Of a stretch of 64,000 nt of DNA, positions 1 to 64,000 are shown in pieces. Numbering within the stretch: the stretch's first letter is position 1; each line of letters starts with the position of its first letter. The notes under the pieces were generated by a model. That model ran no database searches. It was not told the DNA's origin and saw nothing but the letters and a program-made list of their open reading frames with translations. The stretch spans positions 1,426,001 through 1,490,000 of the forward strand of contig CM039008.1 in the NCBI GenBank assembly GCA_017499595.2, in the 5' to 3' direction. This DNA is from Psilocybe cubensis. Its lineage: Eukaryota. The translations under genes were made by a program, and so were the position numbers.

Positions 1-744
1 AGAAGCTGCTAGTAGTTCTCACGGTTTTGAAAGGGGTTAAAGTCTAATGAGTTCTTGTCCTCTAGCAGCAAACTTAGGTTCGAACAATTATTAGATTTTC
101 AAAGCAATATATATTAGAAGATGGAGAGTATATGTTGGTATATAGGTATAAGATATAAAAATTATATGTGAAGATTCAAAAGAAGATTTAGAGGCGAATG
201 GATGATAAAAAGATGAATGCAAAGCAGAGATATGTGATGGTTTAAATTAAAGGAAATAAATTAGAAGATAATAAGATTAAGAGATTGAAGAAAATATATG
301 AAGATAGATGAAATAAATTGAGTTGATAATAAGTTATAAAGATGGAAGAAATATTTGAAAGAAATGGTAGTGTGCAGCAATGAAGCACGAAAATGGCAAA
401 GTAGCATGTAAATGCAAAAATTGTCCGATGAAGCATAAAAAGGAGAACGAAGAGAACAAGATAAAAGCAACAACAAAGAAATACGAGTAACATCGAAAAC
501 AAGAAATTGTTGAACAAAGAGCGAATAGCAAAAAAACAAACGAAGACAGCAAGAACAAAAGCAGAAGTAGCCCAGAGGCAATAGATCGTGGAAGCCAGGC
601 GAAAAGCCAACTAGCGAGCCAGAGCGGGTAGACTGTATGCGCATCGTAAAGGTAGTGTATAGTGATGTGTGATGGCATGTCAAAGGTGGCCGTCTATGAT
701 TGGCGAGAAGACTAATAGCCTGGCTCTTGATTGGTCGTAACGGT

Positions 745-1235
745 GCGGTCATGACGGTTGTGCAACCGTGAGGGTCGTAAAAGGTCGTCATGGTTGTGTA
801 ACCGTGGAGGTCGTAAAAGTCGTAAAAGTCGTAAAAGTCGTAAAAGGTCGTAAAAGGTCGTAACGGTTAAGAAACCATGAGGCTCGTAAAATGTCGTGAA
901 GGTCGTGACGGTGTTAAACCGTGGGGGTCGTAAAAGGTCGTAAAGGTCGTGACGGTTGTGTAACCGTGGAGGTTGTAAAAGGTCGTGAAGGTTGTAAAAC
1001 CTTGAAGGTCGTAAAAGGTTGTGACGGTCGTAAAACCGTGAAGGTCGTAAAAGGTCGTAAAAGATCATGACGGTTGTAAAACCGTGGAGGTCGTAAAGGT
1101 CGTGACGGTCATAAAACCGTGAAGGTCGTAAAAGGTCGTGACGGTTGTAAAACCGCGGAGGTCGTAAAAGGTCGTGACGGTCGTAAAAGGTCGTAAAAGG
1201 TCGTAAAAGATCGTAAAAGGTCGTGAAGGTTGTAA
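745..1235. repeat. Degenerate minisatellite built on GGTCGTAAAA / GGTCGTGACGGTTGTAAAACCGTG units
   Basis: Dozens of GGTCGT(A/G) cores at ~9-10 nt spacing, interspersed with AACCGTG; explains the repetitive ORF translations (TTFYD, RFYDRHD). Confidence 0.9.
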
Positions 1236-1391
1236 ATGCCGAGAAAGTTGATAGAGGTCTATCTCGAACATTGCAGAGAAGTTTGAGCCAGCGAATGTCT
1301 AGGGCTCCGGAGACGGACGGTAGCGTCCAGGTGTTCGGTCCAATGGCGTATGATGATGGCAGCGAGTAATTTGCAGCGGCAGATATAAAGG

Positions 1392-1457
1392 CAAGGCGAG
1401 GCTGGAGGTTGGCGCATCCGGAATCAAGGCGAGGCTGGAGGTTGGCGCATCCGGAAT
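1392..1457. repeat. Perfect 33-bp tandem duplication
   Basis: CAAGGCGAGGCTGGAGGTTGGCGCATCCGGAAT at 1392-1424 and 1425-1457. Confidence 0.9.
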
Positions 1458-2183
1458 GGGCAACTGGTCTTGAGGTATCCGGGCAATCATCCCGGCGCAA
1501 GAGTAGAAGGAAACAGCACTCGTCAGCACTGCGCCCCCTATCCCATGCGACCGGACACCGCAGCCACACCATGAAACCGAGAGCACTCGTCAGCGCTCCC
1601 AACTCCATATGCAGCTGCGATGTGGCTCAGAAATTGTCCCGTCAGACAACTCCTTCACCTGATGAAAGGAGGAACACAAGGAAGCCCGTCGGCTGTGTGT
1701 TCCCTAACCCGGATATTGTTGCCAGTGCTGGGCGGTATGGCCTGTGCCCAAGGTAGAGTATGCCTAAGAAGCCTCAGCTGAGAAATCTGAAGAAGTATGA
1801 TAAGAAAGGAGAGTAATTTTGAAGATAACTAGAACTCACCTGCTGAAAACTGCGAAACGTTGTTGACCAATGGTGCCAAGGAGCGAGAATTTTGCCAGTG
1901 AATTCCGAACGCGAGTCACTGAGCGGGCGAACGACTTCGAGGATGTCAAGAAGTCATCGGCCATGGAGAACGACGATAAATGGACATCGTCGAAATGTAT
2001 AGAAGACCTTAGAACTAAAGTTAGATATAGTAAACGAAATAAATGCGCATAAATCCTACCAAATATTAAGAGAAATAGTCATGACAAATGCACACGACAC
2101 TTCCATAAAGATGTATAAAGGACCTGTCAACAGCGACAATTGAGATGAGAGAGAGTAGACGAAAAGGGATGTGCAAAGCTTAC

Positions 2184-2812
2184 CATATATAATAGAGTAT
2201 AAATTTGATGCAGATTATTCGGATTTACGCCCATATATGAAGGGCGAAGATCCTGAGAAGAGTCAGAACAGATGTAGAGTAAAATGACGATGTGAAACTC
2301 ACCAGATATTACGACTATATTTGTCTAAAATTCGATACGGATTATTCGGATTTACGCCCATATATGAAGGGCGAAAATCCTAAGAAAAAGAGTCAGAACA
2401 GGTGTAGAGTACAATGACGGTGTAAAACTCACTAGACATTACGAGTATATTTGTCTAAAATTTGATAAAGATGCCCATATATGAAGGGCGAAAATCCTAA
2501 GAAAAAGAGTTAGAACAGGTGAGGCACAAGTTACAACGTGGAACTCACCAGATATTACGAGTATATTTGTCTAAATCTTGATGCAGATTATTCGGATTTA
2601 CGCCCATATATGAAGGGCGAAAATCCTGAGAAAAAGAGTTAGAACAGGTGTGAGATACAGTTACAGTGTGAAACTCACCAGATATTAAGAGGATATATGT
2701 CTAAATTTTGATATAGATTGTTGAACTTACACCCATATATGAAGGGCGAAAATCCTAAAAAAATAAAAGTCAGAAAGGTTGCAAGGTATAGTTACAGTGT
2801 GCGAAAACTCAC
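2184..2812 (-). repeat. Five ~120-135 bp tandem units, each a minus-strand exon plus canonical intron (probably spliced 3' UTR or lncRNA)
   Basis: Repeated core CCCATATATGAAGGGCGAA. Minus-strand introns 2253-2302, 2380-2432, 2497-2548, 2626-2678 and 2755-2812 each have a GTGAGT donor, CTRAC branch and YAG acceptor. Exons are 69, 77, 64, 77 and 76 nt. Confidence 0.75.
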
Positions 2813-3102
2813 CAGATATATGATGACCGTCACCAAGATGAACGGCATATTAAGGGAGACCAAAAAAGAAAAAGATACATATCAAGAAAAAATACAAAAT
2901 AAAAAGAGAAAATAGAGAGAAAAAAAGAAACAAGACACAATAAACAAGACAAAAATCGAGAAAGAAAAAAGAGACAAAAAGAGATACAAGAGACGAGAGA
3001 CGAGACAGAGACAGACAGAGACAGAGACGAGAAAAAAAGACGAGAGACAGAAACCAGAGTCGATACAAATCCAGAGATGAGAGAGAGAAAAAAAAAAAAA
3101 AA

Positions 3103-3138
<36 letters not shown>

Positions 3139-3184
3139 CCAGAATAATATGCAAATACCAGCGAAGATGCCAGCAGAATAGTGT

Positions 3185-6100
3185 TCATCGCTCATGCTCC
3201 GAGTCGTATGCATCGCGATTGTTCTTATGCAAGGGCAGTAACAAAGGTCGAATACCAGGTGCAGGTGTAGATCGCGACTCGTATAGCGTACCAAAGCGAC
3301 GGCGAGCAAGAGCTTCTCGTCGTGATGCCAGTACTGGAATTCGAGAAGGTGGGACTTTCCTGGTAGTGGAAAGCGGTGCATCCGTCTCGACGACAGGCGA
3401 AGCTGAAGCATTGCGAGGCTTATTGGTCGTAGAGTACGCCTCTTCCAAGTTCAGAATACTTCGCACGAGAACGCCAGGTTGTTCCCCAGTGCTGGTCGAT
3501 GTTCCCTCGCATTGGACCCGTTGACGAGTGCCACGAATATCGACCCGACGAGTAGGAACTCCCTTGGCATAAGGAAGCGAGGTTGGAACCACAGCAAGCT
3601 TGGGTGAAGAAGTCACAAGTTTGATAGGAGAACCGAGAACAGGTACCTCTTCAATGACATCAATGACTTCTTTGACTTCTTCCTTCACCTCCTCCTTTCG
3701 CAGGTCCCCAGCTTGTTGAACCTCGACCGGAGTAGTAGGAGAGGAAGAGTACTCCGAAGGAATAGAATCCACAAGAGGAGACAAGTCGCCATTCGAGGAT
3801 CCATCGACAACCTCGCCGGCTGTAGAAGAATCAACAACAGACGAATCAACAACTTCCGAGGTCTTCCCAACGGCAACACGACGAGTAAGATATTGTGTCT
3901 TGATGAAATTGCCGACTAGAAGCCATAAGACATCAGCAGCTGAAGTTGCGGAGCCATGGAAAGAAAGAGGAGAGAGAGAGAGAACCAGGGGTACTCACTG
4001 GTATCATCCTCCAGAAGAGGAATTGACCCGAAGGTGCAAACTTTGAAATCGGCGTCCTTGGAGAAAGATCCAAGGACGATGAGGTCATCTTCAAACGAAG
4101 CGACCTCGGAGACAGTGTTATCTATTGAAACGTCAACAAAGTAGTATGAAAGAAAGAGACATTACTCACTGTTATTTTCATCGAAAAGAATTGTTCCATA
4201 TGCAACAACTTTGGAGGTAACAGCCACTCGCACCTCAACAGAACAACGAACAGCTACCTCATTCTCAACTACAGCGGCAACCTCAGAGACGACATCTTCT
4301 ACATCACCAGGATGCGAAGATTCTATGGGTATAAAAGTCAACCAAAGGTAGACATCAGTGAGACAAAGATAAAAGACGTACCGTCTGAAGAAAAGTCGCG
4401 TTCCTTGTAGCTTTCGTCCTCGCTCGAGTCATCGCGGAGAAGGCTAAGGCCAACAAGTACTGCATCGAAAGAGGTATAAGCACGCTTGCGGGGTTCTTCG
4501 TCGACCTCGACGTCATCGACGACCTTGGACTGAACATCGACGACGACAGCTGACTCTTCGACGGCGACAGGCTCCTCGACGGCGACAGGCTCCTCGACGG
4601 CGACAGGCTCCTCGACGGCGACAGGCTCCTCGACGGCGACAGGCTCCTCGACGGCGACAGGCTCCTCGACGGCGACAGGCACCTCGACGGCGACAGGCTC
4701 CTCGACGGCGACAGGCTCCTCGACGACCACGACGGCAGGCTCCTCAACACCGACAGGTTCTTCGACCACAGCAGGCTTGACATCATCTTCAACCTCAACA
4801 CCCGTCGCAGCTTCACAAGCTGGGATATAATCGACGGGAAGCACAAATCGTGCGTGACGCCTCTTCCTCTGAGCAACGTTCACAGTGTCGACCTCGGCAA
4901 CCTCAAGGACGTTGGTGGCCACAGCAGCGTCCTTGCCGTTGTCGAGGTCGTCCACAGCAGCTGGCTCATTGTCGGGGGCGAAAACAATCGGTTGGACGAT
5001 GCGTGCATGGCGTCTGGATTTCTGAACGGTGTTGGCGGGAGCGACCTCGGCGACCTCGACGACATCGACAGCCTCGGGAGTGGTCGAGCTTTCAACAACG
5101 ACGGGCTTGACTGGCTCCTCGACCTTGACGACGGGGGCGGGGGCGACCTCGGCGGGAGCATCGACAGCCTTGGGTTGAGCGATGCGCGCCTGACGCCTAA
5201 ACTTCCTGTCGTAGGGGTAGGTGGGCACAGGTGGCAGAGGAATGTTCGGAGGAGAGCTAGCATCGTGCTCGACGAGGGGCTTGGGTGGTGGGCGCGGGGG
5301 GTAGACGAAGGGGTGCGCGATCCTCACTTCGCTCCTTGCGTTTGGGTCGAAAGTCGGGTCGATAGGCATAGGAGGCAAGGGGATCTTGGGACGAGTGCTA
5401 ACCTCCTTCTCGACGTCGGCAGCCTTGACTGCACCAGGCTTGTGGTCAGGGTTGATGGCGCCAGGGTACATGATACGCGCCTGGCGCTTGGCCTTGTTCT
5501 GCGCGTCGTTGGGAGGAGGACGATCTCCTTGCGTTTTGAGCTGATGAAGATAGGCCCGCTCGATGATGCTGAACTTGTCGACCGACCCATCCTGAATCTT
5601 GGGCTGAATGACGCGTGCAGTGCGGTTCCTGTTTCCGCCAGCGTTGGCGTTGGCGTTGTTCATCGCCTCTGGAACGACCCTCTCAGGGCGTTCCCTGGCC
5701 TCCTGGACGATGTCGACGGATCCATTGACCTCGCCCATAGCAGCTGGGGCCTGAACCTTGGGCTGAATGATCTGAGCCTGACGGTTCCTGCGCCCGGCGA
5801 CGTGGGCAGGGGCTGGCGCAGCGATGGGCACCGCAACCGATTGGGCGGGGAGCCCCTTGGGCTCGAAGATGAACTCGCCGGTGGTAGTGATCTCGTTCTT
5901 GTGCTTTTGGTCGTAGAAGCTTTCGTCCTCGCCGACGTTCTCAACCGCGTGGGCTCTTCCCGACGCGCAGGGAACGGTCTTCTTCAAGATACCGAGGACT
6001 AAAAAGAACGCGTCAGAACACGCTCGAACACGCTCAAGAGCCTTGGCGAGGATGAGATGAGATACATACAGACACGGCGGGCCTTGCCCTTCTTCTTCAT

Positions 6101-6202
6101 TGGCTTAGTCGCGTCGTTGGTAGAACCAACGGCGCCGGGCGAGATGCCCATAACCTCAGCGACGACATCGCCTTTGGTAGACTTGCGCTTGAAGAGCTTC
6201 AT
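3185..6202 (-). CDS. Large low-complexity, probably disordered Pro/Val/Glu-rich protein (multi-exon)
   Basis: ATG 6202 (MKLFKRKSTK), 549-aa open exon 4338-5987, short exons around 4000-4320 and terminal exon ending 3185. GT-AG introns link the parts. Contains EEPVAV repeats and a recurring RxARIxxP motif. Confidence 0.7.
4555..4770 (-). repeat. Coding 18-bp tandem repeat (EEPVAV)n
   Basis: CGACGGCGACAGGCTCCT repeated about 9-10 times, in frame within the 3185-6202 gene. Confidence 0.9.
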
Positions 6203-7049
6203 GATGTTCGTGATATTCGTAAAGAGGTATCGCAGAAAATAACAAGAGGGTATACAGTAGAGTCTTTCCTTCGGTGAGAGACTGAAGGGAAGGAAGGAAA
6301 GAGAGGAAGTAAAGAGAGGGTAGGATTATATACACCACGCCCGGGCGAGCTTGTATACGATCGATCGAGGGGGAACTAACATCCCCACACAAACACATAC
6401 GCGTCGCGTCCAACATGTTATGTCAGAGAAGACGAATATACCTGAGACAGTGTCAGAAGATCGAGAATAAGATCGAGTGGGGAACACACCTAGGTCCAGA
6501 GGACGGGCACCTTGAAATCTTGGAATTCATGAAGCGGGAGCAGCGAAAAACACAGAACAGCACAAACAACATCGCAAGAGTCGTCGTGTTTAGTTCATTG
6601 AACGATACCACGTCCAATGCAAAAAGCCAGCAGCAGTACCCAAGGAAAACGTAGCCCAGTTGTCCAGTAGCACGATAGTATTTTTGCAGGCATCCTAAAC
6701 GTCCAGTCGCATAGAAAGCAGAGAGCAACAAACGAAGATTCAACACAGTAAAGCTCAACCCTCGACCAAAGTATACAGATCTGCCTTTCCAAATCCCCGA
6801 TCTCGACACAGTCAAATCGAAGAACCAAATAGCAAGTGAAGCACTTGTTAGAACCAGACACCAGATCCAAAAGTCCAAAGTTGACGACCAAGAAGCAGCA
6901 CGAAAAACCCATCCATTTCGCCAGACAGACACCAATCCTTCAAAATCCAAAATCCAAAAGCAAAGAGTACAAGAGTGCATCAGCCAGAGACATCCAAGAA
7001 CAAAATTCAAAAGCAACATCAGAGTTCGAGTTCAAGTTACCATTCTCAT

Positions 7050-7747
7050 TAGGGACCTTCAGAATTGAAATACGACCCGACTAGTCGGTCGTATTTGGCC
7101 CTGTCCGATTACGCTTAGTAAGTCAAAGTTCAAGGTCCGCTTTGTGACTGATGTGACGGAATTGCGGCCCTCTTATCACTGGCTTCCACCATCTTCAATC
7201 CTCTCCCCATCGCCATTCCTATGGAGGCTTTTGTTTCATGCCTGTATATATTAGACTATTAAGATTTTGCTCTCCGTGAAGTACTGACCGTCTTTCTGGT
7301 CTCGTTTGCATGATCAAGGGCTAATGATGTGAAATATTTCACTCATCAGTGCCTGTAATTTAGATACTGCTGTAACAGCACCTCCAGAGGATATTTTCGC
7401 AACACATAGAAACACGTTTTGTTTGTTAATCATTGTTTAATTCTCTATCCACACAGGATATGCACCAAACATGTCAATACTGAAATGAGAGTATAAGAAG
7501 TAAGCATTGATTCGGTCTCATCAACCCCCATCTCTGTTTCCCCTTGCCATTTTTTCTTAGTATCGCTCAATGCCTATTCAACAATCTACGTAGATTAAAT
7601 ATTATCTACGCTGTCTACGTCATTGGGAGTGACATAGAAGTGACAGTCCAAGACAAGGCCAAGCACAGTCGGACTTCGAATCATCAAATCGGTGGCGTCG
7701 AAATACGACCGACTAGTCGGGTCGTATTTCAATTCTGAAGGTCCCTA
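7050..7747. mobile_element. MITE / non-autonomous DNA transposon (~0.7 kb) with perfect 47-bp terminal inverted repeats
   Basis: TAGGGACCTTCAGAATTGAAATACGACCCGACTAGTCGGTCGTATTT (7050-7096) has its exact reverse complement at 7701-7747. Flanks fit a TA or ATT target-site duplication. No transposase ORF inside. Confidence 0.8.
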
Positions 7748-8231
7748 TTCTCTACGAAGCAATTTCATTTCAACTTCGAACGTTCCTATTGGCTATCAAA
7801 AGCACGTGCCATACAGTATCCCAAATCGCGTCACGTCGCGTCTGGTAGTATCGTGGTGTAGACTTGTAGTATCGTACAGTCGTAGCCTCTCAGATCTCAA
7901 CACCAGCAGGCAAATCCCATCTCTACACCGCAAACAGTTCATCCTATAAACCTCACTCATCCTCCCTCCTACACCCTCACCCACCTTTCTCAACATCATC
8001 AAGAACCACAATCCATCCCTTGCCCATCCCAAGAATCAAGGACAAGCAAAACGACCAGACGGCACAACATCCCGAACCACACATAACACACACCCCCCCC
8101 CCCCCCCAAAAAAAAAAAAAAAAAAAAAAAAAACAAAAAAAGTGCACACCAAACCGGAAGACAAAAAAAAAGTTTTTGAGATAACAAAGAAAAAAAAAAC
8201 TATAAAAAACAAAAAACAAAAAACTATCATA

Positions 8232-8535
8232 ATGCATACAAGGTAAGTAGTAAGAAAAAAAAAGAGAGAAGGAACGGTCAGACAGACAGACATGTTCCTT
8301 CTCTCCCGCTATCTGGCTACCTAACAAAAGCTCGTATAGCGTTCAACAGCAACACACCTCCTCCTCTTCGTCCTCATGGGTACATGCGATAGATTTAAAC
8401 CACATACACCAATCAGAACTTTCCAACTCGAGGGCAAACCACATCCAACCTCTACCCCAAACCGAGCTCACATCGATCCATCCGCCCATCCCACCTCGTC
8501 AACACCATTCTTACAACAATATTTCCAGGAACTAA
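8232..8535 (+). CDS. Possible 68-aa spliced small ORF (or lncRNA), convergent with aconitase
   Basis: TATAAA near 7946, ATG 8232 with A at -3, intron 8243-8339 (GTAAGT..CTAAC..TAG). Spliced frame MHTSVQQQHTSSSSSSW...NISRN* is open to TAA 8533-8535. No recognisable homology. Confidence 0.3.
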
Positions 8536-8686
8536 TACATTTGAAAAAAGCATCCCGCTTCATCTGATCGTATTCGTCATATCTATATTTTTTTTGCCCG
8601 TCCTTTCACATCGAGGAAATTGGAATTCCACGAAGGAAAAAAAAGAACAAAGAAAAAAAAGCAGTAGAAATAAATCTACTCGGTTT

Positions 8687-11503
8687 TTAAGCAGAGCCAG
8701 CGGCCTTGGCCTTGGCAGCCATCTTTGAAAAAAAAAGGGTTAGAAACTGTATGTTGGATATGAGAATATGAATGTACCAAGTTGAGGGCAGAGCCAGCCT
8801 TGAACCACTCAATTTGACCCTCGTTGAAAGAGTGAGCAAGAGGGATCTCCTACAAAAGTGGTACATCCGACATCAGAAACCATAAAAAAGACAAGAAGAA
8901 AAAGAGACTCACGTCGACGGAGCCGTCAGCGTGCTTGGCGACAAGGGTCAAGTTCTTGCCAGGAGCAAAGGTCTCAACGCCAATGATGTCAACCTTGTCG
9001 GTGCCCTTAAGCTTGTCATAGTCCTCAGGGTTGGCAAAGGTCAAAGCGAGCATGCCTTGCTTCTTCAAGTTGGTCTCGTGGATACGGGCGAAAGAGCGGA
9101 CGATGATAGCAGCACCACCGAGGAAACGGGGCTCGAGGGCGGCATGCTCACGGGAAGAACCTTCACCATAGTTGTGGTCACCGATGACGACCCACTTGAT
9201 GCCAGCAGCGCGGTAGGCAGCAGCGACTTGTGGGACACCGCCCCAGGTTCCGTCAAGCTGGTTCTGAACCTTGTTGGCTTCACCGTTCTCGGAGTTGATA
9301 GCACCAATGAGGCAGTTCTCTGTAAAAAGTTGTTCAGAAAAATTTTTTTTAAAAGAAAGGTGTTTCAAAACGACGCACGAGAGATGTTCTCGAGGTGTCC
9401 ACGGTACTTCAACCAGGGTCCACCAGCGGAGATGTGGTCAGTAGCTAAACAAGATGATGATCAATAGGTTGCAACAAACTGGAGACGAGTTTGACACGTA
9501 CTGCACTTGCCAGCGACCTTGATCAAAACAGGGAGATCCTTGGGGTCCTTGCCATCCCATGGAGCGAAAGGCTTCAAGAGTTGGAGACGGTCGCTCTTGG
9601 GGTCAACCTTGACTTGGACGGAAGCGCGGTCCTGAGGAGGGGCCTGGAAGGTATCCTCACCAGGGTCGTAGCCGGAGGGAGGGAGAGCGAATCCAGAAGG
9701 AGGCGAGAACTTGAAAGGCTTGCCGGAAGGAGTGGGGAGAGTATCAGTGAGGGGGTTGAAGGAGAGGGATCCAGCAAAGGCAAGGGCGGTCACAATATCG
9801 GGGGAAGCGACAAAGGCGTGGGTGGCGGGGTTAGCGTCGTTACGTCCAGTGAAGTTGCGGTTGTAAGAGGTGACGACTAAAGCGTGAGACGTGAGTGAAT
9901 GATTTTGCGGAAAAAAAATAAATTTAGCGTACTAGTGTTGGCTTCGCCCTTCTTAACGTCCTGTCTGTCCCATTGTCCGATGCAAGGTCCGCAAGCGTTG
10001 GCAAGGACAACTCCTCCGGCGTTCTCGAAAGCCTCAATCTGTCCGTCACGGGCGATGGTAGCACGAACTTGCTCTGATCCGGGGGTAACGGTGAACTTGG
10101 ACTTGAGCTCGAGACCAGCATCCTTAGCCTCCTTGAAGAGAGCAGCAGAGCGCGACATGTCCTCGTAGGAAGAGTTGGTGCAGGAACCAATGAGGCCGAC
10201 CTTGATCTCATCGGGCCAGTTGTTCTTCTTGGCCTCAGCAGCGAGCTTGGAGATGGGGGTAGCGAGATCAGGGGTGAAAGGTCCGTTGATGTGGGGCTCG
10301 AGTTCCGAAAGGTTGATTTCGATGACCTGGTCGTATTCCGCGCCCTTGTCAGCCTTCAAGTTGTGAGCGAACTGTTGAGCGTAGGCGGCAATCTCAGGGC
10401 GCTTGGTAGCCTTGAGGTATTCAGCCATGCGTTCGTTGAAGGGGAAGAGGGAAGTCGTCGCGCCGATTTCAGCACCCATGTTGCAGATAGTAGCCATACC
10501 CGTGCAGCTGAGAGACTCGACACCAGAACCAGTGTACTCGACGATAGCGCCAGTTCCACCCTTGACGGTAAGAATGCCAGCAACCTTGAGAATAACGTCC
10601 TTGGGAGTAGTCCATCCGCCGATTTTGCCAGTAAGATTAACACCGATGACCTTGGGGCACTTGAGCTCCCAGGGAATGCCAGCCATGACGTCAACGGCAT
10701 CGGCACCTCCGACACCGCAAGCAATCATACCGAGACCTCCAGCGTTGGGGGTGTGAGAGTCCGTCCCAATCATAAGTCCACCGGGGAAGGCATAGTTCTC
10801 GAGGATAATCTGGTGAATGATACCAGAGCCGGGCTTCCAGAAGCCAAGGCCATACTTGGCGGTGGCGGTGGCCAAAAAGTCGTAGACCTCCTTGTTGATA
10901 GAGATAGCACGAGCGAGATCCTTGACGCCGCCGACTTGGGCCTCAATCAAGTGGTCGCAGTGAACGGTGGTGGGCACGGCAGCGGTGTCCATTCCAGCGG
11001 ACATGAATTGGAGCAGAGCCATCTAAAGGATTACGTCAGGACTGCGTCAAGATAAGAGACTTGAGGATGATACTTGCCTGAGCTGTTGCATCCTGGCAGG
11101 CAACTCGCTGCACGAAAAGTCAGAAAGGAGAAAATAAAAGGGTGTACAAAGAAGATACTTGCGTCAGGACGAAGCTTGAGGTAGCTGGTACCACGGACGA
11201 TATCCTGGTTTGCAGCGTCGTCAAGATGACCATAGAGAATCTTCTCGGAAAGGGTGAGAGGGCGATTGAGTCTTGAAGAGCCGTGAATACAGAGCAGTAT
11301 GCACAGAAAAGACGAGAGACGGACCTTTCCCGAACAATGACGAGGTTATCCTCAATGCGCTGGTAGTTGATGAAGGCGTTCTTTTCGAGGAGAGACATGG
11401 CGACTTTGGTGTCGCCGATGCGAGGGGCTGCTGTGGCCATGCCCTTGGCTACATGCCGCAGGGCACGGACTGCATCTGCAGTTTTGTTGGTGATGTTGAG
11501 CAT
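8687..11503 (-). CDS. ACO1: Mitochondrial aconitate hydratase
   Basis: Motifs [64 protein letters not shown]-terminal mitochondrial-type presequence; multi-exon. Confidence 0.97.
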
Positions 11504-11844
11504 CGCGCCAACGAGAACGTGGAGCGAGCAGGAGGAGGTTGTGGATAAGGAGCAAGTCGGAATGCAGAAATTTATGCAAAGCAACCACGTGAATTCAGCA
11601 AGAGGGCATGCGCTGGGATGGCCGGGGAGCCAATCAGAGCGCAGCTGTTAGATACCCGCCGCAAAGATGTTCCCGCTCTGCTGCCGCTCGTTAAGAGAAT
11701 CCCGGTCTCACTGGCACAAACAGTCAATCTTTATGACGGAGTCCCGTCGGGCGTCTAACCGACCCTGCAAATCCACCTCGTTCCTCCTCCTCTACTAGGC
11801 AGTCAATATACCAAAAGCGATTGGCCCACCCCGGGTTTTCATTT

Positions 11845-14299
11845 TCAAATATATTTCAGCTTTCTACTCTCAGCCAATAGTCTCCTAATATCCTCCACCA
11901 TCTCCATCCCATATTCAATCTTGCTGCCTTTTCTTTCCAACACCCGCCTGTTCCTCTCCTCGGATCCAGCATCTGCCCAGCTCTCGCCTGCCTGTGTTGA
12001 TTTCTGGCACTCGTGCTGCAGCAAGCTTTCCGAGGTCTGCACTCTGTCAACCATCTTCTGCACATCCTCCAAGATACTTTGACAGCTATGTCGTCCTGTC
12101 CCAATCACTTCCCTCACCTGACTCACAAACGACTTGTCCTGTTTCACCCTGCTATCTTGCGACTTGACCAACGCATCCCTAGCCAAATCAACATACCCGT
12201 CCACCCTGCGTTGTTCTTCCTCCAACATCTTTCCGAGTCTCTCCGTCCTGAACAACTTAATCTGCTCGCTTATTCAGTAAGAATGGCCGGACCATACACA
12301 CAACAACGCACCTTGTCCATGTATTCCTGGCACAACCATCCAATCGCAGCTGCTCGATCAATTTGCTCCTGAACCAACATCTGCTTTTCTTCAACCTTCC
12401 GATGCATATCATCCAAGTCACTATCAGCGATCCATTCTCCCTGCTTCCTAGCCAATCTCCTCTGGGCAACCTCCATCAACATTGCTCTATAAAAATGGAG
12501 TAAATAAATTAACAACACTCGAGGATCAAGGATTGAGCACTTTGTGTGTTGTTTCTCATCGGCGTCATGTATCCCAAGCCGATCAACTATTTCATCTAAT
12601 CTCGCTTCAACATCCCTGCCCACCGAGGTCCTATGATCCGTGTCCTGCATTTCTGCAGAGCGCACACATCTTATATGACGTGCATGCAAATTCTGAATCT
12701 AATTCAAAAAAAAATACCTCAACATGAGCGAGAAAATCGCTTACCGCGAGCACCTCTGTGGTATTTTTGTACTTCCAAGCAGCCTTTCTTCTAGCCTCCC
12801 TTTGTAATACAGCCTTCTCGTCATGCGGCGTAATCTAATCCAACACCGTTCTCATAAATACAAAAATAAAATCGATTAACCCAATAATCGCACCTTGGAG
12901 ACCTCAGAGGTAATTTCATCAACTACTCTATTATGCTCTTTCATCACCACTTCAGCCTGTTGTCTAAATTCGACCATTAAACTTTGCTAACATCAAGCTG
13001 AAAAACCCATACACACCTTAAATCTCTCAACAATGTGTCCAAATTCACACCTTCTCCTCCCGAGCTCGAACCAAACCTCGCCAAGCGCGCGATCTCCCTC
13101 TTCCTAAGAACATCCAACAAAAGAGCAAGACGCCTCTTCTCTTTCACATCCTCCTCCAACTTTCTTTTCTCTGCATCTTGCAACCATGAAATAAAAATAA
13201 AAAAATCAATCAGCACCAAAATCATCTTCCGAGTTAAGCGCACATTGCATAACATAGCATACATACCCAAATCCAACATCTCCCTTCGCACATCTTCGTA
13301 CTCCTTCCGAACACCCATCAGCCCACGATACGCATTCTCTCGCTGTTCCAACGCGACTTTCATCGGGTCTTCTAATACCGACAACGGCCCTTTCTTCGTA
13401 TTCGTACTCCCCGGACCTTCTGCACTCACCCCACTAGCACTAGCACTAGCACCACGACTACTACCACCAGTTGCAGACGGCGCTCTAATCTTCGACGCAG
13501 GCCTCACCCGCACCCGCGCCTGAGCTGCCGCGTCTTCTCTAGCCCTGAATTAAAAATAAAAATTAAACGCGCAAAAGTATCAACACACATATCTCTTTTT
13601 CAAAATATACCACAAAATAGTCGGCAAGAAAATGAAATGCGCATATATTCACAGAAAGAGAAAGTAAGAAAGAGAAAAAGAAACGTACTTTGCGATGATA
13701 CCCCTCACACGCGCTGCCTCCTGCCTCCCCACCAGCCGCTTGCTCAGTATCACAATCGCCGCGCCGACGCTAGGAGCACCAACACCACCATCAGCTCCAT
13801 CAGCAGCACCAGTACCACCACCAGCAGTACCACTGCCACTACCAACAGTAGCGGAAGCGGATGAGGTGGAGGACGACGATGACGCGACAATCAACTCCTC
13901 AAACACCTCCTTCGTGATCTCCCCAGGCATCCCCAGTTTGCGGAACCGCTCGTAAGCTTGCACGATCTCCTCTTTGTCAATGCTTTTGCTGCGCACCGAG
14001 CGACGCGAGTCTGAATCTGGGGCGTGCGTTGTGCCGCTGCCGCTGCCGGTGCTGCTGTTGTTTCTACTGTTGTTGTTGTTGCTTCTACTGTTACCGCTGT
14101 TGCCGCTGGTGCTGGCGCTAATAGCGCTTTCGGCACCAGATACCAACCCACGACGACTCGCAGACCCAGAAGAGCCCAATTTCGCTGATGTATTCGCGGA
14201 GCTGTACCTTGGACGCCGCGCTGAGACGCGCATATCATGACGCGTTTCAGATCCATCGAAGCGTGCCTCTGCCAGTGCGTCTCTCGACGTGCCGCTCAT
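11845..14299 (-). CDS. Hypothetical multi-exon protein: Ser/Gly-rich N-terminus, coiled-coil-like C-terminal half
   Basis: Chain of same-strand ORFs (13649-14383, 12977-13513, 12257-12689, 11845-12255) separated by GT-AG introns; E/K/R/L-rich helical character. Family not recognised. Confidence 0.65.
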
Positions 14300-14938
14300 A
14301 GTACTACTATAAGCACTGAGCACGAGCAGGCAAAGATTTCGAGAGGTAAAAAAAGGAGCGTATTTGTCTGAATAACCGATCAATGACTCGGAATCGAAGA
14401 TCCAGGTGTCATAGGGATAGGACAGGGTACGTGAAGATGCGCACTGTACAAGCGCCGTTCATCGGTGCATTGCAGTGTCAACGAACAGAACCACAAAAAA
14501 ACCTGACTAGAGGAAGTAGCAGACCAGACCACAATCGGATTTTGCTCGGATTCCGAGGGGAGGAAGCTCTGTCACGTGTAGGAATGTCCACTGACAACTG
14601 TTCGGTTCCCCGGACCCCACATTGCACAAGCAGTTGAAGCAGGGGTAAGGGCTTCCATTTATGGTGAAGTCATTACCATTTTTGTCTGTCGTCCGTAAGA
14701 GGCTCGCCGTCCGACTCACAAATCACCATCCCTACACAGGTAGATAAAAAAACACAAAACGCGAACATCTTAAAAATGGTTATTTTATTTTGATACAATT
14801 TCTGATTTCATAGTAGCTGAAGTAACAAGGAAGTTTAATTGAAATTAGGCTTAATCATGATGAGTCAAGCCTGTTGGTCGACCTCGGACTCAATAACAAC
14901 GAAAACCTTGAGCAGCTTGTAAACGACTGATTTCCAGG

Positions 14939-15488
14939 TTAATTTCCATCGTTGCGGCACTGATCGGGGAAACTTAGCACTGGACTTCTACTCTCAGCAC
15001 AAGACTGTGTATAGAAATCACTTACGCAGACAGAAATTACATCGCTTCCACATGATTCAGAGCTTGGGTCGCGGCGGCACGCATACCTATTAGTAGTATA
15101 TCCAGTAACTTGATGAGAATTAGATATTCAGGGCAGGTATAAGCATACCTGAGACCAGTAAAGGTGCTAGTGTATTCGTTGAAGATGATGGGAGGGGGAG
15201 AACATCCGAATATCCCTTGGGTGCATGGGTTCAGGTTTGTGGTTAGACTATCTGTAACTACACAAGCATCGTTGTAGACATTCCCTACACATATTAAAAA
15301 AAGAAATCAACAGTTGCATAAAATTTTATGCCTCTAGCAAAGGAGGGAATAGTAAGAAACAATATGGACTTACATCTGCTAATCGTATCACTCAAGCGTA
15401 TCTGATTTCCAATGGCAAAGTTAAAGCCTCCACAGATAGCAAAAGCACCGTGAGAAAGAGCAAGAGAGCTAAGCAAAATGGCCTTCAT
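14939..15488 (-). CDS. Small secreted cysteine-rich protein, copy 1 (4 exons, ~110 aa, 8 Cys)
   Basis: MKAILLSSLALSHGAFA|ICGGFNFAIGNQ...WNVYNDAC...NPCTQGIFGCSPPP...YACRRDPSSESCGSDVISVCCRNDGN*. Alternative ATG at 15497. Confidence 0.85.
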
Positions 15489-16807
15489 ATTGTGCATAGA
15501 AATTATCTTTGAATTGGTGTGGCCAAGAGTTGAAAGCTGGTTTTACTTGCATAGAATCATGCGACAGATTTTATAGTCTTCAGACTCGGAGGTGTACAAA
15601 CTTGAATACACTGCAGGACAAACAAATCTGTACTAGCTGGCAGCTGGAGTGTTCCACATCGAATTTGGGGTAGAGATTGAAATCAAGTCCGTGAAGCCCG
15701 CCACGGAGATATTATATCAGAGCGAGTATACTGGTCTAAATATCATCACAGTATTTTCATCCATCTTGGACTTCATGTCCATAAACATTTGGCAGGCCCT
15801 TTTAATTAGGTATTCTCTCTATGATCGATGTAGCTCTTTGAGAGAGCACCATCAATATTACACTCGGCGGATACTCGTTATTCTCCCTTGAAAAACATGA
15901 TTCACAAGGAAAGAACCATCTTTCATACCTGAGTTTACCCGTGTTGTTCGGGCATATCTTTGAAGCCTACTCACAGCTCGGATGGTAGTATCCGAGAAGT
16001 TAGGGAAAATATAGCAACATTCTGCTTCACCAATAACAGAAATATCATGAACTATTTCTTGTAGCGTCATCTTACGAAGATCGATTCATATCGTTCCTCG
16101 ACCCTGTGGCCATAAATATTACTTTGTACAATCTGATATAGGAAGTTCTTCGATGTCAGTCACTATATGTGTATCAGTTGTCCATGTCCTTTGGTCATTA
16201 GATACACGTTCATTATCGCACATCGTATTGCACATCTGTTTTGCGACTGTGAACTTTGGGGTTTGGATGTCCCAATATTAAGAAGCAATATTGGTGCGGC
16301 ATCTGGGACTTTATACCAAGTGCAACGAGCTACCCCCAAAATACTTGAAGGAAAGAGAGAAGCAACATCATATGATCAGATTGTACCCAATGCAGAAGAA
16401 AGCAGTATTTAGATCCACTTACAGTGACAATTCTACTCAATGACATAGAAGTAGGAACCATGAGCGGCGGTTTTATTGAGAATGAAACGAGCCAGGAACT
16501 CACTTTCAAAAAATAACAAGCTACAGTCCTTGTCGTACGTCCAATTTTGGGGTCCAACCGGCAAAAAAAACGGACAAGAATTTCAGGGTGACCTACCACC
16601 TATCTTGTCTGGAGTTCGTATGTTGACGTAAGAAGAGCAATCGCAAGTTCCACAAGAAAAGAAATGCATGAAATGCGGATATCTTCCAGATGCAACAGTG
16701 GTTATTTATATTTGATACATTTTCATAGTTGCTAACAAAGTTTAAAGTCAAACTCTTCTCGGTTGACTCGTCGAGAGAAACCTTGAGAAAGTAAATGACT
16801 GATTAGA

Positions 16808-17338
16808 TTAATTTCCATCGTTTCGGCACTGAGCAATAATAATCAGCAATGAATCTCAAGCTGAATTGAAGCGTAAATCCCAATCACTCACGCAGACAGA
16901 AATTACATCACTTCCACATTGTCCAGAGCTTGGGTCGGGGCGGCATGCATACCTATCAGTAACATATTCATTAGAAAAATTAAAATGATATATTGAAGGT
17001 GGTTAGAGACAGACCTAAGACCAGTGAAGGTGCTGGTATACTCGTTGAAAATGATTGGCGGTGGGGAGCATCCGAAGATCCCTTGGGTGCAAGGGTTAAA
17101 GGTTGTGGTTAGACCATCAACAATTGCACAGTCGTCGTTGTACACATTCCCTGAATGTTATCAGTGGTGTTATTAGATTTATGGAGCCTTATTGCTTTTA
17201 TAGATTGCACATACATCTGTTGATGGTGTCAGTAACACGTATCTGGTTACCAATGGCGAAGTTGAAGCCTGCACAAATTGCAAAAGCACCCTGAGCAAGA
17301 GCGAGAGAAGCGAGTACAGCAGTCTTGATGTTGGTCAT
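16808..17338 (-). CDS. Small secreted cysteine-rich protein, copy 2
   Basis: MTNIKTAVLASLALAQGAFA|ICAGFNFAIGNQ...CCRNDGN*. Same intron positions as copies 1 and 3. Confidence 0.85.
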
Positions 17339-18723
17339 GGCGCTTTGTCAATTAAACCGCTGAAGACTGGTAATAACCACATAGAGACTCGCAATTCAGG
17401 CTTTATAGCCTTCAGCCTTGCTCCACAAATCCACTGTACAAATAATCAAACTGTTCAAAATGGAAACTCTCCAAAACCAAACTGGAGCAAAGATTATTAC
17501 CACTTACCTCGAAGCCCGACACTGAGAAGAAGTTGTGCCAGAATGTACACATTGACACCTCAGTACCATTTTCAGAAAAAGTACTAACAACATTCACCCT
17601 GGGCTGCTACGAATAGCCTCTCATTTCGCTTTGTTGATGACGAAATGCCACAACTCATCCGTCATGCCTATTCACTCTAAATGCATTATGGCATACCTGC
17701 GCATGTTTGAAGACGTCATGGATACAGACCAATCGTCGGGTACACACATTTTCTATGTCTTGATTCTGCACAATTCTGTCAAATTATAAGAACGAGGATA
17801 ACCAAACGTTGTGAAGCAAAGTAACTACCTTTAATGTAAGAAGACGTATAACATTTCGGACCGTTCCACACCTTCTGCATCAAGAAAGTATCCAACTGAT
17901 CACATACTAATACACATGCACAGATCAAATTAAAATGCCAAATGACTCGGTGGGAAGCTATGCAGCTCCATAGATTCAGACGGGCCATGAACTGCCATGA
18001 TGATGAAATGAGACACGAGCTCACAGAGGTCTGGCTACACCGCAATGCTCATGGAATCCCGGCCCAGATTGTGCAAGCGATGTCAACTGCCAAGGGGGGT
18101 AGAAGCCGTAGAATTCAAGTTGTGAGATCTTGAGGAGTATATCATGATCACGGAGGAAAGATGATGAATCGATTACACACAGACATATAACTGTCAACTG
18201 ATACATACGACATACTGTACTCCTTCGGTACTGGCTAGTAAGTTACTAAGTTATGATTTGGTGGCATCACACGGAATCGCAATTTCCCGACAGCGCGAGG
18301 GCACGTTGACACCGTGAGAATGAAAACTTCGACGCAGCAGCAGAAGTCTCTCAACATTATCTACATCTCTAACGTTTAACAAGCTTTAAAGTAATGGGAT
18401 AAATGTACCCATTATGCAATTGTATCGTATCCAGGTTGTCGAACACATACCACACACAGATGGTAGCGAGACTACTTCCATTTATGGCTAAGTCATTACT
18501 ATTCTCGTCTGGCGTCCGTATGTCGACGTGAAAGGACAGCCCGAATCGTGAGTCCCACACAGGTGGATTCAAACAAACAAGAAAAAAAAGCGCGAAATGC
18601 GAATTTTTTTAAAAAAAATTTATATATGATACAATTTCATAGTTGCTAAAAAAGTGTTTAAAGTCAAGCTCTTGTCGGTTGACTCGTCGAGGAAAACTTT
18701 AAGAAAGCAAGTGACTGCTTAGA

Positions 18724-19277
18724 TTAGTTTCCATCGTTGCGGCACTGAGCAATAATCATCAGTAGTTCATTCCACATTACATAAAAATTCGAGTTTCAAT
18801 CACTCACGCAGACAGAAATTACATCGCTTCCACACTGTCCAGAGCTTGGGTCGGGGCGGCACGCATACCTATCAGTAGTATAAACATCAACTCAAATCCT
18901 CGCAGTATTTGAAAGGCGGGTAAAAATATACCTGAGACCAGTGAAAGTGCTGGTGTACTCGTTGAAGATGACTGGAGGCGGAGAGCATCCAAATATGCCT
19001 TGGGTGCAGGGGTTTTCAGTTGTGGTCAAACCATCAACAACTGCACAGTCATCGTTGTAGACATTCCCTAAAGGTGACAACAATACGTTAGCATATTTCT
19101 GGGATATTTTCTGCCCAAATATTGGGCAGGACTAAACAATCGGAATGACAATATGCACGTACATCTGCTTATGGTGTCGCTCAAGTGCATCTGATTCCCA
19201 ATGGCGAAGTTGAAGCCTGCACAAATAGCAAAAGCACCTTGAACAAGTGCAAGAGAACCAAATAAAACGGCCTTCAT
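18724..19277 (-). CDS. Small secreted cysteine-rich protein, copy 3 (110 aa)
   Basis: MKAVLFGSLALVQGAFAICAGFNFAIGNQMHLSDTISRWNVYNDDCAVVDGLTTTENPCTQGIFGCSPPPVIFNEYTSTFTGLRYACRPDPSSGQCGSDVISVCCRNDGN*. Confidence 0.85.
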
Positions 19278-20802
19278 ATTGATGATAATGCTTTGTCGAT
19301 GAAAGGTAGCTTTGGGTAGATGTCGCTCGCTGTTGAAAGCTGGTACTGGTACTCACATAGAGATTTTTGGGTCAGATTTTATAGCCTTCAGTCTGGTACA
19401 CATGTACGCTGCGCAAACAATTAATCTATACTAACTCGAATACTCCACAATGAAGTTGGAGCTAAAATTGATACTGATCCCCTGATGCCCGCCACAAAAA
19501 TGTTTCACCGGAACGCGCGCACAGAAGTAGGTATTTTCGAAGTTCAAGGAAAACGTAACAACACACCGCTTTGTGCCCGTGCCATTTGACGAATGTTTGT
19601 TTCCAGCTTCAGTTTATTAGGTCAAATGACGTCATACCGGTCTTGCTTCCTTTAAGCTACTTGGTAGAAAAGGTAGTAGACGTTTGAGATAGAGAATTCT
19701 CAACGTAAGAGATTCCATAGTACGTATTGAACGTCCTATATAATTGTATTTTAATGGTCGGTTTCTTTATGAATCCTCTATTGAAAGGACGTTCTGATAC
19801 TTTGAACTTAAGGGATACCGGCCGCAGCATCAACTTAAATATGCCCAATAATCTATCCTAGTAAAGTTTAACGGCAGGCATTTTCAGAGTTATAAATCAT
19901 GGTCAAGTTATCTTAATTGTACCAGCAGTAATATTTGATGCTACTATGACGGGTACGCAACTACCCAATGACAAAGAAGTCAGAATTATTCTACATGGGT
20001 CATGGGTCATTATTTTCTTTAGGATGAAAGGAGACACGAGCTCAGTGTTCGAAGAATATGGCACATTGCAGTGGAGTGCGTTAGTAATTCGATTTACTTG
20101 ACAACTCACAAGACTTGTAAAATGGCCCGGCGAAAATTCGCTGCCAATGGCCAAGTGCGTCGGCAGCCTCCGAACTTGAGGAGCATAAGTTGCATGGAGC
20201 AAATCTTCCAAATTTGTTATTGCTTGTGGGATTTGGTTATTCTGATGAACTTATCCAACTGTAAGCGTGCTCTGCGTGATATAAAAACCTGGACAAAAAT
20301 GCATAACGAGCGTTTCAGCCTGAACGTTCGAACATTCCAATCTGTGAATTCAACGGCATGAAAATATTGATAAGCATTTGTATAAGCTTCTTTACAGTAA
20401 AAGAGTGATTTGATATGCATTTTGGTGACCTGAAACCCTAAAATCTTTGCTGTTATTGAATAATGCTTTACATGTCGTCGTCGAAAAAAAGGAGAAGACG
20501 GGGGGAGTAAGTGACACCATAGTCATGTGACGTGACACTACGCGTTACTAGGCCACTAAACTTGAGGAAAGAGTGTGGAATGCACCCCAGTAGTCTGAAG
20601 AAAAGCATTTTAGGAAAGCGTAGAATGAGGATATTCCCAAGAGATTTAACGGGGATTCGAGTATTCGGACGAATTGTGAACACAAGGCACCCTAAACTGG
20701 TATCTGGCCACATACCCCACTGCAAAATCAGTGTGCCATGTTTTTGTATGATGAACAACGTCGGGCGCACTATCAAAATAGGAGACCAGAGCAAACAGCT
20801 GG

Positions 20803-21687
20803 TCATTGGCCTGCATCTTTATCCTGAGGCGTACAATCGACGGCCATATCGACGTTATCGACCTCGGCAGCAGCGGCAGCGGCTTTGGCTTTCTTCACCC
20901 GTTTCTTTGCTCGCATTTTTGCTGATTTAGACATATTTCGTTTTATTGGAGGTTGATATCTGCTGTGAGTTAGCGAATGACCAATTAAGAGTAAAAAAAT
21001 CATGTACGTAGCGCCATTTTCAATCAACTCGGGTTGTTCAGTAAGGGATAATGTTATGCGCATGAAAGGCGTTTGGGTTTGACGTGGGCTTTGGTACGAG
21101 AGTTTAGATGGAAACGAGTAATTGAAAGGAGTTACGCACTGATTCTTTCCTTCAAGGGCCTGGATTATTGTTCGCGACCTAGTAACTTCAGCAGTTTCCT
21201 CGATTGCACCTTCTGCTGGGGTAACCAAAACTCCTAGCTTCTGCAAGCATCCGATTTCGTTGTATTGATGTAGTCCAGCCATGCGTATCGAGTGCTTCGT
21301 TTCCAAATTTTTCACGTATTCGCGTTTTATGATTTCAACAACTGAGATCAAGCGAGGAATAAGGTCTGTTGAAGTGGAAGCGGCTTTCTGGGTTATACGT
21401 TTGCCAGATTCTTCTCGAAGAGTGATTTGGGGGTCTATTTCTGAAGGTAGGGTATGAAATATCAGTGTTTTGTCTTCGTCTGAGCTCTGAAGAAAGAGGA
21501 TGGGAATGATTTTCCTCAATAAAAAGTGTTGAATGTACATGCAACGCACCTCAAGAAAGGCAAGTGAATTGGCAATCCATTGCTTCATCTTCCCGTGTCC
21601 TGTGATGCGTATGTATTTTCGGCGAGCTTCATCAGTAATTTTGGCAGAGCTGGAGGTGGCAGGGGCAGTTTGATTTATGGTCGACAT
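20803..21687 (-). CDS. Alba-like nucleic-acid-binding protein (Rpp20/Rpp25-type fold)
   Basis: Long ORF with in-frame introns. IRITGHGKMK, PRLISVVEIIKRE, LHQYNEIG and MRITLS resemble Alba-family motifs; basic C-terminal tail. Confidence 0.55.
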   Translation of the reverse strand: MSTINQTAPATSSSAKITDEARRKYIRITGHGKMKQWIANSLAFLEVRCMYIQHFLLRKIIPILFLQSSDEDKTLIFHTLPSEIDPQITLREESGKRITQKAASTSTDLIPRLISVVEIIKREYVKNLETKHSIRMAGLHQYNEIGCLQKLGVLVTPAEGAIEETAEVTRSRTIIQALEGKNQCVTPFNYSFPSKLSYQSPRQTQTPFMRITLSLTEQPELIENGATYMIFLLLIGHSLTHSRYQPPIKRNMSKSAKMRAKKRVKKAKAAAAAAEVDNVDMAVDCTPQDKDAGQ

Positions 21688-22481
21688 TGAGCAAGTCCAA
21701 AACCAGTTGAATATCTCGGTGGCAGTGAACCTGTACCTTGTTTGATCTTGTTTCTTTCGGAAGCATATATCAGCGGATCAAGGACAGTTTACCATCCGAC
21801 TTAGGGGAGGTCAGATTCAGAGGTGTTTCAACGAATGCTTGACTCTGCTCCTGCTTTCCGGCAATTCATACTGGACATCCACGGGAAATAATTGGGAGCT
21901 TTGACACATCGTAGACCTTTCAAGCTCCACCAGTGTGTTCAGGTATATTCTGCGCGATGGGATCTGATCATTTCTGAATCTAATTTCGTGATGTTATCTA
22001 CTTTGTATCTCCTGCAAAATCTTGCCCCTTCGATGTTGTCCTAATCACCAAATGAAACAATAAGACAGCTGTGAATTCAATTCCTGGACTTCCTACCATG
22101 GTACGAATACTCTGTGGAATGCAAACCAAACTTTTGAATTTATGCAAAGAAGATCGCATTGCCTCTCCTCGGGCTTTGCATTATATATGTCTATCCATGT
22201 CGAGCGCACCAAGTCGGATTTGTGGTGAGCTTTCTAAATAATACGACTAACACCGCCTATGTCTTACATTTGTCTAGTTTATTATCGCTTAAGGTCCTAA
22301 ATACTTTCTGTGTAGCCACAGTCCCTATCACTTATTCAAAACACTTCGATTGATTGTAGTTCAAGAAGTGGAATCGCTATTATAAACAGAACTAATTAAT
22401 AAGTTACGGTGATCGGGTATCATGATACTATTATACTACTAATGCCCATTGTCCACAAAGCACATGAATCCGAACACTTGG

Positions 22482-23780
22482 TTACTGAAGCTGTAATCCC
22501 GTCGCTGACCTTTCCACCAAAAGGTCTCTAGATTTAACCATCCTTGCAAACCAGTTTCCAACAACAATACCCCATAGAATTCCGATGTAACCGGAGCCCC
22601 CATTCTGTTTATAAAAAATTCAGATATATCACTCTAAACCAAGACCTTGCTGACGAACCTTGCCATTCGTCAAAACTATCAACTCCAAGGCTCCTTTGTA
22701 CTGGATCAGACTCTTCTTCTCTCCAAGAAGGAAGAGAACATTGTTAACGATAGCGGGGGCATGATCCCGAATTTTTGCGGCTTGCTTTTGCTCGTTCCAG
22801 TCAATGGCGTCACCCAAGGCAAAAATGCGCTCGTGTTGAGGGAGCTGAAGAGTTGGCAAAACTTTGATGTAACCTTTAGCGTTCAATACCTCTGATCCAA
22901 GAGATTCGATAAATTTGGTGTTAGGACTCGGGCCCCTTGTCGGAACCTGGTATAATGACACGCCATTAATCGGGGGAGAATATAGAGTGAAAAATGACAT
23001 ACCACGAGGTCGGCTTTGATGGATTTCTTGGATCGAGTAGAGACCTTGCCATCAACGACTTCCACTTCATCAACGTATTCACCAAGGACGAGGTTAACAC
23101 CTCGTGCTTCAAGGTCCTTTGCGGTCCGTCGTCTCCAACGCTCGGGGTAAGAGTCATTGAGGAGCAGTGGTTGGGCGTGCACGATGGTCACATTCTTATT
23201 TTGGTCCAAGTCTTTGATTTCACCAGCCAGTTCTAAAAATTGACTCGGTTAACGAGGCAAACAAACGATCGAAAACGTACAGGAATAGCAACTTACCAAG
23301 TCCTATGGAACCTCCACCCACGATGACAATATCATTTGCTTTCTCGAAACGGGTTCTCCATGTGGTTGCTAGCTCTACAATCTCTGCTTTCGTGTTTCCA
23401 AAGGCAAGGGGTCCGTCCCAGTTACTACCAGGAGAAAGAATCAGGATCGAGAAGTCGATTTGTTCTCCGGAGTTCAGGACGACATAGTGTCCTTTTGTGT
23501 CATCGTCGACGATCGAAGTGACTTCTCCAACAACAAGTTTCCTGTTCCCGGTGTTGAACCTAGAGTCCTTTAAGGGAATGAGGGCAGTATCTTCTAGTTT
23601 GCCTTCAGCGGTTGCAATTAATCGCAAGCCGGCGGGTCGATGGGTGAAGAAAGAGCGATTGTTGATGAGGATGAGGTTGTACTTCGAAGAGTCAACCTTC
23701 GTGACCAGTTCGTTGTAGATAGTGAGCCCTCCAAAGCCAGCGCCAACAATAACAATATTCTGGGAAGTAGATGCCGACAT
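22482..23780 (-). CDS. FAD/NAD(P)H-dependent oxidoreductase, AIF/AMID(FSP1)-like
   Basis: Two Rossmann motifs (IVIVGAGFGG, IVIVGGGSIG), GYIKVLPTLQ, IFALGDA; multi-exon. Confidence 0.85.
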
Positions 23781-24574
23781 CAGTGCTCTTTCAGCAATTA
23801 GGGGTGGTGAGGTAGAAGAGGATATGTGGAAGGGTATTGATTCTGCTGGGAATTCGATCTAGTGGCGCACCTTTTATACATTGCGGAGTCAGCGTCTATT
23901 CATTCGTTGGCATCATGCATGTGTGTTGAGAAAGGAAACCAACTGTCTCCTGGACCTCGAATTGTTTACAAATTCTTCACAGAGTTGAAGTCCAGTCAGC
24001 TTAAGATGTCTATTATGCCATTATGTTCGCGTCATCATATTCGGCCCATATATCCCCAAATAGGGAAATGAATGGGACCAATTTTTTCAAGGTCTTGCAT
24101 GGTGGTAACACCCAGTTCAGGTTTGCTCTGCTTTCTGTTTATAATAATTCTGGTTAAAATCAAAAAGGAGGAACTGAGTTATAACAACAAAGTTATATGC
24201 ACGAACAAGTTAAAATTCAGTCATCTCACAGGCTCAGTTTTGAAATGAATGGCGTAGCCCTGCCGATATTGTTGGCCGTCGTGTGAGTTCTTCCGTCAAA
24301 GATTAGTCAGATTGCACAGAGCGAGCTCGAATCTCGGAGAAACGGTGGGGCTTCTGTCCTTGAAGGCACGTACTCGTACTCTGCCTCGTACATGAGGCTA
24401 TTAAGGTGGGCCTGAAGTGCAATGGGTGAATCAATATCTCGACATCTGTGCAGTTTGAATCTCCGAAACCTGAAAATAATTTGATGACCGGCAAGTGCCC
24501 GACTGAGGAGTGATTTCCAAGCAGTTTGGACCAAGTTTGGATCCAGGACGTGACCCAATTGGTTTTCAAAAACC

Positions 24575-25914
24575 ATGTTCACAAACCACCGTCCTCTAGC
24601 CGTTTGCTTCAGATCTCGTCCCTTTTCTACTTCGAGATGCATGCGACACGAAAACCCGCTAGTGAGTTTGGTACTTTATATACTATTGTATCACACCACT
24701 CATAGTAGTCAGGGTCTACCAAGACGGCCTCCGCCACCACAAATGCCGCGCAAAGGTGGTCCTATAGAACGGCGGTCGATTGCTAATGTCGAAAAGGTGG
24801 TTGTGGTTGCTAGCGGAAAAGGAGGCGTTGGAAAAAGTACAATAGCGCGTGCGTTCTGTCTGCAAATCAGCTTAACATTATGATTGAATATTTCCCCAGT
24901 TAATCTGGCGTTTGCACTTGCACTTCGTAAAAACGAGAGAACAAACGCGCCGTTGCGCGTCGGAATCCTCGACCTCGACATATTTGGTCCTTCGATACCA
25001 ACTCTTATGTCACTCAAGAATGCCGGGGAACCAGCCTTGACAAACGGTGGGCATCCCCCCATTTTTTAGTAATGCAATACTAAAGAATGGTGCATGGGTA
25101 GCTAGGGGGAGCTATTCTACCAATGACAAATCACGGCCTTCCTTGCATGTCTATGGGGTTTCTCATCCCATCCACCATTCCCGGGTCAGAGGATAACACA
25201 GATACACCCATCGTGTGGCGCGGGTTAATGGTTCAAAAAGCCGTGCAGCAGCTACTATTCGACGTGGACTGGTCTAAAGACGGACAAGGACTGGATGTCC
25301 TTGTCATCGACATGCCTCCTGGAACGGGCGATGTTCCTCTTACCCTGGGCCAACTTGTGAAAGTCGATGGTACTCAGATACTTTATTTCTTGAAACATCT
25401 TCTCATCGGGTTTCAAACAGGTTGCGTTATCGTATCTACCCCACAAGATGTCGCACTATCGGACGTTAGAAAAGGGATAGCGATGTTAAAAAAGGTCTCT
25501 GTTCCGGTGAGCAAGGATCCGTTAATCCTATAGCAATGCGTTCATATTTGCAACAGATTACAGGACTGGTCCTAAATCAAGCATATTATTTGTGTCCAGG
25601 GTGCAGCACAAATACACCGAGATATTTATTCGGTCAGTCCAATCATGAGCGTTTTACGCTTCACACCACTTTCTTATTCTGCTCTAGGCGAAACAAAGAA
25701 CTTTTACGACGTTGCTAGCAAACTTCATACCCCAGTTCTTGGCGAATTACCTCTTGTAGAGGGCGTCAGTCGGAGCTCAGATCAAGGGTATCCTTACGTT
25801 TTGAGAGACTCCAAATCTGTCGACCTTGACGACGGCAATGGTGATGTGGTCTGGAGGTCTAATATGGCACAGATCGCTGCAAGCGTTAACTCCGCTCTTT
25901 GGAAAAATGTTTAG
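24575..25914 (+). CDS. IND1: Mitochondrial Mrp/NBP35-family P-loop Fe-S carrier (Ind1/NUBPL-like)
   Basis: Arg-rich presequence, VASGKGGVGKST, DLDIFGPSIP, MSMGFL, PIVWRGLMV, IDMPPGTGD, STPQDVAL, CPGC. Confidence 0.88.
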
Positions 25915-26833
25915 TGTCCTTTTTCAGGTCGGCTTTATCGATACTCGCAATTGGCCTTCACCACCATATTTTTCTGAACTATCACAGACGGAATGTCGAT
26001 CATTGTGCTCAGGATATTTCAGATGTCTTTGAAAAGTTCAAAAGCGGGTTACCATCAACTACTTTCCAAAGCTTAAATTGATCATGCAGGAAGTTTGCGT
26101 CCAGTTGATGATCGACCACTAGTCTCAGTCACGCTCTTTCAAACGAAATACACCCTGTGGTCCATGGATATAGGAAGTGCTCAGCGCCGTTTCAACCACA
26201 AAAAAGCGCTGGTGATGATACATTTGCTTACGCATCCAAGATTCTATTGTTATCAACACACCTTGTCAACGTAAAGTTCTCTGCGCTGCGACTCGGTCTA
26301 TGTACGTAACAAGTGCATGAAAGCTATTCCTCCGGTAAGACGCCGAGTATGATCTACGTATCTAGCTCGCAAACTCAGGTTTTGAATACGTTTAGTTGTG
26401 AATGCATATACTCCTTTAGAAGCTGATGGTCACACCCGAACACACAACTCGGCCGAATGCCCAAAGCTTGCTGACTGGACGAGGCCGTGTGTGGGCGTGG
26501 CGCTACTTCCGTGACCCTTATCGAGCTGCTAATGACAGTCCAATTCAACTGCAGTTGCCCGACCTGAAAGAAACAATGGTCAACCCCGGCTACCTGTAAC
26601 CTGCGCAACTTTGACTGTCCCGAATATGCACTGATTTCTCAAACTCTCCTTCGTCGTGTAAATTATTAGGCAGCTTGCCTCGTATAGTGCCATGGAGGAC
26701 AAATTCGTGCTTAGGTGCTATAACCAATCTGCGTACATGCGTTAAGTTATGTATATGCTAAACGATTTACACGCCCGTGATCTATATAACCAGAGGTTGA
26801 CGATTTCAGGGAGGTTAAACAGTGCAACTTCCC

Positions 26834-28994
26834 ATGACGTCTATCGCTGAGCACGGTAAAGCGGTCCATATTGTCTTTTCGTCCATTCCAGCATGGGGTA
26901 ATCGTCTCTCATATATGATTGTCAGGATTGAGTAGCTAATACTTTTGCAGGACGCGTTAGACCTTTTTGTATTCTAGCCGCCAGGCTCGTGAATATGAAT
27001 AAAAACATGATCATCACCCTTTTCCTATCTTCAAATCTGTTGCAGAAAGCTAAGAACGAGATATTGGCAGAATTTCAAGGAAAAGAACCAGCCAACATTT
27101 TCGAGAGAATACGGTATATATTCGTATTTAACACAACGCAAACTCTGATGAGACTTGACAGTGTTCTTGCCTCCTTCAATTCTGATTCAAATGATCTACA
27201 CACTATCTTTGTACCATTGGTGAAGACCTATGCGACAACATATGAAGCACTTACACAGTCCCAGCCCGTAACTTGCACTGTAACAGGAACAAAATTTGAC
27301 CCTGTTCCCCCTCCCAATATTGTCATCCTCGACGTACATCTGACTATTTCAAAGTACAACTTCGCGTCCTGATTATCTATGCTTTTAGGTCTCTGCCTAT
27401 GCGCACCTTCAAGCTACACGCTCCATTACCGGCCACGCAGTCCCAATCGTCTCATGGGTAACAGGACATGCCTCGTCAGCCATCCGCCTTTTTGGACCTG
27501 CGGACAGGGGCGGGCATGGTGACCTCGGCGCACGTAGCGCAGAATGGGCACTCCAAACAGGGGCTTCGCTCGAGGATATCGGCGATTCGGTAAGTCGAAT
27601 CCTTCTTCTCACTGTGGATTATACACTGGTTTGGCTTGGAAGTTGAATGAACCTGTCCAAGCTTTATACACAGACGAAGGGGACGGTGGTGAGGATCCCC
27701 GGTGTACCACCGATGTATGATTGGGAGTTCTTTCCTCAGGATGTATGTGCTGCTAAGTTACCTTATGGTTTTACACTCAAATGGTCTTTGGAATTTGACG
27801 GTACATTTGTAGCTCCCGTTTAGCGCGCCTATATCCCAGATGTTAACAATGACCCATAGGTAATTCTTATTTTCTGTGTAAGCAACGTCCATCTAATATA
27901 ACTCTCTGCACAAGATCACTTAAAGAATGTGACGCGGTGCTTACAACTTCAGCTTTTGTCGTTGAAAAAGAACCAATTGAGGGTTTGAGATCGTGGTTTT
28001 CGGAGTGGAAAAAGGAATTGTATGTAATCGGACCCTTGCTTCCGCATTTATCTAGCGAAGTCAGAGATACGTCATTAAAATGCACAGAATCTAAAGACTT
28101 CCTGGACAAAGCGCTTGCAGAATACGGGGAAAGATCCGTCATGCTGGTGAGTCTATTAATAGACCTCTATTTTCAGACGTTTCTATTTTTTCGGCGCTTG
28201 TTTTAGATATCCTTTGGGATGATATTTTGGCCAACAAGACAGGAGTACATTGAAGAGGTACTAGAAGTCCTGATTGAGAAAGAATTCCCATTTGTACGTA
28301 TGTTGATCTCCGATGTTCGACTGCTGATTCGCATTTACTTACGGTGGTAGATCATCTACCTAAATACGGCACCACTCGCCACACTGTCCAACAACTTGAT
28401 CGAAAAGATAAAGATGTCATGCCTTGGACTTGTGCCCAAGCGTATCAATCAACAAGAGATTTTAAACCATCCAGTTAGTCCCAGCCTTGTGCTAGGGTGA
28501 TAGATTTTTGACGCTAACCGCCTTGGATTTACAGGCAGCGGGCTGGTTCCTTACCCACGGCGGCCACAACAGTGTCACTGAATCTCTAAGAAGCGGAATA
28601 CCTTTGCAAGTTCCATACCAGGATTTACTGACTCAGATCCAATTGCTGACGTGCATTGCACTGCACCAGGATATGCTGGCCAATGGAAGCTGATCAGCCC
28701 GCCGCCGCCGCCCATCTATGCGAAACTCTCAACGTCGCATTTGAGCTAGTCGAAGTTCGGACAGGTTCCAATGGAATGAAGCCGATATTTCGCAATGGGA
28801 GACAGGCTGCTGGGACAAGGAACGCGGTGGGTGAGGAGCTCAGGCGGGTGCTTGGTGAGTGCCGGGGGCGCAAAGGCGAGTCTATGAGGAAGAACGCGTT
28901 GGATCTGAGTGACAAGCTCAAGAGAAGCTCAGAGGAAGGGGGATATTCTGAAATCGAACTTGATAGGTTTCTCAAGAGCTATTCTTTGTGTTAA
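26834..28994 (+). CDS. UDP-glycosyltransferase (GT1), possibly catalytically atypical
   Basis: PSPG-like box [38 protein letters not shown], many introns including a GC-AG intron at 28606-28669. N-terminus reads PAWGRVRP where GT1 enzymes have G-H. Confidence 0.85.
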
Positions 28995-29073
28995 AAATTG
29001 TGTAGAATATACAACGATAGATGGGGCCCTTCTGAATGAACTTTGTAGCTTGAAACCAACCACTGGCTGTATA

Positions 29074-29604
29074 CTACGCGCACGATGCGCCACCAGTACC
29101 ACAACTGTCTGCCCTAGCCAGGTCGAGGTACTGCCAAAGGGCGAGCTCTGACCTTTCAGAATATTCTCCCCAGATATAGTATATCGCCCTCCGTCGCATG
29201 ACAATGAACTGATGGGGGAGATATTTAACCAATACAATGAGCATAGCCGTGCAAAAGATGGAGAATATCGTTACTGGGTAGTAGAGCCGAGAAAAATGTA
29301 TGTCAGGGCAGTCAATGATATCATAAATAAGATATTTCGTTGATGTTTTAGAAAGGCGAGATTATTAGATGCGAGGATTTGATGGGGATGCAATCGACGT
29401 ACGGACAAGGACCTTCTCCCAGGGTTCATATACCGTCAGGGCAAAGGTGGATTCAATCCATATTCTCCGCCTCCACCAGAACGTCCCTAGCTTCTCTTGC
29501 TTTCTGTGGGTTTGTGAGCATGAATTTCTGGGATATTCATAGCGAGAACGTAATGGCGGGTGGATAGGTTGAGCGCTGTTTGGCTTTCGAATAGTCCTAG
29601 TCAT
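29074..29604 (-). CDS. Serine palmitoyltransferase small subunit-like membrane protein (ssSPT family)
   Basis: Two exons: ...WIESTFALTVYEPWEKVLV|LTIFSIFCTAMLIVLVKYLPHQ...RAIYYIWG. EPWEK followed by a TM helix and YLP is the SPT small-subunit signature. Confidence 0.7.
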
Positions 29605-30514
29605 CGGCGAGACAGTGCTTGAAATACTCGTGTCAGTTATGCGTTGGGCCAAGCAGATTAGGTTTGGACACAAACTTCGCAGGTCAAGTTAGATGGGTTG
29701 TATATATACAGCAAGACTTGAGTGCTGTCTGAGACTCTTAATCTTGTGTTCTTGTCACGAGCCCGTCCCATTGGTCACTGCAGCGTGGACCCCTATTTTT
29801 GGCAAAGCTGTTATGGATCTCTAGTTGGGAGCGGCTGCTAAGTACAACAATGCAAAGCTTGCGAGTGTAGCATGGTTTACTTCCATTCTGATAAAAAATC
29901 AATAAAGTTATTGACTTGGAGATGGACGTACCGGAATTACTAGCCATCATCAAACGGCGGTAGGTCGTCGGGCGTCGACAAAAAGGGGAAGTTGAATTAC
30001 CTTATATGGGTTTCACCATTTTCCAACCGTTGAGTTAGCGCTGCTGTCTGTAGACGTTGCTACTTTGTTGAACTTGGTCTGCTAAAACGATATCTGTTCT
30101 GGGTTGTATAATATGTATATGCCCATATTTTAGAGCTATCAAACGAATCCGATGATTGTGAGGTTTGCATGAGATCATGGACTGACCGAAAAAATTAGAT
30201 ATTAAGGTATTAAGGACTCAAATACCTGTAATAATACTCCTAGCTGCCACCTGTAACAGGAGAGGGATACGAAATCGAAACAGGGTGATTGGAGGTGGTT
30301 AGAGAGTGCGAGAGACCGAAAAACGGACGAAGGCCCGAGGGATTTTCGGCATAAATGAAAACCAAGACCACGTGATCATAATTTTTCTCATGACGATAAC
30401 TCGGGCGCAGAATTGCATAACAGTTTGGGGCACTGTCGCTGTGTGGATTCTGTTTCTGCTCGCCCTAATCTGTTCCTCGGTGGCTAGTTTTCGTTGCCTA
30501 TCCCAGAGCTCGAC

Positions 30515-32892
30515 ATGCAGTCAATACGAAGCCGCGGTCAGTCGCGTATCGCTAAGATTCGCTTGTGCTTTGTAGACTTACAACCCCGTTCTCCAGCCCT
30601 GGCGAGGTCTATCGCTCAGTCTAGATCTCTTACTCGTCCTCAACTCTCAAGGCAACTCGCGCGACGCACTCTCGCTACAGAGTCTCCAGCTACCGTATGC
30701 AACTTTGAATCCAATTTCTCTCGCGCTTATCATTGAGCGTTTCTTACACTAGGCCTCTTCAGCCTCCTCGACTCCCCCACCTCCGCCTCGTCAGTCAAAA
30801 TGGAGCAGATTCCTCACAATTCTTGGGCGCACAACCCTTATCACTCTGTTTGCTGGCGCCGGAGGGTTCTACTACGTCACTCAACTGGACCGCAATCCAG
30901 GAACACAACTACCATTTGACCCGGAAAAGAAGACGCTGGTCGTGCTCGGCAGTGGCTGGGGAACAACGAGCTTGCTGAAAACACTGGACACCACGGACTA
31001 CAACGTCGTGCGTATCCCCTGACGCCCGCCATTGACGGACTGCTATGCTTATCTCGGTTCCAGGTTGTCATCAGCCCGAAGAACTTTTTCCTTTTCACCC
31101 CGCTTTTGCCCAGCGTCGCCGTCGGAACTTTGGCTCCCCGTTCGATTATCCAACCAACACGGTATATCACGAGACACAAGGCGCGCCAGGTTTCCGTCAT
31201 TGAAGCTGAAGCCACGGATGTCGATGTATGTATCATCCGTCGGCTGCTATTCTCCATGACGCCGACTTACACCTGATTTTAGCCTATTAATAAAACTGTC
31301 ACCTTTGTTGGTGCGTCATAACTGCACGTGCGGTGCAGCACTTCATTCTGATTCTTTTGAACAGACAACTCGGATATCAAGGGCGCAGTGTCAGCAACCA
31401 CAATCTCATATGATTATCTCGTATACGGTGTTGGGGCCGAGGTCCAAACCTTCAACATTCCTGGTGTTCAGAAGCATGCTTGTTTCATGAAAGAGTTGGG
31501 TGATGCGGAACGGGTGAGCGCAATTTCCTTGGATATCAGCCGCTGTGTTAAATCAGTGGTTTAGATGCAACGCGAATTCATGGACTGTGAGCTGCGGAAT
31601 ATTCACCATCGCAAGGATTTGACTGATTGTTGTACCTATCAGGTGTTGAAACAGCCGCATTCCCAGGACAAGATTCCAAAGAAGTCGACCGCTTGCTGCA
31701 TATGGTTGTCGTGGGCGGCGGGCCAACTGGTGTTGAACTGAGGTACGCTCCAGCCCCCCATATTTATGCACATATCAACTACAGGGGTTGCTTATATAAA
31801 TAACTCAATATCATAGCGGTGAACTTCACGATTTCCTTGAAGATGATCTGAAGTCATGGTACCCCGAACTCGCTGGCAAAATCCGCATCACCCTCGTCGA
31901 GGCCCTTCCTTCTGTGCTTCCCATGTTCAGCAAACAATTGATCAACTACACCGAGTCCCAGTTCAAGGAGAGCAAGATCGAGATCCTCACCAAGACAATG
32001 GTTAAGGAGGTCAAGGAAAAGAGCGTCGTCTTGCAGATGCCCGACAAGAGTATTGTCGAAGTTCCTTGTGGGTTGGTCGTCTGGGCTGCAGGTAACAAGG
32101 GCAGGAAAATCACTCAGGACCTGATGGCCAAACTTCCCGAGGACCAGACCAACAGGAGGGGTATCACTGTCGATGGTATACAATGCTTATTTTTAAAGTC
32201 GCGCGCTGTTTTCTCATGAAAATATATTCTCCAGATTATATGCAAATGAAGGGTGCCAACGGAATCTTTGCCATCGGTGACTGCACTGCTACGTCATATG
32301 CTCCTACCGCCCAGGTCGCCTCTCAACAAGGTGCCTATCTCGCCCGCGTCCTACACCAAATAGCCAGGCGTGATGCCCTCCAAGCACGTCTGGACGCACT
32401 CGAAAAGGCAGAAGCCCATCTGCCACCAGCCGTCTCCACAGACTCTACGGAAGCGATCGCCGCTGCTGCTGACGACGCCAAGAAGATTGAGGCAGAGAAG
32501 GAGGAGTTGAAGAGGCAATTAGCCAAATTCAAGCCCAGACCTTTCCACTACTCACACCAGGGAACCCTGGCATACATTGGTTCTGACAAGGCCATCGCGG
32601 ACCTGCCCTTCATGAACGGCAATGTGAGTCTTTGCTTGGCCTTTTTGTTTCTCTTCTTTTATCATTGTTGCTCATACTTGTTACCTTGTAGATTGCCAGC
32701 GGCGGTGTTGCTACGTTCCTCTTCTGGAGAAGTGCGTACTTGAGTACCCTTTTCTCCCTGCGCAATCGCACTTTGGTGGCCACCGATTGGATCAAGGTTA
32801 AACTCTTTGGACGGTACGTGCATTTTGCCTTCATCCTCTTTTACCTTTCTGATCCCCTGTGTTTTTTACCCAGTGATGTCAGCAGAGAGTAA
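30515..32892 (+). CDS. Type II (rotenone-insensitive) mitochondrial NADH dehydrogenase, NDE1/NDI1-like
   Basis: [75 protein letters not shown]; multi-exon. Confidence 0.93.
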
Positions 32893-33814
32893 CTCTGAGC
32901 AAAAAAATCACGACACCCTTTTTATTATCTACACATATGTTTAAAATATTTGAGCACCGGTATTTGGATCCCTTCATAGACTTTATTTCGGAACAAAAAA
33001 CTTTAAAATTCGAGTAATTCATACCACTAGAGTTTAGAGCATTACTTACGATCCAACCTATAGACTACCTTTTCGTTTCCTCTCTTTACCCTGTATCTAT
33101 CGCATAGACTTTACCCTTCCCTTTTTTCGTCTTCCTTTACCCTCCTGCCTACCTTACTCGCATCATATCACACTCATTTTGCTCCCTCGCCGCCTCTACA
33201 ATCTTGAACTTGTCTATATTATTTGGACGACCTCTGCTAAATTTCACGCTCCGAAGTAGCAAGTTAATAAACAGGTTATATCTCCGAATGCGTATAAAGA
33301 ACAATGTATCCTCGTATTCGATGGGGCTTGCTATAGCTAAAAATCACTACAAACGTACGTGACCGAACAAGCTGTGACGGATCCGGACTGCGCCTTTTCT
33401 TTGACTTTCTTTTTCTGTAGACTTCACCTTTGCTCCGTCCACCAAATTCACACACTCCTTTAGCTCATTTTCTTCAATCTATGTTCGTGTTCCCTCATTC
33501 TATTCCCCTTGAAACTGACTTGTACTGCACCTTGATATGTTTCCCAATGTATCCTCTTTTATCTTTTTCTTAGTCTACTTCTTCACCTTATTTTTTTACA
33601 GAAAAACAGAATCGAATACGGAGTACTTTAACCTGTCTATTCGATGTCTTATCTGCTGCAACGAAACTGGTGTTACTTTCTGTCACAGCTGACGTCGCAC
33701 AAACTGTCTCGGCTGCTTTATCAAGCAAAACTTCCAAACAGAGTCGTTCAGTGCGAATTATCCTCTCAAAAACATTACTCTGTATATATGAAGAACTCGC
33801 AATGGCAAAAAAGT

Positions 33815-33918
33815 TCCTTCGAATCGGGATCGAACCGATGGCCTCGGGATTTAGGATAGGACAAACGCCCTGTGTTAACCATTACAGTCCCACGCTCTTC
33901 CAACTGAGCTATCGAAGG
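33815..33918 (-). tRNA. tRNA-Tyr (GUA) with 31-nt intron
   Basis: CCTTCGA TAGCTCAGTTGGAAGAGC G TGGGA CTGTAA [31-nt intron] A TCCCG AGGCC ATCGGTTCGATCCCGAT TCGAAGG A: complete cloverleaf, intron at canonical position 37/38, followed by a T6 Pol III terminator. Confidence 0.93.
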
Positions 33919-36106
33919 CTTATCCGACTGATAACACATAACAAACAGAAGGTTCCAGACGGCAATATGAACAAGCGCCGGTCATTGCACTCGGTACAAT
34001 GACCGTCATCTCAAACCTCAACGTCATCTTCAAGAGTTTTTTATTCTTAATAGAAACCACCCAAATCTACATACTTCCAAAATCAAAATTTCTGAACTAA
34101 TTTAACACCTGCCACCTGCTCATATCATCATATTTCCCGAGCAGACGATAGTAGTATCATAACTTTTGGAGTTTTCTTGGTGGAGAAAGTCATCAAAAGA
34201 TTCTGATTGTCTATGTCAGGCACTCCGGAGCTCTTGAGTAACTTCTCAGACCCGTTGTAGGTGTTATATTATATCTATATCAACTAGCGATATTAAACCT
34301 TCGGGTTTTTGTACATGCAAAGGGCTCTTCATCTCCGTCTTGTCTGTTATCACATAGGAAATCCCGCTGTTGCGGTCTGAAGCTAAAGCGACTGGAGGAT
34401 TAATTAAATCATTGAAAGTCAAGATAATACAATCCCCTCTTGATTGAAGTATGGAACATCATTTGTAACTAGTACTCAGATGATTCTGTCGTATCAAGGT
34501 CTGAGTTTGTTTCTCGGGATAATGTATTCATGTAGGTACACTATCGCCAGGTTACTTGAAATTATTTTAACGGCGCACATTAAAAAATCTTGCGATGCTC
34601 TATTACAGCTATTTTCATATCGATAGGCCCAACGTAAAAATATATTCATACAGTCGGACTTGAATTTCTGCGTAGCCTTGTTACATAAGGAATGCTCCTA
34701 TGTTGATTTTATTTTAATCTATGGTACGATCTTGCAGAAAAGCGCTGACATGCCTTTCAGTTTGAGAAGGGAGTGTCTCTAGGATGCTGCTGATGTGGTG
34801 GTATTGCTTTAGTTCTTGTAGCTCGACTTTTTTTGTAAATACTCATCGACGATTTTGCTAGTTCCCGTAATTTGCCGTCTTTAAATTTTATGCTCCGCTC
34901 AATAAAATTCTTTATCCGTGTACGTGTAAATTTAGCGGATAGGTCTATCGATATGAAAATAGCTATAATACTGCCCTCCATTGATCAACATCCGAGTTGC
35001 GAAGAGGCCGGAGGTTTGATGATTTCTTTCCAATACCTATTGGAGTTGAAAGTTATGTCGGGCGCAGACAACAGATCAGAAACACTTCAACAATCCTCAA
35101 AGCACAATGGTTAAAGTCATCATGTCAATTGTTGAAACATGGAGCAATTCTGAAAGTGATCTTTCTTTTAACTTTCAGTTTTGATCGCCAGAGAAATGGA
35201 TCTACATCAATCCCGTGACGGGGTGAGTAATCCTAGGTCAATAACTTCAAGAGCATGCTTGCCAATGTACTCTAACCTTTATGTGCGTCGGACTACAGTG
35301 TCTACGGGCGCGCCTTTGACAACGTCAGGAACTTTGGCAACTTCATGTCTATTGGAGTGACAACCAACACGCGTTCTGAAAATGGCTCCCTTGAACAGTG
35401 GAGACCTCCCACACATCAGCAAAGGCATATGGCTCTTTGTAACTATTCATCAAACGAAGCTTCAACTGGATGGGCGCTCCCAGAACAAAGAAATACTAAT
35501 CAAATGGGTATACTTAGTTATTAGCAGAGTCAGAAGCTCATCTACATTTGTACTGCGCCTAACTGAGCCTTTCTCTTTCATTTGAAAGTCCGTGGTACTT
35601 GATGATGACAACATCCTTCTCCGCTAGACTCACACTTATCTTTCTTATTAGATGGCTATTATCATGATGCGTTGTACTGATCTCTCTTCCGATGATGGTC
35701 AGTACGGCCTCCGCAAATATCACCTTCTTTTCGAGCTAGGGCTGATTTGGAAGACCCTTCTCTTCGAGGGCAGTAGGTAACTCAGGTAAAATAGCACCTC
35801 TATCAATCCGGCACGACTTGATCACCCGATATCCTGCCTACTCAACCTCGTTTACGTATCCGAATGGCCCAGTCAAGATCACAATCATGATTTGTGTGGG
35901 ACAAAATGGTCATGCACGGATAGTTAAGCAGGCTGTGGCCGTAACTATTCCTGTGCGTGTGGTTGCTTGCCGTAGTTGCATTCTGAAGGCACGCATGAGT
36001 GATGGGAACTGACGGGCAGATTCTTATTATAGCTATCTGGACGATGCTTACTTATAGGAACTGTTCGCCGTTTGTTACCCCTCTCAACCCATCGATCACT
36101 GAGAGT

Positions 36107-37431
36107 ATGACTGACGTGAATGGTACTACTTGTGCCAATGCTCTCAATACTACTACATTGACTGGAACGCCGCTTTTCTTTGTACCTCTGGAAGAGGTCC
36201 ATCATCTCAGTATAGCGACTTACATTCACATTGGAACCACAGCTGTACGTTATATGTGACACGCAAATTTCAATTAAGTCTTAACACTTTCGTAGGTACT
36301 TATCTGGGATGTCGTTGATAATTTGAGAAGTGACTTCAGACTGTTTTTTTCATTCAGATTCGGTATACCCACTTTCATATACATTGTAACCCGGTAGGTT
36401 TTCTCCTGAAAAGTGACAACCCGACTCGGATGATAATCTTAATACTGTTTTAGAATCTCTTTACTGGCATATGCTATCGGTCGTGCAGTTCTCTTGAGTC
36501 AGTTTGAGATGATACTTTAAGATGGGTGCGGACTGACTTTCCGTTCACAGCTACCCCCGTCGAAGACTGCGGTGCTTTGGAGCGCACTCTCAATGCATTG
36601 CTCATCATATTTTTATCATTTACGACCCTCTTCTACTACATTCGGGTTTGTGTGCTACACAGCATGTCGCGCACAATCATCATCCTTTATGGATTAAGCT
36701 GGCTGGCGACAGTGGGAATGATTACAACGATTGCAAAAACGTTCACCGTCAAGCGAGTTGAACCGTTCTGTTTGGAGAGGGTTAATGGAACCCTATTAAC
36801 TCCCACCGTTATCATGCTCTTGATCAACGAAGTTCTCGTCTATGGCGCGGTTGCCCATAAAGTATACACTTGTTTCCTCAATAAGCAGCCCTCTGTCGCA
36901 GCGAAGGTCAAGATCCTAGTCTGTGGCACATCGGTGCCGGCCTTTTCAAACATGATACTTCAAGACAGCCAATTATATGGATTGTAAGTTGGCGTCTTGC
37001 TTAATCTGTGATGAATGGTTTTCTCATTATGCCCTCTCAGAGTGATCGTCCTGACAAAAGCCATTCTGGTTCTCACAGTCACCAGAGTTTCCCGACCAAC
37101 AAACACCATGTTCATCATCTGCCACTTGGTATTGGTGAATGTATTGACCTGTAGGGTTTACCGGAATCTGAGAATGAGCGTGGAGAAGTGGGAGTCCCAG
37201 AACCACAATGGAACCAGCATTAATTTCAGAACGACAGCCAGAAATGGACATCTCGGCGGCCAACAATCATCAAGTCCTATGTCTAGCTCATCCTGTCGAA
37301 GGAGTGATTTGATCCTTGACACAGTTCATTCCTCAATGACTTCATTCCAAGAGCCTACAATGCCATCCGAAAAACAGTCTCAAGACCATATATACACCGT
37401 TAGAAGGGATAACAGTAGTAGTATCGCGTGA
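36107..37431 (+). CDS. Orphan multi-pass (about 7TM) GPCR-like membrane protein, resembling the Agaricomycete DUF6533-type family
   Basis: Five exons. N-terminal N-glycosylation sequons (NGT, NTT), VLIWDVVDNLRSDFRL, YIVTR, loop Cys pair (EDCG, PFCLE), LQDSQLY, CRVYRNLR after the last helix, Ser/Thr-rich cytosolic tail. Family assignment is from remembered motif pattern, not a search. Confidence 0.6.
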
Positions 37432-38129
37432 ACATTGAAGTTTGATAGTAATAACTTGATTCGTGTATTTTACCATCTCATCTGCATTTCGTACTAGCGC
37501 CAATTGTATTCTAGATCAATTGTATTCTATATCACAATTATGATATATATACATTAAACTTATAACTGGTTCTCCAAGGTCATTAGTCGCTGTAGGCTTT
37601 GGTCTGCAACAACAGGCGGGCCCCTGAAGGAACGCGTTGGACACGTGTATATAAAACGCGTCATGCATCACGCGCAAGTGTGATTTATAGTCAAGTGATT
37701 TTGTATACCATCGCGCCGGAAAACTATTGATTCACCATTCACCAACCGTTGGCCCAATCGAGGCTTTAACTGAGTAATCATCCTAGTCGGCTCGACGCCC
37801 GACGGTCCCAGATGAAGATGCTACAAGTCAATGGCGCTTCTAGGAAACATCAGGCTTCATGCCGTTTTGAATTTGAACCCTCGGCTGTTCCGCCATTATA
37901 CATTTACGATCCGATTTTAGCCGTGTCTGTACATCTCGAACGATCGTTCTACTACATGAACCTATGGCGGATCCCATAAAAGTCGTCCCGTCCTGGCTAA
38001 TTGAATGCCCTTTTCGTGTATAGGAGAGGAGAACTGATGCAATGTGCAGTCTGGAACAGAATCAAACTAGGAACACTCCTGCTACCTCCCATTTCAATCC
38101 GACAATGGATGGAACCGAGGGTCAAACTT

Positions 38130-40369
38130 TTATGCCCCACCGTCATAATCGCGCCATTTGGGATTTCGCCCCGTTCTACTCGTCCTCGGTGTAACATCTT
38201 CAAAATAAAGTGAGAGGCGATTTGGGTCCATAACACGAGAGTATTCGAGGAATAAACTCAATCATGATAGCGTCAGTAGAATGTGGTGATATCCAAGGTT
38301 GAAACGTACTTACCGAAATGTATAGGCAGTCAAGTCTTCTTTCCTCCAATATGTCATGCTCCATTCCCTGCCAGCTGCTGCGATTTTTCTCGCCATATCC
38401 TCATGAGCGCCCTTCCCCTGTGGATCGCCTCTGAAGAATACCAGGCAATCCCATAGATCGGAAAGATCAACTTGAACGGGAATGTAATGGACCCATGGCG
38501 CGACTCTGTCCATATACCTTTTGATCGAACAGAGATATGTCATTCCTTCCGACCCATTCGGAAAGGATATAGATTAACGGACGAACTCACCACTCGGGAT
38601 ACAAGGTCGACTTGAAAACCAGGCCATGCGATGTGATTAGTCTTTTGAACCGGCTTGACCAAGCATTACCATCAACCTAAGGTACATCAATAAATGTCAA
38701 CGAAGAAGCAACACCGGTTTGGCCAAGGAATGAAATTCATACATCAATATAGTACCGATAGTTTCCTGCTGCGCGCATCCCCTGGCGTTGTCGATATTCG
38801 AAAATCTTTTTCAGCTTTTCGCACATCTCAGGGGGACAATTGACCGGTTTCTCTGCATATGCGATATCTACCATGGCAGGCGCCCATCGTTTTTTTGGGA
38901 TCCGCACGGCCCTCCCCACCTTCTGTCCCTTCTCCGTAGGAATGAGCACCGAAATGTTCTCAGCGAATCCCAAATACTCTAAATCTTCGTCCTCCATCTC
39001 TTGAATGTCGCCTGCCCAACGCACGAGTCGCATGCGCTGCGCAAGATCCCATCGGTACTCGTCACTGTGCCATATTCCTGTATTGCTCCCTCGCCACTGT
39101 AAACGCGTGTCACCGCGCTCGTCCCACTCCGGATTTCCTTGTTGCGCAATATCCTCCATCCAATTTATGGGCATCGCGGGTGTAATGTCGTGGTGCAACA
39201 TTGTCGGTGCGTACGAAAATTGTGGGATAAGAATGCGTTGCGGTTCGGGACCTTTCCCATGGGATATGAATTGACCATGCAGAAGGAAGTGAGATGGATG
39301 CTCGCATGGATCCATTGTCCTGTAATGGTCATGGATGAACGTCTTCACCATTAAGAGGGGTAATCGGAATGGCTCGCCGCCCCAGTTGATGTACTGGTTC
39401 CTTGCAGCCGATTCAGGGGGACACGCGGAGAGCCATCTTAACGCCTTCGACTTCGGAGGATTGTTGATGTCAACAACTAGGTACCTCTTTAGTTTCGGTT
39501 CGACTATACACCATAATCATTTATGCTCACACGTTCCTTCTCTTGCTGCGCGAATAGCTGCATTTTTGAAAACCCTATCCGTAACCAAGTTGGGATTGTC
39601 ATGGGGCGAAAATACGGCGCGGAAAGGGGGTATTGAATTTTCGACCTCTTTCAGCAAATCCATAATTTCATAGGCACCTTTCGCCATGCCATTGGGGCCA
39701 ATATCGTCGAAAGTGTGATTTTTGAGCGATATAGGTTCCTCGAAGGTGTCTTTCCCCACCGTAAAAGAATCTCTATGCGCCTCCCAGTCGCGCTGGATGT
39801 TCTGCAAATCTATCGGATTCATACCCCAAAACGGTTCCAAATCACGATAGATCTGGTCGTACTCGTCTGGCAGTTGAACATTATGTTTCTGAACATATTC
39901 CCACCTTTGAACGACGCAAAGGGTAAATTAGCGCGCAAACAACACTTACATCGACTCACCAATCTCCAAATCCCCTTGGCGGCATCCTTTGGTATCGGCG
40001 GTAATATTCATCCACAGCTTCCTGCAGTGTCGTACTCGCCCTCTCTAACTTTCGATCCCATGCCCTTTGCGCTTCTCGAACCAACTCGAATATAGGATGT
40101 GGTCCGTTAGGATTTACTTGTAATAGACCATCCTTGCGGTAGATGTGTTGCTCCAGCCGCTCTTCCTTGTCTTGTTCGCTGAGCACCCTCGAAGCTAATG
40201 ACCCGGTTCTGATTTGCCGCGTTTTAACTCGAGTCTTCACCTCTTGCAAGCCATCTTGCGCATGACTTATAGGGGCATTGATTTGTCCAGTCAATGTGAG
40301 AATGGCGACGAACGTCAGCAGAGCGAAAATAGGTCTTCTGGTTGACCTTCGTAGATTTAGCCTCAGCAT
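38130..40369 (-). CDS. CAP10-like glycosyltransferase family 90 protein (type II membrane)
   Basis: N-terminal anchor, EYYRRYQRMPPRGFGDW, WRGSNTG, YRYYIDVDGNAWSSRFKRL, PWVHYIPV, WRKEDLTAYTFRLFLEY. Confidence 0.9.
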
Positions 40370-41244
40370 ATCATCGATGGCCCAAGTCGATGTCGGTGGG
40401 AAGTGGAAGAGGAGGGAATTTATGGAGGCTGGAGGTCCATGCATGGATAAGATGCATTGACTGGCATCTCTTTACCATTCATAGACTTGATCCGCCGATT
40501 CTGGCATTGACATTCTTTAAAATAAGCAACCTGTACGTACTTTGTTAACTATTGATACGGGGTCATAGTCTTATCGCCTTGGAAGTTGTATCCGCTACAT
40601 AGATGTTACTAGGAAGTTCTAGTAACGGCATTCCATAGGCCTGCCCCGTGTTGAACTACAATGCGATTGACTTGCAAAGAGAGTCACCCATTGTTTTGCA
40701 AGATGTTGCTTAGCCTCCCATGGTTTGACATTTACACAAGATCCTTCGCTCTTCGTGATTACTGGTTTGTGGATATAAATACTACATCTGTCAGGAGACT
40801 CCTTAAGAGATCGCTGGTCACCGTCAGAGGACTATTTTAAGGCAAATCAGTATTGAACCTTCACAGCACGTGGACCTCGAGATTTCGAATGTTGTTTACT
40901 TATTGAAAAGTCTTCTTTAACGAGCTTTCATTCACTTAAGTCGGTGAACTTGAGATGGACTATGCGATGAGTTTCTCAATCAAACAATACTGTAAATACT
41001 AATCATGTCTGTCAAGAAATTAGACACCATGGGAGTGCTGATGCATTCATAAACCAAACTATCACAACATCAGAAGAAGAATCAGAAAAAATCAATGTGT
41101 CCCTTGTAGAGTAAAGATAATATTTTTGTCAAGACAGATTAATTGCGCCCAACAACGGACGAAGTCCGTTTATATTTAGCCGCGTACTGCGCTTGACGCC
41201 GCGTGTATGGTGGGAGGTATACACATTACCGGCACACCGCATCC

Positions 41245-42136
41245 TCATTGCTTCTTCGCAGAAGATATCTTCTTTGATTGAGCATCCGCGAAGTTGAGTG
41301 TATCGACGAGGTCTTTGGCAAATTGCGCAACGATGAACGTGGGAACGACAATCCAGAGACTGGCCGCATCAATGAGAAACAATGATTTGCATGATATACC
41401 AGAGTAATCGAACTTACCCGTTTGGAATGATCCACAAGACAATTAAATTCCACAGATTATTATGACCAATGGCACAATATCCACAGTAGTACTCTTGAGC
41501 CCAGTACAAGATCGTCTTAGACAACGTCATGGTAATGGCGGCGAAGCCAATAACGATTGCCCCAGGCCATTGGGCGACATGAGCAAGATACACATATGCA
41601 ATATTCATGAACGTTTCGATAACGTTGAGCAAGGCTAGACTGGATGGTCAGATTTTGTAACGAGGTGGAAATGAAGTACAAACACTGAGCATTGGTGAAC
41701 CCATCTCCAGATTCAAGGGAAGGAAGTCCGTACACCTATGGCTATAACATCAGAAAAAAATCTCTTCGAGCTGTTCTATGGCCCACGTAGTCAATCTAGT
41801 TAGTAACCAGCGTATCGATTAGTTGGTGTGTGCATTGCTAATGAACAACCTATAATTTACCTTCTGGTAAAGCGCGTAAGGCTTCCATATCCAGTGGAGG
41901 TCGCCGCCCTGTATCAAGCATTTGTTAAAAAAACGCAACCCTGAGGGTGATTAGCCATTTAGAGCTACCTCCATCGAACGTGGACTTTATACAGCGACGT
42001 CAATGAGTTGTTGCCGTACAATATCAAATTTCTTGTGACACTCTCACCGCATGAAGCAATATCCAGCATCCCAGAGAATAACAGGGACGGTAAGTATAAA
42101 CCAAAGAGAAATCCAAGTATGAGTTTTCACTGCCAT
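41245..42136 (-). CDS. Small multi-TM EXPERA/EBP-like membrane protein
   Basis: MAVKTHTWISLWF...WDAGYCFMRPRSMEGGDLHWIWKPYALY, SKTILYW, WIIPNGLWIVVP; includes 16-nt and 9-nt (41787-41795) micro-exons. Confidence 0.7.
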
Positions 42137-45100
42137 GGTGGTCGCTGTTCGAAATGAGTGCGTGAGATTATATAGGAGGCTCAGTGTACCTCTTCAACAC
42201 CATCATTCCGGAATTGTTACCGTTGCTGACACTGGGGGCAAATTCAAGCCCGGCTGATTGTCAGCCGGATCGGCGTGTGCAATCCCGGAGCCTACTAAGA
42301 ATATTTTCTACAAATATAGGCTATATATAAGCAATTTTGTGGTCCTTTCTCACAGATTATGCCCAAATATGTTTGCCGCAAACGGCTTGGGAAGATTTAA
42401 GTGAGATTTTATACAAATCTTCCCATACTTAGCTAAGGTTCACCACGTTTCTTTGCGCCAAAATTAAGTTCTTCAAAGAAACATCCTTGCACTAGGCTGC
42501 TACCCACTGCCTGCTACCTTCACACACTTTAGGCCTGTCTTTCATCACTCAAGATATAGTTTGCACATTCGCAGATCTTTGTGCTAGTTTGGTTGGGGCA
42601 CAACTGATGCTCTACTAGGATTTGTGGCATTCGAGCGTTCCGAGCTTGTCGCTTCCCTGAGGATGACATTTTCACCGAGGCAAGGCTCATGGGACTCTAA
42701 GGCGGCAATTACACTTGGACGAAATACATCCTGGAAGTCTTTCAAAATGCAAACATCTAAATGGTCTTTGGGTCTCTCTTGATAGACCCCCAAAATTTAC
42801 TCCGGAACGCTAATCGATGAGGACTACCTCCCTGCAATTATTTCTCCGAAGGGTTCGGTCATGGGTAGGCATCTGGTTTTTCTGGACACTTTGGACTGTA
42901 AGGACGCTGTCACAACGTACTCAAACTGCTCGAAGGTGTATACACACGCATGGATACTACTTTTCTGTCTCTGCCTCCGCAGTCCCAGCATCCCAATTCC
43001 CAGTGACTGAAGAGAGTACCGAGCTATAAGTCTCAACTATTGGGTTGCCTCGTATACAGGAACTTCTATAACACTTCGTTTTTGAGGATGTTAATCAAGG
43101 TTTGTAGTGCACGGATGTTCAGGTAAGTCCATTTTTGTGGCTGACTCGAATTGAAAAGAAGATTGTACGGTCAGCAAACGGAATGCCGCATATTTTTTGT
43201 GCATGTACCAGCGTCTACCCTCTTGGTCTTCCGGTGACTCTTTAGTCGGTACAATTGTATCTCTGCGCTGGCTCACGAAGGCCGAACAAAAAAGTTTGGA
43301 TTACCGTGTTCGCGACCCTGTAGAGTGAACCTTTTATCCAGACGAATGGTGGTGTTCCTTTTGTTTTCCTCCCATCGATCAAGAGAAAGTGTGAGCTGGC
43401 CTTTGGGACCTCCCACTAGCGATAAATTGCCTAGTTAGAGAGACTCGATTCGGGTCCAAGTGATGTGATCTATATCCTTTTCATGTCTTGCGTGTCCTTA
43501 AATGGAGGTGTCTTTTTTGAATTTCCTCAAAACGACATTCTCTCGCAGATTTGTCGGTCAAACTTGCAGAGTTACGACTTCATTAGGTGCTCGAAAGCAC
43601 TCTTGATCGACTTTGGTAGCCAGCAAGTCTCTCCCGCCAGGCTCGGACTCAGTAGCGACATGCTCAGCTGTCTCCGTTTTTACGACACGGTTGAGGGCCT
43701 GGGAGTGGCTCATTGCTGGAACGTTCCAAAGCCTTGGCTACGTCCTTTTCTCTCTTGCTATCTCAACCCTGCTCACACCGTGACTGTGTAATACAGACCG
43801 GTGTTTAACCTCTGTAGTATTTTATACAAGTAAGATATAGTTTTGCCGCATTGATAACATTTTATACACGATGGTTAAGTGGAGGAAGCAGGGGGATCCT
43901 AGGGCATCCCGGCGAAGGCAATGTTATGCCGGCATGTGTTGATCTCCATTGGGATGACCGTTTCGGTGCCTGACTGTGCCTGAATGGCTTCTGAATCATC
44001 CTGATTTGAAGAAATGATTTGGCCCACCGTAATTCATACCGTAGATGTGCCTGCCCTTGGTTGAACCGATTGAGCCTTGGTAGAATATTCAGCGAAATGA
44101 CAATAATATTAACCGTCGGGTCTACCCCATATCATAGCAACATTTTATTATCAAGGTGTCAGAATTCACAAAGTAGTAACCTCTAAGTTGGCCTGCGTTC
44201 CACCGGTGCTAAATTCAGTTTGGCTTGGTGAAAGCATTGTGCTTTAGCTTTGTATACGACTTGGATTGTATTAAATAAGTGGCGAGCTAAGGCATTACAA
44301 TACTCCATACTTTCCGCAATAATCAATAGATCGGTTGTACCCTGGATTGGGAGTACAAGAGTACCTCGATAAGCGCCCAATCAAACAACGCGCGACGTGA
44401 TTTTTGCGGAAACATTGTCATTACAATATCTTTCAAACCAGCCTTATTTTTCTAATAAAGTGGTGAGTAGATGCTCACAATGCCTTGCAATGAAAGCGGT
44501 TTGGCATCCTAAATGAATCGCTAAGCATGGAAAGACGTAATGCAGACTCATTGGGTCATTCCACCGTTAAGTTCTGATGGTTGTAAAATAAGTTCATTTG
44601 CCCTAAATTTTGTCACAACTTTGGCGACCTCTATATTGTCATGAGAATGCTGTCGGTGTCAACATTTAAACATATACGAACCTATATTAAACAGTCGTAA
44701 TGATATCTGTCAAGATAGTACACCAATCGGGTACACTTGAGACAACATGACACTCCTCATTGAGACTTGCAGACTTTCGAATATCATTGGATTACAATGC
44801 ATCCCGAAAAGACATGCTTTGGAAGCTGTCTAGCCTGGTCCGTCAATAATCGATTAGTCCCATCAATCTTACCAGGCAGGGTCTGTAAAGCAACTTCCTG
44901 AATTTTTTGTTCGCTTCTCTCAGATGCATTTGCGTGCTCAATAATTGATAATTGTTCTGAGCGTATCTCTATCGTCTAGCGGAACATGTTGAAACTCGAT
45001 CGAAAAGGAGAGCAGCTTCAGCCTTCAGGGCTGTAGAGGACTAGACGCTGCATCGATCACGAAGATAATAGGAAAGTGAAGTATGGAGGTGATATAAGAA

Positions 45101-45680
45101 GACGAACAAAAGACTGAAAAACGTGCAGTGTAATGCAAGAATAGTGGTTCTGGAGGATCAGTGAAAGAAAAGGAAAACACGATTATGTATGAGAGCCGTC
45201 TCTACCATGGGTACATTCATGCAAATCCTTGGCAGGCCCCAGATTTGCAATTGGTCCACGCTTCGGCATAGCGATACAACTGCTTGTGGGGTGGAAACCT
45301 TCCGATTAGAGGCACATGTGTTACCCGCTCCGTGCAGCTCCGTTTTCGATATGAACAAAAGTAAACAAAAGACCTGCTGGTAATTCGAGGGCAGAAAGCC
45401 CTCTGAGGCCCTATGCTTATCGGAGGCTGTCGATCCGGTGTGAGTTCGGTCCTGGCGAGACCGTGGGCCTTGCTTATGGGGTAACACCCAAAAGAGCCAG
45501 GTACCGCCAGAAATGAGCAGATCTTGGACAGGAACAACTGGAAGAAGGGGGGCTGCTGTTTATGGGAATCGCTTGGTATATATGGTTATCCAAAATCCTT
45601 AAAGAGCCGGTACCTTCAAGTCGATTTTCCATTACACCCAACATCCCCCCTACCGACTTTACCTCCACTCTTTCAATATC

Positions 45681-46472
45681 ATGCGTGTATCAGCAATTAT
45701 TCTCCTTTCTGCATTTACCTTGGTGCTCGGGGCCCCTATCGTGAGTGCTTAGGGTATCTCCAAACAGAGCGAAAATTTAACGCACGCACATTTTTTTAGA
45801 GCAGTGGGGTTGTCGCTCGTAGCAGTTCGGATATTGTCGTAGCAGTGCGTCATTGAATCATAAATATTCTTTGCATTCAGAGAGACTTATCTCATTGATG
45901 TGCAGAGAGATGCAGCCCCTGGTAATCCCGACTGGAAACGCGAGGCTGAGGCTGGCGGCAAGAACCCGGCTTGGAAGAGAGAAGCTGAGGCCGAGGCTGA
46001 GGCTCAGAGAGGTCGTGACCCATCCTGGAAGCGTGAGGCAGAGGCAGGAGGCAAGAATCCGGCTTGGAAACGAGAGGCGGAGGCGGAGCCTCAAAGGGGC
46101 CGTAACCCATCCTGGAAGCGTGAAGCTGAGGCTCAGAGAGGTCGTAACCCATCCTGGAAGCGAGAGGCTGAGGCTGAGGCTGAGGCTCAGAGAGGTCGTA
46201 ACCCATCCTGGAAGCGTGAGGCAGAGGCAGGAGGCAAGAATCCGGCTTGGAAGCGAGAGGCTGAGGCTGAGGCTCAGAGGGGTCGTAACCCATCCTGGAA
46301 GCGTGAAGCCGAGGCCGAGGCTCAGAGAGGTCGTAACCCATCCTGGAAGCGAGAGGCTGAGGCTGAGGCTGAGGCTCAGAGAGGTCGGAACCCATCCTGG
46401 AAGCGTGAAGCCGAGGCAGGAGGCAGGGATCCGACATGGAAGCGCGAGCCAGCCCGCAATCCTACCTGGTGA
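45681..46472 (+). CDS. Secreted Kex2-processed repeat protein (KEP), alpha-factor-like peptide precursor, 223 aa
   Basis: Exons 45681-45740 (signal peptide MRVSAIILLSAFTLVLGA), 45800-45844 and 45906-46472. Twelve KR sites, each followed by EA/EP dipeptide spacers; 13 cores ending [N/D]-P-x-W. Confidence 0.92.
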
Positions 46473-47589
46473 AGATCTACCATCGCAGCTTTCTCCGTTT
46501 TCCACCCATTTGCCTCACTGCGCTCAGTCGCTAGTCGACTGATTTTTGGAATGCAATGTCCACTAGTCGCTACGATTATACGGCTTCAGCGAAGTTGAAC
46601 GATCCATTTTAATGACCTCACCATTCGTTGCATTTTCCAAGCGTTTTCCTTTCAGTGTTTTTTAGCATCTATGTTTCTCTTCATACCTTCAGCATATCTC
46701 ATACCCACTCCCATTCCTTCATTTTTTCTGATATTACGCATTCATTCATTCAATTACATACTCTCAACGTCTTGACATATTCTGTGCTCCTACATTGTAA
46801 AAAATTAGGATTAAATCGCCTTCATAGGACTTAATAAATCAATAAACAAAACTTAATTTGATCATATTTCTCTTGCGTATATTTCGTTCGTGACTGAAGT
46901 CGAAAAGCACATCGTGCAACCATTGGGGTATGCTGATGTATTTGACGACTATGAAGCTACGAATCAGCATTTAGAGGAAGCTACGAGATGTAGAGTGCGC
47001 TTACAAAAGGTGTTCAGGCCATAGTTCGCCGCAGTCGTGAGGATCAGACGATCTGAAATGGCGACAAGGGTGGACAAGCATAACAAGGGGCAGATCCAAG
47101 ACAAGTTTGTAGGAAAAATGGTTGACCCATATTAAGCGCGCTACAGCCACGTTACCACTATGTAAACGGGGTTATTACGCAAGGTCCGTAAGGTCCAGGG
47201 TGTCGCAGAGAGGACTGGGATATCTTCATGCAAGCTTGACCACCTTCAAATCACGCAAATACTCTGCGGGGTTGAATGGATAGACTCACAGTGACTGTGC
47301 CCTATTCGTAAGACGACTGTGGATCAATTGCAGTATCATGATTTCTTCGGTTTGCATGGCGAACATTCGGTAAATCAAGTAAAAATTGACAATATGATCC
47401 TGATGGCAACATGGAGATATACTTACATCGACTGTCGCGCTGATTTGCTGTAAGCGAAAGGTATCTTGTCACCAGCGTTATAATAACGAAACGGGGGACA
47501 AGATCAAGGCTTTTCTTTTCCCTTTTACTCACTACTAATATCCTTTAATATCTTTTTTGCACGACCTTCAGGCAGTTGAAGTTCATATT

Positions 47590-49891
47590 ATGTCCGTCAA
47601 TCAGCCAGTGGTCGAGCCTGCGACCCCAATTTCTGTGAGTCTCTGCGCCCTTTTTCATTTCAGTCAGTATTGGAGATAAGCTTATGTCTGCGATGGGATG
47701 GATAGAGAGTAGAGACCTTCGCGCATACCGGCTTCCGTGTTCCTGACCCGTGAGTGACGTACTAGTAGCAAACTGCCAAATTGCGATTGACCCGAGCAGG
47801 TTTGCTCCACGACAACGTCCTGGGGCTTCCTTTGTGAACGCTTTGCTTGCCACAGCGCTTTTCCGGTGTTGGCATATACTCATCTTCTTTGCTGCCTGGT
47901 CGACCCTTATCACCGTCCTCAATCACCATGGTCATAAGCTCTTCATTCAGGCAACCCTACTTACTGTGTATGCGCATTCCGAGACCTATGTGACTTTTGG
48001 CACTAATCCTATTCTTTAGCGTGGGTACAGTCCTAGGTTTCATTATCTCGTATCGGACGACGTCATCTTTCGAGCGCTACAATGAAGGAAGGAGATTGTG
48101 GTCGCAGGTTATTCTAGCCAGCCGAACAATGGCACGTACCATTTGGTTCCATGTTCCCAGTAAGTCTTTTCATGTCCGCACAAGCTGCTGAAGTGGTGTT
48201 TAATTCATTTCGTAGATGCACCACCTGCGGAAGGAATGAGTGAACAGGAGGCTGCGGCCAGGTCTTTAGTGGAGAAAAAGTCGGCTATCAACCTTCTCGA
48301 GGCATTTGCGGTGGCTATCAAGCATTATTTGAGAGGAGAAGATGGGATTTACTATCAGTAGGACTTCCTCTGTTATTCGTTTTTCTGCATCTGAGGATTG
48401 TATCTCAGGGATTTGTACTACCTCGTCAAATTCCTACCGGCATACGCTTTGCCAGCTGGTTTACCAGCGTCCCCCACCGACAAGTCCGTATTCAGCGAAG
48501 ATATTTCTTTGCCATCTCCCCAGACCCCAGCTCCCAACTCTTTCAGTAGCCCAATATCTGAGAATGCGTATCCAAATGGCTTGACCGCAGCTAATCCGGG
48601 GAGGCAACCTACGATTACCATTGCCCCTATGCCATCGGTTCTTCACCAACGCAATACAAACACTGCTACGTCCCCGACTTCTCTACCGCCTCCTGTGTCA
48701 ATTGGTCCTGCTGGGAAGAGGTCTTCATACTACAGCGGCGGTGTGACATCCCCGGTGTCGACCTATCTCCAGAAAGAGAAGGAGCGAATAATTTTGTCAC
48801 AGCACGATGAAAGCTACCTGATGCCCGCACATATGCCTCCTAAATACAGCGTCTTCGATATTTTCCCATTCTCCCTTCTTGTAAAATGGCTTACAGAGAA
48901 AGGCAAGGACGTTAAAGGGAAGAAAGGTGCCCGGATTCGAGCAAAACTACGCAACGAAGCTATATCGCACAACTTGCCTCTAGAACTGTCGCTATATTTG
49001 GTACCTTTTTGTCGTCCTTGTCGGATAATCTGTTCTCACCATCTTTTAGAGCTCTTATATTGCCTCACTTCAAAACCGTAAAATATGTGACGTCCCAACT
49101 ACCAGTAAGCGGATTAATCGTCAGCGTGCCGCTCACTTTATTGATGAGCTCGTTTCTAGACACCCTGTTATTTTCCTTGAATCAACTGGTGGATAGTCTC
49201 ACTGGATTGGAGCGTATTCTGACCACGCCAATCCCATTCTCGTGAGTAACGTTGAGAAGCTATGACGGTGTTCTAAGAATTTCTATAGTTACTCCATACA
49301 TCTTTGGGTTGTCACTTTGCTATACTGCCTTGCTTTAGTACGTCACTTCCTAACCAGACTTGAATATTCCCTGAGAGATCATCTCTACAGCCTTTCCAGA
49401 TTTGGTCCACACTGAAATGGATCACAATCCCTGGCACTACCGTCATTGTGAGTTGACATGGAAATCCGGTATACTATAACTAAAATGTTCCTTCATAGAG
49501 CTTCATATTTTTCGGCTTTCTTGTCGCTGGTGAAGAAATTGAAAGTGAGTTGCGAGTTTCATTGAATCCGTTCCAGAAATAAATGTGTGTGTGTCAGACC
49601 CTTTCGGATACGATAAAAATGACCTGAACCTCGACCATTTCACACATAATATCATTCGTGAGTCCGATGCCAAACATGTCAAATAGCCTTTTCAACAACT
49701 GAATTCCGTTCCACAATACAGGAAACGAACTGAGAGCAGTGACTTCGACTCCACCTCCCGATCCTACAAGATGGGCATTTGTCCCAGAAAATAACCTTCT
49801 TTTCTCCAATAACACGGATGAACGTGTCTCTCCTGACGAATGGATCTCCCGCGGCCCTAATGCCATGCAAAGGAACCTCAGTCATTTTTAG
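47590..49891 (+). CDS. Bestrophin / UPF0187-family anion channel
   Basis: LGFIISYRTTSSFERYNEGRRLW, AIKHYLRGE, LERILTTPIPFSY, GEEIENPFGYDKNDLNLD; many introns. The 5' exons are less certain. Confidence 0.88.
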
Positions 49892-52293
49892 CACGACTCG
49901 ACTGAAGCAATGAACGGAGGGAACGTATACTTTGCTTATGGTGGCCGCTGGACTTTAAACGGCGCGAAGTCCCAACAACTTTCTGGCTCTCAACTTTAAT
50001 AACTATCTCATACCACGGCAAACTCGCATATGACCACATCACACGCGTCAGCTCACTCATAGATTATTGGACACCCACACCATATCGCCACTCATCGGTT
50101 AACATCATGGACACCTTCCATTTGCTCACTCATTCATTCATCTTGAACTCCGTTCGAGAAGTTCTACCACTTTTCAATTCCTGGTTTTGGTTTTTTTGGT
50201 TTTACTGTTTTTTTGGGCTTTCTGGCTCTCTAGTTGCATTACTTCGAGAATACTTCATTACGTCGATACATAGTTTAAAACGTCGATCAGTTCATCAACT
50301 TCATGGCTTCATTTTTCAGGGCGTCGTAAATCAACTTAAAAAATCAACGTAAATGCCAAATAAAATGATGAAAATATATAGTAAGAATGCTATAATTATA
50401 TTTGCTTAACATTAGTAAAATAATTGTTTAAAATTATTGGTTAAAATTTAATCGGAGATTTCAATTTATGTACATACTTATCAGCAAGTTGTTTTAAACT
50501 TCATTTCAGCTTTTTAAGTTAAATGGATCTTCAATTCGCTTCTGTGCGCCTCGAACACTCTTTCCGAAGATCAACAGTGGACACCAGCCAGACAGTGGCG
50601 CTGTAAATCTCATTCAAGCTATTGCAGCCTCTCTGGAATCTAGGGACCTCGAGGAAAAGGGTTGACGCGGACGCGCATATCATTTCTAGGTGTTCATCGA
50701 AAGAATACGCGAATCAGTACGATATACGCCGTCTTGAATGCACAAGATGACGTTATTTGGTCTTTCTTTCTCTCTATCTGACCCCAAAGGTGTCCCGACC
50801 ATCGCGTCTAATTGAGTCTAATTATGTGCTTATGAAAACGGCATGGCATCCACCATGCGCGCAGCATGGGGGAGTACACGCCGCTACGCGACAATTTATC
50901 AATGCAAGGATAGACTGCGACCCTCGTTGGCTTAATTATCTAGGTTCCACCCTCTTGCCCCTCATCACAGGGCCCTGCAGTCTCACGGTCGTTCAATGCT
51001 GTGCTGTCATTACATCGAGGCAGGACTTCATTAACAAATGCCTCACCTCCAGTATGTCATCTTTAATATTCTCGCGCTTGATGTCACTTCATATGTGTCG
51101 CGGGGTTGCGTGATTCCAGGACTAACTTTTTTTAAACTTGACAGAAGCTTAGCTGTGGACGTGGACTCATTTCGAGTTAACGCGACGACTATTAAGAAAA
51201 TCGAGATTCGAGATTCGATCCGCATCTCTCGCAAAATGAATTTCCCATTTTTTTTCTGTACGTCAATTCGTTGCATTGTAAGTATTCTGAGTCACCTCCT
51301 TTGACATTTTTCTTCCACAGATTGTGGTTATTTCCCAACAGCTCCTGATACGTGATTTTGGGAAGTTGATATCTTACTGTCCAACAGAAATACATTCACA
51401 ATCCGTTGTGCAGTGTTAGACCTGAAACTCTGCCTGCTCCAGGATCAAAATTTATCCAATCATTAGACGTGTTGATGGGAGAGTAACTGACACTGTTTTC
51501 TGGCTTAAAGTTTAAAGTATGTCCCAACTAATTTCTCATCCCACAATAAAGATTGATGTGCATTTTGAGTTCTAGAACCCTCGGTGAAAGAATTTAAAAC
51601 TGAATAACCATCCACTGGTGCTTTCAACTTGGCTCCGGAGTTCAAATATTTTATGAAAGTATTGGTGGAGATGAATTATGAACTTTCGAGTCAGTTGACT
51701 GTGTCTTTCAGGTTCCACCGGCAGGAGCTTGAAAGAACCTCACTCGATTTCATTAAATTGCTTGATATATATCTAGGGCATCTCCTTGCTCAACATTGCG
51801 CGCTATGAATGCCCGATAGTGCTGTCCTGTCATTTTTACAGCCCGAATGCCGACCACGGAATCGACTTAGTTACTGAACATCGAGTCTGTCGCTCTCAAC
51901 CATAGATTCAAACAGTAATGACGTTTTTTCCCAAATGATGGTATACTAGATGTCTAGAGTGTCGTCAGACTATTTGTATTCATTCAATGAGCGGATCACT
52001 TAGCAAGGACTTAGTCAACTCCGAGTCTGAAAAGGGGAGGTATTTTCAACAACGGCGATCTTTCGTGTATTTTTTCACATTTGATGTTAGGCCTCTGTGG
52101 TTATCAATTTGGTCGTTTTCAAGCAACACTCCTTCAATTTTCCAAGGAAATGACGAAAAAACGACGAACACGAAAGCGAGGACAAAGTCAAGGCCAAGGC
52201 ATTATATTCTTGTCGGAATTTGAAATTGGCAATTAGTTTAGCCGATTTCCCGAATGACTCGATAAAGTTGTACAGGTGCAACAAAACTTTTCT

Positions 52294-54994
52294 ATGCGAT
52301 TTTGGTTTGGTTTTCGTATCAGACCTCCATCTTATCTATACCTCCATCGTCGACATATGACCACCTCAGTCAACAAAACGGTACACCCCTTCGATAAGGG
52401 TCGGCTTGAAGCCTTACTGAACCGTAGATTCTTCTATGCTCCCGCTTTTGAGATCTACGGAGGTACGTGGCGATTATAGATTCTGCAACGTATTATCTTT
52501 AATAATCCAATTACAGGTGTTGCTGGTCTATACGACTATGGTCCCCCCGGCTCTTCTCTTCAGGCAAACATCATCGCGGAATGGAGGAAACATTTCATTA
52601 TCGAAGAACATATGTTGGAATTGGATACCACAATTATGACCCCTGCCCCCGTTTTCGAAACCTCCGGCCACGTAGCTAGATTCGCGGATTGGATGGTCAA
52701 GGACACAAAAACTGGCGATGTTCTCCGCGCCGATCATCTTGTCAAAAACGTGCTCGAAGCTCGCTTAGCTGGTGACAAGGAAGCGCGTGGCCAGGCTGCT
52801 GCTCCCCCCACGGACGACAAGAAGAAGAAAAAGAAGGCTGCAAAGGGTGCTGCGGTCAAGCTAGCTGATGAAGTTGCGGCAGAGTATGAGACTATTCTCG
52901 CTCAGGTGAGTTGTCAGTTCTTTTTGTTTTCGCGATCGCTTGGCTAAACGCTCTGAAGCTCGATAACTACTCTGGTGCCGATCTCGGTGAACTCTGCAGA
53001 AAACACGACCTGCGAAATCCAGACACGGACAATGAAGTCGGAGAGCCTCAGCTGTTCAACCTTATGTTCGCGAGCAGCATTGGACCCACTGGCCAACATC
53101 CCGGGTAAGTCATCCAGACTTTGAACACCATCTCGCTTCAATTTAAACTATTGTGTTAGTTACCTTCGCCCTGAGACCGCTCAGGGGCATTTCCTCAACT
53201 TCTCGCGCCTGCTGGAATTCAACAACGGCCGTGTACCCTTTGCCTCTGCCCAGATTGGACGCTCGTTCCGAAATGAAATCTCACCACGCGCAGGTCTGCT
53301 CCGTGTCCGCGAGTTCACGATGGCGGAGATCGAGCATTACGTGGACCCTGACGATAAGAAGCACGAGCGATTTGGTGAAGTGCGCGACGTTAAGCTTGTC
53401 CTGCTGGATCGACACATCCAGGAATCGGGCAAGAACACTACCACTGAGATGACTGTCGGAGAGGCTGTCGATAAGGGTATCATCGCAAATGAAACCCTCG
53501 GCTACTTTGTTGCTAGAATCCACCAGTTCCTCGTCAAGATCGGCATCAATCCACAGAGGCTTCGGTTTAGGCAGCACATGGCAAACGAGATGGCCCATTA
53601 CGCGACTGACTGCTGGGACGCGGAAATCCACAACTCTACTGGCTGGACCGAATGTGTGGGTTGCGCCGATCGTGCTGCCTACGATTTGACTGTCCACAGC
53701 AACAAAACTGGCCATCCTTTGGTTGTCCGTCAAGCTTTGAAGGAGCCAATTGTTACTGAGAAGGAGGTGCCCGAGTGGAATAAGAAGGCGCTTGGGAAGA
53801 CATACAAACAGGACGCTGGCGTCATTCAGAAGATTGTAGACTCAATGGATCAGGAGGGGCTGGTCAAATTGAAAGGGCAGCTCGCTCAAGGGTAGGAAAC
53901 ACGTTGGTTCTCGATAATGACGAATCGCTGACCAATTCTTCACAGAAAAGCCGTTATCACATCCTCGGAAGGAAAGGAGTTTGAAGTTACTCCTGAGGTG
54001 CTCACCATCGAGTTGAAGACACTAAAACAGTCAAGTGAGTCATAAAAGCAGAAATAACGGCCATCAAAATTGCTCAATCTCCGTAAACCAGTACGCGAAT
54101 TTACCCCTAATGTTATTGAACCTTCCTTTGGTCTGGGTCGCATTCTGTATACTTTACTCGAGCATAGTTTCTGGAGCAGAGAGAAAGACGTTGAACGTGG
54201 TGTGCGTATATGAATAATATCTGCCATTTAGAATGAAGCTTACATACACCGCATCAGGTACTGTCACTCCCGCCCGTAGTTGCGCCCACCAAGGTTCTCA
54301 TCGTGCCCTTGAGTGCCCGAGAGGAGTTTGACCCGTTGGTCAAGGAAGTTTGTGCGTCTCTTTATTTCTATTGTACGCCCATCTGGTTTGACTTTATCAA
54401 CTGACGGCATCTGTTTCTTCTTTCGTCTTTCATTTCTCTCTTGGGTGGTCCTTGGCTGGTTTCAAAACGAAAAAAAAAAACGTTAAGCTTCGAAACTGCG
54501 CAAGGCAGGTGTATTTTCGCGCGTTGATGACTCGAATACATCCATCGGTAAACGATATGCCCGCAATGATGAGCTCGGTACGCCGTTTGGGGTCACGCTG
54601 GACTTTGCTTGTACGTCAAACTCCGTTCCATCCGTCTTGATGACTTAAACCGTTTCTCTGATACCTAATCTTGTCCTCCCTCTCCAAATACAGCCGTGCA
54701 AAACAGAACAATGACACTGCGGTGGGTTGCTTTCCATTTGGTTTTGGTTTCCACGAAAGAGCCACTATCTGTTCCCCCCTCCCCCCTTGATTGTGTTTTG
54801 ATTATTGATTGGCTGATCGTTTCCTTTCTTTTTTATCGGTTTTTGTTTACAGCGAGCGAGATACGATGGACCAGAGAATAGGATCCATCGACGAAGTCAT
54901 TGCGGTTGTCACGGACCTCGTCTTTGGGAATATTACATGGGAGGAGGCCTGTACACGTCTGCCGGCGTATGATGGTGTCCAAGCCATCGAGTAG
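52294..54994 (+). CDS. GRS1: Glycyl-tRNA synthetase (class II), likely dual cytosolic/mitochondrial
   Basis: [80 protein letters not shown]. In-frame ATGs at 52294 and 52357. Confidence 0.96.
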
Positions 54995-54999
54995 ATTGG

Positions 55000-57900
55000 G
55001 TTGCCTTTCGATTGCGTTACGCATACGCATACGGATAATGGATAACGGATAACGTGTGATCGACGTTCTATCGTATGTAAATGAACGGACGGACAGACAG
55101 ACGGGGTGGCAACACACAAAAAAGAGTATGGGGGTTGAAAATTTGAAAAAGGGAATTGTAATTTTGCTTTGATGCTTTGAGTTAATAGAAGGGCTTGTAG
55201 TTGTGAAAGTTGTGAAATGAAAGGGTTGAAATTAAATTGAAAGGGTTGAAATGAATGAATGAGTGCCCTGTCGAGTGTATAAGCTTAGCTTAAGTTACAT
55301 GGCAGCAATGCGGGCTGGTTCAGAGGTCCTGATCCTCGTCTTGGTCGGTCAAAATTGTATTGCGTTGCGTTGGATTTTTTTTTTTTCTTTAGCTTTTTTT
55401 ACAAGTGGCCGCGCCATGCTGCATCCTTGATCCTTGCGTAATCAAAACGGCAGGGGCGCAGAATCCAGATGGATCATGGACGCCAGGTGCCAGGGCACTG
55501 TGCTATTTCTACCGTGCGCGGCGCGCGCTGATGTTGATGTTGATTTTGAATGCGAATATGAATACGATAAATGTAGAGTCAACTCGTGAGTGTGGATGTG
55601 AACGCGAATGCGAATGCGAATGCGTCCGAGCATTGGGATTTGATTCAGATTTGGGACAGGAACATGAACAAGACATGAACATGAACATGAACATGTCAAA
55701 GAACAGAACAGAAACTAACTAGGAACATGTCAAAGAACAGAACAGAAACTAACTAGTACAAGTCTATAAACAATCTCGAACCTCGAACCTCGAACTTTGA
55801 ACCTGAAAACTTGGTGTCATTCTTGGGTCATTCATTAACCAGCATTAACCTTGATTCTTTGACCGCCATTGACAATTGACAATTGGATGTACATGTGATG
55901 ATTCCATTGAATTCAAGGTCAAGGCCCTCAAAAAAGGTCTGTTCCCCTTTATAATATTATATGTGTATCTATATCTACAGCTATATCTATATCAATATCT
56001 AAAGCTATATCTGTACCTACAGCTATATCTAAAGCTATATCGATAGATATATCTATAGTCGTACTACTACGTTGACTTGAATGTGCTATTTTTTGCTATA
56101 CAAGTAATACAGGAGGGAGGGAAGGAGGGAGGGAGGGAAAAAGCTCACGTTTTGTGCCGAGCCGTGCGCACTGCACACTGCGCCGGGTGCCGGGTCGGTG
56201 GTCAGGGTACTATAGTACTTATGTTAAGAAGGAGGTCAGCGGGTCCTCAATCCTCGATTCTCGAGTCTATTAGTGTTAGTGTTATTTAACCGCGCTGTCG
56301 GCTGATATTAGAGACACTCACAGAGAGAGAGAGAGACAGAGAGAGACAGAGAGAGAGAGAAGTCAATGGTCACATGTACGCGTGTAATTTACGAACAACC
56401 TGAACTTGAATTTGAATATATATCGCGAGGACTGGACGAGGAATATGTTAAGGATGAAGACGGAGGACGGAGGACTGATTTAGACTCTCGAGTCTCCAGT
56501 CTCGTTCTCGTTCTTGGTCACTGTTAATTGGAATTTAATATATATATTAAAGTTCTCGTTTGGGATCGATCACAGGATGTAGGATACAGGATACAGGATA
56601 CAGGATACAGGATACAGGATACAGGATACAGGATACAGGATACAGGATACAGGATACAGGATACAGGATATAGAATACAGGATGCAGGGTTATAGATGGG
56701 ACGTGATGTCGATATGACGACTGGACTAGTTTGAATATCTGATTAGCTGATTAGCTGACTAGGGGCGAGGTGGGGTGAGGACTTGAAGGTAGGAAAGGGA
56801 AGGAAAGGGAAGGGGTAAAGAAAAGCGAAGGGAAGGGGTAAAGGAAAGGGAAGGGGTAAAGGAAAGGGAAGGGGTAAAGGAAAGCGAAGGGGTAAAGGAA
56901 AGCGAAGGGGTAAAGGAAAGCGAAACGGGAAAGCAAAGCGAAGGGGAAAGAAAAGGCAAGGAAAAGGAAAAGGCAAAAGAAGAACCAAGAACAGAAGAGA
57001 AGCTCGAAGCTCGAAGCTCGAAGCTCGAAGCTCGAAGCTCGAAGCAGAGCAGCCCAAAACTGAAACTAAACTGAAAGCCAATCGGTGGTAGAAATAGAAG
57101 TAGAAGGAGAAGATTGACGGGAAATTTGGGGTACACTACCTTTTTCGAGTCGTAGGATGATGATGGGTGGTGATGATGATGTAGGATTTAGGATTAGGAA
57201 CGGGATTAGGAACGGGAACGGGAACGGGTCAGGCCTTCAGGTTCAGGATGATTGGATCGTAGGTGGTGGATGGTGGATGGTATGCTAGATGATTGGATGA
57301 TGGTGGATGGTGGATGGTAGATGTTAGATGGCTTCCTTTCATCGCCGTCCTCGTCCTCGTTTTTATATACCCACAGCGCGTTTCGCGATTTTATTGGGCG
57401 ATGGGCGATGTGGTAATGGTGAGGGCGAGGGCGAAGACCATGTCGGCGTCGGAGGTTACATAGGATTCGATTGGCTGGCTGGCTGGTTACTGGTAAATGT
57501 ACAGCGTACAAGGGTCACGAACACGACCCACGAGCACGAGCACGAACACGAGTCGCAACCCGCAAACGCATCTTATCTAAGGAAAAGGAAAAGGGTTAAA
57601 AGACGTTACGCGTTAATATTCAATATTCAATTGATGATCAGGGCCCCAGGATTGGTCAATGGATTGACGGTCCTATCAATTACGCTCACGGTTTCCTTTC
57701 CGTTCCTTTCCTTCCTCATTGGCCGTTGGCGATTGGCGGATCCCCCTTGCGCGTGGCACTGGCGCTGGCACTGTCATTGGCGGACTTGGATGGATATGTA
57801 GCGTTACTACGCTCCTGTGCCAAAAAACAAAAACAAAAGACGCGGTGTTGACGGGTGGGTACTGAGTGGGTGGAGGTGCAGAGTAAATTGTGACTGACGG

Positions 57901-58300
57901 TGCGCGTGCGCGTGTGCGTGTGCGTATGCGTGTGTGTGCGGGCGGCGGTGGCAGGTAGATATTTGACTGGCTGAGAGTCTAAGTGGAGTGAAATGGGAAA
58001 TGGGAAATGGGAAATGGGAAGTGATAGCGAAGATAAGACGCACGACGCATTGATGCCGATAGACCGGCAAGCATTGCTCAGCCAGTCAGGTTAGCCAGCC
58101 AGTCAGGTAGGTCAGCCAGCCAGTCAGGTCAGCCAGCCAGTCAGGTAGGCAGGCAGGTGAGGCAGGCAAGTGAATAAATAATATAAATGAATGAATGGAC
58201 GAAAATGAATGAATGGTAATTTAATGAACGCAATCAACGAAAAACGGACAAAAACCAACGAACGAATGGGGTGCACGAGAGCGAGAGCGAGGGAGAGTTT
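55000..58300. repeat. Dense cluster of micro- and minisatellites
   Basis: (AGGATAC)x12 at 56581-56664, 18-bp GGAAGGGGTAAAGGAAAG units ~56800-56940, (AAGCTCG)n ~57000-57044, ~35-bp duplication ~55690-55755, (AG)n ~56320-56360, CAGCCAGTCAGG units ~58078-58150. Confidence 0.9.
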
Positions 58301-59420
58301 TCCTGTCGTTTTGGTTGTCAGAGTCAGAGTAAATGGAGAAAAGCGACAGATGAAGGGCGTTGACGGGCGGATTCGCGGTCGGACGGCGGCGGCGGGTGAA
58401 AGGGGGAGAAACTCAGAAGTGGGTGGGTGTTTTTAAAAAAAGAAATGCTGTGCTGTGTAGATATTAACTTGTATTACATAGAGGGAGGAGCGGTAAGGAC
58501 TCACAGCGGTTCTGGGTGTATAGAGTAGGGATTTCAGCGGCGGACACGTGGATGAGTATAGCAGCGTAAAAAAACGGACTTTGCGAAAAGAGTCAGATGA
58601 CGGTAGGTCAGGCGCGATAGTTTTGTCTTTTTTGTGTTTTTTTCTCAAGGGGCGAGAGTAGAGTCCTGTTCAGGAAATGTCGAATGCGGCCGATGTGCGA
58701 TGAGCCATCGAGGTGGGTTGGATTCTTGATTAAAACAAACGTGAATTAGAGTTCTCGAGTAGAATTCTAGTTTTGGTGGTGGATTGACAGGATTGCCGTG
58801 CCGTGGCGAATCTGGAAAGGGGAGGTGGATGCACGGATGATATAGCACTGGTGAATGCTCACAGAACTTGAATGGATTGGTAGATTAATATTGACAACAT
58901 GACTATGTCTTTCTTTCTGGTGATCCTGAAAGGGCATGACGATACAGGAATGCCTCTAATAGTTTAAATAAATTGATTGTTGGGAGCGATTAGAGGAGAC
59001 ACGCGAGGGACGGGCATGGGAGGGCAAAGAGAGACTAGTCCCAGTTAAGCTGCCGTTTATGCAGGCGTGAAACATGCAGTTTTCCTTTTTGGAGGGATTA
59101 GGACCACAGCGTGAGTTGTTACGCTATGGAGGAGAAAGCTGGCGACATTTCTCTAAAGAGTCCGTCACCCCAGAATACACGAGGACTGACAACTCGCGCC
59201 GGCCAAAACCGGCGGGCTATCGAGTCGAGAGGAAATTGAAGCACACGGTAATGTTGAAATCATCAATCTCACCAGATCTCGCCAACCTGTCGTTCAGAGA
59301 TCTTCCCTCAGATTTCCCCTCTGTCACGCGTTCCATCCACATTCAACCTCTCTCTCTATAAATCTCACAATCCATCTGCCCCCAATTCCAATTTTCCCTC
59401 CCTCATCCCGTCAATCCAAA

Positions 59421-59886
59421 ATGACTACTCAGCGCAAGTCCATACCCTCCAATCTCGTCGCATTCCCCAGCGTATCTTCTTCGCTGCATTCTCTACCACA
59501 GGCGACCAGTCTCCAGAATGTATCCCTGCATTCAAGCTCAAATGCGCTACGGGCAGCAGAGAGTGAAGCCAAGGTCTGTCTCCATCCACCCATCCAACCA
59601 AGACGCGTCGTGCTCATCCACCCTGCAGCTGCAAAAAGCACTGGCAAAAACTTCTTCATCATTTACACCGCAGGTTCAGCCTATGATGTACCACACCTCT
59701 GTATGTAGTCGCCCTTCCCTCTTGTATCGTCGCGCAACTCACAGACTCCTGTAGCCACTACCTGCCTCTCACGATCCATCAGGGGGACTCATGATGCGCA
59801 CAGTACGTCGTTGACAACCCGTACAACCGCTCCATCCAGTCCTCATCCCATACTCCTTTCCGCAGAAATCTAAATTCTCAACATAA
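59421..59886 (+). CDS. Putative 97-aa four-exon microprotein
   Basis: TATAAA ~59357, pyrimidine-rich leader, CAAAATG start. Exons 59421-59573, 59629-59700, 59755-59802 and 59866-59886 are joined by three phase-0 GT-AG introns (55, 54, 63 nt) into an uninterrupted frame ending KSKFST*. Confidence 0.7.
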
Positions 59887-62800
59887 CATCCACTCCTACC
59901 CTACCCCTACCAATACCAAACTCCTCCTATGCTCGCTGGACCCTTACCCCCTCCGTCTACCGCTCCCGCTGCCGCTTCAGTCGGCTCCCCCACCTCAAAA
60001 AAACCCATCACTTATCCATTCATCCCATCAACTGCATGCTTTCCTCGCTTTCGTCTCGCATAAACTCGAACCATAGACATCCATGTACAATCTTTCCATT
60101 TCTATTATCTTACTCGTATTTCGGTCGGGGTACTCGGTCTAATCTTATTAGTTTTTTTTGTGCTTTTTTTTCTCTTTTTGGTTATCATAGAACTGCATTT
60201 CTCATCGTTTGTATTTAGTATACCGTCTGCTTTTTTTCAATCATTGGTCTTTTGGGCACCATCTCACTTCCGTGTCGTGCTTGTGTGTAAATAACGTGAA
60301 AAAGAAGGTATGTCCTGATCATGTTCCTTCTTCAAGTTGATATTCTATCATTGTGGCTCGGGTTCATTCTAGCTAGCACCAGGCCATCTTGTTACCATCG
60401 CGTTTGTTTGTTCAACTTAAGCCTTAAACAAGCGCAGGCACAGCAAGGGAATCAAGGAATCACACCGCAACCAGATCCCCATCCCATCCCATCCATCCCA
60501 CTCGTTTCACATACATAGCTCTCGGTAGCGGTTGCCTCTGTGACTCTCAGGTCTCCCGTGGCTACCGCGTCTCGTGTCTCGTGTCTCGCGTCTAATTATG
60601 TCCCCTCAGCGACCTTATTTTTATTTTACTTTATTGCAGTGCGCTTCCGTCCTGTCCTGGTCCTGGTCCTGGGATGTGCGCACTGCGCAGTTGACTTTTT
60701 CGGCGATCACAAGTCGGCGTCGGCAGGGATGCAAAAAAAGTTCAGGGTGGGTTACTGGCTCCCACTAACATGAACCCACCCCACCCACGGCGCACGCAGA
60801 GCTATTATTATTCCCGCCACGTGGTTGCCGAAATAGCTAGTATCAGCGCCTCCTAACTGCCAAGCTCTTTGACGGTGACGGACATGTCAACACCTAGCGC
60901 GGGGTCAGTCAGTCGCTATGATTAAAAGATTCTCCATGCCATGCTCCATGCTCCCTGTCCAGGTCCAGGGAAACCTGGGGAAACACTGCACTGGTGTACT
61001 GGTGTACTGTGCCACTGTGAATTGAAAACTGTGAACTGTGCAGTGACTCGGATACTGTGCACAGTGCATCAATGCATCAGGGGCCACGCCGGCCCACCAT
61101 TGCTCCTCCGCCTGTTCATGTGTACTATCCTCCGCCTGTTCATGTGTACTATGATACACCGGTGTACTAATCCACCGCAATTTATTGCCATACGTCCGCT
61201 CGTGATTCAATGTGGGTCTCCCCCGGTTCACCAGCACCCAGCACCCAGCACCCAGCACCTAGCGCTCTCACTGATTTTTTAACCTGTACAGGTCCCGGAG
61301 TAATTACAGCAGCAGCCGCGCGCAGCCGGGGGGTGAAGGAACAGGACGTGGACGTGTGATTTTTGATATACTGATGAGTCGGTCGGTCCAACAATCAAAA
61401 GACTCAACACCCACGCAGTATTTCTCACAAAGTCCATGTCTGACCAGTGAACATCGCATCAACAATGATGACTTGGGCGCGGGTTTCGAGTTTGTATATA
61501 ATATGAGAGGGGATGATCAAGAGTTGCGGATCCCTTTCTTTCGGGACGTACCTTCCTCTTCCGAATAACCTTACCTCCCCGAGCGGCTCGTTCAGGTAAG
61601 CCGGAGGACGAAAACCGCGCTTTCGAGTTTCGACTACCGGACATTGGACAATGGGCATCGACGCGTCTGCGCGATCCCGCGTATACATATTATACATATG
61701 TATATACTACGCACGCACGCCGAGTCGACTCTCTCAAAACTCAATGGGCGTCCGGACCTTGCTTGCGATTGCGATTGGCCTTGGGGAGTTACTAATACCA
61801 GTTGTCATGCGTTTGCTGATCAACGACCCACCCGGCCACTTACCCACTTTACCCACCCACCCACCTTACCCAGCGTGTAGCGCTAGCGCTAGCGTGAATG
61901 CGCTGCACCTCTTAATTCTCCGATTCTCTCTGGGCCCAGCTTATTTTTATTATATTAGAACCTTGAACTCCATGCAGTATGATATAATGGAAGATAGTCT
62001 TCTCTCCGCTATATGCTTGTGCTTATTGATAACACCCTCGCACTTCGCAATGTGCAATGCGCATTCAACGGCCCATATCTTATATCTCGGTGACCCTCGC
62101 GCCTTCTTCACTAGCGTTATTTCCGTATGTCAGTGATCATGATCATGATCAGGGTAAGTGATTTCGCGTCAGCTTTTTTCCACTTCCCACTCGTTGATAT
62201 TGATATTACAAGTTGATATAGGACAATTGATATAGAATAATGGGTAATGCATAATTGAAAAGCATCCATCCTGCCCGTGCTTTCCTTTTCAGCTCTAGCC
62301 TCGCCATATCTGTTCTTGTCTTTTTAACTTACGAGAAAACATCTCGTAAATGCGGCGGCTTCAGGTGTACATGTGTGATTGGTACTTCCGCCGGGCGGCG
62401 AGACGATCCGCGAGCCACTTGCGCGACCCTTGTTCAGGCTCAGGACTCAGGAGTGGCGGGGCTCCTGAGTCCTGAGGATGGGGATGGGGTACACCCCTTT
62501 TCAGTGTTCACTGGTGGGTCACGACTGTCTAGGTTCTACTTAGAGGCAACTCGGACTTTTGAATCGTATGATTCGTATCGCGCAGAGCCTGGCAAAACTA
62601 CGGTATGCATTGCATGTATGGCGACATACGAGCAATCACGATTCACCAGCACAAAAAATCTCCCTCGTCTCTTTGGCCGAGGCCATATCTATCGCCCCGA
62701 GGTCAATGTTCAGTTCCAATTCCAACACCAATTCCAATTGCAACATCAAAAAACCAAAAACGAAATCTAAACTGTCCATCGATTTTCCCTTGTCAAAAAA

Positions 62801-64000
62801 CGTGTCCTGTCCCCTTTCCCTGTTTTCACTTATTCCCTGTTTTTTTCCATGGGCTGTCGTGGTCATGTCGTAACCCCTCGTATATCTTCTTCGCTCGCCG
62901 TCGCAAAAAACAAATTAAAACTACATAAAGGCAACGTCACTGGACCCTTAGCTGTCTGTCTGTCTCCTAATATAATCCTTCCTATCGGACGTGACCCTAA
63001 CGGAGAACAGAAACTACGGGTTCTGAGTTTATGACTTCTGACCCTGGCAACTGGGCTCGTATGTGTTTTTTTCTCACAGCCTACAGGACCAGGACCAGGA
63101 CCCAACCTGCCGACCGGCCTGGTCTGGTTGGGTACCCCAATTGGCTTATTGGGCGATCTGAGGTTATCTCTGACACTGGACTTGTGCAACGCGTAATGGT
63201 GCGGATGTGTAATGTGCGAATGTGCAATGTGCAATGTGCCATCATAACCGAAACCTTTAAACCTTGTATGATTGTCCTGTCAACTCGGTGCAAAAAACCC
63301 CATTCAATTGAAAGGAAAACGGAATACGGAAAACGGCACACCCGCACCTTTCAAAGTTTGACTTTTCGATGATGATGATGATGTATATGTACATGTACAT
63401 GTACATGTGCCGCACATGGGACAGGGTCTGCGGCTCGTTTGTAAATTGTATTGGTGCTGCTTGCTTGCTGATCTGTACATGTCTGGTGCTACTTGTTCGA
63501 CAAATCACTGATAGTGATTCTGTGTACATGGCAATGCAAGGCACGCCGATATTTCCGCCGGTGCCAAAGCTCGCTCCCTACTTAGTACCTACGTACTCCG
63601 CCTCCAGGCTCCCAGTTCACAGCGTCAGATCAGTATAGCACCTCACCAGACTCCATCCAATGAATGTATCCACATTTCAATTCATTCAATATCCAATATA
63701 TAGTAATAAAAAAAACCAATCTCCACTTAAACCGTCATGACATTGACAATTGCAATTTGTTCACAAAAAACAGAAGGTTATACTTGCAGCAGTGACATCA
63801 TCTGCGCCCGTCCAGGTTTGTATCAGGGATCGAGGGAAGTAGGTTAAATGAAGGGGTGCTAGATAACCTCTTCGGTATCTTCCATCCACATTGCATCGTA
63901 GGAGCCTGAGTCGGAGCAGGCTCCAAATCGCCAACCCTTTCCTTTCCTTTCCTTTCTCTTTCTGTTTCTCAGCTTTCTCTTTCTTTCTTGAGATAGGTCA

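What the first reader, a model, noticed from the sequence alone, without database searches (positions are those of the whole stretch)
45681..46472. Alpha-factor-like secreted peptide precursor in an apparent basidiomycete, releasing a family of [N/D]-P-x-W peptides
Seen: a signal peptide and short pro-region followed by 13 cores separated by KR plus (EA)n/EP spacers. Cores are QRGRNPSW x6, GGKNPAW x3, and QRGRDPSW, GGRDPTW, ARNPTW and (DA-AP)GNPDW once each. Every spacer consists of X-Ala/X-Pro dipeptides, and the last core ends in W at the stop codon, so all products would share a free C-terminal Trp. Established: Kex2 cuts after KR, Kex1 trims C-terminal K/R, and Ste13 removes X-A/X-P dipeptides; this is how yeast alpha-factor matures. 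Basidiomycete mating uses only CaaX lipopeptide pheromones and Ste3-type receptors, so this is not their known pheromone. KEPs are a known class, but most have no assigned function. Inference: a cocktail of 5-8-residue, mostly cationic signalling or defence peptides; the Gln-initiated ones probably become pyroglutamyl peptides.
Basis: partly seen in the sequence, partly recalled or inferred. Interest (0 to 1): 0.85.

Follow-up and report, generated by a model that had tools for sequence, protein, structure and literature searches.

The report
Mushroom secreted multi-peptide precursor gene
This is a real, transcribed mushroom gene for a secreted protein that is probably cut into 13 tiny peptides all ending in tryptophan, but it belongs to a class of fungal peptide precursors that has already been described and partly tested in related mushrooms.

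Summary
A three-exon gene (45681-46472, + strand) encodes a 223-aa protein: a signal-peptide-like N-terminus, a short pro-region, and 13 cores ending in [N/D]-P-x-W. There are 12 KR sites, each followed by an (EA)n or EP spacer. A contig from a run that behaves like RNA (the tool only guesses it is RNA) joins all three exons at GT..AG introns. Two DNA runs read straight through. The host is an agaric close to Psilocybe.

It is a Kex2-processed repeat protein (KEP) of the alpha-pheromone-like type, and that type is already in print. Le Marquer 2019 described basidiomycete KEPs with STE13 signatures. Vogt 2022 showed that a Coprinopsis KEP yields QMRPPSW and pyro-QYKAPSW, and noted many basidiomycete KEPs with C-terminal Trp cores. 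Their knockouts had no phenotype and their synthetic peptides had no antibacterial activity.

Relatives with the same build occur in Termitomyces, Lentinula, Pleurotus and others. In Termitomyces the relative is annotated two locus tags from GlyRS, which lies about 6 kb downstream here. No RiPP tailoring enzyme was found nearby.

Verdict: a new member of a known kind. The maturation model is well supported by analogy. The function remains unknown. Interest is modest.

The parts
45577..45583 (+). TATATAT, a possible TATA box about 22-28 nt upstream of the first base covered by the spliced RNA-like contig
   Evidence: Read from the sequence. The contig starts at 45605. Contigs cannot prove a transcription start, so this is only a hint.
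45605..45680 (+). 5' untranslated region (minimum extent)
   Evidence: The X10 contig begins at 45605. X10 gives no cover over 45334-45601.
45681..45740 (+). Exon 1 coding part: MRVSAIILLSAFTLVLGAPI, a signal-peptide-like N-terminus
   Evidence: Translation. One basic residue is followed by an uncharged hydrophobic stretch and G-A-P. The N-termini of relatives align to it (MR.....AAP[IV]). No signal-peptide predictor was available.
45741..45799 (+). Intron 1 (59 nt, GT..AG)
   Evidence: Skipped in an X10 contig and present in DNA runs X1 and X6.
45800..45844 (+). Exon 2: SSGVVARSSSDIVVA, the pro-region with [IV]-A-R motifs
   Evidence: The pro-region motif is shared with relatives.
45845..45905 (+). 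Intron 2 (61 nt, GT..AG)
   Evidence: Skipped in an X10 contig. It is retained in a low-depth X11 contig (45789-45966).
45906..46472 (+). Exon 3 coding part: 13 cores ending in W, 12 KR sites, (EA)n/EP spacers, and the stop at 46470-46472
46473..46766 (+). 3' untranslated region (approximate extent)
   Evidence: An X10 contig covers 46385-46766. X10 gives no cover over 46808-47200.

Best explanation
The gene encodes a Kex2-processed repeat protein (KEP) of the alpha-pheromone-like type in an agaric close to Psilocybe.

Shown here:
- The gene is transcribed and spliced as modelled.
- The reading frame links a signal-peptide-like N-terminus to 13 short cores.
- Each core is followed by KR, and each KR is followed by X-Ala/X-Pro dipeptides.

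Inferred from established yeast alpha-factor biology and from published experiments on agaricomycete relatives:
- The precursor enters the secretory pathway.
- A Kex2-type protease cuts after each KR, and probably after the single Arg of ..VAR before the first core.
- A Kex1-type carboxypeptidase removes the K and R, leaving a free C-terminal Trp.
- A Ste13-type dipeptidyl aminopeptidase removes the EA/EP/DA/AP dipeptides.
- The seven Gln-initiated cores cyclise to pyroglutamyl peptides.

The product would be a secreted mix of linear, minimally modified 5-8-residue peptides: pGlu-RGRNPSW (the main one), GGKNPAW, and the minor forms pGlu-RGRDPSW, GGRDPTW, ARNPTW and GNPDW. Shorter forms are possible if single Arg residues inside QRGR are also cut.

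The most likely role is extracellular, in signalling or in interaction with other organisms, rather than direct killing of bacteria. That role is not established for any member of this group.
For: - Gene structure and repeats.
- Splicing: both introns are skipped in an X10 contig and kept in two DNA runs. X10 does not cover the flanks.
- Spacers: 12 of 12 are X-A/X-P runs, and 13 of 13 cores end in P-x-W.
- Selection: among the 7 Q-type units, 5 variable codon columns are synonymous and 1 is a conservative N/D change. This is consistent with selection on the peptide.
- In-frame polymorphism: one extra GAGGCT (one more E-A) lies behind 46256 in an X11 contig.
- Relatives with the same build: Termitomyces sp. 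Mi166 P0002, Lentinula aff. lateritia P0161 (QRGNAPDW-KR-EP), Pleurotus eryngii P0008, and unnamed P0003, P0162, P0164, P0157, P0169 and P0173. They share an MR signal, AAP, an [IV]AR pro-region, P-x-W cores, KR and E-A/E-P.
- Synteny: the Termitomyces relative (C0995_002980) and its GlyRS (C0995_002982) are listed with the same longest-contig length, 58250 bp. Here GlyRS lies about 6 kb downstream.
- Published tests in relatives: processing of KEP 490115 to QMRPPSW and pyro-QYKAPSW; GPPAPSW in native Coprinopsis supernatant; -AADW peptides with STE13-type processing in Lentinula and Pleurotus fruiting bodies (PMC9769878, Results and Discussion read).
Against: - No peptide from this gene has been observed.
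- Kex2, Kex1, Ste13 and glutaminyl cyclase could not be looked for in this organism, because no genome is held.
- The run with the spliced contig is only guessed to be RNA and comes from a single study.
- A second such run (X11) shows intron 2 retained at low depth.
- The first core needs a monobasic cut.
- In Coprinopsis, six kep knockouts gave no phenotype and the synthetic peptides tested gave no antibacterial activity. Any functional statement is therefore weak.
- The signal peptide was judged by eye and by alignment only.
Confidence: 0.78

Rival explanations
1. The cores are precursors of heavily modified or cyclised RiPPs of the dikaritin/ustiloxin type, made by neighbouring tailoring enzymes, rather than plain linear peptides.
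For: Umemura 2020 reports that 22% of KEP genes have DUF3328 genes within 15 genes. One type (P-3, #165; Fonsecaea, Cladophialophora, Galerina, Psilocybe, Coprinellus) has 'W accompanied by P', and 4 of its 7 members have a DUF3328 neighbour. A 13.7-bit, E=0.036 match to MbnB/TglH/ChrH fell on the ORF at 47305-47544 (-).
Against: Pfam scans covered 39 neighbouring stop-to-stop ORFs between 20.5 and 62.8 kb (40 scanned, counting the KEP frame itself). They found no DUF3328, tyrosinase, methyltransferase or P450. The MbnB match is far below its 25-bit cut-off, and the ORF reads like non-coding sequence. An HxxHC motif search (motif recalled from memory) hit only 3 ORFs. The two outside the KEP locus had no Pfam match, and the third is an off-frame reading of the KEP repeat. 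The cores contain no Tyr. In Basidiomycota only 6.1% of KEP genes have a DUF3328 neighbour. Short exons could have been missed.
Confidence: 0.07
2. The peptides are true pheromone-like ligands, sensed by the fungus's own, still unknown receptor. They would be a basidiomycete remnant or parallel of the ascomycete alpha-pheromone system.
For: The precursor build is canonical for alpha-pheromones. Le Marquer 2019 notes that a C-terminal 'PCW' is conserved in alpha-pheromones of Fusarium and other Sordariomycetes, and suggests cognate GPCRs for the basidiomycete KEPs. The P-x-W-COOH end is kept across relatives while the rest of the core varies: 63 of 101 W-ending cores in 18 proteins are P-x-W. 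The locus appears conserved next to GlyRS between two Agaricales families.
Against: No receptor is known. Basidiomycete mating is described as using only a-type pheromones. The KEP 490115 knockout in Coprinopsis had no growth or fruiting phenotype. Homology to ascomycete pheromone precursors is not demonstrable: Pfam gave no MF_alpha match on the repeat exon.
Confidence: 0.12
3. The protein acts largely unprocessed or as longer fragments, for example as a cell-wall or surface protein like the Ustilago repellent precursor. Alternatively, the peptides are functionless by-products.
For: No phenotype was found for six kep knockouts in Coprinopsis. KEPs with long repeats exist. The comparison with the Ustilago repellent precursor is recalled from memory.
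Against: The cores are only 5-8 residues long, and every junction carries a complete KR plus X-A/X-P signature. Synonymous changes dominate among the core copies. Related precursors are actually processed to such peptides.
Confidence: 0.05

Closest known systems
[quoted passage not shown] 2022, PMC9769878)
   Same: Both are secreted agaricomycete repeat precursors. Dibasic sites are followed by XA/XP dipeptides. The 7-8-residue cores start with Gln, carry a basic residue and end in P-S-W (published QYKAPSW and QMRPPSW against QRGRNPSW here). Pyroglutamate formation is seen there and expected here.
   Different: The Coprinopsis precursor uses RR sites, while this one uses KR only. The core sequences differ. 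This gene has 13 cores of two main types (Q-type and GG-type). I could not align the two proteins, because the 490115 sequence and Fig. S10a are in figures and supplements that I could not see. My three protein searches did not return a Coprinopsis member.
Basidiomycota KEPs with alpha-type pheromone signature, and the conserved XSDW repeat motif (Le Marquer et al. 2019, PMC6339444)
   Same: All have a signal peptide, repeats separated by KR, and a STE13 signature. The authors call the structure 'perfectly canonical' for alpha-pheromone precursors. The repeat motif ends in Trp.
   Different: The motif here is [N/D]-P-x-W rather than XSDW. The species lists and sequences are in Additional file 2, which I could not see.
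Yeast alpha-factor precursor (MFalpha1/2) and ascomycete alpha-pheromone precursors
   Same: They work the same way: Kex2, Kex1 and Ste13 mature tandem cores. A Trp at the C-terminal end after Pro-x is noted for Sordariomycete pheromones ('PCW').
   Different: Pfam gave no MF_alpha or MF_alpha_N match on the repeat exon. The cores are much shorter (5-8 aa against 9-24 aa). No link to mating is known in Basidiomycota.
Ustiloxin/phomopsin/asperipin (dikaritin) KEP-type RiPP precursors
   Same: Tandem short cores are separated by Kex2 sites in a secreted precursor.
   Different: No DUF3328 or tyrosinase neighbour was found. The cores have no Tyr. The spacers are of the Ste13 type.

Membership tests
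KEX2-processed repeat proteins (KEPs) | At least three repeated motifs separated by KR/RR/KK sites | tested here: met
   There are 12 KR sites and 13 related cores. The criterion is as described in PMC6339444.
KEX2-processed repeat proteins (KEPs) | N-terminal signal peptide for secretion | tested here: inconclusive
   The N-terminus MR + hydrophobic stretch + GAP aligns with the N-termini of relatives. No signal-peptide predictor was available.
KEX2-processed repeat proteins (KEPs) | The gene is expressed, and the signal-peptide exon is joined in frame to the repeat exon | tested here: met
   A spliced contig in run X10 joins the three exons, and DNA runs are unspliced. X10 is only guessed to be RNA, and this rests on one study.
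Alpha-pheromone-like basidiomycete KEPs with C-terminal Trp cores (Le Marquer 2019; Vogt 2022) | STE13 signature: X-A/X-P dipeptides directly after the dibasic site | tested here: met
   12 of 12 sites.
Alpha-pheromone-like basidiomycete KEPs with C-terminal Trp cores (Le Marquer 2019; Vogt 2022) | Cores end in Trp immediately before the dibasic site or the stop | tested here: met
   13 of 13 cores. The same holds in the relatives: 101 W-ending cores in 18 proteins.
Alpha-pheromone-like basidiomycete KEPs with C-terminal Trp cores (Le Marquer 2019; Vogt 2022) | Sequence homology to the characterised member, C. cinerea KEP 490115 | not tested
Only the published peptides could be compared by eye.
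Alpha-pheromone-like basidiomycete KEPs with C-terminal Trp cores (Le Marquer 2019; Vogt 2022) | Processed peptides detectable by mass spectrometry | not testable with these tools
   Needs LC-MS/MS.
Yeast alpha-factor family (Pfam MF_alpha / MF_alpha_N) | Match to the Pfam models | tested here: not met
   The Pfam scan of the exon-3 frame returned only a summed 32-bit match to the H-NS C-terminal domain, with no single stretch passing, and no MF_alpha match. Exons 1-2 were not scanned.
Dikaritin-type KEP RiPP precursors | DUF3328 (UstYa-like) gene close to the precursor gene | tested here: not met
   No DUF3328 match in 39 neighbouring ORFs. Short exons may have escaped.
Dikaritin-type KEP RiPP precursors | Tyr in the core for ether cross-link | tested here: not met
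   No Tyr in any of the 13 cores. The feature is as described.

The most novel reading that the evidence does not exclude
The invariant P-x-W-COOH end, kept while the rest of the core drifts, may mark a conserved ligand family. The gene may also be an old single-copy locus held beside GlyRS across Agaricales. Together these would point to a receptor-sensed peptide signal in mushroom-forming fungi, possibly descended from the alpha-pheromone system that basidiomycetes are thought to have lost.
Probability: 0.12. Interest if true: 0.75.

Novelty: new member of a known kind. Interest (0 to 1): 0.3.

Why it matters
The function of KEP-derived peptides in mushrooms is an open question. This gene is a clean, highly repeated (13-core), apparently expressed example. 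No near-identical protein turned up in the large protein collection: the best hit was 49% identical. Its predicted peptides are easy to synthesise and to look for by the published peptidomics protocol. It adds an agaric close to Psilocybe to the W-terminal group and hints at a conserved locus. It does not change what is known about the class.

Tried and rejected
- Whole-genome search: no genome is held for this window, so Kex2, Kex1, Ste13, glutaminyl cyclase and paralogues could not be sought.
I scanned individual open frames instead.
- ESM Atlas: the best hit was 0.78, to a bacterial hypothetical cluster, with recognition 884. This is uninformative.
- The representative-library search also returned animal and other repeat proteins (for example P0129, P0130, P0134, P0137, P0138). 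I set these aside as compositional or repeat look-alikes without signal peptide or KR logic.
- Pfam H-NS C-terminal match (32 bits summed, no single stretch passing): rejected as a repeat artefact.
- MbnB/TglH/ChrH 13.7-bit match at 47305-47544 (-): rejected.
- No listed holder is on record as RNA. The RNA nature of X10 and X11 is the tool's guess.
- Parts of the window without X10 cover are not used as evidence of silence.
- Umemura's widespread type G-1/P-2 was considered as the home family. I judged it unlikely, because it is described as Tyr-rich. Type P-3 ('W accompanied by P', includes Psilocybe and Galerina) may be the home type, but its sequences are in a supplement that I could not see.
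- Earlier-findings look-ups gave nothing relevant.
- The Nagy 2023 and Termitomyces BGC papers: a term search of the text held showed no discussion of KEPs. For Nagy 2023 only the first 300,000 characters are held. In the Termitomyces paper the term occurs only in the reference list.
- A search of the held library for the six peptide strings found only QYKAPSW, in Vogt 2022.

Full report
**What is there.** The + strand between 45681 and 46472 carries an ATG, 60 coding bases, a 59-nt GTGAGT..TAG intron, 45 coding bases, a 61-nt GTGCGT..CAG intron, and a 567-nt exon ending in TGA. Spliced, this gives a 223-residue protein. It starts with MRVSAIILLSAFTLVLGAPI (signal-peptide-like), continues with SSGVVARSSSDIVVAR (pro-region), and then has 13 cores that all end in [N/D]-P-x-W.

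The cores are QRGRNPSW x6, GGKNPAW x3, and QRGRDPSW, GGRDPTW, ARNPTW and GNPDW once each. Twelve KR sites separate the cores. Each is followed by EAEA, EAEAEA, EAEAEAEA, EAEAEP or EP, so 12 of 12 spacers are runs of X-Ala/X-Pro dipeptides. The last core ends at the stop codon. Tandem Repeats Finder sees periods of 54, 87 and 183 nt. It is the only such array in the window.

**Is the gene real?** The repeat leaves three other frames open as well, so an open frame alone proves nothing. The decisive evidence is from public runs.

- In run X10 one 323-nt contig lies on 45605-45740, skips exactly intron 1 (GT..AG), lies on 45800-45844, skips exactly intron 2 (GT..AG), and continues on 45906-46047.
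- X10 holds about 19 Mb of contigs, against 41-46 Mb for the DNA runs, and the tool only guesses that it is RNA.
- Contigs of DNA runs X1 and X6 cross 45200-46047 with no joint.
- X10 covers 46385-46766 but nothing over 45334-45601 or 46808-47200. This suggests a transcript of roughly 45605-46766.
- Splicing puts the signal-peptide exon in frame with the repeat exon.
- Caveats: this rests on one study, on contigs rather than reads, and on a guessed RNA label. The sister run X11 has a low-depth contig that keeps intron 2.

Within the gene, the seven Q-type units vary at five codon columns synonymously and at one conservatively (N/D). An X11 contig carries one extra in-frame GAGGCT, which adds one E-A to a spacer. 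Both observations fit selection on the peptide and tolerance of spacer length. The numbers are small, and concerted evolution among repeats confounds them.

**Whose gene?** A GlyRS exon at 53125-53895 is 94% identical to Psilocybe cubensis. It is 86-88% identical to Agrocybe pediades, Gymnopilus dilepis and Psilocybe cyanescens. No whole genome is held.

**Relatives.** Three searches were run: a word-indexed search, a full HMMER search of 1.84 billion representatives and a profile search. Together they returned a set of small fungal proteins with the same build (sequences; names).

- Termitomyces sp. Mi166 P0002, with x-P-G-W cores.
- Lentinula aff. lateritia P0161, with QRGNAPDW-KR-EP. This is the most similar core.
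- Pleurotus eryngii P0008.
- Unnamed P0003, P0162, P0164, P0157, P0156, P0169 and P0173.
- More loosely, Dendrothele bispora, Stygiomarasmius scandens and Ceratobasidium proteins. Their W-ending cores are flanked by acidic KR-bounded spacers instead.

Across the window protein and 17 such relatives there are 101 W-ending cores, and 63 of them are P-x-W. Six of the 18 proteins end in W at the stop. The non-repeat N-termini also align (MR.....AAP[IV].., [IV]-A-R). This argues for common descent rather than repeat look-alikes.

The searches also returned unrelated animal and bacterial repeat proteins, which I set aside. No hit was above 49% identity, so no near-identical protein turned up in that collection within the searched length range.

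The Termitomyces relative is C0995_002980 and its GlyRS is C0995_002982. Both are listed with a longest contig of 58250 bp. Here GlyRS lies about 6 kb downstream on the same strand. This suggests a conserved locus, though it rests on one species.

**Neighbourhood.** Pfam scans of 39 neighbouring stop-to-stop ORFs found only housekeeping-type matches or sub-threshold hints: NDH2, GT90, a bestrophin-like hint and GlyRS. They found no DUF3328, tyrosinase, methyltransferase or P450. A 13.7-bit MbnB-like match at 47305-47544 (-) is noise. The cores have no Tyr. A dikaritin-like RiPP cluster is therefore unlikely, although short exons could have been missed.

**What is known.**

- Le Marquer et al. 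2019 (PMC6339444; passages and section 9 read) defined KEPs. They reported, 'to our surprise', basidiomycete KEPs with a clear STE13 signature whose structure is 'perfectly canonical' for alpha-pheromone precursors. They also reported a conserved XSDW repeat motif in Basidiomycota.
- Umemura 2020 (PMC7329392; passages read) found 7878 KEPs. One type (P-3, #165) has 'W accompanied by P' and occurs in Galerina, Psilocybe and Coprinellus.
- Vogt et al. 2022 (PMC9769878; Results parts 1-2 and Discussion read) expressed Coprinopsis KEP 490115 in Pichia. They detected QMRPPSW, QYKAPSW and pyro-QYKAPSW, showing dibasic cleavage, removal of XA/XP and pyroglutamate formation.
[quoted passage not shown] They detected GPPAPSW in native Coprinopsis supernatant and -AADW peptides in Lentinula and Pleurotus fruiting bodies. 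Six kep knockouts had no phenotype, and the synthetic peptides tested had no antibacterial activity.
- The exact peptide strings of this gene do not occur in the held library.

**Verdict.** The class itself is already described and partly characterised, including the specific flavour with a Ste13 signature, a C-terminal Trp and a pyroGlu N-terminus. This is therefore a new member of a known kind.

Function remains unknown, here as for the whole group. I favour an extracellular signalling or biotic-interaction role over direct antibacterial action, with low confidence. The boldest reading still open is that P-x-W-COOH peptides are receptor-sensed signals conserved across Agaricomycetes, possibly related to the ascomycete alpha-pheromone system, whose Sordariomycete members end in 'PCW'.

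Noticed in passing
window 45981-46406 (Q-type cores): Pfam gives a summed 32.3-bit match (E 8e-8, above the 25.6-bit cut-off, but with no single stretch passing) between the repeated W-KR-(EA)n-QRGRNPSW units and the H-NS C-terminal DNA-binding domain model. It is most likely a repeat artefact. The resemblance of the Q/R-G-R-x-P-x-W core to that domain's central motif is curious.
   Followed up: no
window 53125-53895 (+), with further exons about 52480-54640: Glycyl-tRNA synthetase gene, 94% identical to Psilocybe cubensis over one 256-aa exon. It serves as the taxonomic anchor and as the synteny partner of the KEP in Termitomyces sp. Mi166.
   Followed up: partly
window 46047-46385: All four short-read assemblies laid (DNA and RNA-like) break into 35-137-nt contigs inside the repeat array. 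This may help explain why no near-identical protein was found in the protein collection (best hit 49% identity).
   Followed up: no
window 46256 and 46497: Two variants appear in the RNA-like runs: one extra in-frame GAGGCT (one more Glu-Ala in a spacer) in an X11 contig, and G>A at 46497 in the 3' UTR in an X10 contig. They probably reflect strain or allele differences.
   Followed up: no
window 48244-49242 (+): ORFs with a weak (18 bits, E 0.0018, sub-threshold) match to the bacterial/fungal bestrophin family lie between the KEP and GlyRS.
   Followed up: no
window 32096-32743 (+) and 38313-38573 (-): An exon matches the NDH2 (alternative NADH dehydrogenase) C-terminal domain at 32.6 bits. 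Another exon gives a sub-threshold glycosyltransferase family 90 match at 21.6 bits. These are ordinary neighbours.
   Followed up: no
window 45200-45399: Contigs of both RNA-like runs (X10 to 45298, X11 to 45399) cover the stretch just upstream of the KEP promoter. This suggests that another transcript ends or starts there. No ORF with a Pfam match was found on either strand.
   Followed up: no
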